From: Mobula birostris
Taxonomy: Eukaryota
Reading direction: 5' to 3'
Assembly (NCBI RefSeq): GCF_030028105.1
Contig: NC_092390.1
Location: forward strand, 46,296,777 to 46,360,776
Length of the DNA: 64,000 nt
Both the position numbers and the translations under genes were made by a program. Under the pieces are notes generated by a model. It had not been told where the DNA came from. It did no database searches and saw only the letters and a program-made list of their open reading frames with translations. Numbering within the stretch: the stretch's first letter is position 1; each line of letters opens with the position of its first letter. Below, piece by piece: positions 1-64,000 of this stretch.

Positions 1-850
1 TTCAAGTGGACTGTACTCTTGAAGTGTTCTCATTGATTAGGAACTACGGTAGAAAGAATTTCCTCTTTTCCTATGCTCTACATTTCTGTGTTTCTCCATT
101 TTATTTTTATTCAAAAGGTTCCACTCTTCAGCCATTACATTGCATACTTCCATTTTGTTCTGTGTTTTTAATCCAAGAATTTACACTGCCTCCCAAAGTT
201 GCTCCCCATTAGCCACTAAAACGGCAGCCCTTTGTACCTCCTGGGAATTGATTGATTCTTGCACCTCCAGAATTCCTGTCTCTTCACACCACTGTACATT
301 GACTCCATTCCACACTACAGGAGGGCTGGCTTGTACACATGTTTGAAGTAAACACATCAAAGTTCAGTACCACTGAATGAATAAGTGAAGGCTCTCAGCA
401 TTCTTAGCACAACTGATAAACATAAACACAAATGGGCCAGTGCAGCAACTTTTTGTTGTTGACCTGTTTTATTTTATTTTTTTAAAAAAGCCACAGAGCG
501 CACAGATATCATTCATCCCAACAAATCTATACAGCCTTGTCAAGTCTCATTAATTTCAGTGAGACTTGCTGAAGTTTATGAAAGGCAATTGATTGGTTTC
601 TCTGCTTTGCTGTAAGAAAATAAACTAATGCTTCTCTCATTTCAATGGGCTTTCAATTTAACTCATTCTCTTTTCTTACAATAATCCCTTATTAATCAGA
701 CTTTTGCAAACATAGCAACACAATTGCTTTATACCTGCCAAGTTTTATTGGGATTTTATATTAAGAAAATATAAGTACAAGGGGACTCAAATCGTTTTTT
801 TTTAGAATAAGCTTTTAAATTGTTCATCCCAGCATCCAGGACATCTTCAA

Positions 851-1190
851 AACGTGGCATCCATCATTAAGGACCCCCATCACCAAGGACATGCCCTCTT
901 CTCATTGCTATCATCAGTGAGGAAGTACAGGAGCCTGAAGACACACACTTAACGTTTCAAGAACAGCTTCTTTCCCTCCGCTATCAGATTTCTGAATGGA
1001 CAATGAACCTAGGAACATTATCTCTCTTTTTGCGCTACTTATTTAGTTTTATTTTCCTTTTTATATGTACCTCTTATTGTAATTTATAGGTCTTTATATA
1101 TAGTTCTTTACGTATTGCATGCAGTGCTGATGCAAAACAGCACATTTAGCTACATATGCCAGTGATATTAAACCTGATTCTGATTCTGAT
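851..1190 (+). mobile_element. Rex1/Babar-type LINE, 3' end fragment
   Basis: Encodes ASIIKDPHHQGHALFSLLSSVRKYRSLKTHT*RFKNSFFPSAIRFLNG (typical Rex1/Babar ORF C-terminus), then AT-rich 3'UTR and (TGATTC)n tail at ~1175-1190. Confidence 0.85.
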
Positions 1191-3712
1191 GCCGAATGTA
1201 ACACAGCAAGTTATTAGAGAGCTACGTTCAGTGCAACAATACCCACTGGATGCATACCGATTCTTCGGCGAACCCAATTGAAGATTTCTACACTAATAGT
1301 TTATCATATTGTAATTATGTTACTTTTGGATGCTTACATTCTTTCTACAGTAAGCCAATGATAGCTGATTATTCTGCTACCGCTGAAAATCAATTAAACA
1401 GTTAAATCCTAGTTACTTATGTAAAGATACTACTGTGGAATTTACTGTCTTTTTTTAGTGCTAATTATATTGTAAGATGGGACATGTACTCCTGTGCAAA
1501 GTATGATGTAAAAGATATGATTATATTTAGTCAAGGATCATTTGCTTCAAATGATAGAATAATTACACCAGTACAAGAAATATAGCCGACAGTGGGAGAA
1601 ATTTACCATTAATAATGCTATACATATGCACTATGTATACAATTAATATAACTAGAAGCTAATATTGTACGTTTAGAATTTTGTTAGATTGGTAATAGGC
1701 ATTTTGTTGGCAGGGTAACAGCCCCAGTGCAAAAAAAAACTTAAATGCACCACTGTTCCTGAGAACAAACATTCATATTAATGCCAGTGGTAGAGGAAAT
1801 GCCAAAACTGCTGGTGCATTACAGTTTGCAGAGCTTCGAATCCTCTCCCTGCAACTGGGCTATTAATGTGCTTGGAATGAGCTATGAAAAATCGATTCTC
1901 AAAGTACATTATATAGCTGTGCAAATATTTTAAGAATGTTGCAAAAATTTAGCAGTAGGCATGTGTAATGTTATCAAAAGTGACATAAAATGATAACATT
2001 TGGTCATTCCATTTTATCAACAGTGCTGTATGTGAGGTAGATTGAGAGCTCGTCTCTGCTACTATATGGCAATGGTCATAGTGAGTTGGACTTTTGTACC
2101 TACTAAGACAATGGGTATTTTATCGAATGTATATCTTGCAAAAATAATAGGAACTCCTTGGTTTACATTCTAAATGTTCATAAGCCTGAAAAAAATAGTT
2201 AAAAATATCAACTGGCAAATATTTACTATCCTCTTTTTAACAACTCCATTAAGCAACTTAAGTAATTTGACTGGCTATAATTTACATACTTCTGCATTTA
2301 TATATAGTACAACATATTTTTACCATAAAGCCTTTTAAAATGTTGTTATTTCATAGAGGAGTTCTGGAATGTGCCAGCTTCTCCACCACTTTATCACCAT
2401 GTAATGCTAGTTAAATTTAGTAACTTACCAAATGATCAGCTGAATATTAATTTTACATCTAGGTCATGTTCAACATAATTCTATGCATGCACTAACTAAT
2501 TGCGCATTTGAATATAATACCTTGATGAAGCTGCAAGATGGGAGCTAGCCGTGGAGCAGTGCTCCAGTATCAGGTGGCTCATTTTGTGGGAACCTATCTT
2601 GGATGTTTCGCCTTTAACCCTTTCCCACTGGATCAGGTCTCCAGACATTTGAAAAGAACTTATTGACAAGTCTGACTTCCTGAAAAAAAAAGTGCTGTTA
2701 ACTTGGCTTTGGATATCTCGCCTGAAGCCAGTGCTAGGGTAAAGTATCACCCTCGCTATTATAGCCACTTCTTTTACCACACCTCTCTACTGGCTGATAT
2801 TGTACATCTTCTTCCATCAATTGGCTCATGTTTCTACAATCCACTCTTACCTTCATTTTAATTGTTCTATTGTATATTCCTTTGGTATGTCTGATCTCAA
2901 AGCACTATGATGAAGTTCCTAAAATCATGAAAAAGTAATAGTGAATTTTAATGCTTCTCAAACTATAAATTTAATGTAAGAATGAAATCTAATACATTGG
3001 TGTATCCAAAGGAGCATTATCCCATAACTGATCTTGTTATAAATCTCAGATTCCAACAGCTCTGAGAACAAATTTGATAATTTGTTTATTTACCTGTTAC
3101 CATGGCCCAAATTTAGTTTCCTGGCCATTCTTGTGCCCTTTTAAGTTATGTAATTCCCTTCACATTTAAGGATTAAAATATAGCCTTTAATCAGTATAAT
3201 AGCAAAGAAACCTCACATTATCTTCCACATGAAGTAAACATAACTAACATAATAGGTAAAACAACAGTTTTAATTTTAACATGATTTAAACACTTAATGT
3301 CAAAAGCTAAATCTTCATAATTCAACACTCCTTACAATAGGCTTTTGTCATTCATTATGGAAAAAACATATGATCAAATTATTAGCTTATGATGTTTAAA
3401 AGTTGGCTAGACATTATCACTAAAACATCTGGAATAATTCAATTAACTTAGTAATACAAAACTGTATTTTATCAGTAAATATTCCAATACTTGAATCCTG
3501 CTACATGGAAACCTTGAAAAACATTTTGATGTGATGATGAAGTAATATTCATGAGAATACTCTAATTTTTGGTTTGACTCAAACTTTCAACATATTAGAT
3601 AATGTCTGTTCTTTCGGATTTCTTCTTTGTGACAGTGCTGTTAATTAAAATTAGTCAGCTACTCAAAGAGTTAACTTTTTGAATGTTAAGCTCCTCCTCC
3701 CCTGGGATAGAT

Positions 3713-3784
3713 TACCTACTAGCTGGAGTGTTGGAGCTTTTGACTTTCAACCAGATGGTGTGGGTTCAAGTCCCAGGACTGGCT
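3713..3784 (+). pseudogene. Degenerate tRNA(Lys)-like sequence / tRNA-derived SINE head
   Basis: A-box-like TAGCTGGAGTGTTGG (3720), gactttcaa anticodon-loop-like segment and B-box GGTTCAAGTCCC (3763) at tRNA spacing; resembles vertebrate tRNA-Lys but stems are broken. Confidence 0.45.
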
Positions 3785-4289
3785 GTCACTTCACATCATT
3801 TGCTTCAGATGGGTGATTTTTGTCAAGTGGAGGACCATGCCTATCTGAGGTACAGTAACCTAAGGGCTGCCAAAACTTATATAACCCATCCTCCTCAAGC
3901 TTCATTCGGTTACTAATTGGTGTAATTGGCTGGAGAAGCCTATGGTAGAATTTGCCTCATGTTCCTGAATGGAAGAGAGATTCCAATGATGAGTAAATTT
4001 ATCAGTATGTCTGAAATGGTGTCTAATTTTAAATTGCCCCCAACCTACTTTTCTACCTGTAATTTGTTTTAACTTTGTTTGTGTCACGTAATGAATTCAC
4101 ATACAATATGTGCTGAAAAAGTGAAATGATCACAAATCACATCAGAATTTCTGTTGCACTCCCAGCTGTCATTTATCTTAAATTTCCTCCAGGCCTTGAA
4201 TTTGGAGGTCACACTGAAAAGAGGGGAAAAAAAAGAAATGGTTCCTTCTGCATCTCCTGCATTCCTTCCACTCTTTAGCAAACCAACAA

Positions 4290-4630
4290 TGCAGTCACCT
4301 AAAGAAAGCCAGTGACAGTAATTGACCAAATGTGTGGAAAAAAAACTCTTCCAATGAATGAGAAAAATGTGAAAGTAGTTATAAATAACAAAAGTTTTTT
4401 AAAAATGCAATTATTACCAAATTTTCCAATGATATTTCTTACTGGAAACTAAAGAGTTAACAAAATGCCCAGCAAAATTGTCTTTAAAATGCAATTAGCA
4501 TCTGTGGTTTCTTACTTAGGAGCAGGCTTGTGTTTCTTGAAATAATGCAGATATCTGCTTCTAACACAAACCAGAATTGCTATGGGCCTAAATTTCCCAC
4601 TGAGGGGATATAGCCGTCTCTGCTAAATTA
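4290..4630. promoter_or_regulatory. Candidate conserved non-coding element (enhancer-like)
   Basis: Non-repetitive AT-rich block with TGACAG, TAATTG, GCAATTAGCA and CTAAATTA homeodomain/TALE-type words; conservation cannot be verified here. Confidence 0.3.
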
Positions 4631-5259
4631 GGGGGGAGGGGAAGGGGGGAAATATGTGTGGGTAAGGTCAAAGATGTAAATCAAAGCTGATCAGATTGAC
4701 ATTCTCATTTAAAAAAAATGAGTGACGACTTATCCTATTGGTCTAGTTATCCCATTCACTTTGTAACATTATGTGGTGTGATACACAAATAGTGACTGGT
4801 ATTGAGGGCAGTAAAATCCATTTCTGAGTTGCATAGGTATGAGCGACGAACAGTTCTACACTGCCAGAAGGCAAAGACTAGCAGAATTATAATGATGTAA
4901 TACAGCCAGCAATTAATACCAGCACATGAGTTAGTAGTAATTGTAGCTGTCTGAAGACTTTAGCAAGTACTGGCTTCAAAATCATTTTTGAATTGATGTC
5001 CTCTGGTCGTGAATCTGAGGACAAAGGGGAACTTTCTTAATCCTATGTAAATACATTTAGCCTCTCCCTAAAGGTTAAAAAGATGGTTTTGTTCTCCAAG
5101 AGTCACATTTTTTTCTCAGCGATAATGTTAGTTTTCCTCTTGTCATCAAGATATTTAATTTATGGTCACTGCGTAGAGCTGTACTGTAGAGCACTGTTTT
5201 TTCACCTTTGGTACTTGAGTGTAGGCAGCAGTGGGGAGCTGATGGTAAGGGCTGCAGGT

Positions 5260-5286
5260 GGGAGGGGGTGTTGGGTTGGGGTGGGG
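5260..5286 (+). other. G-quadruplex motif
   Basis: GGG-A-GGGGG-TGTT-GGG-TT-GGGG-T-GGGG: five G-runs with short loops. Confidence 0.6.
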
Positions 5287-5289
5287 ATT

Positions 5290-5445
5290 GGTTGAACACC
5301 ACCTTTGTGTGACAGCTGTTAAGAGTGCTGAGTGAAAATGAATTTCAGGCAATTTCAATCCAGTTCCCAGAAGACGTGAGTCCACATCATAAAGTGCCAT
5401 TAAATTTGACACTAATTAGCACAAATTTGATAACCTCAGATGCCA
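5290..5445. promoter_or_regulatory. Candidate conserved non-coding element
   Basis: Dense motifs: CCTTTGTG (Sox/Tcf-like), TGACAGCTG (Meis/E-box), CATCATAAA (Hox/Pbx-like), CCATTAAA, CTAATTAG palindrome. Confidence 0.4.
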
Positions 5446-7903
5446 CAAGAATCAGGAGTGTGGGAAGAGAAAATGTCAGCTTACTGAGGTAGGGGTGCTC
5501 TACTAAGGACAGAATGGGGTGAAATTGTCCTGTGGGGAGCATGCTGCAATGGATTCAGTCTATAAAATCAGCATGTCTAAAATTGACATGATATATAGTA
5601 AATTGCATCAACTTCAAACAATATCATCTGCTCAATTTTAAAATATGAAATTTCAATGCACATTAATTTGCAATTGTGCAATGTTTTGCTGCTGCTGAAC
5701 TTATCAAACAATGGAAAATATTCATATTTTAGATATTTTATATCTGATTTTTAATAAACTTATTATTTCATTAATCATGACAATTGTAACTTTCCTGCTT
5801 CAAGATTGCCACTGGTCTTAAAGTACCCAAGAGGTATCTCATTTGCCAAAAAGTGTACAGCAATTTGAAGATTCTTTTCTAACAAGTAACAAAAGGGGTA
5901 GATTTCAGTGCCGTGGTCATGAGGTGGAAGTTGTGGAGGTGGGAGTGGAATGCTCCCAACGATGACAGACATTTCTCAAGATGCCTTTAATTCAGGTACC
6001 TATTGACAAATTCAAAATGCATCCGAATTTCTGGATTAACTCAATCAAATTTAGAGTTCTGGCAAAGTCTGGGCATTCCGAGGGAGTCTCAAGCATTTAG
6101 TATGCCAGACAGATGTCATATTCAACTGAATTAGCATGCGCAGCCAATGTTCATTTACCACACTAAATAGGATAATGGGTGTTCTTCTTCCATCCTGGAG
6201 CCTTCATTAAGATGCAGATTGATGGTAGGCTGCAGTTAATTGTTATTATCAATTTGATCTGAATGAATATTCTAAGAGGAGTGGAGCATTAATATTGAGC
6301 ATTATGGGTTGGTATATCACCAAAACATGGCTGGAGGCAGTCTTGTCTTGGATCCTATGTTAAGGGTTGGGTTTAATAGTCTAAGTGTCCAGTGAGTATA
6401 TGTAGCTTGGAATTAATTTTGCTGAATATTCTTTCTGGAAGCTTCCAATCTCTGCTTTTTACTTTATTTTCTTTTTTTAAACACTGAAATTGATATCAGC
6501 CCTGGCCATAAGCTAATCTGTTATCAGAGGCAGGCACCAGAGAACAAGCCAAATGTTCAGGAAACAGTTTGTGCATTCGAATAGAACTTGTGGCATCCAT
6601 GACGGCTATCACAAGGACTATGAGGAAGACCGTGCAGCACTATCAGCAACTGGGAAAGGCTGTTTTGTTTGGCTGTATTCATGTATGGTTCACTGACAAT
6701 TGAACTTGAACTTGAAAGAAAACTGAGCAGAGTTAAGAACTCTGGACAATAATCGTTGGAACATTGATCAATAATTATAGTACGTACTGTTATGTGTCTC
6801 GTTTTCTGGTGTCTTATCAACAGAATATAGAACCTGACATTGTAGAGAATAAAATAATCATATTACCGCTCCTTCTCTGCTTCAGTGTTCTAACATATTA
6901 TGCCCCAACATATTGTGTCTCTGTGCAGAGTATCGCTTATTTTGTGCTACATTCCAAACTAGATTGGTGCAGTTGCAGAGAGTGCCATAACGTAAGATAA
7001 CACTGTGCCCTGGCTGCAGCTGATGTAAGTTATTTGGCAAGGTTTCTTCCAACTCCTCTCATTCAATTAGCCAGCTTTGGTCAAGTGTTTACATCCAGTG
7101 GCTTTATGAGAGCTGATTTCCAAGTGGGACAGATTTCACAGCAGTAAGCAGCCCAATGACTATTTCTAGGCAGTCAGTAGTTTTGTAACTAGGTTCCCTC
7201 AGGCCTCTTGAACACTTGGGGAATGAAATTTCTATCTATGAGACAGAGCAGTCTCAGAAAATCCTTCTAGCAGGAGTGCTCAGCTCAAACATCAAGTAGA
7301 AATATTTGCAATTACCAAGGGTCCTGCTGGCTGGCCAACCAGCACATAGACCCACTCTAGTGGTAGAGTGCCCTAAGCAGATGGTGAGCATCTGCATGCT
7401 CTTGGGCTAAAACTACCCATAGGCACTTAAGCAAAAAGAGACAGTAGTTCATGTATATATTTTCCTTCTCCTTAAAGGTCATGTAAATAATTTCATGCAA
7501 TAAATGTTAATGAATACATAAAAAGCTTAAACTGTGTTTAACATAATAGTGTAAGTAGCAGAACAGTGTTCCAGCATTCCTCTACATTTCCTTCAATGAG
7601 CTTGTTTACATACCTTTAAATAGTACCACTGAAACAGAAAGATGCAATCTGGCCAGAGTTTTTCATTGACTTGGTGGAAAATAGGTGAAAGTCACATAAA
7701 AGCGGGTTTTTAAAACTGAGCATTTTCTGTTATTACTTACAGACTTGCAGTGTTTGTGGGTTTCATTTGATAGTCAGTATAACATATTAATGTTTTTGCA
7801 AACTACTATGAAATGAACTGCTAGATACTTAGGCAGTGAGCTGGTGAGAAAACACTATCATAATGTTACCAGTCGGGGGCTGAAGGAACCAGCCGGACAT
7901 GTA

Positions 7904-8215
7904 CTAGAACTTGGGGACATAGCCTCAAGATTCGGGGGAGTAGATTTAGGATGGAGATAAGGAGGAACTGCTTTTTCCAGACAGTGGTGAGTCTGTGGAA
8001 TTCTCTGCCCAATGAAGCAGTGAAGGCTACTTCAGTAAATATACTTAGACAAGATTGGATAGATTTTTTGCATAGTAGGGGAATTAAGGGTTATGGGGGA
8101 AAGGCAAGTAGGTGGAGATGAGTCCATGGCCAGATCAGCCATGATCTTATTGAATGGCAGAGCAGGCTCGACGGGCCAGATGGCCGACTCCTGCTCCTAT
8201 TTCTTAAGTACTTAT
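7904..8215 (+). mobile_element. CR1 (HER1-like) LINE, 3' end
   Basis: RTWGHSLKIRGSRFRMEIRRNCFFQTVVSLWNSLPNEAV ORF2 C-terminus, followed by CR1 3'UTR (gggccagatggccgactcctgctcctatttctta). Confidence 0.9.
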
Positions 8216-8885
8216 AACCTTGAAAAAATTTGAAATCATGGAAGAATATATCTCGGCTGATAGAGCTGAGCAAATTTGGAGATGCTAGAGTGGGAAGAGC
8301 CATCAAAATTGTGAATTTGTTAATTTTCTTGTTGAGGCCTCTTGCTCATGGTGAAATGAAAGTACACCTGGTTCAGAGGACCTGATGTCCAGACACATAA
8401 GTGCTTAATCTATGTCGGCAGATCAATTCAATCTGAGGGACTGCTGGACTGTCAATGGTGTCCCTGCACCACCCACACTCTTATCCCCCACCCCACCCTA
8501 CTCTACCCTGACCACCTCCATTTACAGGTGGCAGTCACCAGCTGTGGCCTTTGACCAGGAACATCTGGCTAATTAGGGATGTTACAGAGCCTGAAGTAGA
8601 GTTAACGGGAAATGCATTGAATAAAATGTCTTACAGTTTTTCAGTACCTCAGCAGTTCTGGAGTTTCATGATGTCCCGACTAAAGACATGCATTTCCTCA
8701 TTCTCCTCATATCCCTATTGAAATGTTGTCTAAAGTGTACAAAACAAATCATTTCTTCTAATCCCTTTAAAACTCTGTCTCACCTAGGCAGTCCCTTGGG
8801 ATCAAGCTTAACCATATAAGGAACAAATCAGAGAACCACACTTCAAGGAGGATGTCAAAGCCTTCTGGGGTAGAGGGTAACATCA

Positions 8886-9450
8886 GCAGCTTGTATTTAT
8901 ACAAAACCTTTAATATTGTAATGTCTCTCAATGCACATCACAGGGTCATTATCAAATGCAGAGACATGTGGAGAAAGGTGCGCAAAAACAGAGATCAAAG
9001 GGTAATACTGATCTGAAACGCCCACAGTTATTTTCATTGACCTGAAATATTAACTCTTTTTCTCTCTTCACAGATGCTGCATGACCTATTTTTTTTACTT
9101 AAGGCAATTTATATTATTATTTTGGCTTTTAAAAAAGCTTCTTAAAGGAGAAAATAGAAATAAGAAAAAGCAAAAGGATTTTGGGAGAATATTCCATTGT
9201 TCAGGCCTAGGCAGCTGAAGATATGGCTGCCAATGTTGGAGCAATTAAATATACTCGAGGCCAGTGTTGGAAAGTACATATATTTCAAATAATTGCAGAG
9301 ATGGGAGATAATAGAGATGGGGAGGATTGATATCATGGAAGAACTCCCAAAAATAAGATAATGAACGCTAAAAATCAGGCCATTGCTAAATCAGGAGCCA
9401 GAATGTCAGGAGGCACATGGATAAGAGGTGAGTGATGCAAAGTGTGAGTT
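8886..9450 (-). mobile_element. Old L2-type LINE 3' portion, interrupted by a Penelope terminus fragment (~9030-9087)
   Basis: ttgtatttatacaaaacctttaa (reverse of L2 3' end) and aggcctaggcagctgaag...ccaatg typical of chondrichthyan L2; internal tgacctgaaatattaactc...cacagatgctgcatgacct matches the Penelope terminus. Confidence 0.6.
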
Positions 9451-9697
9451 TATGCAGATGGGATGACATTCAAATGTATTGTGGGGTGGGTAACTGAGGT
9501 TGCTTTCGTTGGAGCATAGAAGGGTAGAAAACAATTGAAAAATGATAAAAGGTTTTGTGAAACCAAAACAGAAAATCTTTCAGTATCAGAAGGCATCATA
9601 AACCAAAAGGATTTATGAAACAGACCAGAAGTGAATGGAGAAAACTTTCTCCACACAGTGAATTGTTCTGCCTGAAATAAATAAATAATAATTTCCA

Positions 9698-10008
9698 GTT
9701 ATTTAAAGGCATCTGTTAGTCTTGTGAGACCATGGATCTGCACCTGGAAAGTCTTCAGGGCACAGGCCTGGGCAAGGTTGTATGGAAGACTGGCAGTTGC
9801 CCATGCTGCAAGTCTCCCCTCTCCACGACACCAATGTTGTCCAAGGGAAGGGCAAGGGCCGATACAGCTTAGCACCAGTGTCATCGCAGAGCACTGTGTG
9901 GTTAAGTGCCTTGCTCAAGGACACAACGTGCTGCCTCGGCTGGGGTTCGAACTCACGACCTTCAGGTCGCTAGTCGAATGCCTTAACCACTTGGCCACGT
10001 GCCCACAC
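9698..10008 (-). mobile_element. tRNA-derived SINE with RTE-related 3' region
   Basis: Minus-strand A-box TGGCCAAGTGG and B-box GTTCGAACC; the 3' ~190 nt is nearly identical to 44952-45177; 8-bp TSD AATTTCCA at 9690-9697 and 10009-10016. Confidence 0.85.
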
Positions 10009-10077
10009 AATTTCCAACAAGTATATAGAAGTGAGAAAAAGTACTAGATTATAGAGAAGGAGTTGGAGCATGGGAAA

Positions 10078-10344
10078 ATTTATTGATTGAGATATAGTGT
10101 GAAATAGGCCCTTCTGAATCTTTGAGTCATGCTGCTCAGAAATCCCCTGATTTAATCCTATTCTGATCATGGGACAATTTACAATGACCAATAAATCTAT
10201 CAACCAGTACGTCCTTGGACTGTGGGAGGGAAAACCACGCAGCCACGGGGAGAATATACAAACTCCTACAGGTAGAGGCAGGAAGTGAGTCTGTGTCGCC
10301 TGTACTGTAAAGTATTGTGCTAACCACTACACTACCGTGCTACC
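10078..10344 (-). mobile_element. HE1-like SINE (tRNA head, CR1-derived tail)
   Basis: gggacaatttacaatgaccaat...ttggactgtgggagg...gctaaccactacactaccgtgc, the reverse of the HE1-type head/core seen at 23406, 50965, 58985 and 62470. Confidence 0.85.
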
Positions 10345-10784
10345 TTTTGGAAAGCTCTTCAGCACTCTTGAAGAGCTAGCAGAGCCATTATGGGCTAAAT
10401 GTCTTCCCTCTTTGCTGTATGGTTCTATGATTCCAATAATTGACTATTTTAGGTCAAGGCAGGTGGAAATCCCATTGACCTTAATATATTTTCAACAATG
10501 ATTCAATCTATTGGCAATGCACCAAGTATTTATAAGTAGTTATAGTCTCCGCAGTTCATACATTTTAGAGAATACCTTCAATATAATCAGGGAAGAGATT
10601 AATGTCTGATGGGCTGGAATCAATCCAATGCCTGGCAGTAACATTTTAAGTTCATTTGTACAGTAATAACATCCTTGTTGAGAAAAGACAGCCACATAAT
10701 TAGAGAGATCATAGCAGAGAATCAGGGCACATTTAATAGTCACCATCTTGGATCACTATTAGATGAGTGCAATTATTTTTTAAA

Positions 10785-11180
10785 ATTATTTTCAATGTCT
10801 GGGTGTCATTGATTTGGCAAACAATTATTACCCATCCCTAATTATCCCTGAGAATGTGGTAATGAGTTACTTCCTTAAGCTACTGTAGCCCATGCATTGA
10901 AGGATCTCCCACAGCTTTGTTCAGCAGGAATTGAACTCTGCTACCATGAGAGAAGCATAATGGTAATATACTGTATTTCCAAGTTAGCACAACATAGCAC
11001 TAGGAGAGCAATTTTTTGGTGGAGGTTTTCCATTCTGCTTGCTGCTCCAAACCTTCTAGGCATTTAGAGGCAAACGCACAAGGCACTTAGAGGTGGTTTG
11101 GGAAGTGATATAGAAGGAAGTCTGGTGATCAGCAACAATTATTAAATGTGGATGTAATGCACAATAGCCATGTTGGGTGA
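10785..11180 (-). mobile_element. Old CR1-group LINE, 3' end
   Basis: cccatccctaattatccctgagaatgtggtaatgag... same family as 47575-47940 and 14900-15070. Confidence 0.6.
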
Positions 11181-11476
11181 AGTTCGGGAGAAAGTAGTGA
11201 TGTGGCTTTATCTGGAGTGCAAGTCCTCAGCACTGCTTCCAGGGTATTATCTGGTTCCCAGACCTTTACTGGACCTAATGTACTCAGTTAGTCCTTGCTA
11301 TTACATGGGATTAGTTAAATTCACAGATAAGTATCTTCTGTGATGATGGGCAGGGAAAGACAAAGTCAGAAAGATGATTGAACATCCTTGGGGGAGTGTA
11401 CTCGGATCGTTTTATTTTCCACCTCCTGATGGTTACAACATTTGTCCTGAATCCACCTCATCCAGTACCATGGGAG

Positions 11477-11780
11477 GGGGCACAGTACTGTAGCAGTCGG
11501 CGTAACACTTTACAGCGCTACTGATTACCGATTGGAGTTAAATTTCCGCCACTGTCTATAAGGAGTTTGTACTTTCTGCCCGTGACCGCAGGGGTTTTCT
11601 CCTTCATTCCAAATACATACAGTTAGGATTAGGGTTAATGAGTGTGGGCATGCTATGTTGGTGCTGGAAGCATGGCAATGCATGTGGGTTACCCCAATGC
11701 AACCTTCAGACTGTTGATTCAAATCAACGTGTTTCACTCTATGTTTCGATTTACATGTGACAAATAAAGCTAACCTTTAT
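11477..11780 (+). mobile_element. tRNA-derived SINE (HE1-like head, Rex1-like tail)
   Basis: HE1-type head (ctgtctataaggagtttgtac), then gggttaatgagtgtgggcatgctatgttgg...atgtgacaaataaagctaa tail. Confidence 0.8.
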
Positions 11781-12029
11781 ATCGGTGGTGTTACATAACA
11801 TGATCCCAAATGTCCACAAGATAAACAACGTCCTCAATATGGCACAGATATTCCAGAAGATATGTCAAAAAGTCAGACAGAAGTCATGGATGGTAAGGGT
11901 TCCTACCGAGAAGCATGATGTGGTCTTGCTACCTTTCCTGCTTCCTGCTCATGGTGGCCAGTCTGAAAGTGCACTGACTCATTATCTGGGGGGAACACAG
12001 TAGGCGGTGATCCACAAAAAATTTTCTTA

Positions 12030-12195
12030 TCTATAATGAACCTAATTGTATGAGAGCTATGGAGTCTGTTGAAAATGTTTATTTTATGTCTATATTCTTT
12101 GTCATGCTGCAAAACGTTGAGCTGCTAAACTGTTTCATTGCTCCACAACAATGACAATAAAGATATTCTATTCTTCTTCTATTCTATTCTATATT
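12030..12195 (+). mobile_element. Rex1/Babar-type 3' tail
   Basis: ...aatgacaataaagatattctattc (ATTCT)n tail. Confidence 0.6.
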
Positions 12196-12506
12196 GAGGA
12201 ATTCACTCCTAATTTTATATCATTGTGCCACCTCTTCCATTGGAGGTACAATGAATGCAGCTGGAGATATTAAAATGTTGAATCAGATATATAAATGTTC
12301 AAATATTCAGTCTTTTGAGTGTAACAATGCTTTGTGCTTGGCTATTCTACTTTTGATGTTAGTGAGGAGGATTTTATGAAGTCAGTGGTCCAGGCTGTGC
12401 CTTTGCATCCAGTGCCTTGACTGATGCCCTATTTTCCCTTTCTTATTTTTTATAGCAGCTTATGAAGACAAATGCCTTCCTAGACACAATGGATTCTGTA
12501 GACAAT

Positions 12507-12608
12507 GGAAATCCTGAGCAACGCGTAAAATGCTGGATGAACATAGCAAGTCAGTCAGCATCTATGGGGCAAAATAAATAATCAATGTTTTAGTATGAGA
12601 CCCATTAT
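12507..12608 (-). mobile_element. Degenerate Penelope terminal (pseudo-LTR) fragment
   Basis: aaaatgctggatgaacatagcaagtcagtcagcatctatgg matches the terminus at 27425-27562 and 41907-42005. Confidence 0.7.
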
Positions 12609-12943
12609 AGTTCATAATGGTTCTGCTCTGATTAATACTCAGGCTTTCCTTTAGGTTAAGTCTATCTTCCATACTAACATTGGTACAATCTATCTCAAAT
12701 TAACAGATAAGTATTCATTTTGACCCTCTTCAGGTTAACTTATATGTTAAAACTAGCTAATGCTGGATATATTGATGTAATAATGTGCAATAATCCAATC
12801 TGACCAAAAGCCATTTTTGTTCCTTTTCTGAATATGTATCTGTTAACAGTCAAAGATGATTGAGTTCAGTGTTAAATTCGAAAGGAGAAAAAACAAAACC
12901 ATCACTAAGATTACAGATTTTGGTAAGGCTATCTTCAATGGGA

Positions 12944-13183
12944 TTTTAGCCATAGGATTGTGAATCTGTGAAATTTGTTGCCAGACGCAGCTGTGGAGGC
13001 CAACTCACTGGGTATATTTAAAGCAGAGGTTGATAGCTTCTTGATTAGTAAGGGCATCAAAGGTAATGGGGAGAAGGCAGGGGAATGGGGTTGAGCGGGA
13101 TAATAAATCTGCCATGATGGAATGGCGGAGCAGACTTGATGAGCCAAATGGCCTAATTCTGCTTCTATGTTTTATGGTCTTAT
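12944..13183 (+). mobile_element. CR1 LINE, 3' end
   Basis: VNL*NLLPDAAVEANSLGIFKAEVDSFLISKGIKGNGEKAGEWG C-terminus plus 3'UTR ending ttatggtcttat. Confidence 0.9.
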
Positions 13184-13229
13184 AATAGTCTTTTGGGATG
13201 AGACAGACAATTCAGACTAAACTGGTAAA

Positions 13230-14770
13230 GTCTGTTTTAATACCTAATATGACAAAAGATCTGTGAGCAGTGTTCAGGGAAAATTAAATGTTTTACAGAT
13301 TTCAACAATGCAACGATGGAAACAAAGTACTGCTTGCCAAGCATAAATCAACGATGGGCAGATAAAGTGGTGAATGACCAAAAGGAAAAGCATAAAGGAA
13401 TGTAAAAACCATTATGGATCCTGGAAAACTGAAGAGATCCAAAGAAGTAGAAAAGGAATTCTAAACAGATTTAAAAATGCCTTCTCATTAAAATAATGAA
13501 AAGAAAATGGTTAGGGCTGTAAAAATCCTGTTTTCTTAAAATAAGTTTTAGAACAGAAATAAAGTATTAGGGCTCCACAAACACTGACATGAGTAATATT
13601 ATAAATGGAAGTTAGGAAATGGTAAACATGTTGAAAAATTACTTGGCATCGGTAGTTATAGCCGAGGAAGAATTATGAATGCCAGACATGCAAAGGAGAG
13701 TGAAATGGACGAAGGGATGGAGATTCACCACAACTAACATAACGACTTAACAATAATGAAGGAAATAATGGTACTAAAGAGGAACAATCCCCAGTACCAG
13801 ATGGTTTCCATTCCAGACATTAACAGGCATAGGTGAGAACATTACAGGTGCCTAAACCAAGATCTTCCAAAGCTTTCTTCTTTTAGTTCCTTTAGGTTGG
13901 GATACTGTCCATGTTATTGAAGAAAGTTGGTAAACTAGGGAATTAAAGACCAGTTAGCCTAACATCTGTGTCAGGAAATAACCAGAGTCTAAAATTAAGT
14001 ATAGAGTGATTGAACATCTTGAAAATTTTCAGTTGATCAGAGAGAGCCATCATTGTCTTGTAAAGGCAAGGTCATGTCTGACAAACCTGAATGAATGTTT
14101 TGCAAGGGATGACTAAAGTAGTGGAGAGGGAAATGTCTATGATTGTTATTTATATGGACTGCCAGCAAGCATTTGATAAAATCCCTCATAAGAGACTATT
14201 AGCCGAAGTTGAAGCTCATAGAATTGAGACAAATTATTGACTTGGTTAGGAGATTGCCTGAGCAAACAGGAGGCAGAGAGTAGGGATAATGGGCAGGCAC
14301 TTTAATTTGCAGGAAATGACTAGTAGAATCATGTCCCACAAATTAGAGCACCTGTCCTTTAGGGTAGGTGATGGGGCCACAACTGTTCATTCCATTTATT
14401 AATGATTGTGATGAGGTAATAGAGAGACACATATCAAAGTCTGATGATGACACAAAGATACAAGGCAGTGTAGGCAGTCTACATAGAAGCAAGGAATTAC
14501 AGAGCAATATTAATTGATTAAGTGAATGCAAACAAAAACTTGTGGCAAGCGGATTTCAATGTGGGTAAACATGAAGCTATTTATTTCAGATCTATAAGGC
14601 ATAGATCCGGATGCTTTGAAATAGGTGAATATATAGCAGAAACAATGTGAGTTTTAAAAGTGTCTGTAGATCATTGAAATATCATAGATATGTACAAAAA
14701 TAATCAAAACATCTAATGCAATGTAGGCTTTTTTATCTTATGGATTACAATATAAGAGCTTTGAAGCATG
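13230..14770 (+). mobile_element. Degenerate CR1 ORF2 (reverse transcriptase region)
   Basis: Remnants of RPVSLTS, SCLTNL, YMD.QQAFDKIPH, MGPQLFIPFINDCDE and ISKSDDDTKI (FADD motif decayed); many stops and frameshifts. Confidence 0.8.
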
Positions 14771-14899
14771 CTATATTATCTAAGTCCTAATTGACAGCTC
14801 CTAGGGCAAAGCAGCTTGTGTGGCAGTCATTCCATCCACTTCCTTAATTATCCACCACTGTGGTTGAGATAAAAATATGATTTACAGTATCTACCACAG

Positions 14900-15070
14900 A
14901 GAATCATAAAGGCTGCATCAATACCACTTACCAAAATGTTGACCCTCTTAATAGATAAAATGATAAGGTACATAGACATATGGAAATCCAAGCTATCCTG
15001 CCTTGGAAATATTGATTTTTTGCTATCAATGAGTCTAAATTCTGGAACTTTCCACCTAACTCCACTGTGC
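14900..15070 (+). mobile_element. Old CR1-group LINE fragment
   Basis: atcctgccttggaaatattg...aaattctggaactttccacctaactccactgtg, the plus-strand equivalent of 10900-11060. Confidence 0.5.
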
Positions 15071-15122
15071 TAGAAATGTATATAAAAAAAAAGTGTCTCC
15101 ATTTTCTCAAAGGTAAATAGAC

Positions 15123-15384
15123 GGAGACCCGGCTGGTGGCATAGTGGCATCAGTGCCGGACTTCGGGACGAAAGGTTCCGAGTTCGAATCCAGCCGGCTC
15201 CCATGCACGCTTTCCATCCGTGCTGGGTTACGAGCTGGTGATCTGTTTGGAAGCTCACCCGGCAGCAGGCAATGGCAAACCACTGCTGTAACTTGCCTCG
15301 TACATGGTTCCCCTCTACGTCAGAGAGGCGTGGAGGGAAATCGTCCGCTAACCAGAGAAACTCTGGATGCGACTTAAAAAAAAA
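15123..15384 (+). mobile_element. Young tRNA-derived SINE with RTE/BovB-type motif
   Basis: A-box TGGCATAGTGG, B-box GTTCGAATCC, GGCAATGGCAAACCACTGCTGTAACTTGCC motif, A-tail, many intact CpGs; flanking near-repeat AAATAGACGGAG / AAATAGAGGGAG. Confidence 0.85.
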
Positions 15385-16899
15385 TAGAGGGAGGCCTAGT
15401 CTACATTCCATGAATTATTTCCCTATTCCAACCTTTGAATATGTTTCCCTGGGTTTTTTTTCTCCCAAACTAGTAAATGAAACAAATTCTTATTTCCTAG
15501 CATAAAGAATTTATCCTGCCTTATTTTTTCAGACAGATTTCAAATTATTTCAATATCATACCTAATGTTTGACTAACTTTGTTCCAATATCAGTAATGCC
15601 TATTCATAATGTCAGTAAATTCAATGTTACACATGTTAATTTTTCTCTTCGTCCAATTGTTATCCAGCCACTTATAATGCGTTTCTATGAATTCCATTTG
15701 GTATACATCTATCCCTACACATTTAACATTCTTGGTTACCATAATCTCCTGTTTTTTTTACAATATGATGATTAAATTTCTTCATTTAGTTCCTTCCTTT
15801 GATATTTAGGAAAGCAATAGAAATATGATTTACTTTGACTTTTAAGTCTATCAGTTGTAGTCAAAAATTGTCTTCGCTTATATTGCTAAGTGGAAGCCAT
15901 ATTCTCAGCTGACTGTTGTAACCTCTCCTCTATTCAGTTCTACTGATGTTACATTGTGTAATATGCAATTTTTCTTTTGCTTCCATTTTTATACACATTT
16001 TGCCGCCTTCATTCCATCTATATGCTGTGAGCCAGTATATATTACAGATGCATATTTTGGAGAGTGATGCAAACACAGAATTAACTATATTAGTAAGAGT
16101 TCTTTGGAGTTGTTAAAATTTGTGGTTGCAGCTTTCAATTATTCAGAATAAGAGATTGTTTGCAAATATCAGCATCTTGTCAATATCAACATGCTGATGA
16201 CCCCTGTCCTCTAAAAGATAATTATGTCATGTACTTTTTAAAAAAAAGTGATAAACTTTAAAAAAAAATTTAACTAAGTCAACAAATAGGGAGAAAAGAT
16301 AGTAAAATGATCCCCTTCATTGAGACCCTGGACTCTGGAGAGCCCAATTTGAAAGCTATGTTGAAGGAATTATATTACCTAATAGCAGACATAAAAGAAA
16401 TCTTCAAGTCTATTCAGTTTCAATCTCATAGCATGAAACAGAGTTCTTTCTCCCATTTATCACTAACACAGCTCTTTAACGTCCTATCCATTTTTTTTAC
16501 AGGAGTTCTTTCAAAATATTCCATGTACTATTTTACATGTGAAGAATAGCCAATTTGTTTTGTGTAATATACCCTATGTTGACTGTTATTCTGTGTTTAG
16601 TTTAAACCTCCATCGCTGGAAGTTTATATTATTTGTAATTTACATGTTTAGGGTTTTACTGACAAATTTTTAATCCCAAGTGTTTGAGAAAAATATGGCG
16701 CTGATGTTGCAGAGCACAATTTTGTTCTTCGTTGATTATTCCTCTTATTTAAATACAGAACCATGTACTTTTATGAGGTGCTATGACTGAAAGAGGAGAA
16801 AGTCATGGATATATATATATATATATACTGATACCTGAAGAACAGACTTTCATTGGATCAAATAGTAATAATGAATTTTCAGGTGCTGAATGTTTTACC

Positions 16900-17135
16900 A
16901 CTTGGCACAGCTTCATTCCATAACGATCTCTGGCGAAGTTAACCCCCAAATATACATGAGCCCACGTTCGTTACTGGCTAATTATTATGATTTATAATTT
17001 GTCCTCTTTATTTTCAGTACTCAAATTACACCTTCTTTATTACAAGTGCTGAAAATGGCAAATGTAAAATATTAGTGCAATTACTGAACTCATTCATCTC
17101 ATTTGGAATGTTTGTACCTCGAGCTGCCAAATATA
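16900..17135. promoter_or_regulatory. Candidate conserved non-coding element
   Basis: TE-free; CTAATTA, TGATTTAT (Pbx-Hox type), AAATTAC and GCAATTA words clustered. Confidence 0.4.
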
Positions 17136-17173
17136 TATTACACTGCAGGAACAGTTCTTTATGCGTGTACTAC

Positions 17174-17178
<5 letters not shown>

Positions 17179-17212
<34 letters not shown>
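17179..17212. repeat. (GT)n microsatellite
   Basis: About 17 perfect GT units. Confidence 0.97.
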
Positions 17213-17213
<1 letters not shown>

Positions 17214-19309
17214 GAGTTCATTTCTGCAGTGCAGGAGATTTTAAGAAGCTGAGGTCCTTAAAATATAAAATCCATATTTGTGCAGAGACCACAGCATTAG
17301 CTTGCTATTGCGTGGTATATATTTTCTGACAAAACAATGCTTTGGTTCAAGGCATCGAAATAATAGTTGTGTTGAAGCTAATTTTGCCAAAATGCGGCTT
17401 GTTCTTCGTTATTTGACAGAGTGCATATTTTTTGTTCCTCATTAAACTCTACAATTACTGTGAGATGTAAAGTGGTGAAATTATTGGCATGTGCCACTTT
17501 TATCGTTTGTTTATTATTACTCTTGCAGAAAATGCTTCAGTGGTATTAGTCTCTTCAGTGAGTTGCAGCCGAGTTAATAAATATTATTTGGTGTTTTCCC
17601 TGAGAAGCAGTGCATTTCTTGATTGTTTTTTACAGTTGGATTGGGAATATTGATTTATTTACCCCAGCTACAATAATTGTATACAAGGAGAAAAATTTTT
17701 CAGTGGTTAAAATTGTATCAGCTACAACAGTTTAATTAGTTGTAATAGATTAGGCACACGGCTGCGCAGCCAGAAAAAAATTAGCATTTAGAGAGAGTAA
17801 GTGGTAAAAGGAAGAAAAAAAATGAAGTGAATGGAAACAGCATAAACAGAACTCGATGCAAAACCAAAAAGAGGCAAGAAGAGGTTTGGGAGAAAATAGC
17901 TGAAGAAATTTAAGATACTTTTGAATGTCTTCAAGCTTGTAAGTAGATTATTCAGTACCATGTCATTTAGCTCTACTGACATTTTCTTTAAAGTCATAAA
18001 GGCCTGCAAAGTAATAAAAGGGCTCTGAATAAAATTAGAAATATCATGGATAAATTATCCTTAACCTTGGCTACATTGAGGCTGTGACTTTTTAGACTTG
18101 AGCAATTTTCATAAAACCATCCACATAAAACTATGAAAAATATTTGATCCTCGACTTTCATATTGCAAGGTTTAATATCAGGAGTGGCTTCTTGTTAACT
18201 GACAAGAGAAATAGCAGTTAGAGGCAAAATGTCTCCTCTAACAATTCTATTTGGTGAAGGACAGCAAAAGGTACTTTGAATAGATTGTACCTATTGCCAA
18301 GGCTATTTTTTAATGAAATAGTTTTCCTTTTGCTATCCATGACAGGGATGCAAGTCAGTGTCTTCTTATAACCCAGGAAATTATCCTCAGGATAGAATCT
18401 GTTCATATTTAAATTAGTAAGTTAAAATGTATGTAGAAATAAGAAAAAAGTACAAATAGATTAACAATTGAAATCCTTTGCAAATATTCTTATTTCTCCC
18501 AGTGGATTTAAATAATGACAAATTTTAAGTCAACATACTAAATGAAATATTAGAACTTTTGGTACACATTGTCGTATAAAATAGAATTAGAGCTGTTTTC
18601 ATTTTTTTACCGGGTATTCCTGAGAAAAAAATCTTGAAAATGTCTTAATTTTTTTATTCATCAGCCAGATATCATCCAAGTCCTTCTGCAGCATGTATAT
18701 TTTCATTATCAAAAACATTGAGCCATTCATTATGAGAATTCAGAATAATCTTTTAATGGCAAAATTTCATGCCAGAAATTTATGGTGCAAGATTTTAAGT
18801 TAATGTGAATGATTCCAGGTGTCACTAATAGCTTCAGTGATATGTATGGCCATATTGGACTTCCACTAAATCTAAAGTAATATTCACACTCTTTTATCTG
18901 GACAGATGAGCAGGAGTTTAAATTAAATAAAATACTTCCATTCTGAGCTGCCTAAGATAGTGACTGGTACAGACTCTGTTCGGGTAGATGTAAGCACTTC
19001 ATAAACACATTTTGTGTTATAGATGCCACCTGACTCCTGTCAACAGGCTCAGTAACACATAAAAATAAATTATCTGCAGGTTTACCTGTCTGAAAGATAG
19101 ATTCTGCGCATCCGACTGTTGCAACCATTCTAGTGACAGGAGTGCCCATCATGTTCAAGTAATAGGGTTAAACAGCTGGATTGGGATTTGTGGCTCAGCA
19201 AGGCCAGAAGGCTCAAACACTGAAAGTGTAGGATGAATGGACTGATAGAAGGCTGCAGGACCTGTTCATTACAGTATTTTTCTGCTTCACTGCAAACCTG
19301 TAATGATTG

Positions 19310-19545
19310 CCACACTGTTAGATTGACAGTTGCCCTCTTTCTTCTCAAGCTTTTCAAAGAGGGTGAAGGTAAAAATTGTGCCTATTGACCTATCTCGATG
19401 CCCCATAAATAGTTCAATTTGCTATTACTGACAAGCAGGTGATAAGTTGTTTTTATAGTATTTGATCACTTTCAAAGGTTAAATAAAATAGGGCTTAATT
19501 TGAAGCAAAGTTAATTTGCAGCGGAGAGATTAACCAAAGGGTATT
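19310..19545. promoter_or_regulatory. Candidate conserved non-coding element
   Basis: GATTGACAG (Pbx/Meis-like), CCCATAAA (posterior Hox/Cdx), TTCAAAG (Tcf), TAATTTGCA (octamer-like) in TE-free context. Confidence 0.4.
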
Positions 19546-20739
19546 TTTTTTTTGTTCTGGGATATTTTCAAAACCTGAGTTTTTTTTCTTTGATGTAATC
19601 AGTATTCTAATATGTCTTTGCATCTTCCCTTCAGGTCTCTTGAGTTTGAAATGATATAATGGTATCACTGGTAAATGTCACATATGCTGAGGAGATGTCA
19701 GTAGAGTAGAGCCTAGAGGTCTGGAATTCAAATTAGGAGACTGATCTTTATCTTAAATGATGTGCCAGTAGATTTCTCCCCATCAAGTGGAAATAATAAG
19801 AGGACATTTCCGCTGTAGTACATGCACTGCTACTACTGTCTGGCTGTGTAGCATTATGAATTGTAAACTGCTCATACAGTATAGAATATAATTAAGATAA
19901 GATAGCTTTACTGTCTGAGGCAAGATCAAAGCTTGCTTCAAAATTTAGTTTGGCTTCTTGATTTTATTTTCATTTATGGAACACAGAGAATTAACTATGC
20001 CAAATGACTCACCTTTGCTATCTTTACATATTAAGTTAAAAAAATCTTGGAAATAAATTTAGTCTGATTCAGTGGAGAGACTTAGCCTGAATCATAATTT
20101 TCTTGTATTTTAATAAAGCATAGTATACTGTTTATTTCGGTATGCTCTCGCCAGAGTTGCTCTTTGGTCAACGGTGCACACTTTGCCTAAAAAAAAACAA
20201 GTAGTATAAGAATTGTATTTGTAGCTCATGTCAAATATTCATTAATCCATATTTCTTTATTTATTGCTGTTCATAAGCAGAATGAGTCTTCTATATTAAT
20301 ACATTAATTACAGAGTGGCTGTGAGTGAAGAACAATAACAGTGATGAGGAGGAAGACTTTCAACTGCCAGATCTCTTGCTACTAATTTAACAAATTTCAT
20401 GACATACGCTGGTGATATTAAACTTGATTGTGATTCTCATGAAAATCAGACAACTAGATGTTGAAATCTGGTGAGAGCCTCACCTAACTATCTGTCTGCC
20501 TGAATCACCCTCTGCACAGGCCTTTAAGAAGGTGCTCAACACTTCCATCTGTAAAGGGGAGAGATTCTTTAAACATGCTGAGTGTTATACCCTTTACAAC
20601 TTATGAGAAATGGCTGTAAATATTTACATTCACTGCAAACACTGAGAGACTTGGCCAATAGCCCTGCAAAGGACTGCTGATATCATCTCTCCTTATTTTC
20701 TGGGAGGTCTTGGCCCCTTCAAAATATTCTTGTTCACTG

Positions 20740-20985
20740 CCAGCTTCATATCGGGTTAATGAACACAAAAATGAGCAAATTGTCAATTTCAAATATACTG
20801 TATATTGAGCAAGTGTAATTGCTGTGGATAATAGTTCTGAAATTAATAGCAATATTTAATGAATCCCACTTCACTCGGCAATTGGCCTAATGACTTCTTA
20901 AAAGTCGCAATTCTCTTTTATTGGCATATGACTACAACTGCTTATTGGCAAATTGTAAGTGCAATAAGTGCCATTATTTACCTTG
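20740..20985. promoter_or_regulatory. Candidate conserved non-coding element
   Basis: TE-free; repeated TTGGC/TTGGCA (NFI half-sites), TTTTATTGG (Hox13/Cdx), TAAT cores. Confidence 0.3.
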
Positions 20986-22819
20986 TTTTGTTTTTAGCTG
21001 TGTACCTGAGATCAAACAACTGAATCAAGACAGAGAAAGAGGCAAGGACCAACACGTACCAGTGTAATTGTAGAAGCAAGGAGGCAAAGGACGGAAACAA
21101 ACCTGGACAATGAGTCATTCGAGTAGGTTGGCAGAAGCAGGTTTGGTTCCAGGAATTGGAAACGACCACACAAAAAGGAGCAGTTGTACAAAAGATTGTA
21201 GCTGGCAATTAAAAATGACAAGAGTTACTGCACCGTGAAGTTAACTTGAGCACAGTTAGTTTAATCAACTCCCTTCTTAATAATTGTCTATCCTTTAAAG
21301 TATTGTTTCAACAGCACTGATAATACAAACTACTTCCCGAAGTTCCTCTCAGTTCATACCGCAGAATTAAATGAAACCTCAGTAATGCCACTCCCCTCAT
21401 TAGGACACAATTTTTGGTTCAATCTCTCATTATAAAAGAATGAACATTGGTGAGGTTTATGTTTACGCCCTTGTGCAGAGGCTATTTCAGTCTGCTTGCA
21501 AATGAGTAGATTTCAACTAAAGTAACTGGTTTTCTTAATGTTCTTGCAGAGTTTGGAGCTTTTGTGTTTGTGGAAGGGATTGAATCTTGATAGTGTTATC
21601 TTAATAACTGATTTCTCTAATAACTTTAAAATTGGTTCAAATTGTTTCGTCATGCAACATTTACCTGACATTTATGGAAAAATAATGAACAAAGAAATTA
21701 TAGCAGTTAAATTTGTTTGGTATCATCAAATGTTCTTGTTTGTAGCAGGGAAGTGACCCTGTCTAACCTTTCCAGGACCCCCTGCTTGGCCACCTCCTGT
21801 ATTACATTGGAATGTACCAGCAGACCCTGTCTGTAGAACTTTGTCAGTTCTTGTAACGCCAGCCAAACATGCACAACTCCTGGGGGAATCTCAGTAACAC
21901 AATTCACAGCACATGGTACTTTAAGTCTTTTAATTCTATGCAGCCATACTAACAGCATAAGTATAATTTTTAATGCATTTTAAATTGTAAGGGACATTTT
22001 GTTGATTCACCAATGTAGCATCGGCAGGTAGGATTCAAAGACAATTATATTAAAGTGCAAATGTCTTTTGGCAATAATCTCGGGCTAAGCCTCATATCTG
22101 CCTTCAGGATAGTTCTTTGAATATACTCGGAGGCTGCCTTTCCTTACGAGATTGATTTCTGTTCACACGACAGTTCACACAACCATTCCCACTCCGCAAA
22201 GCACCTCCAACTTCCTGCCCTCTTGAAACCATAGCATTTTCCTTCATGCAGTCTTGCTCCTTGCCTGTATGAAGCCAAAATAAAGCAGTGTACTCATGTC
22301 ATTTTTCATGCCATGCTCAAGACCTCTGTGCAAGAGACGTAGTTCATTGATTCCAAATTTCAGTGAGGTCAAATGCCAAGTAGAAAAGACTTTGGATTTA
22401 GACCGAGTGAAAACTTTCAATTTGGACGATACACAGCCTACAAAACTAAACTATTGGGTTTTTCTTTTACACCATACAATTAGATTTCACAGCAAATGTC
22501 TTCAGTTATCGCAGCAGTTTCAATGAAAGTGGAACAGAGAAACCTGGTAAATTTTACTGTCGAGGCAAATAATGTTAGAAATGTAAAGCAGTTTTGTTCA
22601 TTGCATTTACATTTTGGTTTAGTAAGAAGAAAGCACACCAAGGCACGTAGGCCTGCATTGAACTGCCTTTTGCTGGAGGATCTGTATTGCATTTGGACGT
22701 CGAAACTGTAACAGTCCTAGTTTTTGGCTAACATGCTGTGAAATATACAAATTCAGCTCTTACTGTAGGATTTGGAAGGACAAACCTATGTATTCTCGCC
22801 ACCATTTCAATACTCTATA

Positions 22820-23305
22820 GAGTCCAATGATTCCAGGATTGAATGGCTTCTCATATGAGGAGTGCTTGTGGGCTCTGGGCCTCTACTCACTGGAATTCAG
22901 AAAAATAAGGGATGACCTCATTGAAACTTATCGAATGTTGAAAGGCCTCAATGAAATGGATGTGGAGAGGATGTTTTCTATGGTGGGGGAGTCTAAGACC
23001 CGTGGACTCAGCCTCAGAATAGAGAGATGTATATTTAGAATGGAAATGTGGAGGAACTTCTTTAGCCAGAGAGTGGAGACTCTGTGGCATTTGTTGCCAC
23101 AGGTGGCTGTAAGAGACCAAGTCACTGGGTATATTTAAGGCAGAGGTTGATAGGTTCTTGATTAGTCAGGGCATGAAGGGTCATGGTAAGAAGGCAGGAG
23201 ATTGGGCCTGAGAATAAAATTGGATCAGCTGTGATGAAATGGTGGAGCAGACTCGATGGGCGGAATGGCTCAATTCTTCTCCAATATCTTATGGTCTTCT
23301 GGTCT
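22820..23305 (+). mobile_element. CR1 LINE, 3' end
   Basis: ORF 22827-23138 MIPGLNGFSYEECLWALGLYSLEFRKIRDDLIETYRML...FFSQRVETLWHLLP plus 3'UTR ending cttatggtctt. Confidence 0.92.
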
Positions 23306-23405
23306 TTTGGTGTACAGCCCAGCCTTGATGGGCTACTGCAGAATTAATGTATGGATTTGATATTTGGATCCAGCACCAGAAACAGGATATGAGACATTAA
23401 TAATG

Positions 23406-23696
23406 CGCGCCACAGTTGCCTAGCAGTTATCGCAACATTATTACAGCTTGGGCTGTGGGAGTTCAGAGTTCAATTCCAGTCTCCTCTATTAGAAGTTTGT
23501 AAGTCCTTGCTGTAAGTGGGTGGGTTTCTTTTGGGTGTCATGGTTTCCTCCAACAGTCCAAAGACATACCAATTAGTAGATTAACTGGGCATTGTAAAGT
23601 GACCTGTGATCAGGCTGTGGTTAGATAGGTGCTTCTCTGGGCATTATGGTTCTTTGGGCTGGAAGGGCCTGTTTCACGCTGTATCTATAAATAAAA
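23406..23696 (+). mobile_element. HE1-like SINE
   Basis: gagttcaattcc B-box, ggtttcctccaacagtccaaagac core, tail gggcctgtttcacgctgtatctataaataaaa. Confidence 0.85.
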
Positions 23697-23792
23697 TTTC
23701 ATTGAGAATAAGAGGCAAAGTTAATTATTAGCATTACGAGTTTTTAGTTAGCTATCATTTTATTTTTCTAAGTGTTTAATAACTGTTTTGAA

Positions 23793-24080
23793 GGGGCAGA
23801 TTGGTAGAGTGGCAGATAGCACAATCACTTTAGAGTGCTGGAGATCACTGATTGGACTGTCTGTACATTCACCCTATGACTGTGTAGGTTTCCTCTGGGT
23901 GCTCTGGTTTCCTCCCACATTCCAAAGAGATATGGTTAGGGTTAATGAGTTGTGGACATGCCGTGTAGGCACCGGGAGCATGACAACACTTGTGGGCTGC
24001 CCCCAACACAATCCTCACCTGTTTGATTTGATGCAAATGATGTACTTCACTGGATGAACATGTGACAAATAAAGCTAATT
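23793..24080 (+). mobile_element. tRNA-derived SINE (HE1-like head, Rex1-like tail)
   Basis: ggtttcctcccacattccaaaga core, then ggttaatgagttgtggacatg...atgtgacaaataaagctaat; same family as 11477. Confidence 0.8.
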
Positions 24081-25494
24081 ATTTCACTCAATTTTAATTA
24101 TATTTAAGTGTTAGGAAGATTGTTCAGATAGGTGCAAGGATAGGGAAATTACAATTTTCTAAGTGTTTTGGAGAAAGCCAACATCTTTATAACTTTCTGC
24201 TGGCTTTCAAAAAAAGTTGCAAGTATTTTCATCACCATAATAATTCCATAAATCTCTTTCAACATTTGTAAAAAAAAATGAATAAAATTATCATAAAATG
24301 CGATTGCACATCTTGTTGTCAATCTCCTACAACGCAGATATATTTTGTTAGAACATGATACTAACATTAAAATGTTTCTGATCCACTGCATTAATCAGGC
24401 TTGTACACAATCCTCAGATTAGATGGATGACCTTGAATGCTCTCTTGATGGGTTTGCTCTAGTTACTGCCAAAAGGTCATGGATGACCATGGCAGACGGA
24501 TGAGAGAATGATGCAGCCCTCTAACATAAGGGTGCTGCTGAAGAAACAATATGCATAACCATTTCAAGGGCGGCTTTCCACAGTGATCAGTGACATTTGA
24601 AATCCAGTGACAAACAGATCTAAGGTGAATTGTCAGGTCTCAGTTCAATTGGATCTCTTTCTCCTATCAGCTGTGATGTCATCAAGCTATCTTTACGCCA
24701 AATAACATTAAAATATTTCTTGTATACACCAAATTGGAGACAAAAATGCAATTTTTAATTGACTTCTATTAAATATAAGAAATTATACCAAAGAGTGATT
24801 GAAACCTCCATTTAACTAACACAGAAGCTGAAATAATCATATTAGATTTTTTTTGTTTTAAGGTATCATATACTTTTGAATATTCATGAATGCTTCACAT
24901 TACACATACACGAGATTAGTTTTTAGGACCAGGTAGTTTGCTAAGCAATAATTAGGGATTAGTATACCATTAAAATCTCACTGACACCTTGTGTAATGAA
25001 GTATAAGATCTTCAGGGTATTTGATACTGGATTAGTTTGTAAGTGGCTTAATTTCATGTCAGTTCTAGTGATTTTCTTGATTGCAGTGAAGAAGGCTGCA
25101 AACAGTGCAAGTTATAGAGGAATGGCAGATAACTGACAACTTTGGGACTTCCACGTTAAAGTAAGGATGTACAAAGATCTCAAAGTTGCTGTCACTTTCA
25201 GTGTGTAATGGCAGAACCTGCTGATATTTTTGTTGCAAAGTCCATGCCATAGATTAGCACTGGCCAGTCTTGAGCTAAAATTCAGCAGTTGCAATGTGAG
25301 ACAGGAGGGTGCAATTTGATCCATTTTGGGAGCAGTAACACAGAACATTAACTAAATAATGCCTTTGGAGCAAAGGCCACAGTCAAAGGATCTAGAGTTG
25401 GTAGAGAAAGTCGAAAAAATATTTAGGAAATTATATGGGATATTTGTTACTGTATATAAAGGTATACATTGGTTCATCTGAAGTACTGCACAGT

Positions 25495-25702
25495 CATCTA
25501 AAGCTTGTGTGCACCACTTGTGTTGGCAGCTCATTCCACACTCTCATGACCGTCTGGGTGAAGAAGTTTTCCCTCATGTTCCCCTTAAACTTCTCACCTT
25601 TCATCCTTAACTCACGACCTCTGATTGCAGTGCCACCCAACTTCAGTAGATAAAGCTTTCTTGCATTTACCCTATCTATACTCCTCATAATTTTGTATAC
25701 CT
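25495..25702 (-). mobile_element. CR1 LINE fragment
   Basis: ORF 25494-25688: MRSIDRVNARKL...KGEKFKGNMRENFFTQTVMRVWNELP. Confidence 0.9.
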
Positions 25703-25719
25703 TAAAGTAAGTTTTGTAT

Positions 25720-26270
25720 GTACATAGGAAGGATGTAAAGCAATGCCTTTTTGTATCATTGGCTAGACCTCATTTGGAGTACTATGTGTAAATCAGGGCT
25801 CCAGGTTTTAGAAAAGACCTTAAGACCTTAGAGAGTGGACAGAGAAATTTCACCAGGAATATTCTGAACATGAGAGACTTCAACTAATTGGAAATTTGAA
25901 GAAGTTCTGATTTTTGTTCTTAGAGCTGAGAATATTCAGGGTAGGGCCTAAAGTATTTAAAATTGTAAGGTTTTGATAAGTAAGTAGGGAGAAGCTGTTT
26001 GGACAAATACGATAGTAACTGAGGTTATATACTTAAAATAATCACCAAATAACAAAATAAGGAAGAATGTCACCACACAAAATTTTGTTGAGGTTTGAAC
26101 TCACCACCCACCCCAGCTAAAAGTGTACTGGTTTCAGATTCAAAAGGAAAAGGTAGTTGGACACATAGTTAAAGATGTGCACTTTTCCGAGTTTTGGCAA
26201 GCAAAAAGCAGTTGTATTGGACTGAATTAATGGGTGTCTCCAAAAGCTGGCTCTAGCTGAATAGCTCCAT
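25720..26270 (+). mobile_element. Old CR1 LINE 3' portion
   Basis: tagacctcatttggagtactatgtg (RPHLEYYV), gaaaagac...cttagagagtggacagagaaatttcacc remnants. Confidence 0.6.
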
Positions 26271-27424
26271 TGGGCTTACAACTTGAGCTACAAAAGATGT
26301 AGCACAAGATATAAGGGAAGAGATGCTGGGTCAAAAGCAGCTTCTGGAGATTTATAAAGCTTCTATACATTAAGGTGTTGTCTGTTTAATATGACGCAGA
26401 AAAAATGTAAATTTGTGGGCTGAACACTATTAGTGAGCTGTGGGTGTAATTTTATTATCAAGAGTACCAAACCCAAACAGTTCGATTCAACATCAATTAT
26501 TATTCTTCAACTTCCTTTCGCTTTGAGGGAGAGTTCATCTTTATGGCAGGAAGTCCCTGTTGGTTATTTAAAGACAGGTTCATGATATTGAGTTGTACAT
26601 TTGTCTTTAGATTTGATGTTAATAGAACAAATCCAGCAGTGTTATAAACCTATGGATGTAGAAATTATTCAGTGCATTGAAGTACACAACAGAATTATGG
26701 TACATGTTGTACTTGAGTCAGTTTCATGCACGATCACAAGGGATAAGTATTCTAATGTTCATGATATGTAATGCTTCATGTATGTTAGAATTGCAAATCC
26801 TGGACCTAAAGTGAGTGTAATCAAGCATGAATGTGCACTAACAGCGAAGTTACTCAAGCATTGCAAACATTATGCCATACCCGACCACAGCAGGAGTTCT
26901 AAAAGTAGAAAAAAAGCCTTCTTACATTAGTGTGTCTCCTTTAGGTCTAATTGGTCTTGCTTCAGAAAAAGTGAAAAGCACCACAAATCTCCAGCAATCA
27001 ATTGCATAACATGCCAATAGAGGCAGGGCACAAAGGGCAAGAATTATGGTTGTGGTACTCCAGCAGTAAAGGAAAAATAATTTATCTTGCAGAAATATTA
27101 TCTCAGGACCATACGGAAAGAAGTATTATGTCAGGACCATGTGGGATGAATCAAATCACTACTTCACTACTGCACTTCCTGAAAACAGCTTTGTTGGCCT
27201 TAGAGCAGCCAACATTTTTTTTTTTGTTTAGTTAGTTAGTAAGGCAAGTAAATAAAATAAAGGTGCACTTAAACCACATCCATGACTGGCAGTACATGGG
27301 TGGTCAACATTCAACTAACCAGTGGCTGATACAATGTATCAAGGGATATATTATATAGTGCATAGTTATTGAAAATACATACACATTTATATATTGTACA
27401 CTGTAATTAGCAAGTAATAATAAT

Positions 27425-28225
27425 AAACATAAGAGATTCCGCAGATGCTGGAAATCCAGAGCAACACACACAAAGTACTGAATGAACTCAGCAGGTCAGG
27501 TAGAATCTATGGTAAAGAGTAAACATTCGATGTTTCGAGCCGAGACTTTCCTTCAGGACTAGAAAGTCATAGGTTAAGTCAGGTGGGTGGGAAAGGTAGA
27601 GGACTGAAGGGGAAGGAATCTGATAGGAGACGAGAGTGGACCATGGGAGAAAGGGAAGAAGGAGGGGCACCAAGGGGAGGGGTGATAGGCAGGTGAAGAA
27701 ATAAGTTAAGAAGCCAGGGTGGGGAATAGAAGAAGAGGGAAGGTGAAGGGGAAATAAAAAGTCACCAGAAGGAGAAATCAATAATCATGCCATCGTTGGA
27801 GGCTGCCTCGATGGAATATGAGGGGTTGTTCCTCCACCCTGAAAGTGGCCTCATCATGGCAAAGGAGTAGGCCATGGACCAACATGTCAGAACAGGAATG
27901 GGGAGAAGAATTAAAATGATTGGCCACTGGGAAGTACCTCTTCTGGTGGAGGGAGCAGAGACGCTCCACAAAGCAGTCCCCCAATTTACGTTGGGTCTCA
28001 CCATTGTAGAGGAGGCTTTATCGGGAGCACCAGATACAATATGGCCCCAACAGATTCGCAGGTGAAGTGTTGTTTCACCTGGAAGGACTGTTCATAGTCC
28101 TGAATAGTGATAAGGGAGGAGGTGAATGGGGAGGTATGACATTTCGAACACTTGCAGGGATATGTGCCAGGTGGGAGATTAGTGGGGAAGGGTGTGTGGA
28201 CAAAGCAAACATGGAGGGAGCAATC
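27425..28225 (-). mobile_element. Penelope-like element 3' part: GIY-YIG endonuclease remnant plus pseudo-LTR
   Basis: Frameshifted PGTYPCKCSKCHTSPFTSSLITIQ...FQVKQHFTCESVGAI...GDCFVERL...PVANHFNSSPHSCSDMLVHGLL...EEQPLIF...GMIIDFSF, typical of the PLE GIY-YIG domain, followed by a CT-rich linker and the terminal repeat. Confidence 0.92.
27521..27562 (-). ncRNA. Degenerate minimal type-I hammerhead ribozyme motif in Penelope terminus
   Basis: Minus strand: TAGTC-CTGAAGG-AAAGTCTCGGCTC-GAAAC-ATC-GAATG; CUGANGA core has one substitution and stem II is weakened. Confidence 0.6.
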
Positions 28226-28919
28226 TGATATCTGATGCATGCACAAATTGATTGGCTTGTACCTTTTGACTTTATGTTTACAATATGGTTCGTGACTCCC
28301 AGCACATCTCCACTCCCCATGGTGCAATCTTGACAGCCTGTCCATGCCCTGATGGTCAGAGCATTTTCACAATGTCCCCCAACTGAAAATATCTCTTCAG
28401 GTCTGTACCTAGTGACTTGGATCAGAACTAATTGAAAGTGGACATATGAGGCCCCTACCAGCAATATGCTAAACCAAGGATCATTTCTAGTTGAGGAGTA
28501 GATTGTGAATTGCTGTTTGTTGATATAAGAACAACAGACGTATGGAAGAGCCATCTGTGTCTGTGAACTGAGCTCAGGTGACTGGGTTGAGAAGGCTATA
28601 ACTGGTTTGAATTGGCCTGACTTGGGGAGAAGCAAGGAATAGCCAAATCCTTCTTTGGGAGAAGAACAACTAAGTGAGACTACCTTTAGTCTTGAGCTGA
28701 CCAAATGAAAGGTTGACACAGCCTCGACAGATAAACCAGAAGCAATGGAGTTGAGATAAAATACTCCTGATCTAGTAAGGAACCTGAACAGGAATGGAGG
28801 ATTTTGAATGCAGAGTGGAGAGAATTTCAGACACAAACTACTGCAAGGAAGACTTCCCTGCCCAGGGGAGGTAGAAAAAGGATCAATGGTTTGAACAATG
28901 GGAGATCTCCTTTTCTGGT

Positions 28920-29020
28920 TATTATTTTATTAAGGATTTATTGAGTATACCTGCAAGAAAATGAATCTCTGGGTTCTATACGGTGACATGCGTGTACCTT
29001 GATAATAAATTGACTTTGAA
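28920..29020 (+). mobile_element. Rex1/Babar-type 3' tail
   Basis: ttgagtatacctgcaagaaaatgaatctc...gataataaattgactttgaa; same as 49040-49132. Confidence 0.75.
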
Positions 29021-29439
29021 ATTTAAATTGTTGATCAGGGATCAATATAAGGGTGAGTACTCTTACAAGAAGAACATTGGCAGGATGTTAGGTAATTTAC
29101 TTAGGTATAATAAAGTAAGAATTTTGAATTAATTATGGTTATGTAGTGAGCTGTGTAACCTAAGTTGTTGGTCAGGAGTCTACTACTTCCTCATCTGTCC
29201 TTCCAATATAGGCCGCATCAAGCTCATTTGTGTCTACACTTACCATTCTGTTAACACAGCTTAGTTGGGGAGATAGTTCCTTGATAACTAACTGTGCTTT
29301 CTTTGTTTCCTTCTGCTAGCATAGATATTGTTTGGCTTCCTCAATAACTACTGAGTCATGGGGTTGTTAAAAAGTCAGATTCCATGAGAATGCTGGAGTC
29401 TGTACAGGTCAGATTGTTGTACTTGAGGGTATGGAAACT

Positions 29440-29800
29440 GGGGGCAATTATGTATGTTCCTCCTTGTCAACTTCCTGTACAATAACTCCCTATTATTAAA
29501 TTCTACCCCAGCAATGAAGGCCAATATACTATTTGCCCTCTTAATTGCTTACTGCACTTGTCTGCTATTTAGATTCTCTGAACTCCACTCAATAACTGTA
29601 ATTCTCCAGTCGTCAATAATCTGCTTTTTGACCCCCCCCTCACATTTTGTATGACTTCACATGTTCCTACAATAAACTCCATTTGCCTAGCTATATTATA
29701 CACCCTACATAGCTATATCCAATCACATAGTTCAAATATTTTCATTGCGATATACCTTCCCACCAAATATTATGTCATCAGCAACATTGGCTACCACACA
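29440..29800 (-). mobile_element. Old CR1 fragment
   Basis: atgaaggccaatatactatttgcc; gtcatcagcaacattgg (reverse of decayed FADD motif). Confidence 0.55.
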
Positions 29801-30329
29801 CTGACCTCTTCTCAAAAGGATTATCCCAAAGGAAGAGAGGGATGCAATTTTGACAGTTGCAGTCCACACAGAAAGTTATCAACTGAAGTTAGCACCTAAA
29901 ATTTGATTATGTGTCACCCATAATCCTTCAATATGAAAGATGGTTTGCACCAATTAAGCATAACTATTTCAATAATATTTATATGTATTTAAATGTTAAT
30001 TTTACATACAATTCTCTACCTTACTGTGAGAAATATAAACTATCCCTTGATTCATCTAGGTCTTTTGGTATGCTCACATGATTTTCCTTGGATGCACTTG
30101 TCTGATTCCTTTCTTACTTATCCCAGGAATCACCTCTATTGAGTATTCTTCCTGTTTTTGTAAAGTAATTTTTTGTGTCTCTCAGCATCTATCATTGGAC
30201 CCTACCCACTATTCAGTTACAGAGTGTTTTTGGGTGATGCTCTTTGAAAGCAAGGCATTAGTTTTCGCATGTATGCTGAACCCATTTATCTCTATCTTAC
30301 TAGTTCCTTGCTTGACATCTTCAATCTTT

Positions 30330-30900
30330 TTACTTTATCTAAGTGCATGCTAAATGTTCAATACAGGATGAACAGAAATTTCCTCCAGTACCGACAAAAC
30401 AAAGTGTTTACCTTTAATCTGTCATTTTGTTGCCATTAGCCACATTTTTCTTCCCCGGCCATAGCTTGAGGATGAAACAAACAATGTCTCACCTTGGTGT
30501 CCCGCTTGATTTTGATTTTATATGCTTGCCAACATTTAGGCTGTCAAGTTCTACCTCTGTAACATTGTCTGATTCCATCCCTGCCCCTGCTCACATACTT
30601 CAGAAACCATTATTCGTGTCTTTGTGATCAGTATATTAGATTAATTTTGAACACTCTTTACTATCTCCAAAATTTGGCTACTCAATTCCAACACATATCA
30701 TTCACACATTGTCCATATGCTGACTGACTGGCTTTGGCTCCCAGTTAAGTTCTATAGTTTTAAGTTTCTGATCCTGGTGCTTAAATTCCTTCTTGTTCCT
30801 TCCTCTTTTTTTTGTTTAATCTCCCACAGCTCGAGATCCCTTCAGAACATTATATTCCTCTAATTTTAACATTTGTATTGGTAATTGTTCAGTCATTCCC
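30330..30900 (+). mobile_element. Old L2 LINE fragment
   Basis: ggatgaacagaaatttcctccag (MNRNFLQ) and ctttggctcccagtt...tttaagtttctgatcctggtgcttaaattcct (LWLPV...FKFLILVLK) remnants. Confidence 0.55.
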
Positions 30901-30932
30901 TTTCATTATCAAATTTTAGGGATATGGATTTC

Positions 30933-31098
30933 NNNNNNNNNNNNNNNNNNNNNNNNNNNNNNNNNNNNNNNNNNNNNNNNNNNNNNNNNNNNNNNNNNNN
31001 NNNNNNNNNNNNNNNNNNNNNNNNNNNNNNNNNNNNNNNNNNNNNNNNNNNNNNNNNNNNNNNNNNNNNNNNNNNNNNNNNNNNNNNNNNNNNNNNNN
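30933..31098. other. Assembly gap
   Basis: 166 consecutive N. Confidence 1.
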
Positions 31099-34000
31099 AT
31101 CAAAAAAACTCCACAAGACCAGCATTTATAAGAAAACCTGACCCAGTGTCAAAATTTTACTTGAAATTCTCCTGTTTAGTGTCCTTACTGCTCTGAAATT
31201 AATACATAAACACAAGAGGTTGATATTGGTCAATCCCTCCAGAGATTCTCAATAACATTCCAACAATTATATTTTAACTTGGTAGAGTCTGGAATTCAGC
31301 TATTGATTGCTAACAGAATTGGAAGTTGAATTAATTGTCAAAAGGAGTTGACACAGTTTAGCTCTGCTGAATGAACCTCTTTGGGAATGCTCAACTGATT
31401 GTTGGTTCAGATACCTCACAGTGGTGAAGAGCATATAAAATGAAGAAAATATTTTTGTTCTGCACAGCCACTAATAAGGATGCCTCCTGCCAGAAAAGGA
31501 GAGAGGAGTGTGGCATGAATAAAGAAATATTGCTTGCTTGCCCACACATTGCAGTTAAAATAATCTGCCTTTAGGCAGGAGATATCTAGGAAATATATTG
31601 AGCATGAATTACAATGGTTTGTTTCATAAAGTTTATTTTTTGTTACCAGGAGAGGATATGAAATTAGTATTGAAGTAATACGCAAGTTCTACAAAATTAA
31701 CACAAAATGGCTGTTATCAATTGTTTTCACTACCATACTTGACTATAAAAAAGGTATATAAAATAATATTTTGAATGAATGAAGTATTCTTTATACTTTA
31801 GACAGTCTCAAGCTACAAAGGCAGACATTGAATAGACTATCATCAATCCTGCCAAGTATAACATTAGTATCAGAGACCAGTTATTGGAATTTTAATGTAA
31901 CAATAGAGAGCTATAAGAACCAAGGTCAAACTTGTGAGGCATCTATTCCACGCGATTCCCTCTGGATGCAAGCACTGCATGTCACCTAATAAACAAAATA
32001 AATAAATAACATCATGCTTGTTAATGAGTAGCCACCAATTACCAGCAGATAAATTATATATCAAGAACAGTATTGTGTCCATTCGCAAAACAGCACATGC
32101 TACAGTATTATTAAATAGTGCCGATTTGAGTCTTATTGCTTCATATTTATTTCATTTACTGTGTTTTTAATATACCAACTTTAAGCCTTTATAGCCAAAT
32201 ACTATAGCTGTACAAATACGATAACATTGAACTCTTTGTTATTAGTTAATGAAGCTTGAAACATCATGAAATAATATGAGACCCATGATTCATTATTACA
32301 TAAGTGTTGTGTTTTCCCTTGCTTGGTTACCTGGCTTAGTACCAACAGCAAAATAATAAAAAAAATCCTAAGCAATCAAATAGTTAAATCTGGCATTTTA
32401 TTAACAATGTTTAGTAAATGTGTGAACACCCCATGCATTCTCATAAATATTTCAAGGCTGATTGTTTAGGAACCCCACAGCATATGAATTCAATAACATT
32501 ATATTCTGGAACAAATTAACACTCCTTACATTTGGTTAGCTTTAATGAAATCATTTTACTGTCCAGTATGTTGCGAATAAGCTCACAACTATGTTTTAAA
32601 GGCTGCATCAAATGAGATGTCAACTTTGTTTTTAAGGGGTTAATTTCCCCAGTCATAGGTCTGTTTCCATTGTGTGATAAATTGTTTCTTACAGGATTTA
32701 ATGAATGGGGAAGCTCATCACTGGCTGAATTCATGCATCTCTTTTGATATCAGTCATCGTCAGAAACGGGTCTGTGCCAAAGGTACAAGAGGAAGACAGC
32801 ACCAGCTGCCGTGCATGTGAGTTAAGGATCCTGCTTGGTCCTCATGTTTCACGATTACCTCAGCTTCCTGTCTTGAATGGGAAACACTGCTAGTGAGTAG
32901 TTGTAAAACATTTGCTAAAGGCCAAAGCTACGAGGAGGTGCAGCCATGTCAAACATCTGGTTTTCGCATTACAAGGAAATTGAAGCAATGGGTATTCAGT
33001 AGGGTTACTGCCTTCAATAAATACAAGTCCTATTATGATTTCACAGATTCTAGATGTTAAATGGACAAATGCATATCAATGGCAGAGGTATAATTTAAAA
33101 TAACCTCTACAATTATGAACTTCTCAGGGCAAAGTATTCTCTTTAACTGTTTAGATATATTTAATACATGTGCATGTTATTTTGTGCATTTCATATTCTG
33201 ACTTAAAATACAAGGATCAGATTACTTTTGTATGATAGACAAGTTCACTGATTAACTGAAAGGAATTATGGTTTTGTGAATGGCTCTTTTCTGGCTAAAG
33301 AAAGACCCCGTGTAATCAATATGGTGAGTTTCTGACCTTAGCCAGGAAGCAAGCAGGATGTTCATAGCAGTGGAGAGCCATTTCCATAGCCAGCAAAATG
33401 AAGCATGAGGCAGCCAGCTATGCAAGCCTGCTCTTGTTCATCTTTTAGCCGCTTACAAAATATCACAGGCAGAGGTTTGGGAACAGGCCAACTGCTTACA
33501 CAGCGAATGGGGCAATGGTGTGCAGTGCAGGAATGTCCGAGACATTTAATATAACATACCAGAGAACAGTTCATCTGATCATTTGACATCTTTCTTGATT
33601 TTATACTTTTGATGCTTATCACTGTGTCTTTTGAAAATATATATTATACTGATCTGTGCGCATATAATGCAGATGGCCTGTCTATATTGCATAGTAGGAA
33701 AGTATTTCTTTACCATTGGTAGAAAATAAAACTTGCACAATGAAAGTAGCCCTTCAATCATTGAATAACATCCACTAACAACAGTGGAGGTTGTTTGATA
33801 CTTTAAAATGCTCTGCAGCAAATGGTGCACATATGGCTAAGGACTTTCAGTAGCTGAGCAAAGCACTATAGTAATGACACATCGAATTCCCACTGCACAC
33901 TGCTGTAGGTTCAGCCACATCTTTACAAAAGTGAGTTGTTTTACAAAATTGATGATTTTCAGGGTAAGAATAGAATCTGTAGGAAGTGACCAAGGAATAC

Positions 34001-35011
34001 AATATTCCCTGATAATTAAACCATCATCACCAGTGGATAATGTATCCTGTCATTGTCAAATTTTCCTGAAGACAATCATGGTCTTTCATGTATCACGTGT
34101 AATGTTTGTAGATTATTTTTCATTGCTAATTAACCTCCCATATTTCATATAACATTATTAACAACTTTAAAATATTAAACATAATATGTAAAAGTAATTT
34201 GCTGTGCTGATCTGTAACTATTTGTTTACTTCTCCTAATAAATTGTTTCTAAAATGTTATGTATTTGGTTTGAATCTATTTTTATCAGTATAATTATTTT
34301 TGCTGCCACCTCTAATGATATTTCAACAGGCAAAATTCTATGAATCTTTGTGTTTGTCATCACTTATATATGTTTTTAGATTACCTGCTTGCCTCCACTT
34401 GCATTAATTGCAAACTTTTAAAATTTGCCAGCAAAGGAAAAGAGAAGCATTCAGATTCCTAAGCAGAGACAAGACTGCAATCAGACACAGTGCTTAGATG
34501 GGGATGTATAAAGGCTCAAAGCTAAGGCTGACAAAGTGTCTTGGGAAGGAAAATTGTGGAAGCAGGTCATACATCAAATGGAGTGTGGCGAGAACATAGT
34601 TTATGTGGGGAAAAAAGTTGGTCATTTTAATCAATAGTATGAGCTTGAGGGTGAAAAAGAGCTAAGTCAGGGTTAAAGCCACGAGATGAGCGGAGTTGTT
34701 AGTATATGGATTAATCTAAAGCAATATGATTATTTGTGAGAATGGTAATCTTACTCGGTACAGTCAAATATACCAGCCAATGACTTTGTTTAATTTTGCA
34801 CTTAATGTCACCATATGTGCACTTGTCATTTTCGGTGGGACTATTACATGGGAAGTTACTGTTAGCCAACTCTTCAGAAGGCACAGTGCCCTTTTACAGA
34901 GCAAGTGGGACCTAGTGCACAGGACAAGCAATTGTGTACCACTTAAATAAAGTGACTGAAAAAATCTTTAATAAAACAGTCCAGACCTTAGAACAAAAAA
35001 CATTCAACAGA

Positions 35012-35362
35012 AAGGATTTTCATTTGTATAACATCGTCTTTGACAACCTGGATCACTCTGCAAGAAAAGTGTCTTTTGAAGTGTAGCTACTTGAAATGTG
35101 GAGGACATATTAGCCTCATTGTGCACAGCCAGCTCCCAGAGACAGCAAAGCTCTAAGAACCAAATTACCTATTCTTGTGATTATGGTGCAGGAAAAGATA
35201 TTGGTTAGGACACTTGCCATGTTATGTTCTTCATTGAAATTTCCCAGGAGGAATAATATTATCTTCATGTCCACCAACAGGAACAAAAGGTAAGTCATTT
35301 TGGTGTCCCATTGAAATGATGAAAGTTAAGAATGTTTTAGTAGTGCAGTATCCATCAGTGCG
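35012..35362 (-). mobile_element. Ancient Deu-domain SINE (SacSINE1/AmnSINE-related)
   Basis: tttgaagtgtagc...gtgcacagccagctcccagagacagcaa...aagatattggttaggacac...atgtccacc...agtgcagtatccatcagtgc follows the order of the reverse DeuSINE body. Confidence 0.65.
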
Positions 35363-36074
35363 TCTTAAAGTCCAATCCTATGTCCCACCAGGAGAGTTGG
35401 AAATGGGTAAGGCCGGACAACAGGGCTCTGGTGAAGCTGTATAGGCCAATCCTCTGTAGTGTAGATGCAATGGATTGCAGAAGTGTTGATGAACTTCAAC
35501 CATACTGTCAACTTCCGAGGACGATGGGGATGGGTAGTCATCGATGGCGTATGTTCCACTTAGGAGCTAAGGGAGCAAGTAAGCGAGTAGTATCAAACAA
35601 CACAATAGAGTGTTTCAAACTCAAGTCTTTGGAATGGGTACTTTAAGTCATAAACCTTTGTCTCAGAGGCAAAACAAGAAGAAAGGATGCCTTAAGAGTG
35701 GTAAAAAGAAAATTAAAAATACTAATTCATTTCCTCTTCAATTTTCAACAAGCATCAAAACCTGAAGGAATGAGACCACACATGGGTAAAACATAATTTT
35801 CAGTGCTGGAAACATCATTTGTTTGTGATTGTCTTAACATATTTTCATAGAGTCTTCAAATGGGAAAATACATCCCCAAATGCTTTTTTTATGATGAGTT
35901 ATCTTCATATCTATGAGTGGAGTACAAGGACGTTGAGCCATTCTGTGCTGTTAAATAGTGAATCAAACAAAGAGTTGCTATTTTGGGAAACTTTTGTAGG
36001 AATTGATCATTTCAGACAGCTACTTGTGAAGTTCTACATTTAATCCATGTGTGTGTCTGCTGAAAGAATGTGCC

Positions 36075-36315
36075 TTATTTTGAATATCAGTGGGTCAACT
36101 TCCTCAGATATATGGGTAATTCCCAGCTCAGCCTTCCTATCACCTACCTTAAGTTCAGTGCTATCAGAACTCTTGTCTGACATCCAACCATGGGTGAATT
36201 GCATTTTTTTTCATGAGCTAAACATTAGGAAGATCAAAGCCAATGCCTCTGCCCTTTGACATGAACACTTGCCATTGAGCTTCATCCTTGCTTTGGTGAT
36301 TGCTTCAGTCTGTTT
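36075..36315 (+). mobile_element. Old L2 RT fragment
   Basis: SVLSELLSDIQPWVNCIFFHELNIRKIKA resembles L2 'LSDCLSDIQ.WM..NFLQLN..KTEA'. Confidence 0.65.
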
Positions 36316-37020
36316 GCTTCCAGCTGGACTCTAAGATAAGCCTTTCCACAGGAAGGATTACTTCTACCTGTGTAACCTTTCCCACCTCTGCCTCTATCAC
36401 AGCATATCAGCTGTGAAATTCTCATAGGTGTCATTATCAAGATGGATTAATCTTTATAGATGAACTTCAGTCCGTAGCTTTCCTTTAACCTTCTTCCTGT
36501 TTTTTTAATTCCTTCTTTAAAATTTATTCTATATCAATGACAAAATTTTTGACATTGGTAATAGCCACAAGTCTTTCGACTCTAGGTCAGGGGACTTTAT
36601 ATATTATTACAAAAGGTAGATAGTTGCCAACACTCGCTTCTATAACTACAGAAAAGATGGCCATCAACACAGGTCCACTTCAAGGCTGTGTGCTTAGTCC
36701 CCTGCATTGTATGGCTATGACTGTGTGGCTAAGCATAGCTCTAATACCATCTGCATTCACTACTCTGCTGACAGAATCACAGATGTTGACAAGGAGGCAT
36801 ACAGAGTGAGACAGGTCAAAGTCAAGTTCATTGTTGCATGCAGAGGTGCAATGCAAACTTTGCAGCAGCATTTCAGACATGTAAATGTATTTCACAAGAA
36901 ATATATTAATTAACCACAATTTTTATAAAAGAACACAGGTAAATCAAAAACAATCACAGTCATTTTAATGCAAAGTGATCAAAGTGGCCATGGTATATCT
37001 AAACTCCAGTGATCTTGTGC

Positions 37021-37503
37021 AACACACACAAAATTCTGGAGGAAATCCACAATCCAGGTAGCATCACTGACTTGGAGAGCTCCCCCAGTATTTTTGTGTG
37101 TTAGTAAATAGATTATAGATAGATTAGCTATATTTCTTTCATCTACATCAAAACCAAGGCCTAGAGTGACAGACGTTCTTTGCAACAATGACCAACTCAG
37201 TTTGGAGATGTACTGAGGGCACCCACAAGTGTCGCCAGCAACAATATAGCATGCCCACTACTTACTAACCCTAATCCATACATGTTAGAGGAAACTGGAG
37301 CACACGAAAAAATAAACAAGTTTCTGGGAAGAATGTACAAACTCCTTACAGACAGAGGCAGGAATTGAAGTTAGATCACTGGCACTGCAAAGCATTATGC
37401 TAACCATTACACTACTATGCTGCCAAGCCACACCACCATTCTGCAGATGCTGGAAAACTTCTTGCACAAGATTTCCAGCATCTGTAGAATTGCTTGTGTG
37501 TGA
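37021..37503. mobile_element. Composite insert of inverted Penelope-terminus fragments enclosing a SINE
   Basis: 13-bp direct repeat AGTGATCTTGTGC at 37008-37020 and 37504-37516; inverted repeats at 37021-37102 and 37438-37490. Confidence 0.7.
37110..37424 (-). mobile_element. tRNA-derived SINE (HE1-like head, Rex1-like tail)
   Basis: atagcatgcccac...ctaaccctaa...gaatgtacaaactccttacagacag...tgctaaccattacactactatgctgcc, reverse of the 11477 family. Confidence 0.8.
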
Positions 37504-40500
37504 AGTGATCTTGTGCTGGTTGGTTCAAGAACCAAATGATTGAAGGACCATAAATATTTTTGAACCCGGTGATGTCGGACCTCAGGTTTTGTACATCATT
37601 GTACCCTTTGAGTGATGTTGCAACAGCAAAACTTTGTTCTCAATGTCAGGAAAACCAAGGAACTGATTGTAGACTTCAGGAATTGGAATTCAGGTAAAAA
37701 TACTCCTCACTGTAAGGCCTTCAGTGGAAAGGATGGGCACCAAGGTCCTTGGGGGTCAACATCTAGGTGGATCTACCCTGAGCTCAGCATGTAGATACAA
37801 CCATGAAGAAGGTGCACCAGTATCTTCATTTTCTTTAGGATTTATGGAGATTCAGCATGTCATTGAAGACTTCAAGCTTCTACAGATGTGCAATAAAAAG
37901 CATTCTAGCTGGATTTATGATGGCCTTGTATGGAAACTCTAAAGCACAGGAAGCATCTTCTATTGTGGTACAGTTCTCCCCACTATCAAGGACTTTTAGA
38001 TTAGATTAGGTTAAGGTGACATCCAACATTGACGTTCCCCACCAGCCCTGCTATACATTCTTCTCAGTGCTGTCATCAGTTAGGAGGTACCAGAACCTGA
38101 AGACCTATCCCTAAAGCTTCAACAACAGTTTCTGCCTCTTCACCTGAAACAATTTGAAAAAAAAACATAAGACCAACTGAGACTGTATTGTTTTTTTTTT
38201 CTTTCTCAACCTGCACTGTCTTTATGTCTATTTTGTTTATTTTGTCCTGAAAATTATGTATATTTTATGTTAATTTCAGCTTATATTAACTTATGTTTAT
38301 GATGTTTGCAAAGAACTGTACCACTGCTCCAAAGAGCTAATTTAAATGGCATTTGCACCCTGGGTATGCATGTCCATGATAATAAACCTGATAACAATGA
38401 ACTTGAACTTTTATTATTGTTCTACCGATTAGTCTCTATCCAATCAAACACACCATGTGAAGTTCTAATTCTCATCTTCTTTCTTAGCAGATGAGACTTG
38501 TTGTGACAACTATAATTAGTTATGTTGGACTGGAGAAGTGTCTGCAGTCAGTGTCAGTGATATAGAGGCACCTGGGTGGATTTGTATCCTGATGGGAAAA
38601 TCTAGCAGTACTTGAATCTAACCAGAAGAATCAACAATGAAAAATGAATTGTAGACTAAATTTGAAAGTGTATTCAGTAGAAAAGCAAGTTTTCATTACT
38701 AGCTAATATAATATTGGAAATTACATATACTCTATATATTATAATATATTTTAATCATTGTTTCAATTATATTGATATTAATATTACTGTTTCAATTTCT
38801 CAGGGTTATAATAAAGAGCATATCATAAGTTTAAATAAAAATAATAGTACCAATGCATTGTGATATAAATCAAATGCAATTTGATGTGGGACCCCTCTTC
38901 CTGCATTAAATTGCAGTACCAAGACACTGCACATAATAGGGTGACCTTTTTAAGATATTTACAGAATGCTATTAATAAAAGTGCCTATAAGTTTCTCCAA
39001 TATACTTTTGGATGCAGAATGTCAATGCCATATCTTAAAAAATGTCAGTGTCAAAGTTAGCTTTTTTTTCCTCCCCATTTTTGTCATGTGACTCTTCAGT
39101 TCGCTGACTCCGTCTCCTGCATTTTGAAGATGTAAAAAATGTAATTTTATAACCCACAGTATATATCAAAACCGTGCTGCATTCCCACAAGGTTATCTGA
39201 TGAATGTCATTCCAATCCTTCACAATAAATTCTCCATGGGGAAAAAAGTGAAGAATACAAAGAAATTGTGAACTATAGTAAGAAATATTCATAAAAAGGA
39301 AGGGATGAAAATGTGCATAATTACTTGTAAAATAAAGGAGGAAGAGTTGCAATGACCAGAATCCATCAATATCCAAAATCTACTGGTATTGCTGTGTGCA
39401 ATGGGAATATTGTTAATTCAGCACAACTTGACAAGACTGTTGATCTTAAGTTGAATGTCTGGGAGCAGAGGAGATTTTGAAGGTGGAATTTGGCAGCATT
39501 TTTCTGCAGAGAATGGGAACTGTGAGCCTTGGGAATGAAGACCAGAGCACGTCAACGACAGAGCCCACGCACGTAGAAGTGACACAGCTTTGGTCCAGGA
39601 TATCCAGAGGAGGGAGTACAACTTGTGTAGCCAGAAAATTATTTTTTGATTGTCAGGTTTTCTGCTTGTTGCTGCTTAGTCATTGCCTCCTTTGCACTGG
39701 GCACTTTTTATCACAGAGACAAATTCCAGAAGCAAAATTTCTAATTAGCTGTTTTTTTTATTCTGTTCTTATACACTGCATATGATTGCCTGGGACTGGC
39801 AGGTTAGTGACTGGATTTTGATTTTAATTGAATTTTCAGCACATTCATAATTGATACTTTTAATACGTAACTCAATCAGAGCAAAGCCAGCAAAACTCAG
39901 GAAGGCCTGTCACCAAGTACAGTAATTCATTCACACTATGGGCCAGAGTTAAGGAATCAGTCCAATTTGCATATTTTTCAATACTGCTCGCCCTAGAATA
40001 TTGTACATCTGGGTTTCCATATTGTATGATTACGTAAATTGGGATACTGGCTATGTTAATTTAGACCTGGAACTCAGTAGACTTTGTGATACAAATAAGT
40101 GCTGTTACACACATTAAGGATTTTGAGGGCAAAGTTTTTAAAAATTCACACATTCGGCATCAATATTTAAATATTTTAAATCCAAAGAGGTAAAATTTAA
40201 TTTGGCATGGCATCAAATCCATTTGTACAGTTCCTTTTAATTAAAAATGCAACCATTGCTATCAAAATTTAGAGAAGAGCCTTCATCTTCCATTCCTTTG
40301 AGAACCCGAGTCTAAAAAATTATGGTAATGTCATACTGCCTAACAGCCTTTTCCAAGAGAGTCCGTTTTCATGGGAAAACAGGGTAGCTAGCCAATCAAG
40401 GTGTATTTAAGTAGTCAATAATCAAAGCCTATATATTATCATCCAAGTGCTATGGCTCTCAGTTACAAGAGTTTTTGGGAGAATCTGTTCCATCTGGTTT

Positions 40501-41032
40501 AAGCCCTGTTTTGTTATTTTCGTTCTGTTGGCTAAAATTCTGGCTTTCTGTCCTGCATAATGGGCTACCAATGATGAAGGAACAGCAGTAATCCTCTAGA
40601 TCAGCTGTGAGCTGCAATTAGAAAGCAGTTAAGTACCTGAAATAGCAGTGAGAAGGCAAAGACAGCTGGTTAATCGCCAAATTGCTGCAGGATTGTGCAT
40701 TATTAAGTGAGAGTAAACAGTTTGTTAGGTCAGATGCTGCAAACCCTTCTATAAAGACTTGAGAAGAACAAAAACACAATTTAAGGGTCTGATGGTTACT
40801 GCTCCCCGAGAAGCACATGGTGTACCAGGCAAGTACACAACATCAATCAATATCCCACAGTATCCACAGTCTGTTTGAATGCAGCGTAACATGTAAGACC
40901 CAACCCAGGGAGGTTCCAGCCAACCAGAATCCCAGGAGACTGCTTTTAAAGCCCATCAGATTACTCCTCATACACACAGTCCTTATGTTACATTTTACGT
41001 GAGGGGTGTAATTAAAAAGGAACTTTTTTTAA

Positions 41033-41349
41033 GAGGACGTTGGTGACAAGACCAGCCCATTTCTTGAACTGAAAGATTTAATAGGGCAGCTAACTTGCAA
41101 TCACATGTATGCCAAGCTAGGTAATGTTTACAGACTTTTTTTCCTCTAAAAGGTATTAGTGAACCAGATGGTCTTTATAACAATCTGGTGCTTTCATGGC
41201 CACCATCACTGATTCTAGCTTTTATTCCAAAGTCATTATTTCAGCTGAATTTAAATTCCCTAGCTTCCAATGGTGTGATATAAACTGATAAATCCAGATC
41301 ACTAGCCAAACGACACGGCTACAATAATCAACACACTACAACATCCCCT
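41033..41349 (-). mobile_element. Old tRNA-derived chondrichthyan SINE
   Basis: tcacatgtatgccaa...attagtgaaccagatggtctttataacaatc...ttcatggccaccatcactga...gaatttaaattccc. Confidence 0.65.
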
Positions 41350-41689
41350 GTAGTAGGCTAAGTGTCAGACGTCTATTCTAAGGAACAAATATTGATGTCT
41401 ACCTCAAGACTGACACTATGTGTCACATTTCTCACAATATGTTAAAGAGGGATTACAATTATGAGCTGCAGCTTTTTTTTATTCATTAGTTAAAATGCTG
41501 AAAAAATTCAGGATAAAATAACAATCCTGAGCTTCCTATAAGACTCGAGCACTAAGCAACCTTACCCAAATACTGATACAGCTGTTAGTTATCCTTGGGA
41601 CTTTCACTTTCTTATTCCACTTGGTTGCAATATTCTGTGATGTGCACTCCAAGGCCTCTTTCCAGAACACACTGAATGAAAAGAAATTT

Positions 41690-41906
41690 CTTTGCTTGGC
41701 AGATGGTGAATCTTTGTAATGTTCCGATCTGGAGCACTGTGCGGGTTTACGTTTAGGACAGTCAGTGGATTTCTGCATACTTGGAGAATCAAGAGGTTTG
41801 GGGATAAAGCAGTAAAATAGTGTTTGCGGGAACATCAGAAACTTGTTGAATAATGCAGGAGATTCAACAGGCTGAATGGCCTACTAAAGATCTTACTTTC
41901 TTATGT
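41690..41906 (+). mobile_element. Old CR1 3' end
   Basis: ggtgaatctttgtaat...aatcaagaggtttggggataaagcag...ggctgaatggcctact...tttcttatgt. Confidence 0.6.
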
Positions 41907-42005
41907 AACACACACAAAATGCTGCAGGAATTCAGCAGGTCAGGCAGCAACAATGGAAATGAATAAACAGTTGACGTTTTGGGCCGTGACCCTTCATCAG
42001 GACTG
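41907..42005 (-). ncRNA. Solo Penelope terminus carrying a minimal hammerhead motif
   Basis: Minus strand: CAGTC-CTGATGA-AGGGTCACGGCCC-AAAAC-GTC-AACTG; intact CUGAUGA, stem II and GUC triplet, but GAAA is mutated to AAAA (CpG decay). Confidence 0.75.
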
Positions 42006-43639
42006 ATAATACAGTATATACTATGAGCTCTGACAGTGGAAACTATAACCTTCAGTTTTGCTGTGAGTCTGTTCCTGGTCAGTACAGGGAGATGAAGTAC
42101 ACAATGCAATTCCAATTGCATTTTTATCAATTCTCATTTTAGCCTCAGCTTCAGTAAATTGTCATTTTGCTTTGTTCCATGGCTGGCACATTGTGGGAAG
42201 ACCTTTAATATTTATTCTTCTATGCATCTTTCTGTTCAAATAAGAGTGGCAGAAAATGTATGTAAAACTGAGGCATTTTGTGAGGATTGGAGATTCCTTC
42301 ATATATTTGTGTTAGTAATTGTACACTATGAGATGTGTTTACGATTCTATGTTGAGGGTAATGGCTCTTGAAGACTACTGACAATTTATGTATGCATTGG
42401 CAGGTTAAACATTTCCTTCTTGCATTGCTTATTTGCCAGCTTACTCCAACCATCTTCCACATAAAGATAACGTGAAATGCTGGGATTATGGACATCAGTG
42501 CAATATGCAGCATTGCTTTGGCGGTCAGTGTTAAACACAATATAATCACCTGTCTTATTTATTAATGCATTTGAAAAATATCTTGATACATCACTGGATA
42601 GAAAACTAATTGACACTAGGGATATCTTCATTGCTGAAAGAAACCTAATTTATAATAGCTGAGAGCCGTATCTTCTCAGACTGCCGTAGTGGCATATGGA
42701 TGTTAATGGTTGAGTAAAGTTCTTTTGCAAGTGCAGCAATGCAATGCTTCACAGCTGAACTCTAGATACATGTCTATTGTCAATAACAAATAGCTGTGTT
42801 TGGCAGAATAGTTACTGTACAGCAAGCAGTTTGGCAAGACTTGATATCATAGCATGTGCCATTTGGCACCATGAATGGTCACTTCCTCTTGCTGTACCTC
42901 CTCTGCCAAAATAAATTCAAGCTGGGAAGAAACTAAAGGCAATCGCTGTTGTGTAAAAGTCCTTCAAAATGGGGAATAATGCATGACTTGCTCTCTTTAA
43001 ATGGAAACTCTAACTTTCTCATGGTGATTTTTTTCCTTCACCCTTGCCTATTTTGAGTAGCATTTATGAATCTCATCAGAAATAGTTTACTGCAGCATTA
43101 TGATTATAATCACACCTAAATAGAATTTAAAAATTTGATTATGTCAAACTGCTTTTTTGCAGTTCAGTAGGATCCAAATTCAATTTTACCTGCGGAAAGT
43201 TACATCAACACTTACATCAGACATGGCAATCATGGAATTGGACTGGATGCTTCTGATCACAATCCACGCTGGTGTGTCTGGTGTTTCTCCAGTCCCAAAG
43301 GAACATTCAATGATGTCAATCATTATGCAACACATGTTTCAACCACACCAATAGAACTTAGAATCCAAAGATCTAAACACAAAGAACTGGAGGTACTCTA
43401 TTTTGCCTTCTTGCTTTCCTTATGATTTAAAGCTGATATTGAGTTACTTCAGTAGGTAAAATTAGAGCTGATGATAGGCACCTCCCAAAATCCACAGTGC
43501 CTGCTAAAGCTAGTAGGTAGTTCCTATTGTTTTCACTGACTGTTGGGCTACTTCTTTCTTTAGGTGACTCATCAGTGATACTGGTGGCAGCACTCATATA
43601 TTGGGATACATAGTGAAGGCCACCTAGCCACAACTGGAG

Positions 43640-43930
43640 ACACTGGGGCAGGAGGAACAGATACGCCCATTTGCAGAGTTGCTTTACAGACACCGCATTG
43701 TGCCTGCATATCTCTGAGGGATTTTTAGGCTCAGTTTCCCTTAGAGTCTGTAATCACCAAGAGATGCAACATTCCATAGGACAATCTTTGCTGTCTCATG
43801 CCTGGATTGCTCTCCCTTTGGAAATGAACGTCATGGTAACTCTCATCTTTCTGCCCATTCAAGAATTCCCTTCGTTTGCTGTTGGCTTCTGACCTCAGCA
43901 CAAACTATTCTTTTCTCAGAGAGGTTCTAC
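43640..43930 (+). mobile_element. Possible fossil PIF/Harbinger transposase, N-terminal part
   Basis: IALPLEMNVMVTLIFL resembles the HARBI1-type 'ALPV..KV..ALNF'; heavily decayed. Confidence 0.35.
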
Positions 43931-44111
43931 CCTCAAGTGTAAGATGTAGGCAGGAATTTGAATACTTTGGATTGCTATTTACCTCAGCACATGGAAGCTT
44001 ATTGTGGGTCTTTGCTAACAGAGAAGAACAACTCTAACATTTTTTAAATTTCATTGATGGAGATTTGACACCTCATCCACTATGAATGACAACATTGATG
44101 GTTTCTCAGCA

Positions 44112-46071
44112 AAGTTATTGGAAGGCGTTCTAAGAGACTGGGTATATGGGTATTTGGATAGATATGGACTGATCAGGGATAGTCAGCATGGCTTTGTCCA
44201 TGGAAAGTCGTGCCTAACCAATCTTATAGAGCTTTTTGAGAAAGTCACTAGGAAAGTTGATGAAGGCAAGGCAGTGGATATTGTCCATATGGGCATTAAC
44301 AAGGCCTTTGTCAAGGTCCTACATGGGAGGTTGGCCAAGAAGATTCAGTCGTTTGGCATTCAAGATGAGGTTGTAAAATTGGATTAGACATTGGCTTTGT
44401 GGGAGAAGCAAGAGAATGGTAGTAGATGTTTGCATCTTAGACTGGAGGCCTGAGACTAGTGGAGTGCTGCAGGGTTTGATCTTGGATCTATTGTTGTTTG
44501 TCATCTATGTCAATGATCTGGACGATAATGTGGTTAACTAGATCAGCAAATTTGTGGGTGACACCAAGAATGGGGGTGTAATGGACAGTGGGATCTTTTC
44601 TAGCTGGAAAAATGAGCTGAAAAATGGCAGATGGAATTTCATGTGGACAAGTGCAAGGTGTTGCAATTTGGTAAGACCAACCAGGGTAGGTCTTACACAG
44701 TGAATGGTACCGCACTATGGAAGTGCCGTAGAACAAAGGGATCAGGGAATACAGGTCTATAATTCATTGAAAGTAGCGTCACAGAAGGATTGTAAAGAAA
44801 TCTTTCAGCGCATTGGCCATCACAAATCAAAGTATTAAGTATAGGAGATGAGGTGTTATGTTGAAGTTGTGTAGGACATTGGTGAGGACTAATTTGGAGT
44901 ACTGTGTGCAGTATTGGTCACCTACCTGTAGGAAATATGTAAAGAAGGTTGGTGGCATCCATTAGTCTCGCGAGACCACGGATCTGCGCCTGGAAAGTCC
45001 TGCTTCAGTCTGTCACGGTGAAGCAACGCTGGAGTGTCCTCTCCAGGATTCAGACCTGGGCAAGGTTGTATGGAAGACCTGCAGTTGCCGATGCAGCCAG
45101 TCTCCCCTCTCCATGCAACTGATGTTGTCCAAGGGAAGGGCAAGGGCCGATACAGCTTGGTACCAGTGTCGTCACAGGAGTTGCCAGAATGAGGTTGAAC
45201 GCAACATCGGACTGCCTTAGGGACTCCAGCTCCGGATTTGTCCTCAGGGTTTACTCCCAAAGCCTTTCCCATGAGTGGGTATGGCTGCAAGGCAGTGGAG
45301 GTTTGAAATCAGAGTTTTTCCTCTCTTAGATGGACTGCCTTCCCAGGCTGACGAGCTCCATCTACCTGAAGCACTGGCTTTAAGGCACCAAGACCCACCT
45401 TCACCCCTTCTCCTGTCAGTAGAAACAGTTCTGCTGGGCTTAAAGTCTAAGCCACACAAGAAGGCCAGGAGTTGGACTTGGTTTTTCAGAGGATAGTTGA
45501 GGCGCATGCCATGAGGAGCACTTTTAGGTAGTGGGAGCTTGTCCCCACTACTACTCCTCGGCTTGACAACCTTGGAACCATTGAAAAAGTACAGAGAAAT
45601 TTTAGAAGGATGCTTCTGGGACTGGAGTCCTGATTTATAAGGAAATATTGAATAGGTTAGTATTTTGTTCCTTGGAATGTAGAAAATCAAGGAGAGACTT
45701 GATAAAGGTATACAAAATTATGAGGGATATAGATAGGGTGAATGCAAACAGGCTTTTTCCACTGAGGTTGGTTGGGACTACAACTGGAGGTCATTGGTTA
45801 AGTGTGAAAGGTTTAAAGTTTAAGGGGAACATGAGGTGAAACCTCTTCATGCAGAGGGTCATGAGGGTGAGGAATAAGCTTCCAGCACAAATGTTAGCAT
45901 GCAAGCTTGATTTCAATCCTTAAGAGAAATTTGGATTGGTACATGAATGGTAGAGATATAGAGAGCTATGGTCCGGGTGCAGGTTGATTGGACTAGGCAG
46001 TTTATATGGTTCGGAATGGACTAGATGGGCTGAAGGTCCTGTTTCTGTGATGTACTTTTCTATGACTCTAT
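44112..46071 (+). mobile_element. CR1 LINE (RT domain to 3' tail), split by an insertion at 44952-45580
   Basis: KLLEGVLRD...DSQHGFVHGKSCLTNLIELFEKVT...SGVLQGLILDLLLFVIYVNDLD...ISKFVGDTK; resumes after 45580 to a ctatgactcta tail. Confidence 0.93.
44952..45580 (-). mobile_element. Non-autonomous RTE-derived element
   Basis: Minus strand carries the RTE 5'UTR-type motif GGCAGTCCATCTAAGAGAGGAAAAACTCTGATTTCAAACC; no RT ORF; interrupts CR1 at aaggttg|...|ttgaaaa. Confidence 0.7.
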
Positions 46072-46084
46072 AATGTCAACTGAG

Positions 46085-46450
46085 CTGAGAGCAAAGTTGA
46101 AACACCATCGGTTTCTAGAAGTTATCTTCATTGGTGGAGAGGCATTGCATACACCAGCAAGTGTGGAGGCTTCATTGTGTTACATGGCGTATTACAATGC
46201 AAACAGAAGACAGCAAGCAGCTGCATTCTGAGGAACAATAACAAGGAGACCCAGAGTCTGAGGCCCATGAAGTAGATGCAGAAAACGAATGGAAGCAAGA
46301 AGGAGAGAAGGGTTGGTGAAAGCTCCCAGGAGATGTCCCTTCCAAATACCAGCAGCTTTATCCTCCAACAGTGGAAGAAGGATGCATTCTCTCTGTAGGC
46401 AATAAGGGATTCTCTTACAGAGAGAAGATTCTTCCAAACAGCCAGCAAAA
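46085..46450 (+). mobile_element. Possible fossil Harbinger transposase, C-terminal part
   Basis: Frameshifted RA.KVE.TIG..., SRSYLHWWRGIAYTSKCGGFIVLHGVLQ (cf. RFRCL..SGG.L.Y.P.K...IIV.CCVLHN), acidic stretch, then AIRDSL.ERRF. Confidence 0.35.
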
Positions 46451-47269
46451 ATCATAATCCTTAAGCAAGTAGAGTCATTCTCTTCACTCTTTAATTATTA
46501 CCATCGTACTGAAGCAATAAGTAGCCAGGAGAATCTAGATGATGCACAAAACTCCCTTGCATGCTGTTGTAGAGGTCCGCCTTCAATGGAAAGGACACAT
46601 CAATAAATGAACCCCTGCTCTGATTGTTACATTTAATTAGTTTGCAACAACATCTCCGTATTTCCAGATGAAATGCATCTCATTTAAAGATTTTGACCTC
46701 ACCGCAATGTGCATTTACCTCTGAGGAGGTAAATGTAAAAATTGGTCAAGAACTTGAATGTTTAAACATTGATGGGTCTTTACATCATCATAGCCAATGC
46801 AGCGGAGACCAACAAACATTGCAATACGTTGGTCAGATTGGCACGTAGAATAGATGTTTTATCTTACTTTGCTCCTCATAGAAGTCCCCTTCCTGATGTT
46901 ATCCTCATAAGTATTGTAAGATAAAAACAAGCAATGAGGAAGCACGCTGACACCAGAGCATAAGCCAAATTGTGAACATCCAATCAGTAATACCCAATGA
47001 TGTGCAGAGTGACATTGCAGCTATGGCGATAATCAAATAAATTCACAGTTGCATGCTCTACGGTAATGAGGCGATCATCTGTACTTGTGATTATCTCCCA
47101 TTCTCTTGCACGATCAAAGTTTTCATTCTGCACTTTAGTCAAAAGCATATTAGCAGAAGGAATTGTTGCAATGTCACCATAGCAGTGTGACTTATCACTA
47201 CACTCTGAATGGTGTCAGATACCCCTGAAAGAGAGTGCATTGGAACATTGATAGACTTTTCTCTAGCAT

Positions 47270-47566
47270 TGTGACGAAAGACCTCGGCAAGGATGGTTAG
47301 GACCCAAGTGCTGGAGTATCTGACATAATACAAGACTAAAATGAAAACAGGGTTCTAAACAAGACGCTAGATGAGAATCCGAAGTTGAGCTGATGATTGA
47401 GCACTGAACCTCAGTTCAGGTGCTCTTTAATCCTGGCGCCAAAATATGGCCAACAGTTAGCAGGCCGGGCCTCATTCTTTAAAGGGGCCATGCCAGCTAT
47501 CCACATTCCGGCGAGTTAGAGTGGTTAAATCTCGGAAGATGGTGCGTGTTGGTGCACATTGTAACA
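47270..47566. mobile_element. Possible solo LTR
   Basis: ~297 nt bounded by TGTGAC...GTAACA (TG..CA, imperfect TIR), CpG-richer than flanks; no TSD found. Confidence 0.35.
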
Positions 47567-47942
47567 AATACTCAGTTTTTGGAATCTGGAGATGACCAAA
47601 AGGCCCTAATACCCTTGAGAAGGTGGTAATGAATTAGCCCGTTGAACTTCTGCTGAAGATGTTGTTGAGCAAGTGGGTTCCAGAATTTAAACAATGAAGG
47701 TGTGCATGGATTTCTATCCAATCAGGATGCTGCATGACCTGGAGCACAATCTGCTGGCACTGATGCTCTTTGTTGATTACTGCCCCTGTGCTTAGTTGTA
47801 AAGGTTACTGGGTTTGGGAAGAGTATTGGAATAGCTGTGGTGAGCAACTGCAAACATCTGCAGATGATACATGCAATTGATACAATTGAAGGGTATTTGA
47901 GGCAATGAATAATTGGTGTTATTGATGGGTGCCAATAAAGTA

Positions 47943-48413
47943 TTAGATTAGATTAGATTATGAGGACACGCAGTCCTCTTTTATTGTCATTTAGTAATGC
48001 ATGCATTAAGAAATGATACAATGTTTTCCAGAATGATATCACAGAAACACAAGACAAACGGACTGAAAAACTGACAAAAACCACATAATTATAACATATA
48101 GTTACAACAGTGCAAAGCAACACTATAATTTGATAAAGAACAGACCATGGACATGGAAAAAAGTCTCAAAGTCTCTTGAAAATCCCATCATCTCATGCAG
48201 ACGGTAAACCTCCAGCACTGCAAACGTGCTGATGCAGCATCCTGGAAGCATCCGACCACAGTCTGACTTCGAGTCCGTCCGAAAACTCTGAGCCTCCGAC
48301 CAGCTCTCCGACACCGAGTACCAAGCACCATCTCTGCTGAGCCCCAGCCCCGGCAACAGGCAATAGGCAAAGCTGAGGATTTGGGGCCTTCCCCTCCAGA
48401 GATTCTCGATCGC
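47943..48413 (-). mobile_element. Young non-autonomous retroposon with Rex1-like tail
   Basis: (TAGAT)n tail plus tttattgtcat at the left end; CpG-rich body without an RT ORF. Confidence 0.65.
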
Positions 48414-48539
48414 CTCTTTGATGTTGAGCCTCTTGAGAACTGTTGTTGTTGTGTTCTTCCAGGCAGTGATTACTCCTGTTTTGGGCCCTATATATGATAT
48501 TGAGGTCTTGGGATCACCACAGCATACACATCTTCTGAC

Positions 48540-49132
48540 AGAAAGTGATAGATACAGCCCAGTCCATCATGGGTAATGTCCTCCCCACCATTGAGTACAT
48601 CCATATGAAGATTTGTCATGGAAAAGCAGCATCTATCATCAAGGACCCCCATCACCCAGGACATGCTCTCTTCTTGCTGCAGGTCTCAGGAGCCTCAGGA
48701 CTCACACCACCAGGTTCAGGAACATTTATTACCCCTCAACCATCAGGTTTTTGAACCAAAGGGGATAACCTCAATCAACTTTACTTGCTCCATCACTGGA
48801 CTGTTCCCTCAACCAATGGACTCATTTTCAAGAACTCTTCATCTCATGTTCTCGATATTTATTGCTTGGTTGGTTGCTTGCTTCCTTGCTTGTTTGTTTG
48901 TTTGTTTGTTTATTTATTTATTATTATTATTTCTTTCTTTTTGTAGTTGCACAATTTGTTGTATTTTTCACACTGGTTGAATGCCCAAGTCGGTGTGATC
49001 TGTCATTGATTCTATAATGGTTATTATTCTGTTGGGTATTTATTGGGCATGTCCTCACGAAAATGAATCTTAGGGTTGTATATGGTGACATATATGTACT
49101 TTGATAATACATTTACTTTGAGCTTTGAACTT
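48540..49132 (+). mobile_element. Rex1/Babar LINE, 3' end
   Basis: IDTAQSIMGNVLPTIEYIHMKICHGKAASIIKDPHHPGHALF; (TTTG)n in 3'UTR; tail tactttgagctttgaactt. Confidence 0.9.
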
Positions 49133-50314
49133 GTAGCCAGAGTATTTATTTGCCTATTCCAGCAGAGTTTCTGTGAACGGTAATTGTCCCCCACCTCCCC
49201 TAGGGTATTGATGGCAGAGGAGTTAGCAATGGTAATGAAACTGAATGGCAAGCTCAGCCTCTGTAATTCTGGAGATAGTCATTGACTAATACTTTTTGTG
49301 TTGCAAATGTCATCACTTATTGGCCCATATCTGAATATTGTCTTTGTCTTTCTGCATGCTTCTGCTGTTTACTTAATTTACTAAAGAGTTGTGAAAGGCA
49401 ATTGTTAATAAACGTCCCCCTTCTACCTTCTAACCTTATGATAGAAAGGGTTCACTTAGTCATGAAGAAGCAAAAGATGGCTGAACCTAGATTACTGCTC
49501 CAAGGAGCCATTTCAGTGATGTCCCAGGGATGGGATAATTAACCTCTAAAATACACAACAATTACTCTGCGAATGCAATAAGACTTCACCATTGGAGTGC
49601 ATTCTTTTGGATGCCCATAGACTTCAGTGTTTCCAAGGTACTCTGTTGTCACACTTGATTAAATGTTGCTTTGCTGTCTAAGGCAGTCATTTCCATCTCA
49701 TATCTTGAATTTATTCCTTTGGTCCATGTTGTCTGGAACCAAGTGGTCCTAGTAAAACCCAAACAGGGCATTGCTAAATAGATCACTGGCGAGTAATTAC
49801 CACATGATAACACTGTTGATAATGGCACCCATCACTTTGCTGATGATTGAGAGTAGACTGTAACAGTAATGAGCTGGATTGGATTTGTCCTGCTTTTTTA
49901 TGAATGAGAAGTACCTGGGCAATTTTCCACATTGTTGGGGAGATGCCAGTATTGTAATTGCACTGGAACAGCTTGGCTGGAGGCTCAGCTAGTTTTGGAG
50001 CACAGGTCTTCAATGCTACAGCTGGGATATTGTCTGGTTCTGTAGCCTTTTTTGAATCCAGTGATTTCAGCTATTTCCCAATAGAGTCAATCAAATCATT
50101 TGATACCATCCCAATGTTCAAAGTTCAAAATAAATTTAATATCAAAGTATGCATACGTCACCATATACCACCCTGCGATTTATTGTCTTTCAGACATTCT
50201 CAGTAGAACAGAGAAATACAGTAGAATCAATGAAAAACTACACACAAAGACTGACAACAACCAATATGCAAAAACAGAACAATACTGAGCATGAGTTGTA
50301 ATGTCCTTGAAAGT

Positions 50315-51339
50315 TTCTTTGGGTGCACATCACAGATGATCTGACCTGGTCCTGCAACACCACCACTTTAGTCAAGAAAACACAACAATGCATCCACTTA
50401 GTGTGGAGACTGAGGTGAGTGATGCTCCCCACCCCCATTTTAGCCACATTCTATCAGAGGACACTCAAGAATGTCCTGACCAGCTATATCACCATCTGGT
50501 ATGGGAATTGAGAGGTATCTGACCACAAGACCCTGTAATGGATTCTGAGGACTGCTGATAGAATTATTGGGATTTTCTTCCCCCCCCCCCCATCACACCC
50601 AGGCCTCTCCCATCCAGGACATATATCAGAAATGCTGCAATCGCAGAGCAGCTTAGCACGATCAAAGACCCCTCCCATATATCCCACAATCTCTTTGACC
50701 TCCTACCATCAGGCATAACGTACAACAGGGTAAGAACAAGGACTGTTAGGCTGTTAACGACTTCTTCCCCCAGGCTGTGAGACTTCTGAACACCATACTA
50801 CCACCTAGTACACATTATTTATGACAGCGCCAGTAGCATTACACTGTTGTATATTTAACTTTACGTCATATATGTACAAAACTTTATGACAACCTGTACA
50901 TCTGCAGGATATTTTTTTAAATTATCTATTAATATTATTTTTTGTGCTGTAGGTATGTGATACGTTATGGTAGCATGATGCTATTACAGTTCAGGCGATG
51001 GAGTTCAGAGTTCAATTCTGGCGTCCTCTGTAGGAAGCTTGTACGTCCTTCCTGTGAGTGCGTGGGGTCCCTGGAGGTTCTCCGGTTTCCTCCCCCAGTC
51101 CAGAGATATACCGGGTGGTAGGTTAGTTGGTCATTGTAAATTGTCCTGTGATGAGACTGGGGTTAAATAGTGTTGCTGGGTGGTGCAGCTCATTGGCCAG
51201 AAGGGCCTGTTCCGTGTTGTATCTCGAAATAAATTCAGTAGATCTACGTACTGTGTCTTGCACCTTGGTCCCACAGGAATGTTGTTTTGATTAGCCTTTT
51301 ACATGTGTACAGTTGAATGACAATAAACTTAAATCTGAA
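50315..51339 (+). mobile_element. Rex1/Babar LINE 3' portion (nested)
   Basis: GVHITDDLTWSCNTTTLVKKTQQCIHLVWRLR...IKDPSHISHNLFDLLPSGITY; 9-bp flanking repeat CTTGAAAGT at 50306-50314 and 51340-51348. Confidence 0.85.
50965..51233 (+). mobile_element. HE1-like SINE (nested)
   Basis: gagttcaattctggcg...ccggtttcctcccccagtccagaga...gggcctgttccgtgttgtatctcgaaataaa. Confidence 0.88.
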
Positions 51340-51633
51340 CTTGAAAGTGAGTCTACAGGTTTTAGAATCGGTTTAGAGATGAGGTGAATGAAGTGATGCA
51401 CACTGTTTCAGGAGCCTGATGGTTCAAGGGTAATTACTGATCCTGGACCTGGTGGTCCCTGTACCTCCTTCCTAATGGCAGCAGTGGGAAGACAGCATGG
51501 CCTGGAAGGCGAGTGTCCTTGACGAAGAGGGATGCTACTTTCCCGTATCTGTGCTGCTTGTAGAATGTCATGGTTGGGAATTTCAGAAGGAAGTTGAGGC
51601 AGTTCATCCATTAGATACTTATGATTAAACATG

Positions 51634-51772
51634 TAACCCTGATGGAAGGTCTAGGCCCGAAATATCTTTTACTCTTTTCCATAGTTGCTGCCTGACTTGC
51701 TGAGTTCCTCTAGCATTTTTGTATTTGTTGCCTTGGATTTTCAGCATCTGCAGATTTTCTCTTGTTTGTGAC
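51634..51772 (+). mobile_element. Solo Penelope terminus with degenerate hammerhead motif
   Basis: CTGATGG-AAGGTCTAGGCCC-GAAAT, then gctgcctgacttgctgagttcctc...cagcatctgcagattttctcttg; near-perfect 13-bp TSD ATGATTAAACATG (51621-51633) / ATGACTAAACATG (51773-51785). Confidence 0.8.
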
Positions 51773-52438
51773 ATGACTAAACATGGTTGCTGATACATCC
51801 GTCTTTTCTGTTACATTCTCATTCAGGTCCCCACCATCACTGAGGATAGGGGATGTTCTTTCAGCCTCCTCCTCCCATTAGCTGTTTGTCCACCACCAAT
51901 CACAACTGCATGTGGGAGGCATTGAGCTTCATTCTGATCTCATGACAATGCATTAAGAATCAGTTATGTCCAACTCAGATCAATGCCAGAACATTCCAGA
52001 GGCAACACACTTGTTAGAGGGAGAACATGCAGATTCCACCCAGGTAGCACCTGGAATCATAACCATGTGCTAGAGATATTCCTTTCTGACCCTGAGAGCC
52101 ACCTGCAAGAGCATTAAGAGGGATTGATTCTTATTGCCTCCTCTATTCGGTCCGATAGGCCTCACAGTGTGGTTGTTTTGCATTCAGCCTTGGTATAGAA
52201 GCAACCCAATCATGGACCACGTCTGAGTTGTCCAGGCATTTCAGATAGTTGGAACTGCAGCCCCTCCCTCCATTGCTCCCAGAAGCCTCTACACCAGATT
52301 GTCTACACTTCATGCCAGGCTAAAACACACTAGTGACTGCTGTATCTCCCCTTGATCACAAACCTATTGAGGTTTCCCCACACAGGTTCAAACCCTACCA
52401 ACAATGGGAGTAGCAGTGTAACTAGTCTGCACAGTTTG

Positions 52439-52762
52439 AGGGACGGTACGGTGGTACAGCTACTAGAGTTGCCATTTCACTGTGCCAGAGACATGGTTTC
52501 AATCCTGATCTAAGGTACTGCCTGTGTGGAGTCTGCATGTTCCCCTTGTGACGAGTGTATTTCCTCTGGGATGTGCTGGTTTTCTCCCACATTCAAAATT
52601 GGCATCTTGATTAGCTGCTGTGAGTTGCCCGTAGTGTGCAGGCAAGTGGGGGGAATTGATCTGAATGTGGGATTTGTATAAGTGGGGGGTCAGTGACTGG
52701 TGTGGTCTGGTTGGGCTGAAGAGCCTACTTCCATGCTATACCTTTCTCGGACTCTAAGACTC
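52439..52762 (+). mobile_element. HE1/V-type SINE (older subfamily)
   Basis: ggtttcaatcctga B-box, tgtgtggagtctgcatgttcccc core, CR1-like tail gggctgaagagcct...actctaagactc. Confidence 0.85.
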
Positions 52763-53400
52763 CATGTCTGTCTAACCCACGTTATTCATTCCTTAACGTG
52801 GTACTAGTCTTGAGACAGTGGCGTGTAAGCTACAAATTTGAGCCTTGGTCATCACCAACCGTATCATCCTCTCCACCTGGTCTTCTCCCCTGCTTTGTCA
52901 ACTGATGTATCCCCTCATTCTCCTGCTGCATTTCAAGTGTGGAGGAAAAGCAGGGCAAAGGATGCACTGCTATCATTACTACTATAGGTCTGTCATGTTG
53001 CTTATTCTGAGAAACATTTCCCTACATTCAGAGTATAAGCTTTCATATTCCTGATCATGCAGCCCTAGGCTACCAATCAAGTTAGCTGTTGCTAAGTAGC
53101 CATTTTGATGTTGTTCCTTCCTAGAATGATGACATCACACCAGTTTGCCATCATTTCCATCTCGTTTTAGTTCTATGGTCACATTCTCCTACCTAATAAA
53201 TTAACTGTAATGCCTTTCTCAGCACAATCCCCACACAGTTAGATCCATTGGGAACTTTATAATCCCAGTGCACACAGACCTAATCTGCTTTCCTGACAAT
53301 ACTATATATGTATAACCTTCCTCTTCCCTGCAAACAATTATGGTAGTTTTAGGCCTCACTTGGAAGCCCCTTAAGTTGTGCTGTCTTTCTACTTTTACAG

Positions 53401-53546
53401 GGTTTTGGCTAGTGTTTGCCCCATACCCACAGACCCTAAAATGCCCAGCATTGCTGTGGGGGCCAAAACTGCCTCTGTGTCAACATTGCTAGTTCATAGT
53501 CTTCTTGCTTGAGTCAAAATCGTTTTTTTTTTCTCCACAGGTAAGT
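53401..53546 (+). other. Candidate non-coding exon (53401-53540) and/or recursive splice site at 53540|53541
   Basis: Acceptor tctttctacttttacag ends at 53400; T10-CTCCACAG|GTAAGT at 53523-53546; stops in all three frames. Confidence 0.35.
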
Positions 53547-54176
53547 TCCATTTGTTTTTACTTCACACAAGTCCCATTTCTTTACATTCTCATCACCGAT
53601 TTGTGATGTACACACAAGTTCTTATACAAACTATGCAGAATGCCAGGAACATAATGAATCACTAAGGGACACAGAGAACAGCTAAAACACCTGCAACGTA
53701 TTTATTCTCCTCGCTCCGACTACACTCTGTATGAGTCCACGCTTCATTTTACATCACATGTTTATATATACTACACTAATGAAGATGTATACTGTAGATT
53801 AATTCAAAAGGGATATAATAATCACAGTGAAACGTTGTTAATGAGCATACCTGGCAGATTTCAGACACCCTTTGCCAAGGAGGAGGTTTGTGCCTTAGTG
53901 GCTCTTTGCTCAAGTGGAGGAAGATCATCTTCTCCAGTCCGGTAAAGTTCTATCCTTATGACACCCCTGCACTGTCCAAGTAGGTGGCCTCCCTCTCATA
54001 CCTAACAAACACTATGAGTCACTTTTTCAATGTCATATGCTTGCAGCTTTGAACTGTTACGGAGGTGGAAGGGTTGAATGTCGGTAGCTGGGTGAGGCTA
54101 GGGCATGTTGTAGAAGAGTGAAGGCTGTATGTGAATGTGCTGAACTTTGTGCGTATATGCAAACTTTTCTGTAGTA

Positions 54177-54177
54177 T

Positions 54178-54216
<39 letters not shown>

Positions 54217-54226
54217 GGAGAGAGAG
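54177..54226. repeat. Compound (TG)n(AG)n microsatellite
   Basis: About 13 TG units followed by about 12 AG units. Confidence 0.95.
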
Positions 54227-54357
54227 ATAGATCTTGGCTGTACATAATTTCTGAAGTCATGAACCTTCTTGAAACATTCCTCTACTGATGTCGCCAACTG
54301 CAGCACTACAAGAGACTGAAACATCAAGACAGCAGGTGGTGTCATTGTTGCAGAAGT

Positions 54358-54691
54358 GATCTCTCTCTCCCTCGCTAGTGAGCGAGAGCCTGTCTGAGAT
54401 ACCAAAGTGTTAGTGTGGACTGTAGTTTTTGATGGATTCTAGATCAAGATCTCTTTGGGGGCTTTGCTACTGCTTGAATGATGGGGTGGGGGGGAGGTGG
54501 GGGGGAGGTGGGGAGGGAGATCAGTGCTTTTGCTGCTGCCTGTACATGGGAGGGAGAGGAGGCTTTGAGGTTCTGATGTTTCTGCCATACTTTCTTTGGT
54601 TTTTTTTCTGTTTCATGGATGTCTGTAAAGAGTAAGAATTTCAGGTTGTATATTGTACACATTTTCAGGTATTAAATTGAACCATTGAATC
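54358..54691 (+). mobile_element. Non-autonomous retroposon with Rex1-like tail (contains a G-rich G4-type tract ~54483-54518)
   Basis: ...gagtaagaatttcaggttgtatattgtacac...attaaattgaaccattgaa tail. Confidence 0.6.
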
Positions 54692-54909
54692 ACTGAGTGA
54701 AAATTTTCCCTGGAGAAAAATATGCAAGCCACTTCCTGCTAAACCCTTTGTAGGATGGCCTGAAGGAACTCCTAGCATACCTCCTCTCACGCAGTTCACT
54801 GGCAAAACTTGAATATGAATGTGTAAGCTTTCTCCCTCAGTCCAGCAAGTATCAGCCAATGACGTTAAATGTGGAGTGGTTCCAAGGGTAACTGCACAGT
54901 ACGCATCTT

Positions 54910-55090
54910 AGACCGTAAGAAATAGAAGCAGAATTAGACCATTTGACACATCAAGTCTGCTTCGCTATTTCATCATGGCTGATCCATCTTTCCTCTCAGC
55001 CTCAACCTCCTGCCTTTTTTAACCCCCGCCCCCCGTATCACTTCATGCTCTGAACAATCAGAGTCTATCAACCTCTGCCTTAAGTATACA
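54910..55090 (-). mobile_element. CR1 3' end
   Basis: agaccgtaagaaatagaagcagaattag...catcatggctgatcc...ctatcaacctctgccttaa. Confidence 0.85.
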
Positions 55091-56059
55091 TGCTTATTGC
55101 ATCTTAACGCTTCTTTCTGGGCTTAACATAACCCAATGCTGTTGCCTACTTACTTTTGATCAAATTTGTTTCTGGGGTATCGACCTGATTTAGTTCAAAT
55201 GCAAAAAGCAAAAATGCACCCAAAACAGTTGCAACTTACTATTTTGTGTGTAACATTTGATTTAATTGTTGTAATATATACCTGTGAGTGTATTCTTATT
55301 AGATGGGTAATGGAAACTCCAGCAATATTATTCTGTATTATGCTATACTCCCAAGATAGTTTTATCGGTCTCCAGATTCCTGCATTAGATGCTGGGCCTG
55401 GATTTTAAGCTGGCTCTGGGAGTGGGTGGGAGTTAAAAGTAACAGAAGTAAATACCATTTGGGAAGTAGAAGAGAAGCCAGAGAGGAAACAGAAGGTTAT
55501 TGGGACAATTTCTCAACAGTGGCACAAATTACTGCCTGGGATGCCCTAATTGCAAGGTTTACTTGTGTTCCAGCAACAAGATTGAGCAGAAGGCATGTTT
55601 CGGCTCCTCTAATACTCCTATATCATTAACACAGAGCAAATACTGCAAAAAAGGCACACCTTTTACCATTTTTCAATTGTTTTCTTTTGTTAGTTCAGCT
55701 TGTCCCATTTATCACTAAATAACCTGTAAGACTCCTAACAAGTCTACAATGAAGAGTGAGAAATATGGGAAATAAAATGATGTAAAAGAGTAATACACAT
55801 GCACTTTTATTGACTAAATTCATGCTTCTGTGTAGCTGTAAATCTTCATTCTTACCTTTCCAAGTGTTTCTACATGATGTGAGCACTGTGACTTTTATAG
55901 TGATCAAGTTGGACCGTTGGGATGCTTGGAGAATGTCCTATGGATTTTGTAGGCTGTGAGGCAAATCTCTCCTGAGCCTAACTGCTGTATGCTGAAAAGA
56001 TTTGGGCATTAGTACCTGAAACTCCATGCCAAGTACTGGAATGCAAATAGTGAGGAAAA

Positions 56060-56468
56060 ACCATAAGAACATCAGACATAGGAGCAAAATCAGGCATTCG
56101 GCCCATCAAGTGTGCTCTGTTTTATTATCCTCTCAACCCCATTCTCCTGCCTTCTCCCTGTAATCTTTGATGCCCTGACTAATCAAGAACCTATCAACCA
56201 ACACTTTAAATATACCCAATAACTTGGCCTCCACAGCAGTCTATAGCAATGAATTCCACAGATTCATACCCTCTGGCGAAAGAAATTTCTCCTCTTCTCT
56301 GTTCTAAGTGGGTGTCCCTCTGCTCTGTGCTATGCCCTCTGGTCCTAGACTCCCCGGCTATCAGAAACATCCTCTCCATTTCAACTCTATCTCAGCCTTT
56401 CAATATTTGATAGGTTTCAGTTGGATTCCGCCCCCCCTCCACAATCTTCTAAATTCCAGTGAGTACAG
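56060..56468 (-). mobile_element. CR1 3' end
   Basis: accataagaacatcagacataggagca...gaattccacagattca...aaattccagtgagtacag. Confidence 0.88.
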
Positions 56469-58094
56469 ACAGTGAGGATCTCAGGTGGAAAATAGAAAGC
56501 TTTGACCTAGGTCTTATACTTGAAGCTTAAATCATCCTCCCTTGTGTGGACCAACCCATGTTCCCTGCATTTTGCAGACAAAAGGGTGATACTAAATTAT
56601 TGCTTATCCTATTTAATCTGTGTAAAAGCCTTCACTGCAAACTGTGTCTGCTGTTCTACCCAAGGAAGAAGATATGATTTTTGATAGTCAGATGCACTAA
56701 GACTCTGTTGATCTCCTGTGTTTCCTCCTCTGTGGTCAAAGAGTCGATGGTGCTTTGAATCTTGAGAAGTTTGCAAAGAGATTCACAGGATGAAAGGGTT
56801 GATAAACATGCATACTCTCCTGGGGTAATAAAGCTGGAGTTCACTTGAATGAGGGAGAAGCTGGAATGATACTTGTATCTCGATGGAGATTTATGCACCA
56901 TTGCTCTCGTTTTCCCTGTCATGTGTCTGATCTAACCACATGTCCTCAATTAACTACAGGAGCAGTATCACCATTACAGCCCCGAAAAACAGATTTCAAT
57001 GACTTTGACCGTTTCATTCTGTAAAGAGCTAGTATGACAATGGGCTAAATGGCCTCCTTCCATACAACAATTCCGTATGCGTTCTTTAGATAGTCGAGGA
57101 TTATTCAGCAATTTCAGAAGTGCAATTGTATCTCAGGAAATAAAACATAATTTTCATAATTGTTTCAAAATGAACCAACCTACCAATAATACAGTAATTT
57201 TGCCTTAATTGGTGCATTCTGTGCATATAAAGGGAGCTCAGCTACAGCGATATAGGTACTGCTACTAGGTAACTTGCAAAAAAAAAACCTGGCTTAGAAT
57301 CAGATGATTTTTCCGTCATTATTGTAGAAGAGTTGGTGATTCCGAAATTTAACTAACTTTGTATGTAGAATTATGCCAACAGAATAGTGCTCACTTAATC
57401 AATTGATTAATGAAACAATCCCTCAGCTGTTCAGACACAGTACACAGCCTGATAAAATGACATGGTTCTTTGGTTACATATGGATTCAAGTCTTGCACAA
57501 TAATGTGCGATTGTCAGAGTCTATGAAACCCAGATTGCTTCAGTTGAAGTTTTTTGCTAATACATTTATCAGCCGCTTGGCTGATAGTTTGAAAATCCAA
57601 ATACACTGCAGTGTTTGTTTTATTATCATAAAATTACCAACTGTTTTCTGTAAGACAGCATCTGAATAATTGGATCAAATATATATGCAGTACTGAACCA
57701 TGCCAATATTGGTTAGAATGATAATAAGTCAGTGATCGGTCATTTATGTGTAATTGATTTAAATGATACTACAGTTATAATGTACTTTTCACCAATTGGA
57801 TATCTCCATAGAGTGTAGAAACATATAAAAATGATAAATTCCAGTCTGTGACATCATGTTAAAAGACAAACACACGTCTGGCATCCTGTATTTTTCAGAA
57901 CAATCTATTTTCAAGGGAGCCATCATGAGTGTTCCTCAAGCCTGAACAAATCAAGAGCAATGTGAAATGAATTTGTTCAGTACTACTTCAAGGTAGGGTG
58001 AATTCTGCATAATTCTTTTAAAATGTGGTAAGATATATGCTGATAGGTCGTTAATCTGGTGCAGCCCAAGTGACCCGTATTATGAATTTGTACT

Positions 58095-58290
58095 GAAGAC
58101 CAAAGACATGAGGGTTGGTAGGTTAACTGCCCACTGTAAATTGTCCCTGGGGTGGGGGGGGGCGGGTTTGGAGAGCTGATGAGAATGTAGGGAGAATAAA
58201 ATTGTAAATGGGTGGTTGATAGTTGTCATAGATTCAGCGGACCGAAGAACCTGTTTCAGAACTGTATGTCTGTCTGAGTCTTTGACTCAC
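58095..58290 (+). mobile_element. 5'-truncated HE1-type SINE
   Basis: ccaaagacatgagggttggtaggttaactgcccactgtaaattgtccc...ccgaagaacctgtttc. Confidence 0.7.
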
Positions 58291-58300
58291 TGACCAACAG

Positions 58301-58778
58301 TTTACAAGGATGTTGCCGGGACTTGAGAAACTGAGTTACAGAGAAAGGTTGAATAGGTTAGGACTTTATTCCCTGGAGCGTAGAAGAATGAGGGGAGATT
58401 TGATAGAGGTATATAAAATTATGGTGGGTATAGATAGAGTGAATGCAAGCAGGCTTTTTCCACTGAGGCCGGGGGAGAAAAAACCAGAGGACATGGGTTA
58501 AGGGTGAAGGGAGAAAAGTTTAAAGGGAATATTAGAGGGGGCTTCTTCACACAGAGAGTGGTGGGAGTGTGGAATGAGCTGCCAGGTGAAGTGGTAAATG
58601 CGGGCTCACTTTTAACATTTAAGAAAAACTTGGACAGGTACATGGTTGAGAGGTGTATGGAGGGATATGATCCAGGTGCAGGTCAGTGGGACGAGGCAGA
58701 AAAATGGTTCGGCACAGCCAAGAAGGGCCAAAAGGCTTGATTCTGTGCTGTAATGTTCTATGGTTCTATGGTTCTATA
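58301..58778 (+). mobile_element. Young CR1 3' end
   Basis: MLPGLEKLSYRERLNRLGLYSLERRRMRGDLIEVYKIM...FFTQRVVGVWNELP; (TTCTATGG)n tail; right flank agtttaaggatgttg mirrors the 5' junction agtttacaaggatgttg. Confidence 0.95.
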
Positions 58779-58984
58779 GTTTAAGGATGTTGAAGTTCTA
58801 ATATCAGTCCCATGACATTTCATTTTGGACAATACAGCCTGGATTCTGCTCACCTCAATGAAACTTTGGAAAGACTCCACTTCCATCTACTTTTCCAAGT
58901 TCCCCCTTTACACAACCCTTTTCTTATAATGAGCTTCCGGAAGATTTCCTGCCTTCTAGATGAGGTGCATAGGATGGTGGGAGA

Positions 58985-59217
58985 ACACAACAGTAGAGTG
59001 GTGAGCACAGTGCTTTACAGTACAGGTAAACCAGTTCATTTCCCACCACAGCCTATCGGAAGTTTCGTACGTTCTTCCCATGACCTCATCGGTTTTCTCC
59101 AGGTGCTCCAGTTTCCTCCTACGTTCCAATGACCTACCAGTTGGTAGGTTATTTGGATATTGTAATTTGTCCCATGATTAGGCTAAAATTGGGAAATTGC
59201 TGGGCAGTGTGGCTCAA
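58985..59217 (+). mobile_element. HE1-like SINE, 3'-truncated by the myosin/LTR element
   Basis: Head and core match 62470; stops at ctgggcagtgtggctc; a tail-like tatgttaataaataaaaa reappears at 61021-61039. Confidence 0.8.
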
Positions 59218-59225
59218 ATTGCAGG

Positions 59226-59942
59226 TCATTGTGCCTTCAGCAGCTGAAGGTGAACCTGGAGCTGGAAACCCAGGTCGCCGATCTGAATGAGAGACTGCTA
59301 AGGAAGGAGATTTGCACCACTGAACTGAATGCTCAGAAGTGCAGACTGGAGACTGTGTATCGCAATCTCGGCACAAACATTGAAGAATTGGAGTCCATGC
59401 TCGTCAAAGTGGGGACGGAGAAACAGAATTCAGAGCAGAAACAGCAGAATTAAACCAGGGAGATGGAACAATAACGAGCCTTTGGAAGGATAAGCAGAAA
59501 CTGGAGAAATTGATCCACAACAGATTGGAAGACTTGCAAGTTAGGGAAGACAAAGAAAGCTATCTGACTGAGACCAACAAAAAACTGAGAGCATGGAGAG
59601 GAGAGTATGAACACATTTCAGAAGAGGTGAAGCAATTGCGGACAGATCTCGGAAGAGGGAAGTGAAAGCTTGAAGGAGACCTGAAGATGACCATTGACAG
59701 CCTAAATGAAATGGAAAAATTGAAAGTTGACTTGGAAGAGGTCATTAAGAAGAAAGAGCTGGAGATAAGTTCAGTGAACACAAAACTGGAGGATGAACAA
59801 TCTTTAACTGCTACTCTTCAGAGGAAGATTAAGAAATATCAGACCCGGAACTGGAGGAGGCCGAAAAGGCTGCAGAAGCAGCCCAGGCCAAATGCTCCAG
59901 CTTGGAGAAAACTAAACAGCAGCTACAAATCGAGGAAAAGGA
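59226..59942 (+). pseudogene. MYH16: Intronless, internally deleted myosin heavy chain rod fragment (MYH16-like retrocopy)
   Basis: LKVNLELETQVADLNERL...LESMLVKVGTEKQ / ITSLWKDKQKLEKL...LEDLQVREDK...[62 protein letters not shown] / [29 protein letters not shown]. The DLKMTID.LNEME..K.DLEEV.KK..LEI.SVN.K.EDEQSL signature is closest to MYH16 as I recall it. Two frameshifts and premature stops (59451-59453, 59663-59665). Confidence 0.8.
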
Positions 59943-60422
59943 GAAGAATACGGATTCAAAGGATGATGAGATGGAGGTGTGGTACATGCTGCCTTTCCCT
60001 AACTTCCCCTTGTTTGAGGAAGAGACTCCTGGCCCTTCTCCTGCTGAGTCAGGTGAGGTGGGGGGGGGGGGGTCTAGCTGTGGGAAGCCTGGGTTACTGC
60101 AGGACCCTGAAAGAGAGACTGTGGGGCCTGAACACGAGGGGGGCATGAGTGATAGATTGAGAGAGGATTCGGCAAGCAGACTCGAAGTATCCCCAGTAGT
60201 ATCCGAGCCTGAAGGGTTAGGTGAGGGGGTACGGAAGTCTCAGGGGATTAGGAAACTCTCGTATAGGTTGGCCTATGTAGCGCCTGGGGAACAGGGTGTG
60301 AGGTCTATTGTTTGGGGAGCTATGTCACTGTTGGTAACTGGATTGTGTTTTTGTGCTTGCAGGAAGGGTTGGCGAATTATTTCGACGTCATGAGGGCATG
60401 ACTAAATTTGGTGGGGGGAGAA
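59943..60422 (+). mobile_element. Gypsy-type LTR retrotransposon: pol C-terminal tail and polypurine tract
   Basis: Low-complexity acidic/Pro-rich tail ending [16 protein letters not shown] (cf. RRS.R.R..P.RL.Y after Gypsy integrase); stop at 60391-60393; PPT GGTGGGGGGAGAA at 60410-60422. Confidence 0.8.
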
Positions 60423-61020
60423 TATAAGGGTTTCTCTCTTATGTTAACTGCTAAGGCTAATAAAATGGCTTCTCTGTAATGTTAACTGCTGAGGTAATAG
60501 GTTCTCTGTAGCAGCATGTTTGGGTTAAAGGTAGAGATAACAGGACTTTGGCATTCAGTTGCTAACCAATGGACGAGATGTTATTCTTTCTTGTTTGTGT
60601 GAAAGCTGTTGGTTTTCGCGGGCTTTGAGAGAAGGCGCGAGGGGAATGAACAGAGGAGGCGCGACTTGAGGAGTCGGTGGGCTGTCCGACCCTCTGTGCT
60701 CCAGTGGGAGCTGAGGGTCGACGACGATCGAAGGAGGAATCAGCAAAGGAAAACCGTGAGCTCCAATGAATTGTGGACGAACTGATTAAATGAATTCTTG
60801 GTGCCTTTTATTTTATATTTTGTTCTCTCCTAGTCTCATAGTCTAAGTAAGAGTTATAAAATCTTACTTGTTTAACCATATATTGTTTATTATTTCGGGG
60901 TACTGATTTGACACAGGGGACATTTCACGCAGCATCCACCCAAACGGGAGTTCTAAAGTTTGGCCGGGCAAGGAGGTTACCACCCCCGAGATCATACCAC
61001 TAGGCAAAGTAAGTGTTACA
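60423..61020 (+). mobile_element. 3' LTR (~598 nt)
   Basis: Starts immediately after the PPT with TATAAG (likely TGTAAG) and ends GTTACA; internal tandem duplication atgttaactgct...ttctctgta (60441-60510); CCAAT box; CpG-rich. Confidence 0.85.
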
Positions 61021-61096
61021 TATGTTAATAAATAAAAAAGATTGCCAGCGGTGTTATAAGAATTCATTGCAGGACCATAAGTTTGACAAGGGAATA

Positions 61097-61944
61097 TCAT
61101 CATCGTAGCTTGTCACACCAGACAGCCAGCCACTCTAGTGTTGTTTGATTGATGTTGAGCAGGTCAGTGTCAGCGAAATCAGGTGAGGGTGGGCAGTTGC
61201 GTAGAACGTGTTCAATGTTCTGCACCCTTTCACCACACTCACAAGATTCGCTGGTCTTTAAACCCCACTTCACCATATTGTCTCCCGTCCTACAAACTCC
61301 CGCTTGCGTTCTGTTGAGAGTGCACCACTTCCGTCTGTCAAGCAGTGCCCCGTCTGGTAACATTTCTGTGGGGTCTTGCACTGTATTGTTTGGTGAGGTT
61401 CTGGCTTCTGTTTGTTGTCGGAGGTCAATCCTGTGTGTTTGGGGGGATGTTCCGTGCGGTAGTTCCTCCACTGTAGCAAAGCTTTTCCTTGACTTTAGGC
61501 GGTTGGAAACTGGCACATGATGGTGTAGTGGGTGCCATGGATCCGAGTTCTGTTTACCTTTTTCAATTTTTGTTGTAGTGTGTCTTCTGATCTCTGGGGG
61601 AGCAATGCCTGCAAGTCTGTAAATGATGTTAGTGGGTGTGGGGCGCAGTGTACCCGTGATTATTCAGCAGGCTTCATTAAGCAACGGGTCTATTTTCTTT
61701 GCATGGGCTGATCTGCCCCACACAGGTGCACAGTATTCTGCAGCTGCATTAGCAGAGTGCTAGGGCAGTTGATCTAAGTGTGTGAGCATTAGCTCCCCAT
61801 TTCGTGCCTGTTTATTTTTTCAAGAGAGAATTGCGAGAGCTAACTTTCCCTTGGCATTTTTGGATGTGGATGGCAAATGAGTGCATCCTATCCAGTGTCA
61901 CGCCCAGGTAAATTGGAGTCGGATGTAATTTGGAGTTGTAAAAG
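61097..61944 (-). mobile_element. Vingi (Ingi-clade) LINE, 3' part
   Basis: PIYLGVTLDR...SSRNSLLKK...KWGANAHTLRSTALAL...AAEYCAPVW...LAGIAPPEIRR...RLKSRKSF...WCTLNR...KWG...CECG..QNIEHVLRNC (C-terminal CCHC); (GAT)n tail; flanking near-repeat GACAAGGGAATA / GACAAAGGAACA. Confidence 0.88.
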
Positions 61945-62094
61945 GACAAAGGAACATAGAAGATCAGAAGTGATAATGGAATGAAACTCAAACTCCCACC
62001 AAGGTCCTTGGCTGGGATAATGGCCAAAAAATCATTTTCTGGGGTGTAAAGGACTGCTTTCTCTACTTAGACAGCCCCATCATAGAAAACCAAA

Positions 62095-63260
62095 GTAAAA
62101 TTACGATGCAGAGGAGAGCATTTAGACTATTATGTCTGTGCTGATTGAAGATGACGTACCCAGCTTAAGTCCAACTTCCATCACTCAATCCACGGCACTG
62201 CATTCATGACACTAGAAGTACGCTCCCGGGCACTTTTGAAAGGCAGTGCAGGTTTATGTTTCTACCCCTCTTTCGTGCTGTGAATTCTTGATCCCTACTA
62301 TAACCTGATGAAAAAGAAATTCTTGTTTTCCCTTTAATCCTCCCATCAATTTCTTTGTATCAATGTCCTCTGGTTTTGAACAGTCCATAGGGGCAATGGT
62401 CCTTTGCGTATATACCATTCATAATTCTATGCATTTTTTTGCAAAGGAAACTACTCTACCTCCTTTAATGGGGAACCATGATAGCGTAATGGTTAGCATA
62501 GCACTTAACAGTACCAGCATCCCGAGTTCAATCCCTGCCACTGCCTATAGGGAGTTTGTATGTTCCCCCAGCTTGCTTGAGTTTTCTCCGGGTTCTCCGG
62601 TTTCATCCCACAGTCCAAAGGCGTACCGGTTGGTAGGTTAATTAGTCATTGTAAATTGTCTTGTGATTAGGCTAGGGTTAAATCAGGGATTGCAGCTCCA
62701 AGGACCGGAGGGGCCTATTCTGTGCTGTATCTCAATAAATAAAACAGTAAAATAAATAAAAATCTGAATTTTCCAATGCTAGCAACATCCCTGTAAATCT
62801 CAGCACCCTCTTCAGAGCAACCAAATCTTTCCAATAAAGTGGTGAACGGAACTAATTACCAAGCTGTGGCTTAACTAATACTGCATTGGTTCACACTCTG
62901 CTGATTTTATATATTTCATCTAGCAAAAGAAAATATCCTATATACCAGTTAGTCATTTTATCAACCTGTACTGTTGCTTTTAACACTGACACCTCTCTGT
63001 TCCTGCAGACATCTTAATGTGCTTCCACTGATTCTGTACTCCCAGGCTTTGTCCACACTCCCCAACTGCAATATGTCACGTTTCTCCAGATTCAACTTCA
63101 TTTGCTGCTTTTCTGTTCACCTGACCAGCGCTGATATCCTCCTGAGTTCTATCCTTCTCCCTGTCAGCCACATGGCCAGATTTTGTATCATCTACAAACA
63201 ACTTTATCTTTTAAATCTTTATTTTACGGACATAATGGGAACAAATGCGCAGTCCTGTGG
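62095..63260 (-). mobile_element. Old CR1 LINE, split by a SINE
   Basis: gaaaaagaaattctt, caacatccctgtaaatctc..ccctcttc, ttcatttgctgcttttctgttcacctgacc, gtatcatctacaaac (reverse of FVDDT), cctgtggaacccca (reverse of GVPQ). Confidence 0.7.
62470..62762 (+). mobile_element. HE1-like SINE
   Basis: A-box TAGCGTAATGG, B-box GAGTTCAATCCC, core and gggcctattctgtgctgtatctcaataaataaaa tail. Confidence 0.9.
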
Positions 63261-63324
63261 AACCCCACAGGCAGTGGCCTGGCAGTATCATCTCAATTTT
63301 CTGGTAACTGCATCCTTCTTTGCC

Positions 63325-63360
63325 CATCCTGATGAAGGGTCTCAGCCCGAAACTTTGACT
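63325..63360 (+). ncRNA. Hammerhead core fragment from a Penelope terminus
   Basis: CTGATGA (63329)-AGGGTCTCAGCCC-GAAAC intact, but the cleavage triplet is TTT instead of GTC and stem I is mismatched. Confidence 0.6.
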
Positions 63361-63941
63361 CCAATGCCATATTCAGGTTTGTTGATGAAACCACCATCAT
63401 AGGATTAATCAAAGGTGCTGACAAATCAGTATATTGGAGCGAAATTAAAAATCTGGTTGAGTGGTGCCGCAACAACAACCTCTTACTCAACGTCAGCATG
63501 ACCAAGGCGCTGATTATTGACTTGAGGAGGAGGAAGCTCGAGGACAATGAGCTAGTTCTCATTGAAGGATCAGAAGTGGAGAGGGTCAGCAGCTTTAACT
63601 TTTTCTGTGTTACCATTTCAGAGGACCTGCCCTGGGCTTAACACGTAAATGTAATTACAAAGAAAGCACTGCAGTGTTTCTACTTCCTTAGGAGTTTTTG
63701 AAGATTCGGCATGACATCTAAAACTTTGACAAACTTCTATCGATGTGTAGTGAAAAGTATATTGACTGGCTGCAACACAGCCTGGTATGGAAAACCAATG
63801 CCCTTGAATGGAAAATCCTCCAAAAGGTAGTGGATACAGTCCAGTCCATCATGGGTAAAGCCCACTCTTCTATTGAGCACATCTACATAGGACATCATTG
63901 CAGGAAAGCAACATCCATCATCAGGGACTCTCACCACCCAG
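63359..63941 (+). mobile_element. Rex1/Babar LINE, RT/thumb region
   Basis: SNAIFRFVDETTIIGLIKGADKSVYWSEIKNLVEWCRNNNLLLNVSMTKALIIDLRR...VERVSSF...LTGCNTAWYG...ATSIIRDSHHP. Confidence 0.92.
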
Positions 63942-63944
63942 ATT

Positions 63945-64000
63945 TTGCTCAGATTGGAGGATTGTGACTAGTGGTGTCCCACAAGGATCTGTTCTGGGAC
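63945..64000 (+). mobile_element. CR1 RT fragment running off the window
   Basis: SDWRIVTSGVPQGSVLG. Confidence 0.85.

Follow-up and report, generated by a model that had tools for sequence, protein, structure and literature searches.

A non-autonomous Ty3/Gypsy element family carrying spliced myosin rod sequence in the genome of the ray Mobula birostris

In retroviral oncogene transduction, spliced host sequence is fused in frame to gag-pol within a helper-dependent genome, which is one likeness to the ray element described here.

The capture of host mRNA by LTR retrotransposons is already known in yeast, plants, flies and vertebrates (PMC5131818; maize Bs1 in PMC7264820), and the LTR-mediated retrocopies of Tan et al. 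2016 are attributed to template switching guided by microsimilarity (PMC5131818). In that study, such retrocopies are young or few, with 15 polymorphic cases in flies (nine of which account for 18 insertion sites), 5 cases in zebrafish, 4 in chicken, 8 in mouse and 3 in human. For the mouse IAP 1-delta-1 element, a review reports a gag-pol fusion that works in cis (PMC6466679).

Here we compare these systems with a locus in Mobula birostris, located in a stretch of 64,000 nucleotides (contig NC_092390.1, positions 46,296,777 to 46,360,776 of the forward strand, hereafter the window). In our account, which we hold with high confidence as a whole, the locus is the dead 3′ half of a non-autonomous Ty3/Gypsy element with exons of a MYH16-sister gene in its pol frame.

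The window copy and its donor gene

An earlier note made from the window sequence had proposed ~700 nt of myosin rod sequence directly upstream of a Gypsy pol tail, a polypurine tract (PPT) and an LTR, and the rod sequence proved real. Fish skeletal myosin residues 940-1149 align to the window cargo in tblastn (E 5e-32), with residues 1432-1466 forming a separate second block, and window positions 59238-59943 share 90.5% DNA identity over 706 nt with exons of a single gene of the host itself (C28:18.02-18.20 Mb). Pfam profiles searched against the window's short frames detected no myosin family, and the homology came via PDB and tblastn.

Read on the plus strand, the cargo starts with a remnant of donor exon 1 from the S2 coiled coil (59226..59426; 90% identical to C28:18017137-18017325, the alignment being firm from 59238 and weak from ~59226), followed by donor exon 2 (59427..59518), which is joined to exon 1 across a 38,847-nt intron and contains a 13-nt private deletion and a stop at 59451-59453. 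Donor exon 3 (59519..59605) is joined to exon 2 across a 19,459-nt intron, exon 4 (59606..59751), with a stop at 59663-59665, to exon 3 across a 28,628-nt intron, and exon 5 (59752..59842), 96% identical to the donor, to exon 4 across a 3,001-nt intron. A stub of exon 6 (59843..59854) with a 7-nt private deletion ends at an 843-nt deletion common to the copies of subfamily A, beyond which lies part of donor exon 12 from the LMM region (59855..59943; 90% identical to C28:18196244-18196332), whose last 12 nt (59932-59943) form the 3′ microhomology between cargo and element in the junction alignment.

The window cargo is intronless across five donor introns of 3-39 kb each, with exons joined exactly at the splice sites (junctions after 59426, 59518, 59605, 59751 and 59842), so the proposal that it derives from mRNA stands, whereas the MYH7 junctions named in its support are not the first donor junctions, which fall in the protein between EKQ and NSE, LIQ and NRL, and RGE and SEY (the next two donor exon ends fall between IK/K and KEL and between EYQ and ARV). 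Likewise, the claim of continuous reading holds with respect to introns but not otherwise, as 843 nt of the mRNA are absent at 59854/59855, leaving a cargo of two pieces, and the frame is broken by two stops (59451, 59663) and by two frameshifts; the private deletions measure 13 nt and 7 nt.

Downstream of the cargo, the C-terminal tail of a Ty3/Gypsy pol (59944..60393, plus strand) starts at an integrase-deletion junction, is in frame with the last exon of the cargo, ends in TGA and shares 66% protein identity with the tail of an integrase-bearing copy (E 3e-31). It is followed on the same strand by the PPT (60410..60422), which is read directly from the sequence and recurs as the same motif before the 3′ LTR of two-LTR copies, and by a 598-nt 3′ LTR (60423..61020) with TA...CA ends (TG start in other copies). 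The assignment of 59944-61020 to an LTR retrotransposon was thereby borne out, as was the lack of RT, RNase H and integrase between cargo and LTR; full-length copies keep remnants of RT and RNase H upstream of the cargo. The 5′ end of the window cargo is lost, being fused to a 3′-truncated SINE-like repeat at ~59218-59237, and a search for the missing 5′ half detected no gag, RT or second LTR in the window or within 10 kb on either side. The window copy has neither the 5′ capture junction nor a 5′ LTR, and thus not both of the element ends needed for reading a target site duplication (TSD); it is dead and without its 5′ half.

Other repeats surround the element. The SINE-like repeat at 58981-59218, with its 3′ end cut and fused to the cargo, belongs to one of the window's repeat families (D1/D3) and is presumably a SINE. 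Directly behind the LTR, a 187-codon frame at 61100-61663 on the minus strand with a weak zf-RVT match (E 1e-4, below the cut-off) reads as the 3′ end of a non-LTR retrotransposon. Decayed LINE RT fragments, which we take to be CR1/L2-like, lie at 58286-58740 and 63336-63967 on the plus strand, and a related piece sits inserted in the pol tail of one other copy (L048).

Among the myosin genes found by exon search, a C28 locus at 18.017 Mb shows ~90% identity to the cargo. The other candidates, namely the fast-skeletal cluster (C28:18.8-19.1 Mb), a gene on C3 and the MYH16 gene on C11, were rejected as donors, being only 62-79% alike in short pieces. Twelve donor exons distributed over 179 kb join into 1,626 nt with an open frame free of stops, separated by introns of 2.1-38.8 kb, so a parental gene lacking introns at these places, which the earlier note had named as a way for its proposal to fail, is not what was found. 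In all copies the donor exons are joined exactly at AG/GT, and the longest cargo copies comprise donor exons 1-8, 11 nt from the end of exon 11 and a portion of exon 12. The donor locus has the appearance of an intact rod gene of at least 250 kb (C28:17,974,913-18,226,289), ~0.6 Mb from the fast-skeletal myosin cluster, and in this assembly the splice acceptor of its exon 1 is an unusual GAG.

The named best matches of one donor exon were mostly myosin-16, and a rod tree of 26 rows and 540 columns places the donor, on a long branch (0.5), as sister to the full set of 11 MYH16 rows (100/99), with the C11 gene nesting with shark MYH16. The label MYH16-like thus holds as a likeness, but the donor would be a sister paralog of MYH16, the masticatory myosin of vertebrates, while the MYH16 ortholog is the other gene, on C11; this placement is not certain, as the long branch may overstate the exclusion of the donor from the MYH16 clade. 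Donor and C11 gene share the EKQ exon end and the donor rod groups with MYH16, yet the donor lies outside the clade of the 11 MYH16 rows and is ~57-60% identical to them, and donor exon 1 compared with protein representatives gave no close ortholog (best 51-55%). An HMM search detected no motor exon within 140 kb upstream of donor exon 1 (a control gene gave 11 exons in 10 kb), a result to be read in view of the huge introns, which may place the motor further off, or of its divergence; two genome-wide searches likewise detected no motor exons for the donor, with the same introns and possible divergence in play.

Contigs from sequencing runs X1, X7 and X8 cross donor exon junctions and continue into donor sequence that is absent from every element, and therefore a spliced donor transcript evidently exists. 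In run X8, one spliced contig links donor exon 1 to an acidic exon that is not myosin (end near 18,014,045). The donor may be a myosin-rod gene without a head or an isoform from an internal promoter, and its germ-line expression is an assumption of our account. Long stop-bearing matches to Myosin_tail_1 occur elsewhere in the genome (C16:85.15 Mb, C17:52.87 Mb, C9:73.02 Mb, C8:50.53 Mb, and C6:2.10 and 2.23 Mb) and are likely processed pseudogenes of other myosin II genes.

Structure of the family and order of events

Searching the 4.0-Gb genome with the cargo returned 1,056 first-look candidates, and all 40 that were scored were true matches, with the same pol tail following the cargo in 30 of 30 loci inspected; the LTR returned 5,858 first-look candidates, of which the 40 scored all matched at 80-91%. 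A 20-mer of donor exon 4, which detects 25 of the 29 sampled copies that cover it, has 644 genome matches at no more than one mismatch, one of them the donor gene itself, compared with a single match for a control. These counts agree with the suggestion that a non-autonomous cargo family had been amplified, the cargo being multi-copy and always beside the same pol tail. The adjacency of a single myosin fragment and an LTR by chance, or an assembly artefact, would fit the truncated state of the window copy and nothing else, and it is refuted by the recurrence of the cargo at 40 of 40 scored loci and of its pol tail at 30 of 30, and by the presence of the chimera both in further species and in independent runs, which leave such a coincidence a negligible probability.

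LTRs are paired, wholly or partially, in 16 of 20 copies fetched with 10 kb of flank, and two-LTR myosin copies measure 3.8-5.9 kb. An exact 4-bp TSD flanks 8 of the 10 myosin copies with both ends, one further copy having 3 of 4 matching positions and one none, and the primer binding site (PBS) after the 5′ LTR is complementary to the 3′ end of tRNA-Pro genes called by ARAGORN. An initial tRNA search had returned Cys, Lys and Thr genes only, and a targeted motif then found tRNA-Pro. Contig C17 holds over half of the 89 tRNA-Pro-like 3′ motif matches, together with tRNA arrays. Pfam detected PNMA, which we take to be a Ty3/Gypsy-type gag, as well as RVT_1 and RT_RNaseH in the myosin copies as remnants upstream of the cargo, with RNase H sequence extending up to the cargo, so the full-length structure sought by the earlier note (5′ LTR, PBS, gag, TSD) is present in other copies. 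Given the retained integrase-deletion junction and the deletions in RT and RNase H, the myosin copies are not autonomous. In one copy, the myosin element L042 (C38:21.63-21.64 Mb), the tail holds a second, unrelated insertion, ~3 kb long and with RNase H.

With the RNase H end as query, relatives were found whose likeness to the myosin elements stops where the cargo starts. Four of eight such myosin-free kin contain the integrase region (rve and Integrase_H2C2 by Pfam in two), domains found in myosin-free kin only, and four have the integrase deleted at a short repeat. The 6.9-kb kin L115/L119/L120 show the order PNMA, RVT_1, RT_RNaseH, Integrase_H2C2, rve, without env. The myosin elements carry the integrase-deletion junction directly behind the cargo, and therefore the integrase deletion preceded the capture, the integrase-deleted variant having existed first.

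In this variant, the cargo, a cDNA running from donor exon 1 to exon 12, replaced ~55 nt of the element, with both joins in frame and both mRNA ends cut inside the coding region, as expected of a partial spliced mRNA. Element and donor agree in 10 of 11 letters at the 5′ switch, read in copies other than the window copy, and in 10 of 12 at the 3′ switch, the chance of such matches per random site pair being 2e-5 and 7e-5, respectively. The junction alignment revealed no poly(A), no TSD of the cargo's own and no duplication around it at either end, confirming that LTR-element sequence rather than a poly(A) tail bounds the cargo. The capture was likely a single event, a double template switch of reverse transcriptase onto a co-packaged mRNA in a germ-line particle, after which the myosin element was likely copied in trans by integrase-bearing relatives to >600 sites. 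The earlier note had spoken of a host muscle mRNA captured by template switching; spliced host cDNA and microhomology at both switches agree with it, the switch itself being inferred, while the word muscle is without support, no motor exons having been found. An alternative source of the cargo is a processed pseudogene made by a LINE and then inserted into a genomic copy of the element or recombined with it at the DNA level. The window is rich in LINE remnants, and other myosin genes appear to have left processed pseudogenes in the genome, but the missing poly(A) and duplication, the replaced ~55 nt, the microhomology at both ends and the truncation of both mRNA ends match instead the template-switch pattern of LTR-mediated retrocopies (PMC5131818), and we regard a LINE origin as very improbable.

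Our preferred account, capture by template switching, probably involved one origin of the cargo. In each of the 33 distinct aligned copies (L076, which duplicates L075, was left out), the cargo either misses at least the middle 630 nt of the mRNA or stops short of it, and none (0/33) holds it, so a single origin is likely. This count does not separate one 1.6-kb capture followed by deletion from a jump within the capture round. Later nested deletions of 630, 843, 72, 105, 126, 27 and 9 nt, together with three that span pol and cargo, define the subfamilies, the 843-nt deletion of subfamily A occurring in 5 of the 33 copies.

The LTR-LTR K2P distance ranges from 0.044 to 0.148 with a median of 0.082 (15 pairs, in a sample biased to copies most like the window), and therefore all examined myosin copies are old, and all are decayed. 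Motif counts for the myosin-free kin, 529 for the linker lost to the cargo and 786 for a 20-mer of the integrase, show the myosin lineage to be of about the same abundance.

Reading frame and cargo residues

Natural open frames of 371-498 codons run through cargo and tail in several copies, and one myosin-containing frame of 375 codons in a copy other than the window copy matches MYH7 residues 913-1088 in PDB (E 6e-16). The selection check proposed by the earlier note was run across copies, where changes common to at least 70% of a subfamily have a pN/pS of 0.52-0.72 and private changes one of 0.50-0.74, as under neutrality; the element-lineage changes (66 N : 24 S) do not differ from singletons (Fisher p 0.69), and subfamily B shares two prolines at places where the host rod has none. 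Since shared and private pN/pS are equal and a subfamily has the two prolines in common, the cargo residues are evidently not conserved, and their amino acids appear to drift neutrally.

These data bear on whether the captured coiled coil is a working polyprotein module, an oligomerisation unit or particle tether that gave the lineage an advantage. The sense, in-frame fusion at both ends, the long natural open frames and the parity in number between the myosin copies (644) and their kin would suit such a module, but its residues are free of purifying selection, the cargo has been whittled down in every subfamily, subfamily B tolerates two prolines in the coil, and integrase-deleted kin without myosin have spread as well (4 of the 8 fetched), all of which makes a working coiled coil improbable. 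A bolder combination is a long shot, if marginally less so: that the in-frame coiled coil, acting in cis as an oligomeriser or tether, let an integrase-less element match the copy number of its autonomous helpers for tens of millions of years, and that the donor is an undescribed, possibly headless, germ-line-expressed sister gene of MYH16.

In contrast to the residues, the frame itself seems to have been kept. All 13 lineage-shared junctions are in frame (seven cargo deletions, three deletions of pol and cargo, the two capture joins and the integrase deletion), whereas private small indels are in frame in 3 of 26 cases, and the pattern suggests a need for an open polyprotein frame. A microhomology null gives an in-frame probability of 0.37-0.72 per event and a rough joint p of 3e-4 to 2e-3, for junctions that are not wholly independent and were counted after the fact. 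Splits of 78+48, 99 and 201+429 were counted as alignment variants of 126, 105 and 630, and a 92-nt deletion with a 3-nt insertion that 3 copies seemed to share did not enter the count, since it was RNase H sequence misaligned to exon 1. Shared stops number 0 of 66 compared with 17 of 342 (Fisher p 0.087, not significant), a 1-nt insertion common to 2 copies of different subfamilies counts against a kept frame, and deletion sizes in gag, PR and RT, compared with decayed integrase-bearing copies, were inconsistent and gave no frame pattern.

The same capture could have yielded an open frame as a mere by-product of microhomologies in codon-periodic coiled-coil DNA, with no selection for translation. 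Microhomology pairs inside the cargo are in frame at a share of 0.48-0.72, well above one third, the cargo amino acids evolve neutrally and the stop test is not significant, as this explanation would have it; for the six junctions with pol sequence the null falls to 0.37-0.55, and yet 13 of 13 are in frame. We give this explanation a real but clearly minor chance. The reading that we favour, with modest confidence and for this step alone, is that transmitted lineages needed an uninterrupted gag-pol frame translated in cis, much as is reported for mouse IAP 1-delta-1, with the amino acids of the cargo irrelevant.

Distribution in rays and comparison with known systems

RefSeq models from Mobula birostris (closest, 77-87%), M. 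hypostoma, Hypanus sabinus and, in part, Hemitrygon akajei show this chimera too, including the 630-nt deletion and, in most cases, the tail. The capture is likely older than the separation of devil rays and stingrays, dated to the Late Cretaceous, and horizontal transfer is compatible with the distribution as well. Within the mobulids, two lineages separated ~20 Mya according to the main text of a genome preprint (10.64898/2026.10.27.761883), in which neither 'MYH' nor 'myosin' occurs. Contigs in runs X1 and X2, whose RNA nature is our guess, bridge cargo and tail, and no contig bridging cargo and element was among the matches listed for runs X7 and X8, which is no proof of absence.

In current annotations, 14 RefSeq models (P0131-P0141, P0143-P0145) from the same four species are or contain element copies, under names that include myosin-16-like, putative MYH16, myosin heavy chain-like and glutathione S-transferase theta-2 isoform X1. 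Model P0141 has the cargo inside, and its remainder resembles another protein type, which we take to be SDF2. Element copies inflate myosin gene counts in ray annotations, some being mistaken for real myosin genes, and the cargo itself points to an overlooked MYH16-sister gene that would have been transcribed in the germ line or early embryo.

A literature search that covered sources other than Repbase/Dfam, most subscription journals and preprint supplements found no publication on a myosin-carrying family in rays. Among the described systems close to it are the LTR-mediated retrocopies, in which a partial spliced mRNA likewise replaces part of the internal ORF in sense orientation, with microsimilarity at both switch points and both LTRs kept, and which can go through further rounds as non-autonomous elements (PMC5131818). 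Unlike these cases, the ray capture founded 640+ copies with subfamilies, is common to two ray families and has its pre-capture intermediate still in the genome. Maize Bs1 is also an LTR retrotransposon with spliced host sequence transduced into its internal region (PMC7264820, PMC5131818), but it is a plant element with three donor genes, whereas the ray element is a vertebrate Ty3/Gypsy with one donor and no sign of a host function. Mouse IAP 1-delta-1, a very successful element, shares the non-autonomous state and an in-frame internal deletion, and its fusion ORF is reported to be cis-acting (PMC6466679); it is an ERV rather than a Ty3/Gypsy element, has no host cargo, and its cis action was tested, while that of the ray element is inferred. 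Compared with retroviral oncogene transduction, the ray element lacks env, shows no sign of selection on its cargo protein, and is endogenous and extinct.

Taking these comparisons together, what appears to be new is not the mechanism but its outcome. A single vertebrate capture grew into a large family of 640+ copies rather than a single retrocopy, and one genome preserves the autonomous parent, the deleted intermediate, the intron-bearing donor, both switch points and the later subfamilies, a rare case among vertebrates. The frame-keeping signature, the previously unremarked MYH16-sister donor and the false myosin models in ray annotations also appear to be new, and with hundreds of dated copies it can be tested directly whether selection on non-autonomous LTR elements maintains an open frame regardless of its protein sequence.
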